The notes beneath the pieces were generated by a model. That model made no database searches. It worked only from the letters and a program-made list of their open reading frames with translations, and was not told the origin of the DNA. The position numbers and the translations under genes are program-made. A stretch of 63,941 nucleotides of DNA, counting the filler, from Globobulimina sp. (taxonomy: Eukaryota): NCBI GenBank assembly GCA_003354225.1. It is 11 parts of 11 records of this genome, joined end to end, with 100 filler letters (N's around TTAATTAATTAA, not from the genome) between each part and the next. Parts side by side here need not be neighbours in the genome. Positions count along the whole stretch, not along the records: positions 1 to 5,746 come from PIVH01000452.1; 10 more parts are not named here. One strand, written 5' to 3'. Of the stretch, positions 1-63,941 are shown in pieces (the stretch's first letter is position 1; each line of letters begins with the position of its first letter).

Positions 1-142
1 TCCTCCCCTATCTTCTACATCTATTAATGATGTACTTTCATCTTCAAATTCTTTCTCATGGTTCTTAAAATGCGATAAAGAAAGCGGGTGAAATTTGTGT
101 GGAGTTCTTTTAGCTATCATGACTATTGACTTAATTGTTTTT

Positions 143-340
143 TTATCTATTGTAAGTAGTACTTGTTCTTTCAGGATCGCTACACATACAAGGAGTTTCA
201 CTACAAGCACCACAGGTTTCTACAGAATAAGGATCATATCCTTCAGCTGAATTTGCTTCCGCTTCGAGTGCCGCTTCATCCCATTTCCTCTCTCTTTCAT
301 TCTCAATCTGAAAATCAACATATTCCCAACATTCTTTAAA
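143..340 (-). CDS. 5'-truncated small acidic ORF with a Cys cluster (CGACSETPCMC), possibly of prokaryotic or phage origin
   Basis: Manual translation FKECWEYVDFQ...CGACSETPCMCSDPERTSTTYNR*. A second ORF (ATG at 120) starts 22 nt downstream and runs off the window. No introns. Confidence 0.35.
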   Translation of the reverse strand, partial: FKECWEYVDFQIENERERKWDEAALEAEANSAEGYDPYSVETCGACSETPCMCSDPERTSTTYNR

Positions 341-341
341 T

Positions 342-3300
342 TATTCCAACTATATTTATTACAAAATAATGAGTGATGATTTCAATAAAATTACAAACAA
401 TATCTGGCAAAAAGCATCAACACCGAATATGTCTAACATTGAGTGTAATGGCCAATGTTATTCCGTGTTGGATAACAAAATATTTATTTTTAATTCTCCA
501 TTGTTAGTTATATACAATATGCAGTCATTCAATTTCATGGACCCTGCTTCCTATCAATCCGACTCAATTTATCCGTATCGTGGAGCCTGTGTTGCCAGTG
601 ATGGTTGGAATATTTTTCTTGTTGGTGGTGACTGTGAAAACTGTTTCACATATCGTACAATTCAAATATACGATTTATTCGCAGATGTTTGGGAAGAATC
701 AAACCATTCTTTATTAATTGGCAGATCCTATTCGGGATGTTTAGTTTCTGCAAACGGCTCATTTTTATATATATTCGGCGGTTACTCCCAAAAACATGAT
801 ATATTAGAAACAAAAATCACTGATACCATTGAAGAATATGATATTTTAAGGTATGTCTGCTTTGCTATTTAATTTCTTTGCTATTCAGTTATTGCATTAC
901 CTTAATATAAGCCAACAAGTTTCATTATTAACCATCACAATGTTGCATAAAAGGATTCAGCACTTTGTCATTTCAAACGTATTTTATCGCAGTGTGATGA
1001 TAATTGTTGGCGGCTATGATGGATATTACAATATAATACCACAAATAGAATTGTTTTATTATAACACTGCTCGCATTCTTTACCATAACAATATGTCCAA
1101 TGATGTGGTCCAATTTGCACCGTTTTTAACAAGTAACATGTTTGGTATTACTGGCGGCATTGACTCATTATCACAATCTGTAAATACATTGTTTTACTAT
1201 GAAAGCAGTGCAGTTCCATGCAATAATTATGCGTGGTGTTATTACGCAGATATCTATCCCTCCATAAATGAGTGGACCACAAACGTTACAGCCTCAATAG
1301 AATACGATTCATTCTCCGATGCATACATAGATATTCATTTTAATATTCATAGCAACGACTGTTTCAATCCAGCCTTTACATTTGATTTTGAATTATTAGA
1401 TTACAATTATGAGGAGAAATACATTCAAATCTTTGATACGAATGGCATAGAAATCACTAAATGTATCGGTCCCTCGTTCCCAGTTTGTAATAAATTCACA
1501 AAATGTATCACGAATTGCAATATTCAACCAAATAAAATCGAAGCAGACAGTGTTTATAAAATATCCTTGTATTTGCCAGGCAATGTGACCGCAGCATGTG
1601 CATTAGCTTTGAAATTAAATGCCCGATTAACTTTGTCATGTTTTGTCCAAACCCAACCTAAAATAAGTGAGTGTCATCCAGGATTGAATGCCTTTGTGGA
1701 CGATTATATGTTTTGTGGCGATGTTGTTTATGGTAAGCCGCAATCCATTGTGTATTCAACAGTGATAAACCAACCACTCAAAGAATTACAGATCAGTTCT
1801 TGTGGAACTACCTATGACACTGTTTTATATCTGTACATTCGCTCAGAAACTGCTGGTCATTTGGCACAATTTTATGATTACTGCGATGACTGTGGGAATT
1901 GCACGGAGCAATATAGTGAACAGTTGATATTATACGATGTTCCCGCAGGGGTTTACTACATTGAACTGGCTCATTATGATACAAGTTTTACAGCAAACGA
2001 TTTGTGGATCCTCTCTCTGGATTGCAATAACCAAACATCCAAACCATTGGTTAATTATTCCATAATTCCACACAAACAAACTCCCTCTTCTTCGCAATGG
2101 ACCACTTTATTAAACATTAAAATGCCACAAACGCTGTTTGCGCACGTTATGGCGTATTGGAATGATTCAATTTATATCATTGGAGGCATATACTCCCCAA
2201 AGAGTAACAGTGAAGCTCTGCTTCTTTCGTTCAAAGTATATTACCAGACCTACAATGCGAGCAATGTCAATAACTGGATGTATGTGGAAATACCGTCAAT
2301 ATACAAAATAGAATGTTGGGCGGATTGCTATGTACAGATTGACGGTTTAATTTACATAATGAATGTCAAAGTGATGAGCTGTCCATCAAATGAAGAATTC
2401 ACATTATATATCTACAATTTATCAGCTTTGGCATTTGTGGATTTATCCAGCTATAAATCAAAACTCTCCGCCACATTGTTTGCGTTTTTCGCGGGCGAAT
2501 ATTGTGTGCCCGCCTGTCTCACCACAAACAAAACGCATATTTTCATGGTATTTGTGCAGGAAATTGTTATTTACGATGTTGTATTGGACGAATACAGTTC
2601 GATAACTTTTGGAAGTCCATTATTTGCCGCATCCGCCTGCAGTATCGACGTTGCATTGCAATCGATTTATATAATGGGCGGAATATATGATGGTCAGAAA
2701 ATATATAAATACGATCTAGAAAATAATATATTAACATTGCTAATTGAGGAATCTGTGCTAAATCAATACAATTCGCGTATAGTAACAACAAATGATAATT
2801 ATATGGTTGTGTTTGGCGGTCTGCATTACAATGATGACTATTTACAGCAAGCTCTGAGTACCGGCTATATTGGCTATGCTATGGAGGGCGGTGATACCAC
2901 AGATCTTTATCGCAGTGTTGTCTTTGATGCCAATACAAATACTTTTTTTAATTTAACAATGGATGATTATTATCCATATGCTGCGTATCTATACGATGCA
3001 AATAACAATGTAATTCTTAGAAGTGGTGGCTGGCAAAAAGCGTCGGTCCATGAATATAAAGACACATTATTTTCAGTGCAGATGTTTAATGCTATGGACA
3101 TATCCACGCATATATTATTTGCTATTAATCACACAATCAGCCCAGGAAATAATTTAATGATTAATTATACTGTAATCGGTCCCAAATCTGTGGAATTTAT
3201 GCAATATCCCCTACAGATTCAATTGTATTCAAATGTTCTGAGTGTTGATGCTGTAATGGTCATACCATCTGATCATGAATGTACTATTTGTGCTGTAAAT

Positions 3301-4482
3301 TGTGTTGCTTGCTCCTTTGGTTTATTTGTACAGATTTCGTCAGCAAATATGATTGGAAATCAGTACAATATTTCCACCCATGCGACCTCTGCGGGATTAC
3401 TATGTGACAATGATTTAATTTTAAGCATAACAACCTGCCAAACTGGTTATAAATTGAATGAAAATGCATCCGCTGTGAACTGTGTCAAAGCTCTCACAAA
3501 ACAACAGATTGCAACAATTGTCGGTACGGCATTCGGTGTCTTGTTTGTTATCCTTTGTGCTGCGATGATATTTGTACGGCATGAATATATGCGGGGAACC
3601 TTTATTGTGGATAAAACCTTGGTGCTATTGATTGGAATCAGTGAATTTGAGGAGAAGACCAAAAATCTGCATGGTGTGAAACAAAATATCGTTGATTTAG
3701 TACATCTGTGGAGGGAATGCTACCATTACAAAGTGGAAGTTTGTCCGCCATATAGCAGTAAAACAGAGGTACAAAACTTTATTGATGCACACAAATATAA
3801 AATAGAAAAGAAAAATTGTGTGATTGTACACGTGATATCACATGGCGGAGAGGATTATTTTGAGACATCTGACTCGAAACTAATATATGTTGACTTCATC
3901 AAACATGAATTAATATCGGCATCGGAATTTGTTAAAAATAGAAATTTGATAAAATTAATATTCCATCATGCTTGCAGAGGGGATAAAGATTACAATATGC
4001 CAACTAAGAGAAAACACGATCCATTATTTGTTGAACAGGCAGTAAACAGAAATAATTCATGTTGCCGCAGTTGTCAATGTTGGAATAAGTCCCAATCACT
4101 GCCGGCATTGAAAAGCATTGAAATTGAAATTGAAATGGCAAGAAATAACAAACAAGCGAATATTTTGAATTTCAATAAGAATAATAATTACAGCAACAGT
4201 GAAGATAAAGTGTTTGAAGATAATTGTGCCACAATTTACGGCAATATTAAAGGTCGCGCACTGTCTGATCTCGGACATTTCACTAAATGCATCTGCCAGT
4301 CGTTTAAAAATAATTTAAAACAAACATTCAAACAAGATTTTAATGCGTTGGTTGCGGAGATTCGGCAAAATTTAAAACAAAAGACAAACAGTGCCGAAAT
4401 AATGCAAAAAGATGACACTATGCAATATTCTCGAATAAGATTTGAAATGTCTAAAAATATAACAAATAAACAGCACAAGTAA
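342..4482 (+). CDS. Type I membrane protein with Kelch-repeat ectodomain, one TM helix and a cytoplasmic caspase-like (peptidase C14) domain; 5' end missing
   Basis: ORFs 369 and 853 join through GT-AG intron 851-911. Kelch GG motifs, TM at about 3508-3576, ISHGG (His 3841) and IFHHACRG (Cys 3973). Confidence 0.8.
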
Positions 4483-4557
4483 ATATAGAACAAACTGATA
4501 CAGCAGTTGACATCTAATATTTTAGTTTTTGTTGAAAAAGTTTGAACCTTCCAAAAC

Positions 4558-5285
4558 ATGACCTCTTTAGTTTATGTCCTTATGCTATTTGCATGTATCC
4601 ACCTGGTACTGTCTGCTGCAGTCACTCAATTAACAGACACCTCATGGGACGAAACAATCACTACATCCGGTATTTGGATGGTTAAATTTTATGCACCGTA
4701 TGCCTGTTCAATAATTATTTTTTTTATCAACAACCCAACAAACCTCTCTATATAACCAGTTGGTGTGCTCATTGTAAGAAATATGCGCCAATTTTCCAGA
4801 AAACAGCAGAAATGACATCGCAAAATAACGGATATATTAAATTTGGGGAAATAGATTGTGACGCACATAAAATAACTTGTGGTGAGTATCATATTACTGG
4901 TTATCCGACCACATTATTATTATATAACGGCAAATTAATTGCAAATTATAAACAATAACGAAACTCTGCGGGCAGAATAAAATCATGGCTTCTGAAAAAT
5001 TTAAATCCTGCAAATTTGCGTGATGCGGATATGTTACATCCAGAGGACATTGAAACTATTACACAAATACCACAAGAATGGAACCGCAGGAAAGCACGCA
5101 ACAATCCACAAAGGAAAGCACATCAGAGACAATTGGGTGACTTATGGCAATTGAATGGATTCAACGACGCATATTATTATGTTTTGGGTGATATTCATCC
5201 AACGGTCCCATTCATTATATATTTAATAGGCACTTTATCGGGAATCATCATTGGTGTTAGTTTTGTTTTTTGTGCTGGGAATTGA
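4558..5285 (+). CDS. TMX/PDI-like thioredoxin membrane protein with one internal in-frame TAA
   Basis: Signal peptide. VKFYAP|WCAHCK is restored by intron 4698-4759. GYPT motif, C-terminal TM, TAA at 4956-4958. Confidence 0.8.
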
Positions 5286-5437
5286 AAACAAATTTAATTT
5301 ATTACACTTGTGCAAGGATAAAATATTTTGTTCAAATGAAAATTGTACAAGACACAGCATAAAAAAAACAGATCTGAATATGAAAAAAATAAATTTATAG
5401 TATAAACTACAAAAAAAAGCTGAACAAGACAATTAAA

Positions 5438-5746
5438 TTACTGTTTGTCATAAAGACCAGATTTTAATCCAAATTTTATTTCATCATCAGACAAACCCGA
5501 TGTTTCCTGCTCAGAATATTCAATTTCTGATTTATAAGTCTTTGATGGATGATACTTATTTAACGCAGACACCGTATGCAAATTTTTCGATAAATTCAAT
5601 AATGTCGCGAGTGATCTTGTTTTAAACGCTGTAAATTTGGCGTTCTCGTCATCAGTGATTGTATCACTTTGCTGCCCTTTGAATGAATAAAACATTTTAT
5701 ATTCAGAATTATCATTGCTTTCGTTCTCCTCCTCGTCCTCCTCACT
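5438..5746 (-). CDS. C-terminal fragment of an unknown protein
   Basis: ORF with an acidic upstream part running to the contig end. Confidence 0.4.
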   Translation of the reverse strand, partial: SEEDEEENESNDNSEYKMFYSFKGQQSDTITDDENAKFTAFKTRSLATLLNLSKNLHTVSALNKYHPSKTYKSEIEYSEQETSGLSDDEIKFGLKSGLYDKQ

Positions 5747-5846
5747 NNNNNNNNNNNNNNNNNNNNNNNNNNNNNNNNNNNNNNNNNNNNTTAATTAATT
5801 AANNNNNNNNNNNNNNNNNNNNNNNNNNNNNNNNNNNNNNNNNNNN
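5747..5846. other. Artificial contig spacer (N44-TTAATTAATTAA-N44)
   Basis: Identical spacers at 11591-11690, 17429-17528, 23254-23353, 29076-29175, 34898-34997, 40709-40808, 46519-46618, 52327-52426 and 58135-58234. The core has stops in all six frames. Confidence 0.99.
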
Positions 5847-5944
5847 ACTTTAACATAATAATTACACACTCAAACACAATATGACATGACTAAATAATTA
5901 AGAATATGATAGTTACTGTATAATTAGCAATATATTGAGCTTAT

Positions 5945-6692
5945 TTAACATTTATGATAATCAAAACCACAGATCATAGCACTGATGAAATATATCACAA
6001 TTAAACAGACTAAAGCCAATATCAAAGTCATTTTAATATTTTTCCAAAGCATCCTATTCTTTAATTTCTTGGAATGCCGATTGAATTTCCTTGCTTGGTC
6101 GTCCAACTGATCTGATTTATGCACCAATAATTCGATCTTCTCACCGCGATCTAATACCTTCTCAATACTCTCCAAAACCGTATTCTTTGTCGACTCAATC
6201 TCTTCATTGATTTCATAGATTTTACTATCCGTTGACCGATAGGTTTTATTTCGTGGATCATTGGCCGCCTCCAATAATCTACGTATTACTCCTTGGAAAT
6301 CTGGATTAAATGAATAGGCGATGGCCGTTCTGGCTCTATCTCCAAATGTATCTGTTTGGATATACAATCATTTACAAACACGCGCAGATTCGCACACAGA
6401 ATAATATCGACATACCAACAAATTTATTTTTCATATCCTCTAAAAATCGAAATGGTATCATTCTACCAAATCCTTCATCAGCCATACAAAGATAAGTGAT
6501 GCCATCATCAACAATGTAATGAAATACGTATTTTTCTTTTGGATAGACATATGACATTATTTTATTTTCGGCTGGAATACGCTTTAATAACTGGCGTGTT
6601 ACTTGCTCAAAATTGCCTGTTCTTTCCGTATGTTCTGCTAAGACATCGCTTCCACGCGACACTAGTGCGTAAATTATTTGGTCATCTGACAT
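5945..6692 (-). CDS. VAMP7: Longin R-SNARE (VAMP7 family)
   Basis: Longin domain (IIYALVSRGSDVLAE), intron 6352-6415, synaptobrevin motif VLDRGEKIELLV, C-terminal TM. Confidence 0.92.
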
Positions 6693-6790
6693 TTTATGGA
6701 CTTTTTTTGGTTCACGTCGCGTGACAGAGTGAGCTGTATTGCAATAGCAGTTTTTTGTGTGGACTGATTTTTGAGTTTAGTTATATAATT

Positions 6791-7512
6791 ATGTATTCTT
6801 GGCATGTTTCTTTGTTCATATCATTAACATTTACAATCATCGACGGACAAAACGTCGCCAACACGTGTGAGTACCATTGTGATCAGGACGACGAAACTGC
6901 ATGGAATAAAAAAGGACATTTATTCACTTCTAATGGATGTGGTTCAATGGGTATTAAAGTTGGAGTTGATCCGCGAGTGGAACATTGTTGTGATACACAT
7001 GATGCTTGTTATGCTGGTTAAGTATTATTATAATAGTAATGTTATTATATTGTTGCATATTTAATTGTACAGTTTGTGGTATTTCAAGGGATTTTTGTGA
7101 CTCTCAATTTAATAAATGCATAGTTAAAGGATGTGGTAACGATGAAGACTGTGCATCTTCGGCTGCTATGCTGACATTCGGTGCTTCAATATTTGGCTGC
7201 GAGCCATTCTTACAAACTCAACGGGAATCATGTGATTGTTTGAAACGAAATGAGTTCGATAAAAGAGTTATGGAGACATTGAAGGAACTGTATGACAAAT
7301 TGGATGATGCGAATAAGAAAACAGAACAAGAATTGCAAGAAATTCAGCACAAATATAAAGGAAAAGAAGATAGATTAATTAATAATATTTTGAAAAAATA
7401 CCCAAAGAACTTGATCGAAATGGAAGACATGGCTCAAAATAGGAATCATAACAACAGAAAAAGAAAGAAAAAGAAAAAGAGAAAGAAAAAGAGATATAAG
7501 TCAGATTTGTAA
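6791..7512 (+). CDS. PLA2G12: Group XII secretory phospholipase A2-like protein
   Basis: Signal peptide, NGCGS, CCDTHDACY|VCG across intron 7017-7072, QRESCDC, C-terminal KSDL. Confidence 0.85.
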
Positions 7513-7779
7513 AAGGATGTGTAATGATAACTAATGATTGACTTTATCAATGAAAGAATCTAAACATTAACAAAATGTCACAAATACATTATTTGATTTG
7601 TTTCTGTTCAAATTGAACTCTTCGGATTTTTACGGATTACAACGCATTTATTCAAGCTGCTTTTAATCCATAACGAGTTCTTAAATAAACCATTCTGATT
7701 TTATGCGTGCAAAATCCAGCATTAAAAACAATTTTCAAAGTAAGAAAAACTTTATATCAGAAAATAAGCAACACTGAGC

Positions 7780-10700
7780 ATGGCTTTACTATTAGCAATT
7801 ATTTACGTGATATATACGACATTTACAAGCAGTCAAACATTATGGGTTTATGATGCAACATCCTTTCGTGTAGTACCCGACGCAACAACATCACTCAGTG
7901 ATGGCAAAAGTGTCCCTTCAACCAGTGGAGGTTCGTTAACCTTAAGTCAATGCGAAGATGAATGCATTTCTCGTGGTTTTCTATGTTTATCATTCACATG
8001 GAATGGTGATATCACATCATCCGCTTCTACATCCACCTGTAATATGTATAATACCCGATTTGGTTTCGCCAAAGGCGGACTCGACAAAGATACTGATGCC
8101 TTTGGTGAAGGCGACATTGTATATTTAGTATCCAAAGCAGGTAGCAATTATGCCGAAAAACCAATGGATTATTCTGACGTGTTAGGCGACCATTTGATTG
8201 CCAATGCATTGCGATTAAACAACAAACACTATTCCAACTATTTAAATCAGCAGAACAATGCCTTTGATTATCAACAGTTTTTATTATATTACAGAGCGGG
8301 CACACCGGGCTATGTAAACAATTCCCAATCCAATAGCAAATATTCCATAATTAAAGAAGTCTCTGTTGCCGACGCCGAAGAATGTGCCAAACATTGCACC
8401 CGAAATAGAGGCGCCATCGATGAAGAATTGGGTACACGATGTGTATCATTTAATTATCGCAACAGGTTTTTATCGCAACATTTAATTATCCCCAAAAAAT
8501 AATTCCAAACTATAATATGTATACATTACACACAGTGATAAGATTTGTCATTTATTAACGTTTTCATTGGACGCCAGTGGCTATAACATCGACGGGCTGC
8601 CCTCTCAAAGCGACCTCGAAGAGTACTCCAACGACTGGTTTTATTACGAAGGTTTGGTGGGCGTTGGTTGCTGGATCGTGCAGGGACAGTGCCGCAAATG
8701 GGACGATGCCGACTATGTCTCGCAGCAAGAAGGCCAAGGCAACACATTCACTGTGGGCCAACACATCGGCGTCATCCGTGAGTACGCATACGATCCCGTT
8801 TGTAGTCGCTGCTCCAACACTGCTGATTGGACGCATGAATTTGAGTATATTTGCTTGGCCAAAGCGCGCGAATACCACGAGGATTATTGCGATAATGACG
8901 CGGATCAAGCCACTGTGGCCTATTGGGCGCAAGATGGAGCCGGCACCGCTGAGATCTGGAACTCGTGGGATTTAACGGAAGGCTGCGTCATCGACTTGCG
9001 CGGTTTTGAGTGCATTCCAGACCAATCTAAGTATAATTATACCGTACCATTTCCCAATACGCGCTTCGAGGGCAAGAAATTCCGCGACAGTATCGGCGAG
9101 GTGGAGTTTTCCGCCATTGTGGAGAAGGCCTATTGTTGGTTGCGGGCGGCGTCGTGGTATGAGTATTGCGAGCTTGCCGGACAGGCAGTGGATGGGAACA
9201 CGGTGTATTTGAATGTAACGTGGCCGTCGGACGGCTCGTTTTATTTGGAGCCTGCGATTGCGTGCCAATGTGATGAGTATGGTATGAAGATTGAGAAGGA
9301 TTTTGGTCTGGTGCGCGAATACTGCACTAGGGACAGCACGGAGCCGTTTTGTTATAGGGAGAAGCAGGAGAATTACTGGAATGAGCCGGATATTCTATGC
9401 GACGATTTGTCCACGGGGTCCACTTGCGACACTGGCGGGGCGAACGGTATGATATTAAGTAAATTGTGTTGTTTTCCAGCGGTGATTGTGTTTATGTTTA
9501 TGTTTTTTGTTTGAATGCATATAGGTACCGGATGTTATTTATTCTATCCACAGCCGGTCACGATGGAGAGGAGGGCATTGACCTATCACTGTGGCGGAGG
9601 GAGATATAACTTCGACGCCGAGACCTTTACGGAAGTGAACAGCATCTTTTATAGAGAGGTAATGTGTGACGAACAAAATGTAAACGCGGACTGCGGTGCG
9701 TGGAGCAGTGAGGTTTGTGGCGAGTTGGCAGAGGCCATCCATAATGAATGCGGCAATGGTTTGGAAGAGTCATCTGAGCAAATTATTGTATGGTATCGCC
9801 CAACTGGCGAAGTTATGACCTTTCCCAGCTTCGCCAAACCGTTTGAAACCACAGTAACACGGGGGTTCAAACCCGCTGCCGCATACTGGGAGGATACCAG
9901 GACGGCCATCATCGACTATATGCCCATTCGAAATGGCAGATGGCAGACCTGGAAGCCTACAGAAGCTGGGAATTTGCGACAATTGGATGTGTTGTATCGC
10001 AACAACGTGACGTCCGACTTGACCTGCACTATTTGGAGCGGTGTGGGCATCACAAAATCTGTGTTCTTGAATCAAGTGACTATGTCCGTAGAGGCCACAG
10101 AGGCCACGTTTGTGCGCTTCCCGCTGGATAACATCACGCTGACCGCCGGGGATACGTATACCTGGCAAGTGACCTCGTTTTCGTACGACCCCAATTGGCC
10201 GGGAGACTTAGGCTTTATTCGCGGCAACGGATATTCGAACGGCGTGGGGGACTTGGCCTGGGATTACGAGTTTATTGCGTGGGTCGAAGGGCAGTTGGAA
10301 ACCGACCCTGATATGTTGTCGTTGGATGTGGTGGAGACAGCGACCAGGCCATGGTTCGAGATCTGGTGTATTATGATCATCATATTGTTCCTAATATTCA
10401 TGGTATTTCTGTGTATATTGCATTGGAAACGAAAGTATGATGAGGAGCAGGAACGGAAAGAAGATAAAAAATTCCAAGCTGAGCTTCGACAACGTGCCAT
10501 GTTGCAAGCAGAGGCGGAGAGAAATGCGAAGAATCCGGCGGAAGACGAGGCGGATTATGATGAATATGAGGATGGTGATGGTGTAGATGCGGAATCAGTG
10601 TCGGATTATAGCGAAAGAGAGGCGAAATTTCGAGATGAAGAGGATATGAGTGAGCCGGATGAGTATGGTGATGAAGAGTTGAAAGCGAAGCAAACTGGGA

Positions 10701-10882
10701 ACTTATTGGGTGCGCCAGGCGATGATAAGTACGGTAGAGTCAAATCGTACTCAAAGAATGAGATGCCCGGTGAAGAGGATGAGCGAGGGGACGGGTATCA
10801 GGATGAAGAGACTAGGACGAAAAAAAAGAAAAGGAAAAAGAAAAAAAAGAAACATCAAGATGCTGATTATGAAGAATATTAA
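7780..10882 (+). CDS. Large Cys-rich type I membrane protein with PAN/apple-like domains and an acidic cytoplasmic tail
   Basis: Three ORFs joined in frame by introns 8466-8535 and 9447-9524. Signal peptide, two C-x3-C...C-x-SF motifs, TM near 10360-10425. Confidence 0.75.
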
Positions 10883-11084
10883 TGTTTACTAATTATTTTA
10901 GTAGTAGTTTTTTGTTTGTTTTTTTGGTATGGGTCCGTATTAGCATTGTTTATCTTGTATACAGTTTTCGTTCGATATCCTTAGAAAATGCCCGTCAGCC
11001 AAGCCCACACTCTGTGGCTTTGTAATCAAACACAGTGATGAAGTTCAAATAATATTTTACAACCGCGTTATAAATAAATTTGAG

Positions 11085-11590
11085 TCATTTAACAACAGTA
11101 TAATGTTCTTTGAAGACATTCTTGAAATAAGAAATCCTTTCCACTGCCCACAGAACAACCGCACCAAACAATGCACCACTCACAAACCACCATAAACCAA
11201 CTCCGTAATTTGTATTGGAATGAACATGATTTATTCTTACATTTTCATCCTCTACACCCACTCCAACAATCTTCTTCGTTGCAAAATAATCACCAGTGAC
11301 ATTTGAACAATATACTTCCCACTCCTTTAAAGGCATTGCCATTCCATTCAATGTCTCAATCAATACATTCAAATTGCATAACGTCGACGTACCATTAAAA
11401 TAATCATCTTGACATCCCGGAAATGCTATAAACTTTCCCATTTTAGTAATTCTAAACAAATATCCATAACAACCGGCTCTTGAATATATCTCAACATTTA
11501 CTAAATTTGCGTAAACCGGTTCTATCCCATCACTCAAACCCAACGCAATCATAAAATATAAAGTAGATATTCCTCGAGTCGAATGAAACA
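11085..11590 (-). CDS. C-terminal fragment of an unknown tail-anchored membrane protein
   Basis: ORF open toward the contig end, with a hydrophobic C-terminal helix. Confidence 0.45.
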
Positions 11591-12012
11591 NNNNNNNNNN
11601 NNNNNNNNNNNNNNNNNNNNNNNNNNNNNNNNNNTTAATTAATTAANNNNNNNNNNNNNNNNNNNNNNNNNNNNNNNNNNNNNNNNNNNNTGTTTCAGAC
11701 ATACAGTTTCTAACTTTCTATGGACCAAAGTGAGCTACGTAGTGTTATTTTCGATGAACAAAAAAGAACTATTAACAAACACAACACACAGAATAGATAA
11801 AATATTATTACAATATTATTGTGTCGGAAATATATGCGAATTATATATATAGTTTATAACTTCAATGGTAATAAACCTGCAGTAGATATACTACAATTTC
11901 GTTGTTTTTGATAATAATGTCATTAATTTGTAGTTTAGTGTCGATAAAATCTGCAATTTCTTTGTTGTTTGAATAAAATATTTTGTATGATTGCAGATAT
12001 TATATAAATATG

Positions 12013-12963
12013 TTAGTTTATAATACTGATATACGGATTTTGTAATGGCTTTTCATTATTTTTTGCACAGAACATTGAAACACATAAATGACAACATTTA
12101 CAAAAACGAAGATATTTGTCGTAATTTACATTTATAACCAGCCATAATACGATAATGTTTATTGTTGCGGCACACACTCTGATCATATATGCAATGATTA
12201 AAAGAGGAACAACACTCTGTGGATTAAACGATGGCAATGGTATTGTATACGAGCAATACAATAAAAAAGCAAAATATATTTGATTTGAAAAGATCGCCGC
12301 ACTAAATAATACAATGTGTTTTGATAAAACATTGGATAAATTCTGATAAATGACAATTTTTACGTCAATATCAACGATCGTTTTTCTCATTTGATAAATA
12401 AATATAACAAATAAACTGCTATTTAATACACCGTCAGTAATACTTAACGGAAACACCGCATATTTTAAATGTTGGGCAAACGCAACAGCGCGGCGGTCAG
12501 CGCTGCCATGCAAGTTATAATAAACTATAATAACACAGTAAGCCATAGACGCCAACATTGAGATAACAATAACCAATGACAAGAACAATGCCACGCATTT
12601 GTGTAACTGGAATGCGTTATAAATGCGTGACAACAAAAGCATATAAAATATTGTGTTGCCAATAAAATATAGGCCATCATTCGCTGTTAATAACAAAAGT
12701 TCATTTTGAAGATACACAATTTCATTTGGAAAATCTATAAATCGAATGATTATATGCGATAAATCACCAATAGCACATATTGTTAAAGTTGATATGGATA
12801 TTATGGTTAGATTTCGATATAATACGGTGATTGATTCTAAATCATTGCGACACAATTGATAATATGTTATAACACAAATAACAATGGATATAAGTGCCCA
12901 TGTTCCAATCCAACACATTCCACCGACATAATATTCAGTACGAGTAATGTACATTGGCTTCAA
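12013..12963 (-). CDS. Multi-pass (about 7TM) GPCR-like membrane protein
   Basis: About 7 hydrophobic segments and a Cys-rich tail (FCKCCHLC). Confidence 0.6.
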   Translation of the reverse strand: MKPMYITRTEYYVGGMCWIGTWALISIVICVITYYQLCRNDLESITVLYRNLTIISISTLTICAIGDLSHIIIRFIDFPNEIVYLQNELLLLTANDGLYFIGNTIFYMLLLSRIYNAFQLHKCVALFLSLVIVISMLASMAYCVIIVYYNLHGSADRRAVAFAQHLKYAVFPLSITDGVLNSSLFVIFIYQMRKTIVDIDVKIVIYQNLSNVLSKHIVLFSAAIFSNQIYFAFLLYCSYTIPLPSFNPQSVVPLLIIAYMIRVCAATINIIVLWLVINVNYDKYLRFCKCCHLCVSMFCAKNNEKPLQNPYISIIN

Positions 12964-13139
12964 AAAGAGATTTTTGGACTAGTCTGATATATATCAGGTT
13001 GTATAATTATATCAGTGGATATGATGAAGCCTATGATGGAGGATATCATATTGAACATATATACAAAGAATATTAGACACACATAAAAAAAAATAACTAA
13101 TGCCATCATGGCATGGAAGACTGTACAATTACAAATATA

Positions 13140-13517
13140 TTATACAGTGCCAAAACATAAACCGTCTTGAAATTCTGTTTCAAAATTTAATGCGCCGGCA
13201 AGAGTTGCAATTGACATTGAAATCCCTGCGAGAGGACAACATGTACAACAATTTAGACACATCATTAATGAAATTTTCCTTTTATCACTTTTATTTTCTT
13301 GTGATAACTTATTCAAATCATACAACGCTTTGGCCATTGTAATAGCTATAACAGCATATGAAAAATAAAAAGAAATGGACCATTTTTGCGATCTATCTCC
13401 AATTTTAATTCCTGCGCTTATTTGAATAATCATAATACATAAATCACTCAAAAACATCGCAATAAAACCAACCACACCAAAGACACAATATATTATGTTG
13501 ATGTAATATTGAGTCAA
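13140..13517 (-). CDS. Small hydrophobic membrane protein or fragment
   Basis: 125-aa ORF with 2-3 hydrophobic segments and no clear ATG. Confidence 0.35.
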   Translation of the reverse strand: MTQYYINIIYCVFGVVGFIAMFLSDLCIMIIQISAGIKIGDRSQKWSISFYFSYAVIAITMAKALYDLNKLSQENKSDKRKISLMMCLNCCTCCPLAGISMSIATLAGALNFETEFQDGLCFGTV

Positions 13518-13757
13518 TATTACATCATAATTGGATATTTTGATAATTTATTGTTCACATTTCGGGAAATTTGCATTTTGATCGTGTTATCTGTTTTAAA
13601 TCACATTTTGGATTGTGTGAATGTTCGAACGCATTATTTTACTGTTTAGAACAAGGTTTAAAATTTTCATCTGACTAACTCACTTTTTTTTATAAACTCA
13701 TATTTAAATTCTCAAAACATTCACATTTTCAACATTTTAATTTAATTTCTAAAAAAC

Positions 13758-16700
13758 ATGTCGCGCAGTGCCAAAAAAGCAACACCTGCAAGAAAACGAG
13801 CGACAAAACTAAAAAGTCGAGCAGTCACCTCCAAAAAACGCAAGAATCGAAACAAAACGAAGACAGTGAGGCCACGCAGATGGATCGGTTTGCCATTCAA
13901 ACATTTTGGCATTGGATTAGGTGTAAAAGGATCATGGCTATGTTTTTGTGATATTTATAACAATAAACTTGGATCTGATAAAAGTTAATTTTATTCAATA
14001 TTTATACACATAAATTAATTTATACGATATATAATTAACTACACAAATCAGGCACGAACAATGGCGCTCATATGAACATTCAAATTTATAATGCATTATT
14101 TTATGCTCGCAAAATCCCGCAATATATCAATGATGATGGCATAATAAATAAATTAACCGACGTAGAAACAGAATTATATAAAGAAAATATTAAGGAATTC
14201 TGCAGAAACTTCAATCAAACAATAAAATTTTTACAATCAAACATGGAATCTGTCACTGAATTTAATCATTTTTTATTCGATAAAACGCCACCAACATTCA
14301 TACCGAAATATGCACAGATTGCATTGAATAAAATATGCGATATTTCAGAAAAATTAGGATTTGTATTACCAAGAATTAATGAAGCAGCACATTTATTTGT
14401 TACCAATGCGGAACAACATCAAAACGAAAATGTGAAACAACAACGCAAAAAGAGCCAGACACAAAACAAAAACGCAAGCGATGATTCGTGTGATGATGAT
14501 ATTGACATTGAATGTAAATTGGAATCAGAAATATGTGAAAGCAATGGAAATGATGATAATAATGACAGTGATGTAGCCGCGAAAATATACGGCGACACAG
14601 TTGAAGGTATACATATATTATATAAATATCTTGTAATTTATATTGTTGTTGCTGTTGATATTGTAATTGATATTTATATCAAAATAAATAACTATATAAA
14701 TAACAATAACAATATAAAACAGATTGGAAGAAGCGAGTGCAACAAGGAAGAACTCAACAAAGTAGAATGAAACGTAAGTGGGAATTAACTAAAACCAGGG
14801 AATCACAATTAAAGATAGAAAATGACAGTTTACGGCATGAATTGGCCAAATTGCAAAATAAAAAAAGAAAAGAAACCGCGAAATCATTGAAAAAAGTGTA
14901 TGATACATTACCATCACAAGCACAGTCAACATTTTTGATGAGAACAATGAAACAAAACACATCATTTGTCGCCACCACTGTTACCACAGTTCCTTCATTA
15001 AAAAAAGCAGTGGCAGAAGCTGCAGAAATTCAAATGGCAAACACCGACAACGAACCAATTCACGCACACGATATGAGAAGACTAGTTATATACAATTCAA
15101 GTGGAAACAGTGGCATTTCTTTTAATTCCACTCAAGATTTGAGAAATTGTGAACAGAAACAATTAAATCGATTAAATCGTGATGGTAAAAGAAAAATTAC
15201 CCATTCCAAAAAGCAACATAATTCAAATATATTATCCAACGCAGAGAGACAAGCATTTACGAGACAATTATTTACAGCAAACCGCCCATTCAAGGTGGTT
15301 GACGATGTGTATGATGGCAAAGTTGCAGATGTCACATATGCAACCATTGAAAAGCCATTATTAGCCATAAAAGAATTCTTCCGCGAGTCGTGTATCAGTA
15401 ATATTTCGCAAGGACATTTCGATTATCATGTTAACGAACAATTATTTAAATTGAATGATACAGTTAGGAATCCATTACGTGAATCTCCGTTGTTATTAAA
15501 ATTCAAAATTGATTGTGGGCGCGGAAGGAATATATATCAAGATTCACATTTTGTATTAGGTTATATTCAAACGAATGGTTGGAAGCGAGGGGCGAGAGGC
15601 AAGACAAAAACATGTTTGCCACTGATTATAATAAAAGGCAATGATAGTGTTGGACGCAACAATCAATTGATTGATTTGAGCATTGAAGTGTTGCGTAAAT
15701 TTCATGAAATTGCGCGTTTAATTGAAATAAATTTTTTTGGTCAACAAATTAAATATGATTTTTCCGATACACTAATAATGGTATGTTTTTTTTAATTTTT
15801 ACGTACTTGATTGATATTGATATTGTTTAACAAACACATAGAATACTGGCGACCAGAAAACTATTCATCAACTACTTAGACATGGTACATCTTCGCAGAA
15901 ATATGCACATCCACAACTATCAATATTAACACCCTCAACAGCTGACCATGCATTGAATGGATATCAAATTGTTGGTGTAACTGCCGGTGACTATCAATCA
16001 TTGACTCACTATAATTGGTTAGAAAGACAGCACATTGAAAAGACCATCACCGCAGATGACCATCGACAGCAAAAATATTTAATTATAACGGATCACTCAT
16101 TTTTACAACAAACAATGAATGCGATTGAGACAGAATGCAGACTGCAACATCCTGATCAAACAGGACTGACTGAAAAAGAGAAAACAAAATTAACATTAAA
16201 TATTGCACAGTCCGAACCTTTTAACATTGGATTTTATGGTTTATGCGACAAACAAGAATTAGCTGTCATTTGCCTGTCGCCGTTACATTTTAAATTACGT
16301 GCCCAAATGGATGCGATTTTTTTATATATAAATGGAATACGTTTAATATATCATAAACAAGCAAATATTGATGAATTAATATGTGTATTGGATAGTATCG
16401 TGCCATATGATGCTGAGAGATTAAAAATAATGCATGAATCAAAAGTAACCCGCAATAAATGTATCAATAACTCATTGACTGGCGGGAAAACTGATTTGTG
16501 CTTGGATAAAATTGAAGAAATTGTTGCGTCGGTCAGTGAAACAATTAATGGTGGCGATATTATGGATGATTCGTGTCGATATTTTAATATGAGTTATTTG
16601 TTTTATATTAAAAAAATTGATTATTTATTATTATATATGTTGAAAAATGATGAAGATATCAAATATGACGATCCTCGGCTCGATGAATTCATTGATTTGG

Positions 16701-17428
16701 CGAATAAAACGTGGACGGATATTTGCAAACATTGTTGGTATTATGTCAAATACACAGTCGTTCAGATTTGTGTTCTTATGCCAAGGGCATGGAAGGAGTT
16801 AAAATATTACAATAAAATCAATAATACGAATATATTGGTCTCCGATATGTGTGATAATGTGATGGAACTCATGATTGGTTTAGTGAAATCTAAATTGAAT
16901 AACACGAGTAAATTAGCGGACCAATTACAATCATTACTTAAATCATTAATAATTGGAACTTTTGGTAATATGAAATATAATGTATATGATTTATGCGATG
17001 CTGCTTCAGCTGAAGCAAAATCAAGGGAATTTAAGCCAGTAAATTTAGATTTATTTGATGAAAAATGCAGAACAATCTATAAAGCAATGGAAGAAGGAAA
17101 TTATTTAGAATTTAGCAAATATAAATTGAATGGAAAAGCGAAGGAAATTGAAAAGGCAATACTATCAAATATAGAGGATGATGGTAATGTGATTACATGG
17201 GATGCATTTGAATTGATTCAAAAGGATATTGAAAAACAAAAAAATAATAAACAAAATGGAAATAATTCAAACAACAGTGATAATTCAAACAATAATAATA
17301 ACTCAAACTCATCGGAACATATAAGTGGAAGAGGTAGAGGTAGAGGTAGAGGTAGAGGTAGAGGTAGAGGTAGAGGTAGAGGTAGAGGTAGAGGTAGAGG
17401 TAGAGGTAGAGGTAGAGGTAGAGGTAGA
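13758..17428 (+). mobile_element. RAG1/Transib-like DDE transposase gene (4 exons, 3' end lost in an RG repeat at the contig end)
   Basis: Introns 13984-14051, 14607-14722 and 15781-15841 join four ORFs in frame. Motifs KFKIDCGRG, TGDQK, LSPLHFKLR, SLTGGK and DNVME. Basic NLS-like N-terminus. Confidence 0.6.
17330..17428 (+). repeat. (AGAGGT)n hexamer repeat encoding poly-RG
   Basis: About 16 perfect copies in frame at the contig end. Confidence 0.95.
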
Positions 17429-17528
17429 NNNNNNNNNNNNNNNNNNNNNNNNNNNNNNNNNNNNNNNNNNNNTTAATTAATTAANNNNNNNNNNNNNNNN
17501 NNNNNNNNNNNNNNNNNNNNNNNNNNNN

Positions 17529-18475
17529 AGTGTGTTTTTCGAGTTATTTGGGTAATAATATTGGTTGTTTTTGTGATGGTGCTGGACGGCCCGCTGTCGA
17601 ATGGCGCGTTGTTTGGCTTTTCTGTGTTGTCCTTTGTGGGCCGCCAAGGCCTGCCTTGCCATGAAACCTTGGCCGCATTGGTCGCAAATGTGAGTGTATG
17701 CGCTGCCGTGGCTGTCATGGCTGGGCCATTGGAAATGCGTCGCCAGCTGCGATTGGAGAGCGAGGTATGGGTTTATCTGCGTTGTGGGCGCTGTCATAGT
17801 GGGCGGCGGCGGAGATATGCTTTGTAACGGCGGGGGCGGCGGTAATGGTGTTACTGCGTTGTTGTTGTTGTCAGGCATGTCGATGTCCGGATGGTTGCTA
17901 TTTGTGGGATTGGTGGAGATTGGCAATGGCGGCGTGGGTGAAGGTGATGGTGGTTGCGGTTTGTGTGCGATTGGTGATTGTTGAGGAGTGGGTAGTTCAT
18001 TGTTGCCGTTTTGTTGAGGGAATGGTGCCAATAACTGGTTGTTCATAGATAATGGAAGCATAGATGTTGGCGGTTTGAGTGGTGATAATCTTTGCTTTTT
18101 CGGTGGTGGTTGGTTTGGATTTGGAGTATTTGTGATGCAATCGGATGGTGATGAGGATGTATATGTTTTTGGTTGATTATTATTTTGGAGTTCTTGTAAT
18201 TTTCGTTTGCGTGGAATGATGAGACGTATTTTTTTTATTTTTGTTTTGGTGGACGTGGACTGTGAATGTTGGTTCACATTGTATTGGTAGGCGGGTTTTG
18301 GTGGGACATGACTTGCTTTGTTTATTCCATTCTGAATCTGATGATGGTTTAAATGCGGCGGATGTTGCGATGGTGGATGCTTAGTTAAAGTGTGTGGTGC
18401 TCCATTGTTAGGCGGTTTAGGTTCAACTGAAAGCTTGACACCTTCAAAAATGTCACCTCGATGCTGTTGAGCCAT
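17529..18475 (-). CDS. Pro/Gln-rich protein with a C2H2 zinc finger (putative transcription factor), 3' end truncated
   Basis: HICDQCGQGFMARQALAAHKGQH; NLS-like RKRK and PKKQR. Confidence 0.75.
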
Positions 18476-18773
18476 TGGAAACGTGCGCGTTGAGGGAGGG
18501 ATAGGATGAGTTTAATGCAGTGATATTTGCTAAATTTGAGGGATTTTATTTATTTTTTTGTACACGGATATGCTCTGTTTGAGGGGGCATCAAAATATTC
18601 AAGAACAGCAATAGTAAAATAAGATAGGGGGAATGGTGCAAATACCTTTTGTTTTTTTTATAAAAACCGAACTTTTTTGCGTAATGTTCACAAAGGCATG
18701 GTGCGATTGAGTAAAAAAGGTGAACAAAGTTTTATTTTAAAAAAACGTTTTATTGCACGCGCAGCATAATTAA

Positions 18774-19448
18774 ATGGCAGCTGTACTCATCCAACCTCCG
18801 CCTAAATCAGCACAGTCCATCAGATCGAACAGTTTGGTGCAAAGCCAGAATAATAAAAAACGACTCAGAAAAAGTAAAAACAAGAAACCAAACCATAAGT
18901 TATCGCGCAAACATATACCAACTAGCTACTCCCACTTAATTGCGTTTGATTTCGATCAAACCCTATCATGCTGTCAAGTTTTTTATGGTACAAATCGCAG
19001 CGCGTTGGATTTGTTTGGTGGTAAAAATAGGGTGCAATTAATTGATAAATTTCTACATTATTTACGCGCGGAAGCTGCTAAAAATGGCTATAGCTATCGT
19101 ATTATTATAATTTCATATAATTTTACAAGTATTATCAGTCAACGATTGAGGGAATTAAATTTATTTCATCATTTTGAGCAAATATATGATCGATACGCGG
19201 TGAATAAATATGGTGGATATAAAAAAGGAAAAGGAAATTTATTGAGAATGTTAGCGAAAAAATGGAAGGTTAATTTTGGTAAAAATACGCTAATTATTGA
19301 TGATTGCGAGGATGTAATTTGGTACTCTCAGTGCCAAACTGTACACGTTTCTCATTTTAGGGGTATGTATAAATTCGAAATGGAACAAGTTTGCAGGAAA
19401 ATAAAAATTGATATTCCTGCATTTGTATTACCCAGAAATTATTCATAA
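18774..19448 (+). CDS. HAD-superfamily phosphatase
   Basis: Motif I AFDFDQT, motif II IIIS, a conserved Lys, motif IV LIIDD. Confidence 0.75.
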   Translation: MAAVLIQPPPKSAQSIRSNSLVQSQNNKKRLRKSKNKKPNHKLSRKHIPTSYSHLIAFDFDQTLSCCQVFYGTNRSALDLFGGKNRVQLIDKFLHYLRAEAAKNGYSYRIIIISYNFTSIISQRLRELNLFHHFEQIYDRYAVNKYGGYKKGKGNLLRMLAKKWKVNFGKNTLIIDDCEDVIWYSQCQTVHVSHFRGMYKFEMEQVCRKIKIDIPAFVLPRNYS

Positions 19449-19788
19449 AAAATATAGACTATTGACCAACATCAACATGGTTTTTTTTTTCTGTTTGTTT
19501 TCAAATATTGTATAGCATATTTTTTTTGTATGTTAAAATTAATATTATTTCTGTTTGCTTTGACTTTTTTCTAAGTATTATGTGATTCTTTTGAGTGTGT
19601 TTCTAAGTATTATTGTTGTAATTTTTTGTTTAGACATTAACTTCACTCTATCTTTGAACGTGTAGCCACTATGACTATGTTCGATATTTTCGTAATACGC
19701 ACATCCAAAACAGCGTACAGTAATGAAAGAAATATATGACACAATATTAATTAAAAAAAAAAATGTCAGCAAAAAAATTAGAAAAACG

Positions 19789-21603
19789 TCATCCTTGCAA
19801 TCTCCTTAACACACACAAAAAGTTTAACTTATCAACAATTTCGTCTCTAATTTGCGCATTTGGCATTTGAAATGTTTTTGTTTTTGTGCTGGTACTCGGA
19901 TTATTATAGGTAATGGTAAACCGATTATGATGTTTTTGATGGCCGTTACATTTCTCCGTTGCAAACACACAGACAATATCTTGTATAGCTATCGGTACTT
20001 TCATCTGATTTCTATTCTTCGATGAAAACACATTCGAAGTCTCCAGTGACGTCTTCACAAATCGATACCTATCAATCTCCAATAAAAACGCTTTCTTTTT
20101 TGATGTGCGATACTTATCAATCTGATAAAAAACACAATTCATATCTTTACAAACCACATTGAACTATCAACACAACGCCAAGTTGTACATATATACGTTT
20201 TTGGCAATGTATTAAAACAAAAAAGTATTTAAAAACCAACACATATTATCTCTGTATACCATGTACAAACATGCGTTGCTTTGGAAACGTATTAAGTATA
20301 AAAATATGAATATAGTAACCTTAAACGCCTTATATTGTTTACATTCGTTTGCTAATTTCACTAATTCAAATTGAAAGGCTTCCTGTTCGTTGATATCACC
20401 CATCGAATTGGATAAGATCTTGGGCAAAATCATCAATTCCTTATGCAACAAATCGCAAACACGCACCCCGTTACTTATAGAACCATACTGTTTCGTGGCA
20501 TGTTTGTAATAAAAATCAAAATATAAACTATTAAACGTATCAGATTTGCGTTTCCGATTCAACAAAACAAACAAATCCCGCAAAGTCTTGCTTTCTTCAT
20601 CGTGTTTGTGGATGGATAGCAACGCCGAACTCTCACGCATCGGTCCCGGGACATATACGCGTATAAATATGGCCTTATTTTCCTGTTCCAACTGTTCCAT
20701 TGTCTGAGCGCGTTTGCGTGCGGCTTGCAAGTGAACCACTTCTTTTTTTTTGGCTGTTGGCGGGGGATTAATAGCTAAGAAATTGACGGTTTTTGCACGC
20801 AAAATACCCGCAATGCAGCACATGACCATATGCACGGTTTGCGGCCGCGATGTTTTCTCCATAAAGTTACAGATTTTGGCACTGCGAAGCAGCGGCGGGT
20901 CCAATTCATCTTCGTCTAAATTGGTATCATTCATATCGTCCTCGTCCAGAGCTCGCAATTCATACTCAAACGCGTTGTAAGAACGTAATCTTTTGAGTGG
21001 ATGCATGGTCTCAAATTTATGAATGGTTTGGTTGATGACCTGTGCGACGGTCATATTTTCGTCAAAGATACGAAAGGATACTGATATTTTACGGTCAAAC
21101 TCAAATTCAGCGAATAATATGGAAATGGCAATGTTGATATGCGTTGAGAGCAGTTTTTGTTTTTGTGAGTGGATGTGGCCTGTAATGGGGTTATGATTTG
21201 ATTTCTGTTCAATTGGATCAATGATTATCGATAAAGCGGATTTTGATGTGGTGGGCGACATTAATTGTAATGCATTCATATCGACTTTCTCAAAACTCAT
21301 TATGTTTATAGTGCTGTTGTCAGTGTTATTGTTGTTGTTAGCGGCTGTCACTGAATATGACATTGGTTGGTTGTATGGCATTACTTCATCGCCATAGTCG
21401 TCTTCTGAAGTGTATTGGTGGTATGTATGGTGGCTTAATGGCGTGGATGTGTTGTACTTGTAATCAAAGTCACTGTCACTCAGTTTACGATTAGTTTGTG
21501 TGATGTGGCTGAAGTTGGAATTGTGCTTCGTATTTTGTCCACCATTCATGAAAGAATCAGGGAGAACAGATTGTTGTATGACTTCTGTTGAAACAGTGAT
21601 CAT
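19789..21603 (-). CDS. SIN1: TORC2 subunit SIN1/Avo1-like protein (CRIM plus C-terminal PH domain)
   Basis: CRIM-like YELRALDEDD...DPPL...I. PH-like YKAFK|IDKY...EIVDKLNFL joined by an intron at about 20122-20319. Confidence 0.65.
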
Positions 21604-21650
21604 GTTTACAACTGAAAAATCTTACTTTAAAATGCTTAAATCATCAATTA

Positions 21651-23018
21651 ATGGCAAAGCCAGCTGTTGAATCAAAAGAAAATATTGCTGCCAAGTTAGA
21701 ATGGGATAAAATACCACGTATATTCCACCGATCGTTATTGGGATTAGCGAGTGCGAATGATAAGGATGCATTTGAGAGTTTAATTGAGGCCATTAATGCA
21801 TTTGAAATTGATCAGATATTATCGTGGCAATTTGCTATCCGTAAACAGCAACAAGGTTTGTATACATTGCATGCATCGATTCATGCATAAAAAATATCAC
21901 AATGACAGCAATGACACAATCACCGCAAGTGTCAGGTGTACTTATTTTATTGTTTATGGTAATAATGAATACGTATAAACACAGTAGATAGCAATCGTAT
22001 GATGGATACCTGTCTACTTAAGACGAAAAGTAGCATCATTTGTTTTGGAGACTATGGTAAAAAGAAAAGAAACTTCGGGGACAAAGGATATCTGTATGGC
22101 AACGCAATATGTCTCAAATCGAATAGAAACGGATCTAAGAAATGTACATTTATGCTCAGCGGACACTCAATATATAGCCCGGACCAATATGTAGCATCAT
22201 CGATTGATTTTAAATTGGATGATCTAACATTCACACTCCATTTCCATGCAAACAAAATGCATCAAAATGCAACTCGCGTTGCAGTGACACGATTGCGTGA
22301 TTTAGCGGTTATTGCTATGGATGAAAGCGAAGTGGATGACGTGTTTGTGGCTGCACTTGGGCGGTATGGGCCGACTGAGCGAGGACGGAAACCGAGCGTA
22401 GGTGACAAAGTAGCAATGGTTACCTATGGAAACAAACATTGTTGGAGCAAGCATTTGCAATATGCGTCGGTTACGTATAGCGGGGATTGCTTTTTTATGT
22501 TAGACAAGGATTTGGTCGATGGTGTGTCTGGAAGTCCAGTATTTGACGCAAAGCAGTGTCTGATTGGTATTGTATCGTTTAGCTCTATCTGGAGGATGGT
22601 TGTATTCCGCGTGGATTCTGAGGTTGATTTTAAACAATTACGGCTATTCCCTCAAGTGATGGAAAGCATACTTGTTAACAAAAGAAAAAAAGTCCGTCAA
22701 GTTTAGTATATTTTTTTATATATTAATATAAGTTGATATTAGTATGCAATGACTCGTATACATGTACAGGTTATTGATGCAACAGAAAAAATGCAAAGGT
22801 TAGGAGTCAAATATGAAGAAAGGAAAGGTGATGAGGTCAGTGATGATGAGGCCAGTTATGAGGAGATCAGTGATGAGGAGGTCAGTGATGAGGAGGTCAG
22901 TGATGATGCGGTCAGTGATGATGAGGAGGAGAATGGTGCTGAATGTTTATCGCAATCATCAACAACGTCAACATTTTTAACGCAATCATTCGACGAAAAT
23001 AAGATTATTTTTAGATAA
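21651..23018 (+). CDS. Multi-exon trypsin-like (S1) peptidase with an acidic repetitive tail
   Basis: SGHSI, DLAVI and GVSGSPVF form a candidate H-D-S triad. Flanking exons have GT-AG boundaries. No signal peptide. Confidence 0.6.
22832..22930 (+). repeat. 15-bp coding tandem repeat (SDEEV-like)
   Basis: Repeated gtcagtgatgaggag variants. Confidence 0.85.
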
Positions 23019-23690
23019 TATCCTTCTAAATTACATTGTTATTGTTATTGTTTCGTTATTTTGTTTCGCCGATTTGTTTCATTGTTTCATTCATATTCGT
23101 TTTTTGCATTGTTTCCGTGTTGTGGAATATGTATTTAACTTTTTTGGCTTAGTTTCGTTTCATTTCATTTCAACGATTGACTAAGTTTTTAGCTAGCAAC
23201 AGAGTTTTTACATCGAATTATAAAAGCAAATAGAGGATATATTATGTATTGTTNNNNNNNNNNNNNNNNNNNNNNNNNNNNNNNNNNNNNNNNNNNNTTA
23301 ATTAATTAANNNNNNNNNNNNNNNNNNNNNNNNNNNNNNNNNNNNNNNNNNNNTTGAGGCTGCTGATGGAAACGATGACATCCATGTTTCATATCGATGT
23401 TATGGTTGCGACAATATGGTAACGTGTAATAATAACGATATTAAACATATAAAATATAGCTTAAACCGCTGCATTGTTATTAAAAAAACTGAGGACTTTA
23501 AGTGATAAAATGGATAAACACCCCGGCCTAATTTTGTTTATAGTGTATCGGCAAATTATCTATTTTTATAATTATGAATGCAGCAGCTTAAGTCAAGAGA
23601 GAGTAAAAGGATTGCTAAGCAAGTCGTAGGGTTCAATAACTTTAAATCGATGATTTCTGATTTTGCCATCGCTGTCATTCCTGAACGGTG

Positions 23691-25183
23691 TCAGTGAGAG
23701 GCAGAATTAAAAATAACAATGGAATTATGCATTCCAGCAATAACAGCACAAGGCTGCAAGTCAGGCAATTTATCACATTTTACTTTTGTTGGTTTCGCAG
23801 CTCTACCAATTTTTAATCCAGATTTAAAATGTTGATTGGATCCATGACTATAGATCTTATTATCTTGTCCAATTAGTATGACATGGTTATACCCACAGCT
23901 TAAATCTTTAAATAGGTTATCTTTTATATCACATTCCCATTTTGTAATATTTACTCTCTCCAATGTTGAAACAATCATTTTACCGAATCCCCCATAATAT
24001 CCTGTATTTGTTAAATAAACAGTAAATGACTCACCACACTCCGCTTTAACTATTGTTTCCGAGATAAATATCATCATTGGGGCGGCTATAACGACCGATA
24101 CTTGCCCCATGTCTTGCGACTGTGAACATTGTTTGTTATCATTCAATCCAAAACACCATAAATTCCCACCGGAATCCACTGCGCAAGAATGGTATTCCCC
24201 ACAATCTATGGCTGTAATTTTAATATTTTCCTCAATAAATGCTGTTATAATCTTCAATTTATTCTCTCGCGATGATAAATAGCCCAAACCACATTGGCCA
24301 TTGTTGTTATTCCCATAGGAATATACTGTTCCATTATCCACCAAAAATAATGAATGCAATAAACCACATTCAATCCATGTTATACTTTGAAATGAATTGT
24401 AATTATATCAACTACAAATATTGAATATATTACGTACCTTAAATGTTTGTTTATGGCTAAATCATCAAACAAATGTTTAATAAATACGCGTTTCCATTCG
24501 CCCATATCACTCATTGTCAGCGAGGACATATAAATCGAGCCATTGGTTAATTTAATTATTACATCATTACTATACATTGAATTTGATATTAATTCGATTT
24601 GTTGTTTCTGATCTACAAAATTAAAATATTTATAAAACGAGGTTATGTGTTTCAAATGGTAGTTATTGTCATTGTCATCAGTTTCATTTAAACACAATCC
24701 ATCAAATAAATTGCTACCAACACCATATATCTCTGAAACATATGATTTTATAAAATATTTATTGTGACCACGGTAAATATTATCCAATGATGATAGTTTT
24801 GGTTCAAATAAATACAATCGTTCAAACTCTGAAATTTCACTGTTTGACATCAAATTTTTACCAATTCCGTACACGCGAAAATATCTTGGCAGAAAGGATA
24901 ATATAAGGGATGTAATGGTGGATGTAATTCGATAAAATGATTTATTTTCGGCATGCATATGGCTTTGATATAATAATTTCTGCATTTGATGAATATATGA
25001 TTGCGTTATTGAAATTCGGTAATTTTTATATGTTTTTCGTACGTGTTGAGAATTATCAATTGTTGGCACTGATGTTTGACGCACAATATTATCCTGTTTA
25101 TCTTTTGATTGATTCAGAGTAACACCTGATTGTATTTGCTCATAATTTGTTGCATCACCAACAACTGCTGCACAAGTACCCAT
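23691..25183 (-). CDS. RCC1/BLIP-II repeat protein, possibly N-myristoylated (MGTC)
   Basis: HSLFL..GTVYSYGNNNNGQCGLG and CGEYHS repeats. One short intron near 24388-24437. Confidence 0.8.
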
Positions 25184-25408
25184 CGGCTATATTCTTACAA
25201 GCAAAAAACTTTTCGACCAGGTGGGGACGGGTTATCTTTTGGACAATATCGTTCACACAAAATATGATATCACAGTAATCACACTCAAGAAACCAAAATA
25301 CGTGAATAGTGATTTGATTTGATTTGTTCACACAAACTCACAAAAAACAAAAAAAAATGGTGTAGAATGGAAAGATTTAAAAGATAGAAATACAAATTAA
25401 AGAATGAT

Positions 25409-26029
25409 TTAATTACATGCACATTTGCTGGATGACTCAGGGGCTGACTTGGATTTATCTAAACCCACAGCGCGGATATTACTCTTTTCAGTGACTCGCG
25501 TATTTGTAATAACAATGTCCTGTGCCAATGTCACGAAAGCTTCATAAACATTAATGTCATTTTTCGCGGATGTTTCGAAAAATTTTATTCCATATTCATT
25601 TGATAATTCTTGCGCCCGGTTTTTTGAAATTACGCGTTCATCATTGCAATCACATTTGTTTCCAATCAACATTTTGTGCACATTTTGCGTAGCATGTTGC
25701 TCAATGTTCCGCATCCAATTGCGTATATTTAAAAAGCTTTGTTCGTCGGTCAGGTCATACACCAAAAGCACTCCCATGGCGCCGCGGTAATAGGCCGTGG
25801 TTATTGTCCTGAACCTTTCCTGTCCGGCGGTGTCCCATATCTGTAATTTTACTCTTTGACCGTCAATTTCAACGGTTTTTAATTTGAAATCGATACCTAT
25901 TGTTGTAATGAAGTTGGTACTGAAAGAATCATCACTAAACCGCAATAATAAGCAACTTTTGCCTACTCCGGAATCTCCAATCATTAAAAGCTTCACTAAA
26001 TGATCATATGCTGAATGACGTGCTGCCAT
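25409..26029 (-). CDS. RAB8: Rab8/Sec4 small GTPase, intronless
   Basis: [50 protein letters not shown]-terminal CACN. Confidence 0.93.
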
Positions 26030-26348
26030 CGTGTATATGATGTAGTGTCCACTTGATTTTTTGTTCTACTTCTGTAACGAAAGTATTATTCTAAACTGTT
26101 TTTTTTTTGTTTTCTTTGATAGCTATTTTATATTTATAGAGGTGAGTCCGATTATGATATAATTGCCGCTATTTCTGCAGTCTGCAGCTGAATTACAACT
26201 ATTAAGGATTTAGAATGAATTTCATTTAATTTTGAATGGTTTTTGATGCATTTTTTTTGTTACGTGTTTTGAGCTTACACAAGTTAAATAGTCAAATTTT
26301 CAATAGTCAAATATTTTAATAACCTCGCGTGCAACATTCAAAATAACA

Positions 26349-27308
26349 TCAGCTGGCACGAGCTTCGTAGCACACTCCAACATACACAGAACCCAACATA
26401 CAAATTACGCTTACGGCTGTAAATAGACGATATTTTACTTCTGCGTTTGTTTCTGTTTGATTGTGAAATTTGTTGCTGCATTCTTTGCGTAAGTTATCAT
26501 AATGTGATTCAAACATTAAATTATCATCCAAATCCATCAAAGCAAACATGCCAACACCACTTAATACCATAGTCACAGCATCTTTCGCACAAAAAATAAC
26601 CATAAATGAACCAACAATTCCGCCAAAAGCAACCACTCTGTTCACAACATATCCTGTCCGTGCCCAGAATTTATTTATTCCATTTTCATAAACTGGTAAT
26701 TTGTGTATCCCTTTCCTCGCAAACAATTCATGCGTGCCTTTGTAGCTCATGATTGTACACATCACAAATGCTAATAATTTATACACAAGTTTTGCTGCTG
26801 ACATTTTTTCCAGGTCACAATGGTTAAAATCTTTGCCTTCGCCGTCAAATCCTTGCAATGAAACCTCATAAAGTATAAATACGATACCGCACAATTGTGC
26901 AAAAGCACACAATAAACCTTTTGTTACATCTTGGAATGAAGCAGGACACAATGCCAAATATTGATAAATATCAATTTGTTTATTTTCAATACATTTCATG
27001 ATTGTACTCTGCTTTTCTTTGACACTCTCTCCAACACCAATCGATATATCTGTTTCTCGTTCTGATATTGAAAACGTACGATTGGTCTCTTTCATGTCTA
27101 ATTCTTTATTTTTTGAACTTTGGTATGGAACAGATTTTCACCAACACGAATTGAAAAAGGATGCGGAGATTGCCGGAGAATCTTCGAAAATGTGCGAAAA
27201 ATCGTATGTAGATTCAGCTGCATCCAGATTTATATAATTAAATAATAATGAATTCATTCTCATTTCATATTGGATTGGTTCTGGTTTGTTTGTGATTGGA
27301 GCGAACAT
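26349..27308 (-). CDS. Multi-pass membrane protein; the frame extends upstream through an in-frame TGA at 27138-27140
   Basis: Hydrophobic helices and a LMDLDD motif. The ORFs 27138..27335 and 26349..27095 are in the same frame. Confidence 0.55.
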
Positions 27309-27538
27309 CGTTGTTTGATATTTGAGCCTACACAAGTTAACTTATATATGTTTCTAGAAGAGGTTAATTTTCGAACAGTATCTTAATTTAGCCTCGAGAT
27401 ATTTAGTTTTCTTGAATATCAACGAAGTTGAGTGAAAAATCGTACGTGTTGTTTACCAAGAAAGCATCCTCCTGTCTGCCCACCACAAACTAAACACACA
27501 CCAATCCAACCAAATCTACCTATTATTTTAATAACAAC

Positions 27539-28407
<869 letters not shown>

Positions 28408-28605
28408 GTTCTTTAAGGCAGCAGATTTAGTATAAATGTGTTAAACCAATTATTGTTTGTTTCAAAACCGTTAAAAACTAAAACTTTAAATTAAACCATT
28501 ATTATTGTTCCCTTTTTATACATTTTTTATTGGGTTTTTTTTTCTTTAATTTCAAGGCAGAGTCCGACACAGTTTCTGTTTAAAAAACAGTTTGTAAGGA
28601 ACGGA

Positions 28606-29075
28606 TCACTGCTCACTCTTAAATATAAAGACACAGTCATCTTTTCCAGCAATGACCTTATGAATTTGTGCAAAATCATTTAATTCATCAAAGTTTTTTT
28701 TATCAATTTCAAAAAATGAATCCGTAATCCCAATAACTCGTAGGTCACTATCGAATTTATCAAACGTATAACCGAACGTTACTATTCTTCCAAACTTTGT
28801 AATTAATATAATATGATCAAACCCCACAGAAAAATCTCGATACAGAACACGATTTGTATTGAACCATACACCATTTTGCATTAAATCATCTTTATGGTTT
28901 TTCGATTTCATGATCCATTTTGCTCGACCAAATCCATAGAAATATCCTTTTGCAGTCAAACAAGCTGTGAAATATTTGCCACATTCAGCTTTGATAATAT
29001 TCGTTTTCTCATTAATTTTATGCGAACATGAATATATTTTTGGTGTATTTACCATTATTGTAGCTTATTACTATA
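28606..29075 (-). CDS. RCC1-repeat protein, C-terminal fragment
   Basis: IIKAECGKYFT and SVGFDHIILIT, similar to the gene at 23691. Confidence 0.7.
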
Positions 29076-29175
29076 NNNNNNNNNNNNNNNNNNNNNNNNN
29101 NNNNNNNNNNNNNNNNNNNTTAATTAATTAANNNNNNNNNNNNNNNNNNNNNNNNNNNNNNNNNNNNNNNNNNNN

Positions 29176-29752
29176 TCAGCTGTGGTGGGCTCAGCTGTGG
29201 TGGGCTCGGCTGTGGTGGCACAAGCATCCAAACAAAAGTCAAATGACTCTTCAGCTGTCGAGAATGCAGAATTAAATACTAATGTGTCATTAATTTGAAT
29301 TTGAACATACCCATAACCATTGACGCAACATAGACCATCACCAAACGCATCAAAAATGGTAAATGTATAACAATGGTCACCTTGCAACGAATAATTAAAT
29401 CGCATAAATGTATAAGAGTTATCGACAGTGCCTTGGTATAACGCAACCACATCGACAGTGCCTTGGTATACAAATTCAAATGAGGTTTCACCACCAAATT
29501 GATCAGATTGTAACAGCACAGTCACTACAGTTTGACAGTCAGGGCCAGAATGTGAAAGCCGTCGTGCTTCAAATACGGCAACACCCGGATGCCTACAATT
29601 TGTGTTATATTTATATACAAAAACATACAAAAACAATTATACAGATATCATATGTTTATATTTAACTGTTTATATTTATCACCATCGAGAAATGTTGATT
29701 CGCCAATTGTTGCATAGAAGATCGTTGTCAATGTCAATGTCAATGTAAACAT
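29176..29752 (-). CDS. Secreted or surface protein with a YTFTIFDxxGDGxCC beta domain and TAEPT mucin-like repeats (3' truncated)
   Basis: Signal-like N-terminus, one intron near 29595-29667, EPTTA repeats at the contig end. Confidence 0.65.
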
Positions 29753-30156
29753 CTCGAGATTGTCAAAATAAATTAATAAATCTAACACGCGAATAATGGA
29801 ATTGCGAGGAAAAAAAACTGTTTTATCTTTGCTCAGTCTAAATTTATATAAAGAATGGCAAAGCAACATCCGTTTGCCAGAAGTGATGAAATCATAGCTC
29901 GCATTCTCGCCGAAGGCTTTAGAATTATCGAAAAAAGCAAGAAATGTTTCTTGATTCCTTGAACAAACTCATTAAATATTTTATCTTTTTCGCAATCACT
30001 GATGAACAAAAAATAATATCAACACCAACAATCACAGAGTGGAGTTGATGATTTTGTCGATGAATTTGCTACAAATTTAAATGAATTTTTGGAGTGCATG
30101 ACTTTTATACAAAATAAAACTCACATTTTAGTATGTTAAAAATCAAACAAAGGCTG

Positions 30157-30849
30157 CTAATTTCTCTTCTTTTGGATTTTAGTCTTGTTGCTTAAAAAAC
30201 GATATGCAAATAACACCAAAGTAGTAATCATTATGGCAAATACAAAAAAAGCAAATCTCCATAAAGCGCCATAAACAGCAATGGATACTAATGATTCTTG
30301 ATCGGTGTTTAGCGGACTTTGTGGTTTTAATTCATTGATAAGTGACTCTAGATTTTGTGGTGTTTCTGTGCATTGACTAGACGTTATTTGGTATAGTTCC
30401 AACGCATCACCAACAGTCATTGATGGTTTGTTCAACTGTTTATTTACTAAATTATGAATATTCACAGTAAATGCAAATAACTCTGTAGGTGAATTGAGAT
30501 ATTTATCCAAATCAAAATTAATTACATTCTCTTTATAATGATTTGCACATAATCGACATGGAATTATTCGATCGATGTTCAAATAAAATGATTTGTAATT
30601 TTGTTTATCGTTTTCCGATGGATTGTGTGGATAATTTAGTGCCGTGCAATGAAGTGAATTCCATAACTTTGGACCCCAAATCCCTTTATTTCCGAAGCTA
30701 AATCTTTGTTTAGCATTATTCCAGCATGACAATGGTATAATATTTTGTTTGTGATCTGTTAAATTAAGTTCATCATTTTGGAATTCCTCACCTTTTGTAA
30801 ATGATCTTTGATAAAGTAATAAAACTACAACCAACAAATAAGATAACAT
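30157..30849 (-). CDS. Erv1/Alr-family FAD sulfhydryl oxidase with a signal peptide and C-terminal TM
   Basis: IWGPKLWNSLH, PCRLCANHY (CxxC), IHNLVNKQLNKP. Confidence 0.88.
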   Translation of the reverse strand: MLSYLLVVVLLLYQRSFTKGEEFQNDELNLTDHKQNIIPLSCWNNAKQRFSFGNKGIWGPKLWNSLHCTALNYPHNPSENDKQNYKSFYLNIDRIIPCRLCANHYKENVINFDLDKYLNSPTELFAFTVNIHNLVNKQLNKPSMTVGDALELYQITSSQCTETPQNLESLINELKPQSPLNTDQESLVSIAVYGALWRFAFFVFAIMITTLVLFAYRFLSNKTKIQKKRN

Positions 30850-30894
30850 TTTGTTACTGTAAAGAGTGCAGTAAAATCTTTTTGCGTTTGCATC

Positions 30895-32805
30895 ATGGCA
30901 GCTAAAAACAAATCAGAGTACCAAGGTTTCGAACAAGGCGATATTGCTGTTAGAAAAGGCAGATTATGTGTAATCACCAAAATCAATTGGGATGTTAATC
31001 CACCCGACGTTACCGTTAAAATGCAAGATAATGGAGCTACCGTTGGCACAGAATTCAGCCGACTACAACGACCAACGGTATGCATTTATTCTTATATTCC
31101 ATGTATTTTTTTAATACAACAAACAAAAATATCCACACTTCAACAGCATGAGGATATGCTCAAAATGCCAATGGTTTGTGATAGATTATCATTCCTTTTT
31201 TATTCCGCAATTGCAATGTGATATACTTGTGCAAATATCCATTTATATATAAACATCATTTCCATTTATTCATACTTGCGCTGTTATTTTAAAATAATTA
31301 ATTAATGTTAGGATAAGAAACAAATTCAACCCATTACAACATCAAATAATCGAAAAAGAAGTTTTATCGATGCGTTTTTCCAAGAACGAAAACAGAAATT
31401 TTCATCCAACACTAATAAAAACACTGTAAACACAAACAATTGTAATAATATACCACAAATAACATCAAATAGCACATTTGAACGTTTATTAAACGATTTA
31501 GCAAACGATGAACCACCACAAAAACGTAGCAAATTATCCCATAATATTGCAAATGCACAAGTATGAGCATTGTTATTCTGTTTTTTATGATGGTATTACA
31601 ATCTCATTGAACTTGGATAAATGTTGCTAAATATATTTGACATATAAACCAATATATTTGACAACATTTGTTCGCGTCCAATCCATCATAAACAACACAA
31701 TAAAACAAATAAAAAGGAAAACGAAATTGTAAAACGTAATACATAGGGCTGGTATTGCAGTGCGTGTACCGTCGAAAACACAGATATGGAGACAGACAAA
31801 TGTTATTTGTGTGGCACAGTACGGACATTTGAAGAGAAAATAAAATATCCCATTGTTTCGCCTGTAATATTACCACAAGAAGAGAAGAAAGAAAATCTAG
31901 AAAACAAAAAAAACCATAACAATAATATCAAAAATGACGTATTGACATTTATAACATACAATGTGTGGTTCAATGAAGAATTACATATAATTGAACGTAT
32001 GGAGGAGATCGGTAAAATAATCGACCACTATTCTGCGGATATTGTATGTTTGCAGGAAGTCACGCCGTTAATATTGGATATAATACAGAATGGCCATTGG
32101 TACAAATCAAACAAATATTGCTCGACCATACTACCACAACATGCTTTTTTTAATGGTTTGCGATATTTCAATGTGATTCTCACCAAACATGAATTCAGGA
32201 ACGATGCCATTCAATTTAAACCATTCAGAAACACACAAATGGGCAGACATTTAGTTGTGACACCCATTAAATACAATAATATGATAATATACGCAGCCAC
32301 GTCACATTTGGAGTCACCTGTTGGTGAATATGGGGGTGGCAAAAAGGACAAATTCTCTGCGGAAAGGAAGCAGCAATTACAATATTCCTTGCAGTTATTG
32401 GATGAGATTGGCGACAAAAATAAGAATGGTAATATAATATTTGGCGGTGATATGAATTGGTGCAAAGCCAGCAAGAATAAGGAGAATGATGGCGATATGG
32501 ATAAGTTTTTGAATAATAATTGGTGCGATTGTTATCGTCAGATTCATGGGAATAAGAATGGATATACTTATGACGCAAAAACGAATGGAATGTTATCTGG
32601 ATATTTAGCAAATAGATTGGATAGAATATTATTTAAAAAGAATGCAAATTTGAAATTGAAATCTTGTGAGATGATCGGCAGAGAAGCCATTCCAAATTTA
32701 ACTTATGTTAAAACATTCAAACGCAAGACTGGCGATGAAGAGAAAACACTGCCGGTTTTGCCTTCTGACCATTATGGATTAGTCGCACAGTTTCATGTTG
32801 CTTGA
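30895..32805 (+). CDS. TDP2: Tyrosyl-DNA phosphodiesterase 2-like protein (RanBP2-type zinc finger plus EEP domain), multi-exon
   Basis: WYCSACTVEN...CYLCGT, TYNVWF, CLQEVT, TSHLES, GGDMNW, RLDR, PSDHYGL. Confidence 0.85.
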
Positions 32806-33030
32806 TTTTTTCATTTATTTAATGACGAGATCATGCGGAGATTTTCAACTCATTCATTTGAGGACTAGCTAGCTCACTTCGTGAAAATCTTAAAATCAGT
32901 GTTATCACGTAGCGCATAATAAAAGTTTAATAGAAAACACAATCTGACACTGAACGTTTCTATGTGGATTCAATACTATTTTGTCGTTTTTTGATATATA
33001 CACATGTACAATAAAGAAATAACAATTAAA

Positions 33031-34197
33031 TCAGTACGTGTCACTATTAACATGGGGCAATTCTGGTTGTTCCAATTCAGAGATAACACTGTCATCATCA
33101 CTGTCCTCCTCCTCTCCATCACCGCCATAACTCACATCATCATCTTGTACTTGAATTACTTTATGTAATTTAATTTTGGCGGAAGTGACTGACGGTACAC
33201 TAAATTTACGTGGTTTTCTTTGTAATTTGCGAACAATATCAATTATTTTTCTACATAACACATTTGCTAATTTTCGATTATTTTGGGCATCAATATGTAC
33301 ATAATCTGCCTCCGAAGTTTGAATATAATTATTTGCATTGATAAAATGTACCATATTTGCTGCATATTTGTCTTTAATTTTCGCGTATTGGGTTTGCAAT
33401 GATTGTGATATATTTATCGATGCATTGGTAAACATCCAATTTTTATTTATTTCATTTATTTGTCTGATAAATGGGGGTGTTATTAATATGATAATTGGTC
33501 CATGCGATACAACCTCTTCTTGTATGGGCCATATCTCTGCAGAAACACATGCAGAGATTAACTGATTCATTGCCGAGGATATCTTATTTGCAGATGGATG
33601 AAACACGGATTTACAATCATTTATACCTAACATTATGATCACAATATCGATTGGTTTATGTGAGTATAATATTGGTAGGATTTGTTCCGTTCCATTCATG
33701 GATAATTTGCGTCGCTCATTTTGTAAATTCCCGTCCAAATCTTCGTGATTTATAGTTCGACCATTTAAAGCTTCACAGATTACTTCCATTTGATATGTAT
33801 TATTTGCATTGCTATTCAATAGTTTATGTAAAATGTATGGGTATCTTTCATTTGGTTCTAACCGATTTTGAGTGTCTGGGTCAAATCCCCAGCTTGTATT
33901 ATCACCATAGATTAAGATGTTATAATCTCGTTTATATTTAATTGTATCATAATCATTGTGTTTTATATCGTCTTTAATGTTACTTTTATTGTCAGAATCT
34001 GTAGTTTTGTTACCTTCATTCAATGGAAATGCCCGGTTTATTCCATTTTTTTTACGTTTTTCTGAATATAGTCCATAAACGTAGCCCAACGTTGCTGCGG
34101 ATGCTATGAGCAACGCACCAATTGTTAACCAGCGTCGTTGATCGTTTTCAGAATACATATATCGACGTCGATTGGTACTAGCTGTTCTACCTTTCAT
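33031..34197 (-). CDS. Membrane-anchored SGNH/GDSL hydrolase-like protein
   Basis: N-terminal TM, YGDNTSWG (block I variant), EALNGRT, IMLGIND, DYVH. Confidence 0.8.
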   Translation of the reverse strand: MKGRTASTNRRRYMYSENDQRRWLTIGALLIASAATLGYVYGLYSEKRKKNGINRAFPLNEGNKTTDSDNKSNIKDDIKHNDYDTIKYKRDYNILIYGDNTSWGFDPDTQNRLEPNERYPYILHKLLNSNANNTYQMEVICEALNGRTINHEDLDGNLQNERRKLSMNGTEQILPILYSHKPIDIVIIMLGINDCKSVFHPSANKISSAMNQLISACVSAEIWPIQEEVVSHGPIIILITPPFIRQINEINKNWMFTNASINISQSLQTQYAKIKDKYAANMVHFINANNYIQTSEADYVHIDAQNNRKLANVLCRKIIDIVRKLQRKPRKFSVPSVTSAKIKLHKVIQVQDDDVSYGGDGEEEDSDDDSVISELEQPELPHVNSDTY

Positions 34198-34651
34198 TGT
34201 TGTACACAGCACTTACAAATCTTACTTACAAATTAAAAACTGCAAGCACAGCATATTATCACTTTATTCATATGAATATAATCCTTACAGATCATCAGCA
34301 CTGCAACACTTATGGTCAAAACAGAAATTAGATAGGCGGAAATAGAAATTAAACCAATGCGTCTAACTTTTTGTATACTTAACTTTTTCCAATATAAAAA
34401 GTGCGTTGTACTACTTGCACTGTACATAGTATCCATATTATATTTTATAACGAAATTCTTAGATTAAAAACAGCTTGTTTCCGATTAACGATATTCAGAT
34501 AGATATTACCGAATATTTCTCTTAGATTAAAACCTGCTTAAATAAGTGATTCTGTTCATGGCTTGCATGAAACGCTCCGACAACAAATAAATAGGTACAG
34601 AAACGTTGCTCATCTCATGCAAGTTTAAATCAATCATACACAAACATGCAG

Positions 34652-34897
34652 TCATGGGATTACTCATTGAAGATCAAACATATTCAATGGTACACTGGAT
34701 TATCCAGAGCTTTTTTATGACCAATGCAAGAAATATTACATGCTACAAAACATAGGTGTTTGTTGATCATTCTTTCGCTGGTAATGATAAAGTTACATGC
34801 CTTTTTCTTCTTTTGTTTGACAAATAATAATGTGTGTAGATCCTTGTTTTTGTTGTTACCATTGAATATGTTTGATCTTCAATGAGTAATCCCATGA
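34652..34897. repeat. 41-bp perfect inverted repeat (34652-34692 and 34857-34897)
   Basis: tcatgggattactcattgaagatcaaacatattcaatggta and its exact reverse complement, which ends at the contig end. Confidence 0.9.
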
Positions 34898-34997
34898 NNN
34901 NNNNNNNNNNNNNNNNNNNNNNNNNNNNNNNNNNNNNNNNNTTAATTAATTAANNNNNNNNNNNNNNNNNNNNNNNNNNNNNNNNNNNNNNNNNNNN

Positions 34998-36724
34998 TTT
35001 ATTCTTACTCTTATTTTTATTTTTATTCATTTTACTAACATCCAATATTTTTTCTAATGAGGCATGTCCATTTTGTATTTGATTTTGAAATTGGTATAAA
35101 TACGACAATGATGCAACTTGCACAGCACAGCCATACACATTCACAAAAGTGGATGCAATTCCTTTTGAAACGAGAGCTTTTGTCATTAATTTGTCACCAA
35201 ACATATTTTGCAACGAATTTTGTAATTTTGGAATCTCAGAGAAGCCGCCAGATACAATGACAAAATCAAATGATAAATCTGATTGTTTTATTTGTTGAGT
35301 AATCCAATTTGTAGCCTCATTTAAAACGTCGTAAACAATGCTTTCAAATTTAGGTTGACTTAAAGTGAAATGATAATCAATTCCTTCATACACTGATTCA
35401 ATATCAAAGCGAACCTGATTTGATCCGCTACTCAAAACCTGTTTAATTCTCGTTATTTCTTTCAATAATTTTAATCTCGTTTTCGCATTTTCAATTTCTA
35501 TAAAACAGCCTTTGTTTCTTCTTTCAAAATCCTTAATTAACCATTTTAAAATGCATTCATCCAATGCCATGCCACTAATCTCTGTTGTTTTATTATAATA
35601 ATTATTGTTCTCATTGTTCTCGTCCTTTGCAGAGGTAATAAAGCCATGACACATCTTTACGACAGCAAACGTGGAATAAAATGTAGAAAAATCAATACAC
35701 AAAATAGATTTTGTAGCCATATTATTATCGAAATGTAATGATAATATAGCTGCAGAATGATCATATATTATCTGTAAAGGATTAAAGCCAGCCTCTAATA
35801 ACAATGATTTATAATATGTTATTTGTGCCGATGTATAATAATAAGGAACACAAGAAACAACATTTATATTTGTTGAGCCAGTTTGTGATGATATCACAGT
35901 AAATATTTTCTTTAGCATCAATACAAATGCATTATCAATAATATTTTCTTGGAAGGCGCCACTGTTGTTTTTTTTAAGTCGATATTTGACTTTTAAGAGT
36001 GGCTTAATACTCTCTTCTTTGGTTTTGTTTTCTTTATCATCAAAATTGTCATCAACATCAAAGACTGGTTGCATTACACATTTATGCATACCAAATCTGG
36101 ATGCACTCTTTTTCCATCTTGTTTTATCGTTTATTATTTATATCTTATTTATTAATAAGAAACTAAAAAACTAAACTGATTGAATTGAGATTGAAATGCT
36201 TGGACATGATGAGATTTGTTATTATTTTGTGTGAAAGAAATTAAATGTTTTGAGTGATAAATGCTATTTTTGTAATGTCTGATGGATGATTTTACAGCTT
36301 CTGTACCAATGAGTATTTCCGTATGAGTTGAATCTAAAATGGTAATCACAGATGGAATGCATCGTTCCCCTGAATCATCCGCTAATAAATTTATTTTTGA
36401 ATGGAATGATGACGAATTATTTGATTCTTCTAAAAATAATGAGCATAATTGTTGTAAATTGGTTAAATTATCAACTGCATTATTCTGAATCACCGCAATT
36501 TTGATGGAACTTGAACCAACATCCAAACCAACAAATATCTCAGGTTGATTTTGTGGTTTCAACGTTTTTTGTTGATTGTTCAAATTGTCAATTGATTCAA
36601 GGTTCGAAGATGAACTATTTAACGAGCTGCCTTGACTTCTGCCTTTGGTTTTACCTTTACCTTTTAGTCTACCTCTGCCTCTGCCTCTGCCTCTAGTTTT
36701 TCGTCTGCCACGTCTAGTTGACAT
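34998..36724 (-). CDS. Atypical Hsp70, HSPA14/Ssz1-like, 3' truncated
   Basis: VGLDVGSS, DDSGERCIPSV, IGTEA, SGMALD, ESVYEGID, VSGGFSEIPKLQ. Intron 36118-36176. Confidence 0.75.
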
Positions 36725-36829
36725 TATTATCGATCAAAGATGTGTGAAAACTTTTATTAAAATATTTTAAGTGATTTTGCATGTCATTCATAGGCTCATC
36801 GTGTTGGCGCTGCATCTGCTTCTGCTTGC

Positions 36830-37760
36830 ATCAGAGCCAACAACGAATCAACCTACAAATTACCCAACATTTGATCCAACATCAGAGCCAACAACAGATC
36901 AACCTACAATGGATCCAACCTTTGGCCCAACAGATCAACCAACATTTCCAACATATCATCCCACCAAAGCGCCCACATCTGATATTCCAACAAAATCACC
37001 AAATGTATTAAGTCAAAATGAAAATATTGATACTAACGGGGATGAATATGCTTCGGATGATTCAAAATCATCATTAAGTATTGTTATTGTAGTGATGCTT
37101 AATTTAGTTATTTGTGGGATTGGTGGTTTAATATTATTTGTTTTGTATAAAAAACATAAAAAACGAAATCCAAAACTTGTAAATATAAAAAACAAAAAAC
37201 AGAAACAAAAAACAGATCCAATCCGCGTTTTGTCACAATCAAATAATATGTCAGAAGCTGAGATATTTCCAGACATAGATCCAAAGAGTCGCTATGTTGT
37301 AGAAATGAAGGATAAAAATAAAAATCAATTTGAAGAAGGTCCAAAAATCACTGTTGAAGGTGACGACGATAATTTTAATAATATTAATATTGGCAACCAG
37401 CAATTTGAAATCGAGTCAGTTATCACTCCAAAAAGTGGTAGTCGTAATACTCAGGAACAAGCATTCCAAAATAGAATTGTTTCGGAGATGTTAACTGATG
37501 ATTTTGAGATTGTTGGAGATGGTGATGAACAAATACGAGTCACAAATCATTATAAAAGCAATAATAAAAAAGCAACAGTATTACATGAAGATAACAATAA
37601 TAATAATAATTATAATAATAATGGATTGCACGTTGATGTTGCTCTCGAGATAGAAAAGCAATTTGAAATGAATGAATTCCCTGATAATAATAATCAATTT
37701 ATAATTGAAGATGATATATTAAATAGTTGTAGTGATGAACACTGTTTTAAACTTTTGTAA
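36830..37760 (+). CDS. Mucin-like PT-repeat single-pass membrane protein (5' end uncertain or missing)
   Basis: EPTTDQPT repeats, a TM helix and a basic stop-transfer segment. Confidence 0.6.
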
Positions 37761-37986
37761 ACTCGTTATATCCGATAGTTTGTGGTGCATGTAATATGTC
37801 GACAGCAACATTAATAACATACTCAAATACATTTGGCATTGTATATTTGCACACTTTTGTATCTTTTGTACGAAACATGTACTTGTCACTCAGAACAATA
37901 TTAGTTTAATTTGTGAAAACCAAATAGTACCCCAGCCTGAGGTCACGTATTTTTAACTAAACATACAAAAAAACTTTGCTATCATC

Positions 37987-39238
37987 ATGGACGCAGACGC
38001 TTTATCCCTACTAATCATTTTAAGACAAGAACTCAAGGCAATTGCCAAAAATTTACAACCGCAAACAGAAATCATTGAAGACATTATGACAGATAATGGT
38101 CTCATTAATGATAATCCTAATCTAAATGACAAAGCTCCAGAATTATCATTAACTCCACCACCCGATAACGAACATGATGAGGATGAAAAAGCTCCAGAAT
38201 TAAAATTAAAACCAAACGACAAAGCTACCCCAAACAACAACATTAATTACAATCACATTGGATTCAAAGTTGATGAACTAATTCAAAATTATTTAACGCC
38301 AACCATCAAACAATTAAATAAAAAACAAAAAAAGAATCGAAAAAAGCGCAAGAAATCAGAGATAAATAGTTATTATTCACAATCACCATCACCTTCCCCA
38401 TTCATAAAAGATGCACATTCCCATTCTCTCTTATCACCATCACTCATTTCACCATCACTGATTTCACCGCCACAGCATCGCCCTGCGCCTAAGCACAATG
38501 GCAACAAACTTGTTGAACCCGGTCAAGTCATCGATACTATGTCTGATTACAGTGAGAAATTAGGCAGTTGCTGTCGTAAATTTGTTACTTCATTGTTTTG
38601 GTTAAGTTATTTGTTTTTTTCTATCTCATTATCCGTTTACTAAAAATATACAATTTAGCGGATGTGGATTGTTTCAAAGCATAGGTCTCATAGTTGTTAT
38701 ATTGATGTTTGGAGCGGTATTTATCTTTTATAGAGCAAGTGAGATAACATTAATATTGAAAGAATTAAACCATTGGAAAGAATTAAGTGTGAAACGCGTT
38801 GAATATGAATTTGTAAATCAACAGAAATTAGCACAGATTAATTTTGATTTGGATGTGGATATTGATAAAATGAAACAGGAGCATCAACATAGAGAAACTA
38901 TGCAAATTATTAAAACAAAGGAAGCATTGACAAAGGAATTCATCGATAAGAATACACGGACTGTGACCACTACCTATTGGAATTTCTTAACCACTGAAAC
39001 GGAGACGGTCTCACAAACGATATTTAGCGAAGAAGATATTGCATTCTTTCACAGTAATAGCTTATCGTACGGCTTCGATGCGGATAAAGCCATTCAATCA
39101 CCGCAGGATATTAACAATAAACGGAAAAAAGAAATGATTGATGCAAAAAATGGGAATGATAATGAAAATGATACTGATGCTATGCGGTGTACTTCTGATT
39201 CAGAATTATGTTCAACCGATGATTTTGACTCCATTTGA
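37987..39238 (+). CDS. Unknown membrane protein with a coiled coil (2 exons)
   Basis: Two ORFs separated by a short GT-AG intron near 38600-38658; central TM. Confidence 0.55.
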
Positions 39239-39468
39239 TTTTTTGCACTTGTCACTTGTGTGACTCATTGTCTTTATCATATCATATCATATCATCAACG
39301 TTTCATTTTTCAAACATTAATTTTATTTTTAGAAATTTTATTTAAATGATGCGGGTCAGTCATTTAATATTAGTGTTTAGGTATTTAATATAATTTTACA
39401 TTGGAAAATGTTATTCTTTAGAACAATAAGGTCATATTTTGTGCAACAGCCAATAGGGTTATAGGTCA

Positions 39469-40480
39469 TTAGTAATTTCTTTGTGAATTATATCCACTGC
39501 CACCTCTAAATGACCCCCGTTCATATCCGCCATAATTCCTTTGTGAACGGTATCCACCACCTCTTAAATTATTATATCCGCCACCTTGTCCTTGTCCTTG
39601 TCTTGGTTGTGTACAATTCCGTGCAATATGACCTCCATTGCCACAATTAAAACATGCACCACGTCCTCTACCCCTCCATCCACCTCTTCCTCTCCCCCTC
39701 CCTCTCCCCCTTCCTCTGCCTCTGCCACCTCTGTAAGCACCTCTTCCTCGGTCATACCGAGCCACATCTTTTTCATCGACAGTAATATGATCTAAAGTGT
39801 CTCTATTATCTGACGGCGGTGCTAAATATTCGTGTCTATTTCTATCACCACTCCGGATATTATCCAATGTCTCTGGTTTATGACCATCTATTCCTATGCC
39901 GCCAGGCTTATTTGCTATATTCCACGCTTGCTCATCATGCATGTTCTCCTCACTCCTTATATATTATAGACATTTATAGTACAAATTAGAAAAATAAATT
40001 ATTGCAATTCTTTTATAAGATATATATATATAAAATCGAGAATTGTAGCAATTTATTTTTCTACCATGGATTCCATGCATTCTTTGTAAATTTATGATGA
40101 AATAATTCAGGGAAACCTCCCTGATATTGATTGCGATTTCGATTTTGATTCTGATTCCCTTGGTATTGGTTACGATTATTATTTTGATTTTGATTGCGTT
40201 GATCATATCCATTCGTATATCCATTGTTATGTCCATTATTATTATTATTGTTATTGTTATTGTCTTGATTATTATTACGCTGATTATTGTTATATCCATC
40301 ATTATTGGTACTATATCTGTGTTGGTCTAAATTGTAATTTGTAATACAATACAAATTATGAAATAATGTAATAAGAAATGTGTATTTTCGTACCATGCCG
40401 AGGAGTGTAATTATTCCGATCGCGATTACGAGACATATCATGATCATCATCTTCATCCTCATCTGAATATACAACATTAT
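39469..40480 (-). CDS. N/Q-rich, RGG-rich CCHC zinc-knuckle RNA-binding protein (multi-exon, 5' end unclear)
   Basis: CFNCGNGGHIARNC, RGRG/RGG repeats, upstream NQ-rich exon. Confidence 0.75.
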
Positions 40481-40499
40481 CACTACATACTAAATATCA

Positions 40500-40630
40500 T
40501 TATATACAGTATACATATACAATATACATATACAATATACAGTATACAATATACAATATACAATATACAGTATACATCGATATACAATAAATATATACAA
40601 ATAATAATATACAATATACAATATACAAAT
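40500..40630. repeat. Degenerate (TATACAA/G)n microsatellite
   Basis: Repeated tatacaa and tatacag units. Confidence 0.8.
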
Positions 40631-40808
40631 AACTTAACAGCTACTCCTAAGTCCTAACACACATAATATAATAGGCAAATATTTAATTATGCTCTGTTTG
40701 ATGCACAGNNNNNNNNNNNNNNNNNNNNNNNNNNNNNNNNNNNNNNNNNNNNTTAATTAATTAANNNNNNNNNNNNNNNNNNNNNNNNNNNNNNNNNNNN
40801 NNNNNNNN

Positions 40809-41499
40809 ATTTGCAATGTCAACAGAAACGATTTACATTTCGTTGCCAAATCTTATACAAATTTTATATTTTACCTAAAGCAGTAACGAGAGCAACCCAT
40901 ATAACATCACATGCACTCAAAACACCATTTTCTGCATTGAAATATGAATAAGTATGCGAATGAATGAGTATTATAGCCAACATGGAGATGTTTATAATTA
41001 ATAAGATATATCCTCGGACTGTCGAACCAAACCAAGTTTTGATACTTTGCAAGTCAGCCGTGGCAAAGGAGAATCTGGTCCGCGATAATGATATACACAT
41101 AAAATAATAACAGCAAAACATATAAATAAAAAATGATAAAGATTCAGCGACATAGCACGCATCGTAAGTTGATGCGAAAAATGAAGTACAATATTCATTG
41201 CTAAATAAAAATTGACCGCAGAAACAAATGAAAATAGCGAATGCTAAAAAAAGTGGCGCAGCCTTTTGATAGCCTTTATCGTCCAACATTATGGAGATTA
41301 AAAACAATGCACAACCTGTAATCGATGATAAAAATGAAAATATTAATATGTCTAAGCCTAACGGGACTTCACCATTAGGATATTTACTAATACATAACGG
41401 AAGCCATAAAATCGAATATAATAAAATCGAGACACAGACAAATATTTCTTGCATTGTGTTTCCTTTGGTTGTTGCACTTGCTCTTGTTGACGACAGCAT
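40809..41499 (-). CDS. Multi-pass membrane protein (probably 3' truncated)
   Basis: Six hydrophobic segments. Confidence 0.55.
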
Positions 41500-41635
41500 G
41501 GTTGACGGGGTTTTTTGTTTAACGTTTTTTGAAAAATACTTATCGAGCCTCGGTAGTTTGTATTTTCAACTGACTGTATTTCATTAAAATTAAGCTTTCA
41601 TCAAGATTTTAAATTAAATTAATGGCGATCAACAG

Positions 41636-42658
41636 TTATTGATACGTCTGAATGTGTAGAATGTGGATTTTAATCCTGAAGGACAAACTATTCTTATTTT
41701 TCAATGATGAGTGTGAGAACATCATTCTTCCCCAACCATCTGCACCATCCATATCCAACGAAAAGCTATTTTCACCCTTCTCTTGTATACTAAATGTCTG
41801 CTCACCAAACAGTTTGGTTGTGAAACACGCTTTTATTTCAAAGGCGATTCGCATAGATTTCATTCGAAACGGCATCCTGATTAATTGTAGAAATAACCAT
41901 AAATTGCCACGAGTGCTAGCATTAAATCCAAATGGCGCACATCTTAGCATCCAACAATTGTGATAAATGGTATCACTGTAATATAATTTATGACTGTTTG
42001 CGTTTTTAAAATTAATGAATAATTCCGTGCTGATATCCCACTCGAACTCACAGTTATATTTACATCCAATAATACTTACAATATCATTTGTTTTCAACTG
42101 CAACGACTTATATTCAACATGAAGGATATCAGTAACACATTCAATCTGTATCGAACTGAATTTTTTCCTCTTAATTTTATTTAATTTAATTGCATTGCTC
42201 CACCCATGACATTTGTTGCTGCCATCCAGATGATAACAAACCGTTTTTATATATTCATAATTGAGTTGTTTCAAAAATAAAACAAATGAAAGTGTTACAT
42301 TTTTCAAAAATGGCGGAAATTTAAGCACTTCAAAATAGCACATTACATATCCTTTATCTGTATAATTCCAACCATTTGGCGATAATGTCAATTGACATAA
42401 CATTCCAGGGATTGGCGCAAACGAGGGACCATACATTGTGTCTTGCAGTTTGCAACGCAAAAATCGTTGAAGATTGTTATTTTTATCTTGTTGGATGTTG
42501 TTAATTAGCCAACATACGCCGTTATCATAAAATGTAAAAACTAGTTTAACAATGTCCAATGGGATAAAATCAAGCTTACGATATCGTCGAAGGTATCCAA
42601 AGGTTATCAGTTCTCTGTTTCGCTTTTCTCTTTGTGCAGTTAGATGACCTGACCACAT
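41636..42658 (-). CDS. Tandem MATH/TRAF-like domain protein with an N-terminal GYLR...IPLDIV motif
   Basis: Two repeats (LTLSPNG..GYVMCY and LRCAPFG..GNLWLFL), each with a GW motif. Confidence 0.6.
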   Translation of the reverse strand: MWSGHLTAQREKRNRELITFGYLRRYRKLDFIPLDIVKLVFTFYDNGVCWLINNIQQDKNNNLQRFLRCKLQDTMYGPSFAPIPGMLCQLTLSPNGWNYTDKGYVMCYFEVLKFPPFLKNVTLSFVLFLKQLNYEYIKTVCYHLDGSNKCHGWSNAIKLNKIKRKKFSSIQIECVTDILHVEYKSLQLKTNDIVSIIGCKYNCEFEWDISTELFINFKNANSHKLYYSDTIYHNCWMLRCAPFGFNASTRGNLWLFLQLIRMPFRMKSMRIAFEIKACFTTKLFGEQTFSIQEKGENSFSLDMDGADGWGRMMFSHSSLKNKNSLSFRIKIHILHIQTYQ

Positions 42659-42775
42659 GTTTTTTGATGAATATGAATCAAAATTACAAAACGTTTTCAG
42701 TCATGTTTTTTGAAACAGATAATTTCTCAACAAATGGTTTGATGCATTGTATTTTAGAAAATGATATGAAAGCAT

Positions 42776-43284
42776 TTGAGCATATTCTTGACAAATACGG
42801 TCAATGATTTTGTTTCCATTTATTGCTCAGTCGAAATGTGTATGTTAGTGCAACAATATAAAAACTTAAGAGAGTACAAGACCCTGGAAGACGGCTGGAA
42901 CCCTTGGGAAAAAGAGGGAAGCTCAAAAAATCCCATGCTCAAAAAATTCGCTTTTCCCAACGGGATAAACAAATACAGAAAAGAGATGTTATTCAATATC
43001 GTAATATATTTATTACAGAGCATATTGCGAAAGATGTGGTGAATGAAATTGTATCTTTTTTGTTAGGAACAGATATTATGACAGAAACTAAAAATGAAGA
43101 AAATGAAGATGAAGAAACATTATTTGATGAATTGGAACAACACAAAGCAATGAATTCGGATCTATATGCTCGGACTCATTGGAAATGTTATTCAATGAAT
43201 AGAACTGAAAGTAGTGCCAATAATTTATTTGCAATTGAAGAGAGATTACCAATTATTACATGCTTCTCAATGATATTTCTTTAA
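42776..43284 (+). CDS. Small unknown protein or fragment (overlapping ORFs)
   Basis: Basic N-terminus and acidic segment; structure unclear. Confidence 0.3.
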
Positions 43285-43356
43285 AATTGATTTTGTGTGA
43301 CTTAATTTGAATTGATTTTTGTTTTTCACATTATTGTTAACAGTTTTTAGATTATC

Positions 43357-44955
43357 ATGCATATGGACGCTGTGGATATAGCAGCAATTATATTAATCAT
43401 AATTAGCTGTACTATATTCGTTCCAATATTGCTATATTCATTGTACAGATTTCATAATATTGCTGATACCGAATTTGTAAAAAATAGAATTCGAAATATT
43501 GCCTACACCATTAATATACTCACTATATTTTCTTTTTTATCTGAAAGAATATATGCAATTTGTGTGGAGGTGCTTTATAACGGAAACAATGTATTTCCAA
43601 TGTGGACAGTTCATATTGGTGTTAATTTAATTGTTGTGACAGTTTATGTATTATGTGTAATTCGTACGTGGTTATTGTATTATAACCGAAATTATCATAT
43701 CAAAATAGTTGAAAACGTCTGGAAAAAGGATATTAATTCAAATGAAATTTCATGGTTTATACGTAACAGAAATAAATATGGTTCATTCAGATATATATTT
43801 ACGAGGATTGCATTCATCCCATCCATAATATTTATATTTATTGAGATGAGCACTGATATAATAATTGGCGAAGGTATACACGATCATATATTAAATATAT
43901 CATTGCCATTAACCGTATATATCGCATCCTTTATATTATATTATAAAATATCAGACTTTGATGATGCATTTAATCTTCGTAAAGAAATATATTATCAATG
44001 TATTACCTTTTTTGCTGTAATGTGTGCAGAAATAATTGATTTAACAGTGTTTTGTATTGTTGATGCAGTGCAACATCATAGCCATCACTCTCATCATGAT
44101 TTAGAAAGAGTGGAATGGTTAATTTCTGCATCTATCACATATGTCACATTATTTGCAGTATCATTAAGTTTTGTTCTGTCCTCATACGACTCTGATTTTT
44201 TTTATGTACTTTTGTATCTGACTTATATTTTTATTTTGATATCAGTTTCCACTGCATATCCAGTGTACTTTTCCATGAAAACGAATCAAGAAAAGAAACT
44301 GCAGCACGCTGCTAAGCAAAATAATAATTTTTCAATGTTGGAAGCAATTTGCAGTATGGATGGATATAAATTATTTATCACTCATTTAGTGAATCATTTT
44401 GCGACAGAAAATTTATTATTTATTACTGAACTGATTCAAATTAAATATAATTTCCAAATTAAACATAATAACATAATAAAAACAGTACAGAAAAGCGCTG
44501 ATTTAGCTACAAATGATTGCGACGTAGGATGTTTTATCATTGATTTTAATGAAAATGATGGAAGTACGGAAATTGAAGCTGATGCTGGTGCTCTTGCAAT
44601 ATATGTGGTTGGTGGTGCAATCGAAAAAGGTGTGACGTTTTCAGGTATTTTTGATTCGGAGAATAGGTTGGTTTGCAAAATTAATTTACCATTAAAATTA
44701 CCACAAAGTAAAATATTATCTGAATATAACAGTTTTATTGATCAAATGGATTGTTTATTCAATAAATATGTCAATGTTGACAGTAAATATGAAATAAATA
44801 TATCCGGACCAACCAGAAGTTTGTTAATCAAAATATTTGACAATATAAAAAATATTAAATGTAAAGAAAACTATTTGTTTAATATTATGGACGATGCATG
44901 TATGGAAATATTAGAATTATGCGATAGTTTATATCTGACATTAAAAAAAAATTAA
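43357..44955 (+). CDS. 7TM-RGS protein (GPCR-like domain fused to an RGS domain)
   Basis: About 7 TM segments, then F..HL..HFATENLLF and YEINISGPTR RGS motifs. Confidence 0.8.
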   Translation: MHMDAVDIAAIILIIISCTIFVPILLYSLYRFHNIADTEFVKNRIRNIAYTINILTIFSFLSERIYAICVEVLYNGNNVFPMWTVHIGVNLIVVTVYVLCVIRTWLLYYNRNYHIKIVENVWKKDINSNEISWFIRNRNKYGSFRYIFTRIAFIPSIIFIFIEMSTDIIIGEGIHDHILNISLPLTVYIASFILYYKISDFDDAFNLRKEIYYQCITFFAVMCAEIIDLTVFCIVDAVQHHSHHSHHDLERVEWLISASITYVTLFAVSLSFVLSSYDSDFFYVLLYLTYIFILISVSTAYPVYFSMKTNQEKKLQHAAKQNNNFSMLEAICSMDGYKLFITHLVNHFATENLLFITELIQIKYNFQIKHNNIIKTVQKSADLATNDCDVGCFIIDFNENDGSTEIEADAGALAIYVVGGAIEKGVTFSGIFDSENRLVCKINLPLKLPQSKILSEYNSFIDQMDCLFNKYVNVDSKYEINISGPTRSLLIKIFDNIKNIKCKENYLFNIMDDACMEILELCDSLYLTLKKN

Positions 44956-45312
44956 AACTAATATTCACGTGTTATAATCTAATGTTGTATCTTTTTTCTA
45001 TATATATTGTGTTTGGTATGCCACGTATTATATATATTTTTTTTTTGGTTCACTTATTATTAATTTAGTCTCAAAGGCGGTTTGGTGACAGTACAATTAT
45101 ACCATATTACACCTATAATTATACTGTTACATTTTTTTCTGACATTTTTTTTTGAGTATAATTATATTCATTATACCTACAATTATATTTATTATATTCA
45201 TAATTGCACTCGTTGCTCGACTGCTCGTTACACTCTGTATTTATATTTGATGACCTGACCACATATTTTTTGATGAGTATGATTCAAAATTAAAAAAAAA
45301 ACGTTTTCAGTC

Positions 45313-46518
45313 ATGTCACTTTCATGGCAACAAACTCTACTTCTCCTATTTGCTATATTCAACTGTAATATCATTTTTAAATGTGAAAGTGTAGAAGCAG
45401 TTGCTGAATGTAGAGACAATGAGTGTACAGAAATGAATAACGAATGCACCGACCATAATGAATTATGTCCCTACTGGGCAGCTATCCATCAATGCCAACG
45501 TAATCACACGTTTATGTTACATGAATGTCCCGTATCGTGTGATTCATGCAATGATATGAATTATAATGAATTATCCATTGGCTGTCCTAAAAAATATCCA
45601 GATTGTGAGTCTTGTTCTGATACACTATCATTTGCCACAAAGTGTCCGCTTTACAAACAAAAAGCAGCATGCAACAAATATCCTGGATATATGATGATTC
45701 ATTGTGCAAAAACATGTAAATATTGTCATTTGCAAAGTAACTATGATTTACGTTGTCCAAAAAACCAGAAACAAATGCAAGAAACGCGTATATTTGCAGC
45801 CAGCGGAGATTTAAATACATTCTTCGAAAATATAGTGTCTACCTACAATATGCATAAAAATCTCACTGAACAGCGTGACGACGGAGTGCTTGAATGGGAG
45901 TTAGAGATTTTGTCAACCGATCCGTGGGTGTTGCGGTTTGATAATTTTTTCACTGAATTGGAGGCCAAAGGCATTATCGAAGCGGCGGGAAAGTTTGAAC
46001 GGTCCACAGATGTGGGAAAAAAGGATAACACCGGACATTTTGCTAAAATTACATCAAAGTCCAGAACTAGTTCGAATGCTTGGTGCCATGAACGGTGTTG
46101 GCGTCATCCAATGGTACAAAGGGTCATGACCCGTACTGAGGGATTGTTGAATATTTCAATGGATAACTCCGAACATTTACAGATATTACAATATGAAGAA
46201 GGTGAATTTTATGCAACGCATAACGATTATATACCAAATCAAGTTGCAATGTCATGTGGTCCGCGTGTGTTGACCTGGTATATGTATTTGAATGATGTCG
46301 AAGAAGGCGGACATACCGCGTTTCCGAAATTGAACTTGTCAAATCCGCCAAAATTGGGTAGAGTTATATTGTGGCCATCTGTTTTGGATTCAGATCCAAT
46401 GAAAGTTGATCGGAGAACGGTTCATACTGCGTTGCCGGTAAAAAAGGGTGTAAAGTATGGTGCAAATGCTTGGATTCATACGTATGACTTCCAAACGCCT
46501 AATTTGTGGTCGTGTACA
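45313..46518 (+). CDS. ShK-domain prolyl 4-hydroxylase (2OG-Fe(II) oxygenase)
   Basis: Signal peptide, ShKT repeats (CPYWA..QC..N..FM...CP.SC), RTSSNAW, HND, YLNDVEEGG.T.F, HTALPV..G.K. Confidence 0.9.
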
Positions 46519-46618
46519 NNNNNNNNNNNNNNNNNNNNNNNNNNNNNNNNNNNNNNNNNNNNTTAATTAATTAANNNNNNNNNNNNNNNNNNNNNNNNNN
46601 NNNNNNNNNNNNNNNNNN

Positions 46619-47146
46619 TCGTATGGCAGTAATAATAAACCAGATTTGACTGGCTTTATTTGTTTGAAAGTTTATTTGTTTTTTGTTTATGATCTGACAG
46701 TTAGCAGTCAGATATTGCTCACTATCCTTGCACAGAAGCAAATCACCAACAAAACTAATATGTTTTGGTGGCACATAAATAGCGTTTGCCGAGGTGTTCG
46801 ATATGATCATGAAAAAAGAAAAAAACTTTTCAAACAGCAAGAAATTTGCAGTACATATCGGAAAGCCCTAATAATGGCAGAGATTGAACAAAAAATACAG
46901 AACAAAGAACAACAAGTAGATATTGACACAGATTCAGATTCAGAAAATTCACAAAAGGCGTTAAAATTGCCAGCAAATGTAAAGGATGCAAATAAGTGTT
47001 GGCGCTGTCAAACAAATGGAATTCAGTATGCGTGTTTGCCATGTAATTGTTCTATTTATTGCAGGAAATGTGCAATGAAAATGGCAACAGGAGGTAAATG
47101 CAAAAAATGTGGATCGATGTTTGTTGAATTGAGAAGAATCAAATGA
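46619..47146 (+). CDS. RING-finger (C3HC4_3-like) protein, C-terminal fragment
   Basis: CWRC...CLPCNC..YCRKC...CKKC. Confidence 0.7.
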   Translation, partial: SYGSNNKPDLTGFICLKVYLFFVYDLTVSSQILLTILAQKQITNKTNMFWWHINSVCRGVRYDHEKRKKLFKQQEICSTYRKALIMAEIEQKIQNKEQQVDIDTDSDSENSQKALKLPANVKDANKCWRCQTNGIQYACLPCNCSIYCRKCAMKMATGGKCKKCGSMFVELRRIK

Positions 47147-47269
47147 TTAAAAGTCAATGTGCCTTTAACTGACTTCTAAGCAATGTCACTAATTCAGTTT
47201 ATTTTTTCCGTCTCGGCAGCAATCCATATTTAAGAGAAAAAAATCTCGCACTAACTACACTTGCCAACC

Positions 47270-48633
47270 ATGTCGCAAATGAACAGAGGAGAAGCAATAC
47301 GATGCATACAAATCGCAAAAAAATGCATCAAACAAAACAAATTAGCCAAAGCTGAAAAATTCCTAAATAAATCCTTACGAATGTATGATACTGTTGAAGC
47401 CAAACAATTACTCGCTTCACTAACAAATCCCCAGACAACACCAACCGCCACACCAAGCCACCTACCAACACCAACACAAAATAACAATGCTAACACTCAA
47501 AGCAATCCAACGCCACCACAATCACCCCGACCCACTCTGAACCGCAACACAACAGCCAACGCATCCACGTCCTCCATAGGCTCAACCTCGCGAATGTCCA
47601 AAGACGAAGAAGTGGCAATGGTTCGCCAAATATTACGCAGCAAGGATTTCTATAAAATCCTGGGTGTGCCCCATGACGCGGACGAGAAACAGTTGAAAAA
47701 AGCATACAGAAAAAAGGCACTAAAATGCCATCCGGATCGCAACAAAGCACCAGGTCTGGACCTAAAACACCAACATTTCTGCTCTGCGAATTTGCGCACA
47801 CATCATACCATATCCACATAGGCGCTGACGAGGCCTTTAAAAAGCTATCCAAAGCCTATGATATCTTGCGGGATGCCGGGAAGAAAGAAATATACGACAA
47901 ATACGGCGAAGACTCGCCACAAATGCGGCAAAATGGCCGTGGCGCGCAATTCCAACAAATGACCCCCGATGACATTATCCGCATGTTTTTCGGCGGCGAC
48001 TTTGGTGGTGGCCAGGCTCATGGTTTTCATTTTCGTTCTGGTTTCCCGCAACAAAGACGGAGAGCACAAGGCGAAGGCAACGGGGAAGGAGCGCCAATGG
48101 GCCATATTATGCAGTTATTGCCCATCATCTTGGTCTTTTTCACCATGATCTTGCCTTCGTTGATCATCTTTGGTGGTTCCTCATCGAGCAATACCTCCTC
48201 CACCTCCTCCTCCTCCTCCTCTTATGGCAGTGGTAGCAGCGGCGGTTTGTTTGGTCGCTCGTCGCACGGCGGAATGCAGAATGTCTATTTTAGTTTGGAT
48301 CAAAAGCATCCCTTCACTCTGGAAAAGAAAACGGATCGGCTGAAGACGAGCTATTTCGTGCAACCGTCGCGAAGGGGAACGTGGGGGTATCAGCGGCATA
48401 AGTCGCCGCGATTGGAGCAGGAAGTTGAAAATGCGTATTTGACAAAGTTGATTGGCGACTGTGAGGAGCAGAGAAGGAAAGAAAACGATCGGATTGAACG
48501 TATACAGTCGAACCAAATTAATCATAAAACGAGACAAAAGTTATTGAAGCGATTAATGAAAAATAAAAGGAAATTGGAGGAATGGGATAATAAGCAATGT
48601 AATAAACTCTTTCAATATGTTGAAGAATTGTGA
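47270..48633 (+). CDS. DNAJB12: ER J-domain protein of the DNAJB12/14 type
   Basis: N-terminal EAIRCIQIA helix, J domain with HPD, intron 47754-47821, TM, DUF1977-like C-terminus. Confidence 0.85.
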
Positions 48634-48850
48634 GCGTTGATAGCTAGCGTTTTTTTTATTGCAAATTCGAATTTCAAACAATGTTTTTTTTTGTGGATGT
48701 TTTTAACTCTTTCTTTCTGAATGGCATGTTTTAGGTTAAAAAAAATAGATGTTACGGTAGTAACATTGACCTAATATTAATTGTTTGGGTGATATTATAT
48801 ATATACTATAGTATAGAATATATTTATTCAAAGTTTAGAATGATGAACGT

Positions 48851-50185
48851 TTATGCTTCTACAATAATGAGTGTTGTACTATCACCAGCAACCACTCTTA
48901 ATATTCGTTTCCCCGCTAAGATAGCAACTTCATCATTGGTCAACACACGCGGCTTTTTAACATGTAACGTTTCCATAGAAGGACTGCATTGCGAATATTG
49001 ATTCGCTCCAAAAGCAATTACTTCATTATTCTGAGTTAATAATATTGTATGAGCACTGCCGCAACTTCCTTGTTCAATTAATACATCCTTAAATGTTTTG
49101 TTCGCTGTTTGAAACACGTTGATCACAAACGGTTTGCTTGGTTCATGTACCTGATAACTCGAATTGTCTCCAAATAAATATGCGATATGTTGCGAATCAA
49201 TGCATAAAGAATGGTGACTCTTTGTATGTATAAATACAATCTCTTTATCTTTGAAATATGAATGCAATGCTGGACGTTTAATAGTTGACACATTCGCAAT
49301 GCCACAGTTATTTGCTGAATTCTTGCCAAATACATATAACTTATTGCTGTCAGAAACACACAAACAATGATAACTGCCGACTTTGATTTGTGTAATAACA
49401 GCATTGCATTCCAGAGGAGTTATTTCCGTGATTTTTTCTTGTGCAGTATTTATGCCGCATTGATTATGTGTATTATCCCCCCACGCAAACATGGTACCTT
49501 TCTCATTCAAACACAAAACGTGCGTCGAAGAGCATTCGATTTGAATGATGTTACCAAAGTTTGCTGGCAATTTAAGATTGATTTTTACTGCTTTTTTGTA
49601 GCTATATTCTGTAGCACCATTTCCAAATTGTCCACACGAGTTAATGCCGGTTGCGTACATTAGACCGTTTATGCAAAAAACCATTGTATTTGAACCACTA
49701 CCAACAACCGAGGATGATATGTAATTGTCAGGCAACTCTATATTTTGCATATCAATCTCCAATAAATGTGAAAGTTTTTGGGAATAATTGGTGCCACAAT
49801 CACCGTTATAATTATTGCCGAGTGAAAAAATCTTATTTTCGTTTGTTTTTATTGTGAATCTATGAAAACCAGTGTATAAATGTTTTGGGTCAAACAAATG
49901 ATCAGAAAATGTTGATAATTTTGTAAATGAAGTGAATGTGCTTCCTCTGCCCAATTCATTATAACTATTAGATCCAATCCCATACACTTCACCTAAAAAA
50001 TAGTATAGCTCTGCAATGTTCTAAAGAAATGAACGTGGATTTATAACAGAACATTAACATCGTCGGGGATAGAATAAATAAATGATATGTTTGATTGGAT
50101 TGGGAATATTAGACGATAAATTATTTGCTGTTTCTTCTTGACGAATATAGCCAGAGATCAGCAAAATGCATCTTTTTGAGAACAT
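48851..50185 (-). CDS. RCC1-repeat protein with an N-terminal LISGYIR...IPNPI motif
   Basis: Exon 1 MFSKRCILLISGYIRQ..., one intron near 49993-50059, multiple GxNxxGQ repeats. Confidence 0.8.
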
Positions 50186-50233
50186 GTTGAGTTGCCTTGA
50201 TAGCTAGGCTTTTTTAAAAAACTCTGATTGTTA

Positions 50234-51647
50234 ATGTCGCACACTAAGAAAAGGCGGCATAGAAGTATGGAGATGTGCAGACATAATAGAAAAAAAAGCC
50301 AACAAAAAGCGAAAGAAACGAAAGAATTACTGAAATTAAGCAACAATGAATTGATCAAATTGTGTAAACAATTCAAAGTGACCTATGTTAAGAATAGAAA
50401 GAAGGAAATGGTGGATAAAATATTCGAAGCTAAGAAAAAAAAGAGTAAAAAAAATAAAAAAAGAAGGAAAGTGAAGAGACTTTCATTAACACTCAATACT
50501 GACCAATTGGAGGAATTTAAACAGGAAGCAATGAATTCGCAACAGACAACAAATAATTCATTGCTACAATCAATAACCACAGAAATGTATGCCTCATTTT
50601 TGACGCCTCTTGACGAGAGCAACGAAAATAAGTCACCAGAAACTCAACATAAAAACAATCAACGCCAGAAACCAAAAACTAATACCCATAAAAAGCGTAA
50701 AAAATCAATAATTGCTCTAATTGCTCATGCTCCAAAGCTGGATTATCCCATCCCTGATATGCATGGTTTTGATACAGTCAAAGATATCAAAGATGCGTTA
50801 CCCGTCGATGCTAAACCAGATCAATGCAAACTATTTTATGGTGGCAAGGAATTGGATGATAACCAAACAATCGCACTGTTACAAATTGCGGATGGGTCTG
50901 AACTCAATGTATTGTTAAGTTGGAAATATTTCAAACCAGATCCAACTGCGGCACATCCAAAAACAATGGAACATAGACATGTATGTACAGTATGTACATT
51001 GTATACGATAATATTTTGAAAACGAGTTTATGTTGTTTTAGTATAACAAAGTCGCAGAATTGAAACGATTACATAATTTGGATACATTTAGTATATTAGT
51101 GATTGGCATACAGAGAAAATGTAACAACGGTGATGTGATTATTGAGTTGGCTGAGAATACACAAAGGATATTGCAGCAATATTGTATCTGTTTAAGTGGA
51201 GATAGAACATATGATAGGAAATGGACTAAATTGCATTCGCTTTGTTATGATTATCAAAATGATATAGGAATGGAAATGATGGTGGATTTATTGAAGAAAC
51301 ATAATCTTGACACTGATAAAAAGGAGAGTCTTTACATTGATGCTTGGCCGCATTCTGGCTATGATACACCATTGAAAATGGCAATAAAGAGAGCAAATCC
51401 TAAAGAGGCACCAAAGGATATCGAAGAAGCGAAAATGAATGAAATTAATGCCAAAGCCGCAGTTGAGTTGGTTGAATTTTTAGTGCTTAATGGAGCGAGA
51501 AGAAGGATTGGTTTGATATTGACCAATTTAGAAAGAACAGGTGATGACGATCATACATATCCATTTATGGCTGAACAGATTAGAGATAAATTAATAGCTA
51601 TACTCAAGCCATATGAGGGGGAAGATCCCTGGAAACCAGCAACATAA
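50234..51647 (+). CDS. Basic protein with a ubiquitin-like domain (2 exons)
   Basis: TVKDIK...QCKLFYGGKELDD.QTI...I.DGS ubiquitin-like motif; SAP-like N-terminal helix pair. Confidence 0.6.
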
Positions 51648-52046
51648 CCAACTGCAACATATATATACTGATTTAATTCTAAATTGTGAATGAATCAGGT
51701 AATATGCTATAATTATATACTAATACTACCGTAATAGCGTATTTTGTGTTTTTAAAATAATATTTATTAATTTTGTGTTTTTTTTTGTAATATATAAATT
51801 ATATCATTTTGAAAAGAGTTTGTTTTTGTTGTATCGTTATTAGTGGAGATTGTCAAAGCAGTTTCTGGAAACGATCTATCATAGTTATCTCGATATATCG
51901 AGATATATATGTGATACAGATGAGATATAACGAGATACATTGAGATGTATCTGTATATATCATATGTATCGAGATATGTCGTTTTCAGAAATTTCTTTGG
52001 GAGATTGTCGTGGTTTTTATCATAGTCGTTTTTTATAAGTAAAAGC

Positions 52047-52326
52047 ATGTCAACAAAAAATGTTAACATTAATTCAAACAATTCCAAAAAGAATAGAACA
52101 AAATATCAAAAGAAAAAACGAACAAACAGTGATGCATATTTGAGGAAAAAGTCAGCTGCAAAACTAGCGAAAGACACCAAGCAATTAAAAAAAATGTCCA
52201 GGAAAAGTATCATCAGACACTGTAAACAATACAATCTCCCATTTGATGGAAATAAAGACAAAGCCATACGCGCAATATATAATAAAAAGAAAAAACAAAG
52301 CAAAAAGAAAAAGAAAAAAAAATACA
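52047..52326 (+). CDS. N-terminal fragment paralogous to the gene at 50234
   Basis: AKDTKQLKKMS...CKQY compared with AKETKELLKLS...CKQF. Confidence 0.55.
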
Positions 52327-52426
52327 NNNNNNNNNNNNNNNNNNNNNNNNNNNNNNNNNNNNNNNNNNNNTTAATTAATTAANNNNNNNNNNNNNNNNNN
52401 NNNNNNNNNNNNNNNNNNNNNNNNNN

Positions 52427-52900
52427 ATTCGCAGATTTTGCGATCAACGGAGTGTTTTCGGCAGCATTATATATTGGAAATATTACACCACCCGCTTCAG
52501 AAGGAGAGGTTGCTGGAAAGGCTCTGAAATAAATACATATGATATATAAACATCATAAATGTGATCATATATAAGCAAACCCAGGGAATTGGTAATCGGC
52601 AATATACGATGGCACAATCATTGGCCCTTCTTTTGTACCAGAAAACCTTGTTTTATTTTTAAAAACAGATTAAATCTAAAATATAATTAAAATCTGATAT
52701 ACGTATTACGTACCAATTCCTAATTGATATCCACTGGATTTCGGAAATTGTTCTAAAAATGAGGCATGATTAGATGCAAATGGTGGCTTCATATAAGCTA
52801 TGGATGATCCATCCGGTTGCGCTCTGATCAACCCGTCAAATGGAAGAGGAGCTGCAGAAATATAGGAGAAAACGCAAGCAGCTAAAATTAGATGCCACAT
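52427..52900 (-). CDS. Secreted BNR/sialidase-like protein, N-terminal fragment
   Basis: Signal peptide, NHASFL...WFSGTKEG across an intron; probable indel in a G run near 52625. Confidence 0.5.
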
Positions 52901-53031
52901 TATTTCAAAAGTTTTTACTACGGACTAGCAAAGGTGCTCAAGTAAGTGAAGCAACTGTAAATCCAACACAAAGTAATAGCAAAGCTATGACTACGAAGTG
53001 CGCTTTTAACATTTATTAACAATGTATCATT

Positions 53032-53709
53032 TCAATATTGTTCAAACTGAAGCAATTCGACGCAGGTATTTTCTGTATTCATTGCAATCGCCAAGTGATA
53101 GATTTGACCGTCTAACTCCAAATTATCAAATGCTACACCTTGATCTTCTCCATTTATATAATATTTCAAAGATTTTTCGGTTGTGTTGACCTCCATTTTT
53201 ATGGTATCATTTGTTTCAATATTTGCGTTATATTCAGAATACTTTGCACATAGTTTGCTGTTTGAATATTTCGTTTTGTCTGTGCCCCATGAATAGTATG
53301 TGTACGACTCACTGCATTCATCACTGAAATCCTCCTCAATCCATTCCCTATTCGAAGAGTCTATTCCTATGTACATATCTTCATCATTCTGAGCTTCTAC
53401 ATAAAGTATTTTAAAAGTCCAAATATAACGTGTTTGCTCCTTTGATGCATCCACTTCAATGTTTCCATAAACTGTATTTATATCACAGATACTGTTGATG
53501 ACAGTGGCAATATTCTTATCTTCATTCAATTGAATGCCAGGTCCATGTTTTGTAAAATGCTCAAATTGATGATAATAGAAAATACAAATACAAGTCACCA
53601 AATCTGGTACATCCAATGCTAACAACTTTTCTGTCTCATGAATGTATCCAAATACCAAACAGTTTGATGTTTCAGACACAGTTTGCAATTTGTTAAATTC
53701 AAACGACAT
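53032..53709 (-). CDS. B30.2/SPRY-domain protein with an N-terminal FGYIH...VPDLV motif
   Basis: WTFKI, MYIGID, DTIKMEVN, YYINGEDQGVAF. Confidence 0.8.
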   Translation of the reverse strand: MSFEFNKLQTVSETSNCLVFGYIHETEKLLALDVPDLVTCICIFYYHQFEHFTKHGPGIQLNEDKNIATVINSICDINTVYGNIEVDASKEQTRYIWTFKILYVEAQNDEDMYIGIDSSNREWIEEDFSDECSESYTYYSWGTDKTKYSNSKLCAKYSEYNANIETNDTIKMEVNTTEKSLKYYINGEDQGVAFDNLELDGQIYHLAIAMNTENTCVELLQFEQY

Positions 53710-53795
53710 TATTGCTTCACCATAATGTGAAGAAAAAAAACTGTTAAGAGCAAAACTATTCGGATTTCTTTTATAATTATGCTTTGCGTTAATAA

Positions 53796-55271
53796 TCAAG
53801 TTATAGTGGCTCCCAGCCAACCATTTAGCTTATGACAATTGTCAATGTGTCTTTTACCAATCCAACAAGATGCTCTTTTACAGTGCCTACCACCAACTGT
53901 GTAATTTGAACACCATAAATATGTGTCACATTCATTATAATCCGCACAACATGCTTCGCGGCAATGTGATGCACTCAAAGCATGAATGCTATACATTTCA
54001 TCACAGAATATATTCACCAATGTATGTGGAAATCTCGTAATTCCACAATTCTCCGATTTCGCATAAATAATACTCTCATATCCCGGCCATTTTTGATATT
54101 TATTCCCATCATACCATATCGGAACTTGTCGGTTATATTTATATTCCAAATGTACCGACTTATTATGCATTTTTATATTATTCCAATGCACAGCTTCTGC
54201 GACTGACGAAGCACTATGAATGAAATAATCACATTTTGATAATAATAATATATCCAATAAACATTGTTTGCCAGCTTCATATTTTGATATATCCCTTCTC
54301 CCAAACACAGACTTGCGGAATTTAGATCGTATCACATTTTGCTGTTGCGTTATAATGTCAGTGTACGCATATTTGTCAAGGTAACCTTCATGATTCCAAT
54401 ACGTTTCAATGTATCTAAAATAGTTTCGGTCATCGGTAGCAATGAAGACTTTGGGTAGATATCCTAAATTGTCATAATATAGAATAAAATGTATAATATA
54501 CGGCATGTACGCGTCTGGCTCCACTTTGTGTCTTCCTAAACCCCCTTTGTCTGTTCCTCGCATTTGAGCTCCTAAAACGATTACTTTTTTGTCACTGTTT
54601 GCTGCAGTTAGTTTGCTCCATATTTTGTTGGCTTCAGCGATGATTTCCGGCGTTGGATGGATGTATTTAGCAACGATTTGTGATGCTGTTATTCTGTTAT
54701 TATAATACCATGCTTCATTGTATGATGACTGATTGAAAGTGCTTTGTGTGAATACACTGTAATACCAGGCATGAATGGAATTGTTTGTGATGTGATGGAT
54801 GAATGATAAGTTATTGTATGGGAACACAAATGTGTTTGTTAAGTTGGATTGAATTGGTTCGAACCAATAATTGAATGAATTATCTCCAATGGCGGCATCA
54901 AAATAGTTGCTGTTATATTGAGAGTTATATTGAATGGAGATTTGCATGTTTGATAATTGCGCATAAAGGATGAAATTTATTGTGTAGGTAAAGTAATTTG
55001 TAGCATATCCTGCTGCTCCATCTCCGCCATATGCGATCAATGCTGTTTGCTGCTTGTCATTGTAGAGATGTTCATTGATATCAGTAACGTTGCTATTCGT
55101 TGAAATGGATAGATTTGTATCTATGTGTGTTACGCCCAGAGTTAAAGATGATGATGCTACAAAATTGAAATCTTGGAGTTGAATAAATATGATAAACCAT
55201 ATACACAATATTGTTGTGATAATAATTGCTATGATAATTCTGATTGGTGTACATTTTAATCTTTTGCTCAT
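53796..55271 (-). CDS. Type II membrane NodZ/GT23-like fucosyltransferase with a C-terminal Cys-rich domain
   Basis: GAQMRGTDK, VFIATDD, DILLLSKCDYFI...SSV. Confidence 0.75.
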   Translation of the reverse strand: MSKRLKCTPIRIIIAIIITTILCIWFIIFIQLQDFNFVASSSLTLGVTHIDTNLSISTNSNVTDINEHLYNDKQQTALIAYGGDGAAGYATNYFTYTINFILYAQLSNMQISIQYNSQYNSNYFDAAIGDNSFNYWFEPIQSNLTNTFVFPYNNLSFIHHITNNSIHAWYYSVFTQSTFNQSSYNEAWYYNNRITASQIVAKYIHPTPEIIAEANKIWSKLTAANSDKKVIVLGAQMRGTDKGGLGRHKVEPDAYMPYIIHFILYYDNLGYLPKVFIATDDRNYFRYIETYWNHEGYLDKYAYTDIITQQQNVIRSKFRKSVFGRRDISKYEAGKQCLLDILLLSKCDYFIHSASSVAEAVHWNNIKMHNKSVHLEYKYNRQVPIWYDGNKYQKWPGYESIIYAKSENCGITRFPHTLVNIFCDEMYSIHALSASHCREACCADYNECDTYLWCSNYTVGGRHCKRASCWIGKRHIDNCHKLNGWLGATIT

Positions 55272-55338
55272 TGCTAGCTAGTAACTCTTGAAAATCGTAT
55301 TTTATTGACATCGCAACTAAGCGTAGAAGCTTCAACTA

Positions 55339-55823
55339 ATGTGTTGTGTTCATCCATGTAGGGATGGGGTTTGTGGTTTTATAACTCTAGTGATATGGTG
55401 GATATTAGGAGGTAAATGTTGCTCATATTTCTGTAATTTAATACAAATCCATTTATATAAACAAAAAAAGGTGCAATACTTGGTGCCCTATGGTATTTAA
55501 TTGGGTTATTATGTTGCTTCATTCCAGGCATTGGAAAAGCGTGTCGAAATGTTGGATGCTTATGTTTCGATCCAATATCACAAAAAGTTGAATTGGAATT
55601 ATGCGATGGGGTTTGTTGTCTCTGTGAAAATATATGTAACATTGTATGGTTAATATGTATTGGATGGATATTGGCTTTATTCCATTTGCTTTGTGCAATA
55701 TTGAGTTTACCGCTATTATTATGTTGTTTAGAATTTTCGAAAATACATTTAAGATTAGCAAAAGTATCATTATGGCCCGTCGGATTTGATTTAGAAAACG
55801 ATAAAAAACCTCCGTTGCTATAA
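55339..55823 (+). CDS. YccF-like small membrane protein (duplicated domain)
   Basis: IWWILG|GAILGALW and NIVWLICIGWILA...LAKVSLWPVG. Intron 55412-55471. Confidence 0.7.
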
Positions 55824-56046
55824 AATTTATTTGTATACAATATTTGTAAATGAAAATGACAGAAATATTATAGGGAGTTTATAAGAATTTCAGAGTTAAA
55901 CTCACTACTTTTCAACATCACCACTTCCTATCTTTTCTGTCCACTTCTCGCAATGCAAATTAATTCGTTGGTGACAGTTTTTTCTTACATTTCACTTTTA
56001 GACCAAAAACTTTTTCACCACGGTTACAAAGCGCCTATAAATATTC

Positions 56047-56700
56047 ATGGATTTTGGCAAACTCAAATATATTGACAGCAGAACACATCACTTGTTATTT
56101 GGATACATACATACATCAGAAACTGAACTGTCATTACATATGCCAGAATTGATAACATCTGTTTGTATTTTGTATTATTATGTGTTTGAGCATTTTACTG
56201 AACATGGTCCAAATATACAATTAAATAATGATAAGAAAATTGCAACAGTGCTCAGAGCCGATTGTGTAAATACAGTTTATGGAAATTTTAAAATAGTTGA
56301 ATCATTAAATGCAATCTGCAGTTGGAGCTTCAAAATAATTTATATTTCAAAAAATCGATGTATTGGAGATATGTATATTGGAATTGACTCGTCATGCAAA
56401 GGGAATGTTGATGTTGATTTTACTGAAAGTGAAGAGTGCAGATATTTTGCATGGGGGTCAGGTTTTGCGTGGTTTAACCGCGATTTAAAAGATTATGGGT
56501 CACCCATAGACAAAGATGATATTATAAAGATGGAAATAAATACAATTGATAAAACTTTGAAATATTATTTGAATGGATTGGACCAAGGAGTTGCATTTAA
56601 TAATTTATTTTCCAATGATGAGACTATGTATCATATGGCGGTGGCGCTTGACTCTAAAAATACATCTGTACAGTTGCTTGAATTCCAACTGAAGGAATAA
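56047..56700 (+). CDS. SPRY-domain protein, paralog of the gene at 53032
   Basis: LLFGYIH...MPELI, EHFTEHGP, NTVYGN, YYLNGLDQGVAF. Confidence 0.8.
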   Translation: MDFGKLKYIDSRTHHLLFGYIHTSETELSLHMPELITSVCILYYYVFEHFTEHGPNIQLNNDKKIATVLRADCVNTVYGNFKIVESLNAICSWSFKIIYISKNRCIGDMYIGIDSSCKGNVDVDFTESEECRYFAWGSGFAWFNRDLKDYGSPIDKDDIIKMEINTIDKTLKYYLNGLDQGVAFNNLFSNDETMYHMAVALDSKNTSVQLLEFQLKE

Positions 56701-56895
56701 TATTTGTTTTTTTCTCAACCTACAAACGCCCTGCGAATGAATTGATGTGTTCAGGAATTGCTCGGTGAAAATCCAAGCAACGGGTGATGCTATTCATTGT
56801 TATGAGGGATTAATGATATACGGTACAAATAATAGTTAAAAAGAAACAAACTCCGCCTATAAACGACGAGGCGATGTAAAAATAATACAAATAAT

Positions 56896-57792
56896 TTATT
56901 TCTGATCTGTTGAAAAATGAATAACATTCGCAACAATACGCCTCATCTTTCTAGCTGCAATAAATGCGGTGACATTATGATAATCAGTGAGTGTGTTATA
57001 TTCCACAATATCGGCACCAATCAATACATTACTTTTATCGCTGTACAACTGTTTCAGCACAATATCTAAGCCAATGTATAATTCTTTAGTCGCTAAACCC
57101 ATTGGTTCAACGTGAGAAACACTACAAGCAATACTTGCATCCAACACATCCATATCAATCGAAATATAAAACCTCGAAATTCCACACTGTTTACATTTAG
57201 CTAACCATTTGTTTACATTTTCAAAAACCAAATAACTGCTCAATATATAATTGCTGTATTTTATCACCATATTTATCCAAAATGTGCTGTTGTTCGCGTT
57301 CCATGCATCTGACACCAATCTGTAATAATTGATCGATTGTATCTGATTGCAATAAATTGGTAAATGGAGAAGCATGCGAATATTTGCTATATACATCCAA
57401 AGTGTAGATATCTGGGTGGGCATCGAAATGGATTACACCGATTTTATCGTCCTCACCTTTAGAAATATCGATGGATTGTTTATATCCCGATAATACTGAA
57501 TATGTTATGGAATGGTCACCGCCTAAGATTAACATTGGTTTGCTTGTGACATTGCTGATGTTTTTCATCAATTCACAAATATTTTTGTGATTGATTTCGT
57601 TGTCATTGGACGTCTCAAATTACCACAATCAATCAGCGCAGTTTGTGTATCGACATATTTCCCAGAATTACAAAAATAATGTTCCGTTGAGCCATGTGAA
57701 CATAGAAATGCTTTTCGAATAATGTTTGGTGCATATTTACATCCCGCCATGTATGAACTGTTGATATCGTCACAAATCCCGATTAATGGCAT
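56896..57792 (-). CDS. Agmatinase/arginase-family ureohydrolase split by two frameshifts
   Basis: NSSYMAG..AP, GGDHS, FDAHPD, HASPF, SIDMDVLD and ADIVEYN lie in three frames. Shifts at about 57618 and 57223. Confidence 0.85.
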
Positions 57793-58686
57793 TCGACCAA
57801 CTTTGTATACTTTTTATTAATTCTTGGAATTTCCCTCCATCTGCACTTACGCCGGTATTAAATGCTAATAATATGCTTTGCCATCGAATTCCGGTCTCTT
57901 CACTCCGTTTAAATCTCGTGCAAAATCTTCTTTTTTCTCTTCAATTAATTGTTTATTCTCATCTGTGTTACGGTTATTATTGTAGATCCTGTGACTTGAC
58001 GTTAGCAAATCACTCCATTAGACTACTGCCATTTAAGTTCGGAGGTTAAACATTCGAAAAAACTTTTCTGTTTACTACCGAAGGGCTTTAGCTGCAAGCG
58101 TTCTAAAAAGTGATTCTTGTCCCTTTGGAACATCNNNNNNNNNNNNNNNNNNNNNNNNNNNNNNNNNNNNNNNNNNNNTTAATTAATTAANNNNNNNNNN
58201 NNNNNNNNNNNNNNNNNNNNNNNNNNNNNNNNNNCTGGTCTATTGCTTTGTTTTTCTGGATCTGCTATATTCTGGAGTTGGTCAATCATTTTTCTTATTG
58301 TCTTTGCTTTACGACGAAAATCACGAACTTGATTTGAAAGCATTGAATTCAGAAAATGCGGGAACAGATCGTTATTATGGTGATATATTTCAATTGATTT
58401 CATTAATTATTTCTTCATTCACAATTCATGGCATTTTGGTTATTTCATAACACGATCATGGATTATTTATTTTAATTTTTTTTTCAACAGGGGGGGAAAC
58501 AATTTGGTAACTTTTCAATTAAATAATTTAGAACGACACTTGTGTGGGGAAGCACAATTACATACATCCTTTTCACGCGGGTAAATTGCTAAGCAATATA
58601 GGACGATCCGCAATCTTAAGCCCCTCCCCACACACAAACAAAAGAAAAACAAACATATATCTCACTCAATCAACAACATATACTAA

Positions 58687-60280
58687 CTACCTATCATTTT
58701 TTCGAATTGCCATATCAAATCGCTTCGTTTCTTTGACATAATCAAATAATTCTTTTAATACATCGATGCGAAGTCTTAAATATTTTCTTTTTTCCACAAC
58801 ATTCCTATTTATCATTTTGTCCATTAATTCCTTTTGATACGGGAATAATAGCTCCGCCAACAATTCATTCTCATTCTCCTCAAATAACAATTGATATTTC
58901 TCATCGATACTTATAACATTTTCTTTGAATAATCTTCTTTGCGCGCAATACCCATTACATCCGATGATAAAATGCTGTATATCTTCAATGGTCTCAATAC
59001 CATTTGATACTACACAATATTCACAATTTCTTGTCTTGAATCCATATTTCTTCTGCCCATTCAACACTGTATGTCCTGATCTTAACTGTGATACAAATTT
59101 CCATTGCCATCTCCTCAATTCTTTCATTTCTAATTTGTAGGCATCGATATAGATAACATCCCATTCAATCAAATTCTTTATCAAAATATCTTTCTGTTTT
59201 TTCTCGCTTTTTGTTCTCCTCTTTTTGTAATCAGCCCAACTACTCAATGTATTGTAAAAACCCTTTCTTTTATTCTCTTTCTTTATCGCAGTATAACTGT
59301 AGTTATCCCACTCGTTCTTTGTATACATTTTTTCCACTTCATTCCAATCCGATGTCCTATAAATGTTAAACATCCCTGCTTTCGCCATATCGTCTGCTAT
59401 TTCATTGCCAGTCTCGTTGTTGTGCGCCTTTACCCATATAACATGGGCATCGATTCCAAAATCATCCAAATCCTTTATCAAATCGTGTAATCTCTTTACT
59501 TTATCGTAAATAATAACATTTTTTATCTCATATCGACCTGCTATCCAATTTACAACTGTCTCATTATCAATAATGATACAGACGTGACTCGGTACTAATT
59601 CTGGATCCTTTTTATATATTTCATAACAATATCCATATAATCCCTCTATTCCTTTCATAGCGGCGTCTAACTCACAGTGATCGATCGAGCTCCTAAGCCC
59701 TGTCGACGATGCCCCGTAAAAATAGTTACTGTACCCATTATCGTATGGTCCTTCTACCTTTGCATAGTTTCTCTCTCTCAAATCGTCCAAATCTGCTCTA
59801 GTTAGGTAGTAATCCAAATTGCATGACCAAAATCCCGCTCCTCCAAATCCATCCTTATTGGAGCCATCAGAGAACAATAATTGAATCAATTTCTTATTTA
59901 CTTGCTTAATGTCTGTCGGATCGTCATCGTAATAAAACAGCTCTTCTGCCCACTCCTTAACCCATTTTCTATCAAACGATACCTTTTCCCCCTTCTCATC
60001 CTCAATATGATGCGTTAAATTCTTTGGCAATTTCAACGTATCAAAATGGTACGACACCCTCTTTGGGACCGCTCCATACTTCACATTTTTCATAAATTTA
60101 ATATCTGAACTTTTAATATTTGCTGCAGCATCAAATAATTCGTAAAATAAATGGTATCTTTTCTTAATTTTCTCTCGAAATAAATTCTTTTTTTCTGTCT
60201 TTTTATCTCTAAAACTATCGTCAATGCGGTTGCTTTCAATAAAACGCCATTCTTCATTCAAATCGTTTCTATGTAATTCA
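58687..60280 (-). mobile_element. Non-LTR retrotransposon ORF2 3' portion (RNase H plus CCHC zinc knuckle)
   Basis: FSDGS, CELDA, IDN, WVKAH...GNEIADDMAK, QLRSGH, CEYC...EDIQHFIIGC. Confidence 0.85.
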
Positions 60281-61344
60281 TGGGTCAAACAAAAAAAAGT
60301 GAATGGACTGTTCATATAAATAATGAACAAATCGCATCGTTCTGGTTTCTTAAACATCGGAATGATTTCGGGTCATATAAAAAAATACTAACTATATCTT
60401 TATCATATTATATTTCAGAAACAGTATTATTATTAATTATAATGTTATTTTTTCCGCGCGCTATATTGGAACTTATTGATCCACTTTTATTTGTTTTGGA
60501 AATTACAATCCTCACAATTGTATGGTTTAAAATTCCTTCTTTTTATGGTGTATTTGCTATTAAAGAGGAGCAAAAATATGCGTTAATTGTTGGATTGATT
60601 GGATTGATTATAATGATAATTTGGGTGATTGCTATCAACAATATACATTCAATTATTTTACTCGTTTCATTTGAAACTTTTTTCGCTGTTTTATGGGGAA
60701 TTATAGGTTATTTTTCTGTGGGCTATATATTGAGAGATAAATATAAATACTTACTATCTGGATCTGATTTAGATAAATTGGATTCATTTTCAATTCCAGA
60801 GAATGGGGTTAGTCGCTCTCTTAAAAATACATTAAATGATAAGTATTTAGTTGATGAATTTTTTAATCATTTAGGTAATGAATTTTCTGTGGAGTTATTA
60901 TTAGCATTTATTGAGTTTGTTCAATTTAAAACTTTGATGAAAAATGATTCTGTTTTAATGATGGATATTGACGATTTGATAAATGATGAAAATTACATTG
61001 ATGTTGAATATATAATTAATTCAAAGGTTCCATTGAGTGATATTGTTCATACAAAACATGTAAATGTTTCAAATCCGATTCAAAAATATTTATTGATTGC
61101 AAAGGATTTATCACAGAAATATGTTGATAGCAGCTCAGAGTTTGAGATTAATATAAGTTATGAAGCAAGAATGACTATCAATTATGTGTCAAATATCAAT
61201 ATACTAAGCAATCAAGAAAAACAAATGTTATATTCATTATTGGATGTTGCTACAAATACGGTATATCGTTTGATGTCATTCTCTCATAAACGATTTGTCA
61301 CAAAAGATGAAATAAAGAAATATTATGCAAATTTGAAATTATGA
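60280..61344 (+). CDS. 7TM-RGS paralog, 5' truncated
   Basis: W..IN...WF..R..FG motif shared with the gene at 43357; FFNHL..EFSVELLL and FEINISYEAR. Confidence 0.75.
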   Translation: MGQTKKSEWTVHINNEQIASFWFLKHRNDFGSYKKILTISLSYYISETVLLLIIMLFFPRAILELIDPLLFVLEITILTIVWFKIPSFYGVFAIKEEQKYALIVGLIGLIIMIIWVIAINNIHSIILLVSFETFFAVLWGIIGYFSVGYILRDKYKYLLSGSDLDKLDSFSIPENGVSRSLKNTLNDKYLVDEFFNHLGNEFSVELLLAFIEFVQFKTLMKNDSVLMMDIDDLINDENYIDVEYIINSKVPLSDIVHTKHVNVSNPIQKYLLIAKDLSQKYVDSSSEFEINISYEARMTINYVSNINILSNQEKQMLYSLLDVATNTVYRLMSFSHKRFVTKDEIKKYYANLKL

Positions 61345-61640
61345 ATTCAGCAACAAAACATTTTCTGTATATATTAGTCACAAAATAATGAATGTTGTTA
61401 TACGTAAATAAATTTATTATTCAATAAATTTTCATAAAGGGTTACAAACCAAATAAAATTTATAAATTTTTGATACTTACACTTTAATATACTTAAAACA
61501 ACAAAATGCAAAGACACATTCGTCAGAACAGTACACAAAAAACCATTTCCTGAAACCAAAAAAAGGAAAAAATAAACGATAAAGAGAGAATTATAAATAA
61601 TAAAAATATAGTCATGCATTGCAAAACAAAAATATTCCAA

Positions 61641-63344
61641 TTATTGATCGGTTTGTTTTACAGAATATTTTGGAGTCATACTATACGCATAGACATTGTT
61701 TGTTTGTTGATTTTGTTTATCATCAAATAATGAGTGTATATTCGCTTTCTTATCCTCCATATTATCCTCCTCCATATTATAATGATTATCACTTTGAATA
61801 TTACTCCAAATGCCAGTAAAAGTGTGATTGTTAACAGTCAATGACTTGGCATTGCCAACACCATTAAAATTGTTCTTATACTTTGTCATATGTTTTTGCT
61901 TATAATTAGGCGACGATTGCTTCAATACATCCAACCATTGTTTTGGTGGATTAAATGTTTTCGGATTTATCATTTCATTGTCATACTCATAGTCGTTCTT
62001 AATCTCATTCTCATTATTCATGCTTTCATTGTTCTTCTTGTTCAAATTGACCAATGCCGAGTTTTTGTTTAATGTCTTTGATAATAACGACTTACTATCA
62101 AACGTTGATTTGATCCGCAACGATTTGCTTGATTTGACTTTAAAATTTGACGAAGTTAACGGTGATAACAGCACCGGTCGCAACGAATCATTTTTAGAGC
62201 CACTCGCTACGCCACGCGACCTGGTCAATGCATTATTTCTTGTGTTGTTATTTAAATCGTCAGTCTCTGAGTCCTCGAGTATAATATCTTTGCTTTCCGA
62301 CGTGTTATTAGTATACAATTTGGTGGTGGAGGAAGTGCAGAAGGTTGTGGGTGTTTGGGTTAATGAGTGGTCTTCGTCGTGATCGTCAATGTCGAGCGCA
62401 AACATCAATTCTTCTTCCTCTTCTTCGGCATTTGGGTCTAACTCTTCTTCCTCCTCTGAGATGGCGGCAAAACCCATGTTTTCATCCTCAAGGTCTTGCT
62501 CCAACGCCTCCTCATTGTATAGGTTCACATGGTTCATTACCTGGCTATGCGTATGCGTATGTTCTACGATCGTAGCAGAGCCAGAGGGCGATTCGTGAAT
62601 GGATCTAGTTTGCGAGGGAGGGTCCGTGATTTCTGATGAATCCTCTTCTTCTGCCTCTGCTTCCACTTCGTCATTGTCATTGTGTGCATTATGTGTCTCT
62701 GAATATGATTGGAATTGTATAACTTCCCCCATTTCATTCAAGGGCAATTTAATGCAAATATTGTGCATATCATTTGGCTGTATATCATTTGATTGAATAT
62801 GGTCAGTATCCAAATAATTATATACATCTTCATTGTCTATTTTTAGATTTTGTTGCATTAAATGTTTAAAATCTTTTCCTATTTTGTCTATTGAGTTTAT
62901 TTTAAAGTTAAAGGGTTTGTTAATACACTGATTTAAAACAACATATTCCATCTCCAAATTGGAACAAAATGCATTAAATTTGCTTTCTTGCTCTCGTTTG
63001 AATGCTTCAATCCGTTTTTTCATATTATTCTCTTCTTTTTGCTGTAAATTATTGACATAATTTCGCAATGGATCTGGCTGATGATCAACAGTGCGAATTT
63101 GCGATTGATTTGTGTGTTTTTGCGGGATTAAAATATGAAATGAAGACGAATAATTTATATTTTCTTTGATTATGTCTTTATTAAAATTTTGTAATTCAAA
63201 ATTAATGAGACATTTCCCTAAGATATTATTGGTAGAAACAAATAAATCATAGGAACAACAATGACATTTATACAAATATACGGCATGGCCATGTTGGTGA
63301 GATATCAATGTACATCCAATCAGCCATTTGAATTTTATATTCAT
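61641..63344 (-). CDS. Unknown acidic low-complexity protein, probably 5' truncated
   Basis: 567-aa ORF with a coiled coil and E/D-rich tracts. Confidence 0.6.
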   Translation of the reverse strand: MNIKFKWLIGCTLISHQHGHAVYLYKCHCCSYDLFVSTNNILGKCLINFELQNFNKDIIKENINYSSSFHILIPQKHTNQSQIRTVDHQPDPLRNYVNNLQQKEENNMKKRIEAFKREQESKFNAFCSNLEMEYVVLNQCINKPFNFKINSIDKIGKDFKHLMQQNLKIDNEDVYNYLDTDHIQSNDIQPNDMHNICIKLPLNEMGEVIQFQSYSETHNAHNDNDEVEAEAEEEDSSEITDPPSQTRSIHESPSGSATIVEHTHTHSQVMNHVNLYNEEALEQDLEDENMGFAAISEEEEELDPNAEEEEEELMFALDIDDHDEDHSLTQTPTTFCTSSTTKLYTNNTSESKDIILEDSETDDLNNNTRNNALTRSRGVASGSKNDSLRPVLLSPLTSSNFKVKSSKSLRIKSTFDSKSLLSKTLNKNSALVNLNKKNNESMNNENEIKNDYEYDNEMINPKTFNPPKQWLDVLKQSSPNYKQKHMTKYKNNFNGVGNAKSLTVNNHTFTGIWSNIQSDNHYNMEEDNMEDKKANIHSLFDDKQNQQTNNVYAYSMTPKYSVKQTDQ

Positions 63345-63825
63345 TGAAAGAAGAAAGGATCGACAAAATAAAGTTGAATTTATACCATATTCAGATCAGC
63401 ATCAGGCGGTCTATTCGAAGCTAAATAAAGCTTGGATTACAAAATATTGGCAGTTAGAGACGGCAGATATTCAGGCTTTAGAACATCCTAAAGAGCATAT
63501 TCTGGATAAAGGCGGGTATATTTTTTTAGCTAAATACAAAAATGAAATAGTCGGTAGTTGTGCAATGCTAAAAAAGGACGAAAAATGTTATGAACTCGCT
63601 AAAATGGCGGTGTCTAATATCGCGAAAGGCAAGGGCATAGGTATTTTATTAGGCGAGAAAGTTATTGAACAAGCTAAACTGCTTAATGCCAATAAAGTGT
63701 ATCTAGAAAGTAATACGCTGTTGGTACCTGCTATTAATTTATACAAGAAGCTTGGTTTTAAAAGAGTCAGCGGTATTAGTTCTCCTTATGAACGCTGCAA
63801 TATACAAATGGAATTGAAACTATAG
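63345..63825 (+). CDS. Bacterial-type GNAT acetyltransferase, probably the C-terminal half of a MarR-GNAT fusion
   Basis: LNKAWITKY, ILDKGGYI, YELAKMAV...KGKGIG, YLESNTLL.PAINLYKKLGF, PYERCNIQMEL. No ATG or introns. Confidence 0.8.
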
Positions 63826-63941
63826 ATAGCTAAATACAATCAAAATAAAAGGGGTCGGTGACACTTGATAACTGTTTTATTTTAAATTAAATACTTTATA
63901 AATTTGTTAATTCTTCTCGTTATATTGTCGCGGTGGCGACG

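Follow-up and report, generated by a model that had tools for sequence, protein, structure and literature searches.

A candidate single-pass receptor-caspase of Globobulimina and a foraminiferal family of transmembrane caspase-type proteins

Structure and splicing of the gene

The analyzed window, a 63,941-nucleotide stretch of DNA (filler included) joined end to end from 11 parts of Globobulimina sp. genome records, contains a two-exon gene on the plus strand that encodes, in one protein, an outer part with two Kelch-like blocks on either side of a Cys-rich module, a single transmembrane (TM) helix and a C-terminal caspase-type (C14) domain; all features described below lie on the same strand. 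Exon 1 (positions 312..850) holds the first Kelch-like block in a frame that is open from 312, immediately after an in-frame stop at 309-311, and that has its first ATG at 369. The intron (851..911; 61 nt, phase 2) has GT..AG boundaries, with the donor GTATGT and the acceptor ..AAG. Exon 2 (912..4482, stop codon included) runs in a single frame through the remainder of the outer part, the TM helix and the caspase-type domain. The original prediction placed a single polypeptide at 342 to 4482. The single protein and the end at 4482 stand, but the coding region is interrupted by the intron, and the start at 342 does not hold; the ATG at 369 is also unsafe because the frame is open from 312.

The spliced form is represented in contigs of runs X3, X6 and X8 by the joint 846->908 ("cut +4", GT..AG), and the intron is retained in record 1 of run X1. 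Given that 851-911 is skipped in the X3, X6 and X8 contigs, the product is encoded by exon 1, which ends at 850, together with exon 2 (912-4482). A splice acceptor at 953 was considered as well and was ruled out by the contigs, which give 851-911 as the intron. From 908 to 4475/4496, the contigs are colinear with the window, the sole further joint being found in one low-depth X1 record. Among the 40 listed differences between the runs and the window, 23 are synonymous, compared to the 20% expected by chance.

The contigs of the X1 and X6 runs continue upstream of 320 with letters unlike those of the window, so that the N-terminus of the window copy, together with any signal peptide, lies outside the window; positions 1-314 are covered by contigs of no run. 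The stretch read from the ATG at 369 is not hydrophobic, and no signal peptide is seen there. The window holds no second C14 copy, and none of the genes adjoining the receptor-caspase gene is related to it.

The window and the run contigs disagree before 320 and again after 4475, which could be taken as a sign that two genes were fused by an artefact of assembly or annotation. We consider such an artefact extremely improbable. The TM helix and the C14 domain are encoded in a single unbroken frame, and the boundary between them is spanned by contigs of three runs that come from three studies, namely X6 record 21 (2638-4496), X3 record 14 (3091-4070) and X1 record 7 (3517-4039). Furthermore, 116 of 119 relatives have the same layout, and it recurs in another assembly, where two genomic contigs show it and one of these (L002) includes a signal peptide. 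Thus, the TM-caspase junction, for which a chimeric origin had been a concern, is crossed by independent contigs and, to the extent that contigs can show this, is not chimeric.

The caspase-type domain

The C-terminal domain matches the Pfam family PF00656 with 48.4 bits, well above the curated cut-off of 21.4 (E=1.3e-12, profile positions 3-219 of 233), and matches above the cut-off were also obtained for relatives in two sets (4 of 8 and 27 of 35). In the predicted AlphaFold model, the caspase/hemoglobinase fold is present with both halves, in the order p20-linker-p10, and the closest folds are those of caspases, ahead of paracaspases, metacaspases and other clan CD families. Profile and model agree with the C14 fold originally proposed. 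The model may lean towards caspases given that many caspase structures have been solved. In sequence, the domain resembles solved caspases only weakly (E=0.0055 for CED-3 and E=0.0016 for a profile comparison with caspase-2), and a search of PDB sequences with the p10 half alone yielded only two chance matches, with E-values of 0.41 and 1.

The p20-like half (3598..3987; model residues 8-137) is delineated by PF00656, the alignments with CED-3 and caspase-2, and the model, whereas the p10-like half (4225..4443; model residues 217-289) is delineated by the model, which aligns to caspases over residues 4-293. The two halves are separated by a linker (4024..4188; model residues 150-204) that had been described as a low-complexity segment with a Cys cluster, and that is predicted to be disordered (pLDDT <50); the cluster, SCCRSCQC, maps to 4057-4080.

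Across the family, the linker is 21-128 residues long (median 46.5), a Cys cluster is again found in the linker of 23 of 128 members, and the tails that follow the C14 domain range from 0 to >100 residues. A long, disordered and variable linker, combined with such tails, would be in keeping with a self-processing receptor in which the C14 domain cuts itself, in the linker or the tail, or cuts a neighboring receptor, and frees a cytoplasmic signal fragment; the Cys cluster could pin the linker to the membrane until the cut. However, no conserved cleavage motif was identified, and the window copy has no tail to release because its domain ends at the C-terminus, so that self-processing appears quite unlikely.

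The predicted catalytic dyad consists of His89 (3841-3843, in the motif SHG) and Cys133 (3973-3975, in the motif HHACRG), which align with SHG and QACRG of CED-3 and caspase-2. These are the canonical positions, as was recognized originally from the motifs, and the dyad is nearly invariant in the family, with His89 retained in 136 of 138 members, Cys133 in 133 of 137 and Gly135 in 133 of 135. Another conserved residue, Arg227 (4255-4257), is located in the p10-like half and is present in 127 of 139 members. Conservation of this kind is unexpected for pseudo-enzymes and makes it very unlikely that the domain is a catalytically dead, cFLIP-like scaffold that merely recruits partners.

The basic S1 pocket with which caspases bind Asp is composed of Arg179, Gln283 and Arg341 (caspase-1 numbering). 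Two of these three positions are not caspase-like in the window copy: by the CED-3 alignment, the Arg179 position, which had been suspected to be altered, is occupied by Leu31 (3667-3669), and His131 (3967-3969) takes the place of Gln283. Both replacements are typical of the family, with L31 found in 123 of 129 members and H131 in 131 of 137. Arg227 fits the role of Arg341, judging solely by how far it lies from the predicted strand and helix. Given the replacements at two S1 positions, Asp specificity, as well as the predicted activity, is unproven. None of Leu31, His131 and Arg227 is acidic; an acidic S1 pocket is found in the Arg/Lys-specific paracaspases and metacaspases. The homodimer prediction for the C14 domain (0.26, compared to a mark of 0.32) speaks neither for nor against binding.

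The transmembrane helix and membrane orientation

Exactly one TM helix (3508..3576) is located between the N-terminal outer part and the C-terminal catalytic part; the Kyte-Doolittle 19-mer maximum of 2.65 falls at residues 889-907 of P0001, and the translation was checked. Hydropathy thus confirms the single helix that had been placed at about 3508-3576. In the window copy, the caspase-type domain starts approximately 7-12 residues past the helix. The placement is equivalent throughout the family: the helix is directly upstream of C14 in 116 of the 119 testable members and is separated from it by a median of 3 residues.

Several features of the family indicate which side of the membrane the protease faces. 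A signal-like hydrophobic N-terminal segment is present in 73 of 114 long members and, in the case of L002, is seen in genomic DNA; the Lectin_C and Ldl_recept_a (LDLa) modules are located N-terminal of the TM helix; and Lys and Arg residues are more abundant on the C14 side of the helix (2.88 after versus 1.80 before), with more on this side in 72 members, equal numbers in 19 and fewer in 25, among 116 members. On the strength of these signal-like starts, outer modules and charge bias, the protease is predicted to be cytoplasmic in the family. The density of sequons also differs between the two sides of the TM helix in the family (2.13 versus 1.12 per 100 residues). When the window copy is analyzed by itself, the two sides are not separated by Cys content (3.36% versus 3.65%), by the number of flanking Lys and Arg residues (2 versus 3) or by sequon density. 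As the window does not include the 5' end of this copy, its orientation is assigned only by analogy; like the family, it would have a cytoplasmic protease. A luminal protease, which had been a point of concern for the original prediction, is accordingly contradicted by the family evidence and, for the window copy, by this analogy.

Kelch domains are usually cytoplasmic, and an inverted topology, of the type found in the GPI transamidase subunit, would put the Kelch part in the cytoplasm and the C14 domain in the lumen or outside. The signal-like starts of the relatives, the N-terminal position of the Lectin_C and LDLa modules and the charge bias that makes the C14 side cytoplasmic all argue against this arrangement, and the absence of a signal in the window copy corresponds to its missing 5' end; we regard the inverted topology as highly improbable. 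In PIGK/GPI8 (C13), the catalytic domain is lumenal and the TM helix is C-terminal. This protein is matched with a much lower Z than the caspases, and in the family described here, in contrast, the TM helix comes before the domain, which is predicted to be cytoplasmic.

The outer part

The first Kelch-like block, in exon 1, is matched by Kelch-type Pfam families with E-values from 3.6e-8 to 1.1e-3, the best of these being PF24681 (E=3.6e-8). The second block (2134..2979; residues 428-709 of P0001) is matched by PF24981 (E=8.7e-11; 42 bits, cut-off 50) and PF24681 (E=2.2e-6), along with traces of Kelch_4, Kelch_6 and Kelch_2. The two blocks are paralogous, with block 2 aligning to 321-836 in a tblastn search (E=1.2e-7). 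All Kelch matches, with E-values from 8.7e-11 to 1e-3, are under the Pfam curated cut-offs; the two Kelch-like blocks, as read originally, agree with the significant E-values, although the cut-offs are not reached. A single-sequence model of 2095-3516, which covers Kelch block 2 and the juxtamembrane part, had a pLDDT of 33.5 and was unusable.

The Cys-rich middle module (1200..2100, approximate limits), read from the translation, has no Pfam match. It may be PPC/jelly-roll-like; a weak language-model lead points to PPC-domain clusters (Atlas score 0.87). No relative of the outer part emerged when it was searched for, with 0 of 4801 word candidates in a set of 5.8 billion and 0 of 155 family members (local phmmer, E<=0.01). 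Given these empty searches, the likeness that can be seen by eye to the PPC-like and juxtamembrane modules of relatives is unsupported, except for the Atlas lead, and an outer part with no detectable relative permits no inference on the ligand.

A foraminiferal family with a constant protease and diverse outer parts

An exhaustive search of 1.84 billion proteins yielded 156 cluster representatives at E<=1e-3, 102 of them at E<=1e-30. Of the 30 representatives that were looked up, 23 are from Bolivina argentea and 5 from Nonionella stella, and 2 are unnamed ENA entries; there are no Reticulomyxa or bacterial proteins among these 30, and no animal caspases among the 150 matches listed. A search near the length of 301 amino acids retrieved three fragments of the same family and no named protein. 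Hence, TM+C14 architectures with varied ectodomains, which had been predicted to occur in foraminifera, are found in large numbers. Among 35 long members, Lectin_C was detected in the outer parts of 5, of which 3 exceed the cut-off, and Ldl_recept_a in a single one, and PT-rich stalk modules also occur. The outer part of the window copy shows only Kelch-like and unnamed Cys-rich modules. These comparisons indicate that the protease module is constant across the family, whereas the outer part is swapped and diversified.

The same architecture could be read as that of a membrane-tethered protease, constitutive or otherwise regulated, that is not gated by a ligand and remodels the cortex locally. 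Its position about 3 residues past the TM helix in the family suits action at the membrane, and the outer part could serve in adhesion or in targeting to pseudopodial or test-forming membranes, given that Kelch, lectin and PT-rich stalk modules occur in adhesion proteins; dimerisation, moreover, is a proposal only. However, a constant protease combined with many unrelated outer parts is the pattern of a receptor family rather than of a housekeeping enzyme, and the closest folds are those of caspases, which are held inactive until dimerised or cleaved. We therefore consider an ungated protease to be rather unlikely, although less so than self-processing.

A proposed mechanism of receptor-caspase activation

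The gene most likely encodes a type I single-pass receptor with a cytoplasmic caspase-type protease. The fold, the membrane side and the possible chimerism, on each of which the original prediction could have failed, were all tested, and none of the results contradicts it. With somewhat better than even confidence, we favor the explanation of the whole as a type I receptor-caspase that belongs to the foraminiferal family and is switched on by clustering. In such a receptor, the two Kelch-like propeller blocks, the Cys-rich module and a Cys-containing juxtamembrane stretch would face outward, and an external ligand (prey, a microbe, a symbiont or a non-self surface) would gather two or more receptors. 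The tethered protease domains would then dimerise in the manner of initiator caspases and become active, perhaps after a cut in the disordered linker. The active domains would cleave cytoplasmic substrates near the contact site, which would amount to an adaptor-free outside-in protease signal. Activation by clustering, catalytic activity and an immune or death output are all features that we infer.

Implications for caspase evolution and comparison with known systems

The usual view holds that caspases arose in animals and are linked to receptors exclusively by way of death-fold adaptors, and it assigns metacaspases to protists. Here, a protease that is closest in fold and motifs to animal caspases is joined directly to the inner end of a receptor-like protein in at least 150 clusters, from at least two foraminiferal species and the Globobulimina genome. 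It is conceivable, although the odds appear somewhat below even, that foraminifera possess a large, fast-diversifying repertoire of adaptor-free receptor-caspases with lectin, propeller, LDLa and PPC-like recognition, in which clustering leads to cytoskeletal dismantling or death. If so, this repertoire would recognise prey, microbes, symbionts and non-self cells and would fire locally, and it would add a third independent way of linking recognition at the surface to a protease, besides the death receptors of animals and the conflict systems of bacteria, with caspase-type rather than metacaspase-type enzymes signaling outside animals. Should clustering activate the protease, this would be the simplest possible receptor-to-protease pathway and a ready test case for the induced-proximity model. 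The family also offers a concrete starting point for asking how giant unicellular organisms, which feed, harbor symbionts and fuse their pseudopods, distinguish self from prey.

The literature searched, mostly other than subscription journals, yielded no account of a transmembrane caspase that occurs naturally in a eukaryote. Compared to the animal initiator caspases (caspase-8, caspase-9 and CED-3; MEROPS C14A), the foraminiferal protein has neither a CARD/DED prodomain nor an adaptor, the place of the prodomain being taken by the TM helix and the large outer part; the Arg179 and Gln283 positions are Leu and His, respectively, and the sequence similarity is marginal (E ~1e-3). In death receptor-FADD-caspase-8 (DISC) signaling, an outside ligand clusters receptors, after which the caspase is activated at the membrane. 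The likeness to the proposed chain of ligand binding, receptor clustering and caspase activation at the membrane would be a functional analogy; here, in contrast, receptor and protease are one polypeptide, and no death-fold domain was found by Pfam. The paracaspase MALT1 is a soluble protein with a death domain, Ig domains and an acidic S1 pocket for Arg, whereas the protein described here has Leu, His and Arg at the S1 positions, no death domain or Ig match (Pfam, E<=1) and a TM helix that precedes the protease.

According to Klim et al. (2018, PMC5982838), the caspase-like proteins of the foraminifer Reticulomyxa filosa branch together with the caspases of animals; one of these proteins, ETO10778.1, served as an outgroup in PMC10959488. 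Judging by their description, they probably belong to the same or a sister family. The available part of the Reticulomyxa account mentions no TM helix, receptor layout or family size; within it, the words "receptor" and "kelch" do not appear, and "transmembrane" is used for mitochondria only. The present family bears on the question whether caspase-type enzymes predate animals, which has been argued from Reticulomyxa (Klim et al. 2018, PMC5982838).

Finally, Kaur et al. (2020, PMC7159879, System 4) describe bacterial EACC1-caspase two-gene systems, variants of which combine TM helices with an extracellular periplasmic-binding domain. These systems differ in being prokaryotic, in the N-terminal position of the caspase, in the use of a separate small EACC1 membrane protein and in belonging to another branch of the superfamily but, as described there, are alike in that a caspase-superfamily protease is joined via TM helices to an outward binding domain and the variable part is highly diverse.

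Structure and integrity of the gene

The candidate receptor-caspase gene lies on the plus strand, where a 1209-codon open frame (853-4482) is overlapped at its start by a second frame (369-872). A 61-base stretch with GT..AG termini is missing from contigs of three sequencing runs of three studies (X3, X6 and X8), which places an intron at 851-911; one contig of a fourth run, X1, retains it. Exon 1 extends to 850 and ends in phase 2; from 912, exon 2 follows the frame of the long ORF up to the stop codon at 4480-4482. An acceptor at 953 was considered and ruled out by the contigs, in which the intron ends at 911. With the exception of one low-depth X1 record, the run contigs contain no further joint between 912 and 4475.

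Upstream of 320, three contigs of X1, and X6 over 188 letters, run on with a sequence unlike that of the window. When a 30-letter consensus of the upstream run contigs is translated by eye in the gene's frame, no stop occurs, and the product, ..LHIVGGKTGQ, resembles a Kelch strand; in the window, this frame is closed by a TGA at 309-311. The second Kelch block of the protein matches 321-836 (tblastn), extending upstream of the ATG at 369. Given the divergence of the contigs, the open consensus and an alignment that passes this ATG, we conclude that the true protein begins further upstream and is not represented by the first 319 bases of the window. The original prediction of a single polypeptide encoded by 342..4482 holds with respect to the joined frame but not to the uninterrupted span or the start. 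Positions 1-314 are covered in none of the four runs; for the segment 1-319, a mis-join, a structural variant or an artefact of the contig end may be the explanation, and a minus-strand ORF extends past the start of the window.

At the 3' end, the X1 and X3 contigs part from the window beyond 4475, and a single A is inserted after 4474 in X6, so that the last residues of the window protein vary between contigs. The outer part is likewise polymorphic, and the X6 and X8 contigs carry an in-frame 6-base insertion after 2273, in two variants.

An assembly artefact, in which receptor and protease would have been joined by error, is very unlikely. The boundary between the transmembrane (TM) helix (3508-3576) and the protease is spanned by contigs from three runs, namely X6 record 21 (2638-4496), X3 record 14 (3091-4070) and X1 record 7 (3517-4039), and the junction is real. 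The X6 sequence is about 96% identical to the window and keeps the frame. Among the run-versus-window differences listed, 23 of 40 are synonymous (178 more differences exist) compared to the 20% expected from random changes; the gene is under purifying selection.

The protease domain

The landmarks originally pointed out are all present in the translation, on the plus strand: besides the TM helix and the stop, these are the SHG motif (3838-3846), HHACRG (3964-3981), the cysteine cluster SCCRSCQC (4057-4080) and CATIYGNIKGRA (from 4225). The domain matches Pfam Peptidase_C14 above the cut-off (48.4 bits versus 21.4; E=1.3e-12). Among solved proteins, the only sequence matches are caspases, albeit weak ones (CED-3, E=0.0055; caspase-2, 0.018), and the family profile retrieves the caspase-2 p18 subunit at 0.0016; with the p10 half alone, no caspase was found by sequence. 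The structural model of the C14 domain, built from an alignment of 35 family members (pLDDT 83.2, pTM 0.77), includes a disordered linker at residues 150-204. The top Foldseek matches of this model are CED-3 and caspases 8, 7, 3 and 9 (E about 1e-11 to 1e-10); MALT1 is not reached until rank 32. The language-model neighbors are animal caspase clusters (0.94), with Peptidase_C14 in 29 of the 30 matches. In the domain comparison, the values were 26.2 for caspase-3, 25.5 for caspase-8, 25.2 for caspase-9, 22.8 for CED-3, 22.6 for MALT1, 20.5 for cFLIP, 19.0 and 17.9 for Arabidopsis metacaspases 4 and 9, 17.1 for GPI8, 17.0 for Yca1, 16.2 for legumain, 14.8 for a CHAT protease and 13.4 for Trypanosoma MCA2. 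Therefore the predicted fold is that of a caspase, as originally proposed, and metacaspases are more distant from it than caspases are, with the proviso that AlphaFold has seen many caspase structures.

His89 and Cys133 of the model align with the catalytic dyad of CED-3 and caspase-2, and the dyad is kept in nearly all family members (His in 136 of 138 members, Cys in 133 of 137). The suspected change at the S1 Arg is borne out by the alignment: the position of Arg179 is occupied by Leu31 (kept in 123/129), and the Gln of QACRG is replaced by His131 (131/137). A dead scaffold, that is, a domain devoid of catalysis, is unlikely given the conservation of the dyad. Arg227 (127/139) is located six residues past the first p10 strand and seven ahead of the next helix in the model, which is the spacing of Arg341 in caspase-3. 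With no acidic residue at any of the three positions (Leu31, His131, Arg227), the window protease is unlikely to prefer Arg/Lys as metacaspases and paracaspases do; its Asp specificity is unproven.

A family of predicted foraminiferal receptor-caspases

With the 301-residue cytoplasmic part as the query, 1.84 billion representatives were searched exhaustively by HMMER, which yielded 156 proteins at E<=1e-3 (142 at <=1e-10 and 102 at <=1e-30); most of the 150 matches listed are long and align at their C-terminal end. The 30 members whose source was looked up come from Bolivina argentea (23; EukProt), Nonionella stella (5) and unnamed ENA proteins (2). Both the N-terminal domain edge and 45 or more residues upstream of it are present in 119 members, of which 116 have a hydrophobic 19-mer (Kyte-Doolittle >=1.6) shortly before the domain, at a median gap of 3 residues (the exceptions are P0014, P0063 and P0071). 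A signal-like hydrophobic start was detected in 73 of the 114 long Met-starting members, and many of the remaining long members look 5'-truncated. Pfam analysis of 35 long members identified Peptidase_C14 in 27, Lectin_C in 5 (3 above the cut-off), Ldl_recept_a in 1 and Kelch-type domains in 3, none of the latter reaching the cut-offs; PT-rich stalks are found in other members. Thus, the anticipated foraminiferal TM-C14 architectures with varied ectodomains do exist: the receptor-caspase architecture is genuine and conserved, and it occurs in large numbers in foraminifera, with a caspase-type protease built directly into a receptor.

An inverted topology, which would place the protease on the lumenal or outer side of the membrane, is unlikely. 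Across the family, Lys and Arg average 2.88 per 15 residues after the TM helix versus 1.80 before it, and N-glycosylation sequons are denser in the N-terminal parts (2.13 per 100 residues) than in the C-terminal parts (1.12). In the window copy alone, cysteine content, sequons and flanking charges do not tell the two sides apart, and its orientation, probably with a cytoplasmic protease as predicted, is transferred from the family. Two genomic contigs of another assembly encode the same layout: in L001, an outer part, TM helix and complete C14 domain fall within one 923-codon ORF, and in L002, a signal peptide is followed by Cys-rich repeats, a lectin-like module, a TM helix and the beginning of a C14 domain. 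The TM placement, signal-like starts, outer modules, charges, sequons and genomic contigs together indicate that the family members are type I membrane proteins in which the cytoplasmic caspase-type domain stays constant and the outer parts are swapped. None of the outcomes named as refuting the original reading, namely the lack of a C14 fold match, a luminal protease domain or a chimeric TM-caspase junction, was obtained.

The upstream exon of L002 (499-2151) encodes the signal peptide, three Cys-containing repeats (..CG..L.G.....D.DY.YF.L....V.FDSC.SDYDTYL.L.D......GDDDG.C...) and then a C-type-lectin-like stretch; the repeats resemble the Cys-rich module of the window protein by eye only. 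In six members (P0040, P0056, P0084, P0106, P0127 and P0132), the TM helix and C14 domain are near the N-terminus and are followed by 376-961 residues, which is either a second architecture or the result of fused transcript assemblies; in P0040, the residues after C14 include Notch LNR and LRR matches and further hydrophobic segments.

Outer part and linker of the window protein

Both Kelch-like blocks of the outer part are matched by Kelch-type profiles at significant E-values (8.7e-11 to 1e-3), although every match is below the curated Pfam cut-off; one block is homologous to the other (E=1.2e-7). Pfam has no match for the Cys-rich module between them, which gives a weak lead to PPC-domain clusters (0.87). 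Neither the large protein collection nor the other 155 members of the family yielded a relative of the outer part. The SCCRSCQC cluster sits in the disordered linker, 10-25 residues past the catalytic motif, and such clusters (at least 3 Cys in 12 residues, up to 7) are present in 23 of 128 members. Adjacent to a membrane, the cluster has the look of a palmitoylation or metal-binding site, through which the linker could be held or regulated.

Possible mechanism and precedents

Initiator caspases are inactive monomers that are activated on being brought together. Considering that the window protease starts a few residues past the membrane, retains the dyad and is most caspase-like, we infer by analogy that it is probably switched on by clustering: an external ligand would gather receptors into clusters, clustering would turn on the tethered proteases, and these would cleave cytoplasmic targets close to the contact site. 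Two rival readings are less likely: a constitutive tethered protease, active regardless of clustering, and a self-cleaving receptor, which would cut its own chain.

Caspase-like proteins of Reticulomyxa filosa have been reported to branch with animal caspases (Klim et al. 2018, PMC5982838), and one of them serves as an outgroup in later papers (PMC10959488); the accessible portion of Klim et al. 2018 does not mention a membrane anchor or receptor layout for these proteins. In the literature searched, largely outside subscription journals, no natural eukaryotic transmembrane caspase was found. The nearest design precedent there is the bacterial EACC1-caspase pairs, in which some caspases have TM helices and an outer periplasmic-binding domain (Kaur et al. 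2020, PMC7159879); these systems differ in being prokaryotic, in the N-terminal position of the caspase and in the presence of a partner gene.

Genomic context

The start of a secreted thioredoxin/PDI-like gene (by eye) is located at 4558-4755 on the plus strand, with strong coverage in X3 and X6, and a longin-SNARE (VAMP7-like) gene in two ORFs (by eye) at 5945-6692 on the minus strand; both appear unrelated to the receptor. The region 7780-63344 is an ordinary gene-dense eukaryotic context that encodes a PAN domain (7780-8499), a trypsin-like protease (21999-22703), two RCC1-like genes (23694-24359 and 48854-49987), a Rab/Ras GTPase (25412-26029), Erv1 (30160-30849) and a ShK domain with a 2OG oxygenase (45313-46563), as well as a GDSL lipase, an Hsp70 fragment and SPRY. 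The GC content is 0.47 at 8001-10000 compared to 0.27-0.39 in the remaining window. Between 5747 and 58234, there are twenty runs of exactly 44 N, arranged in pairs about 5.8 kb apart; because of this regular spacing, they look like masking rather than assembly gaps.
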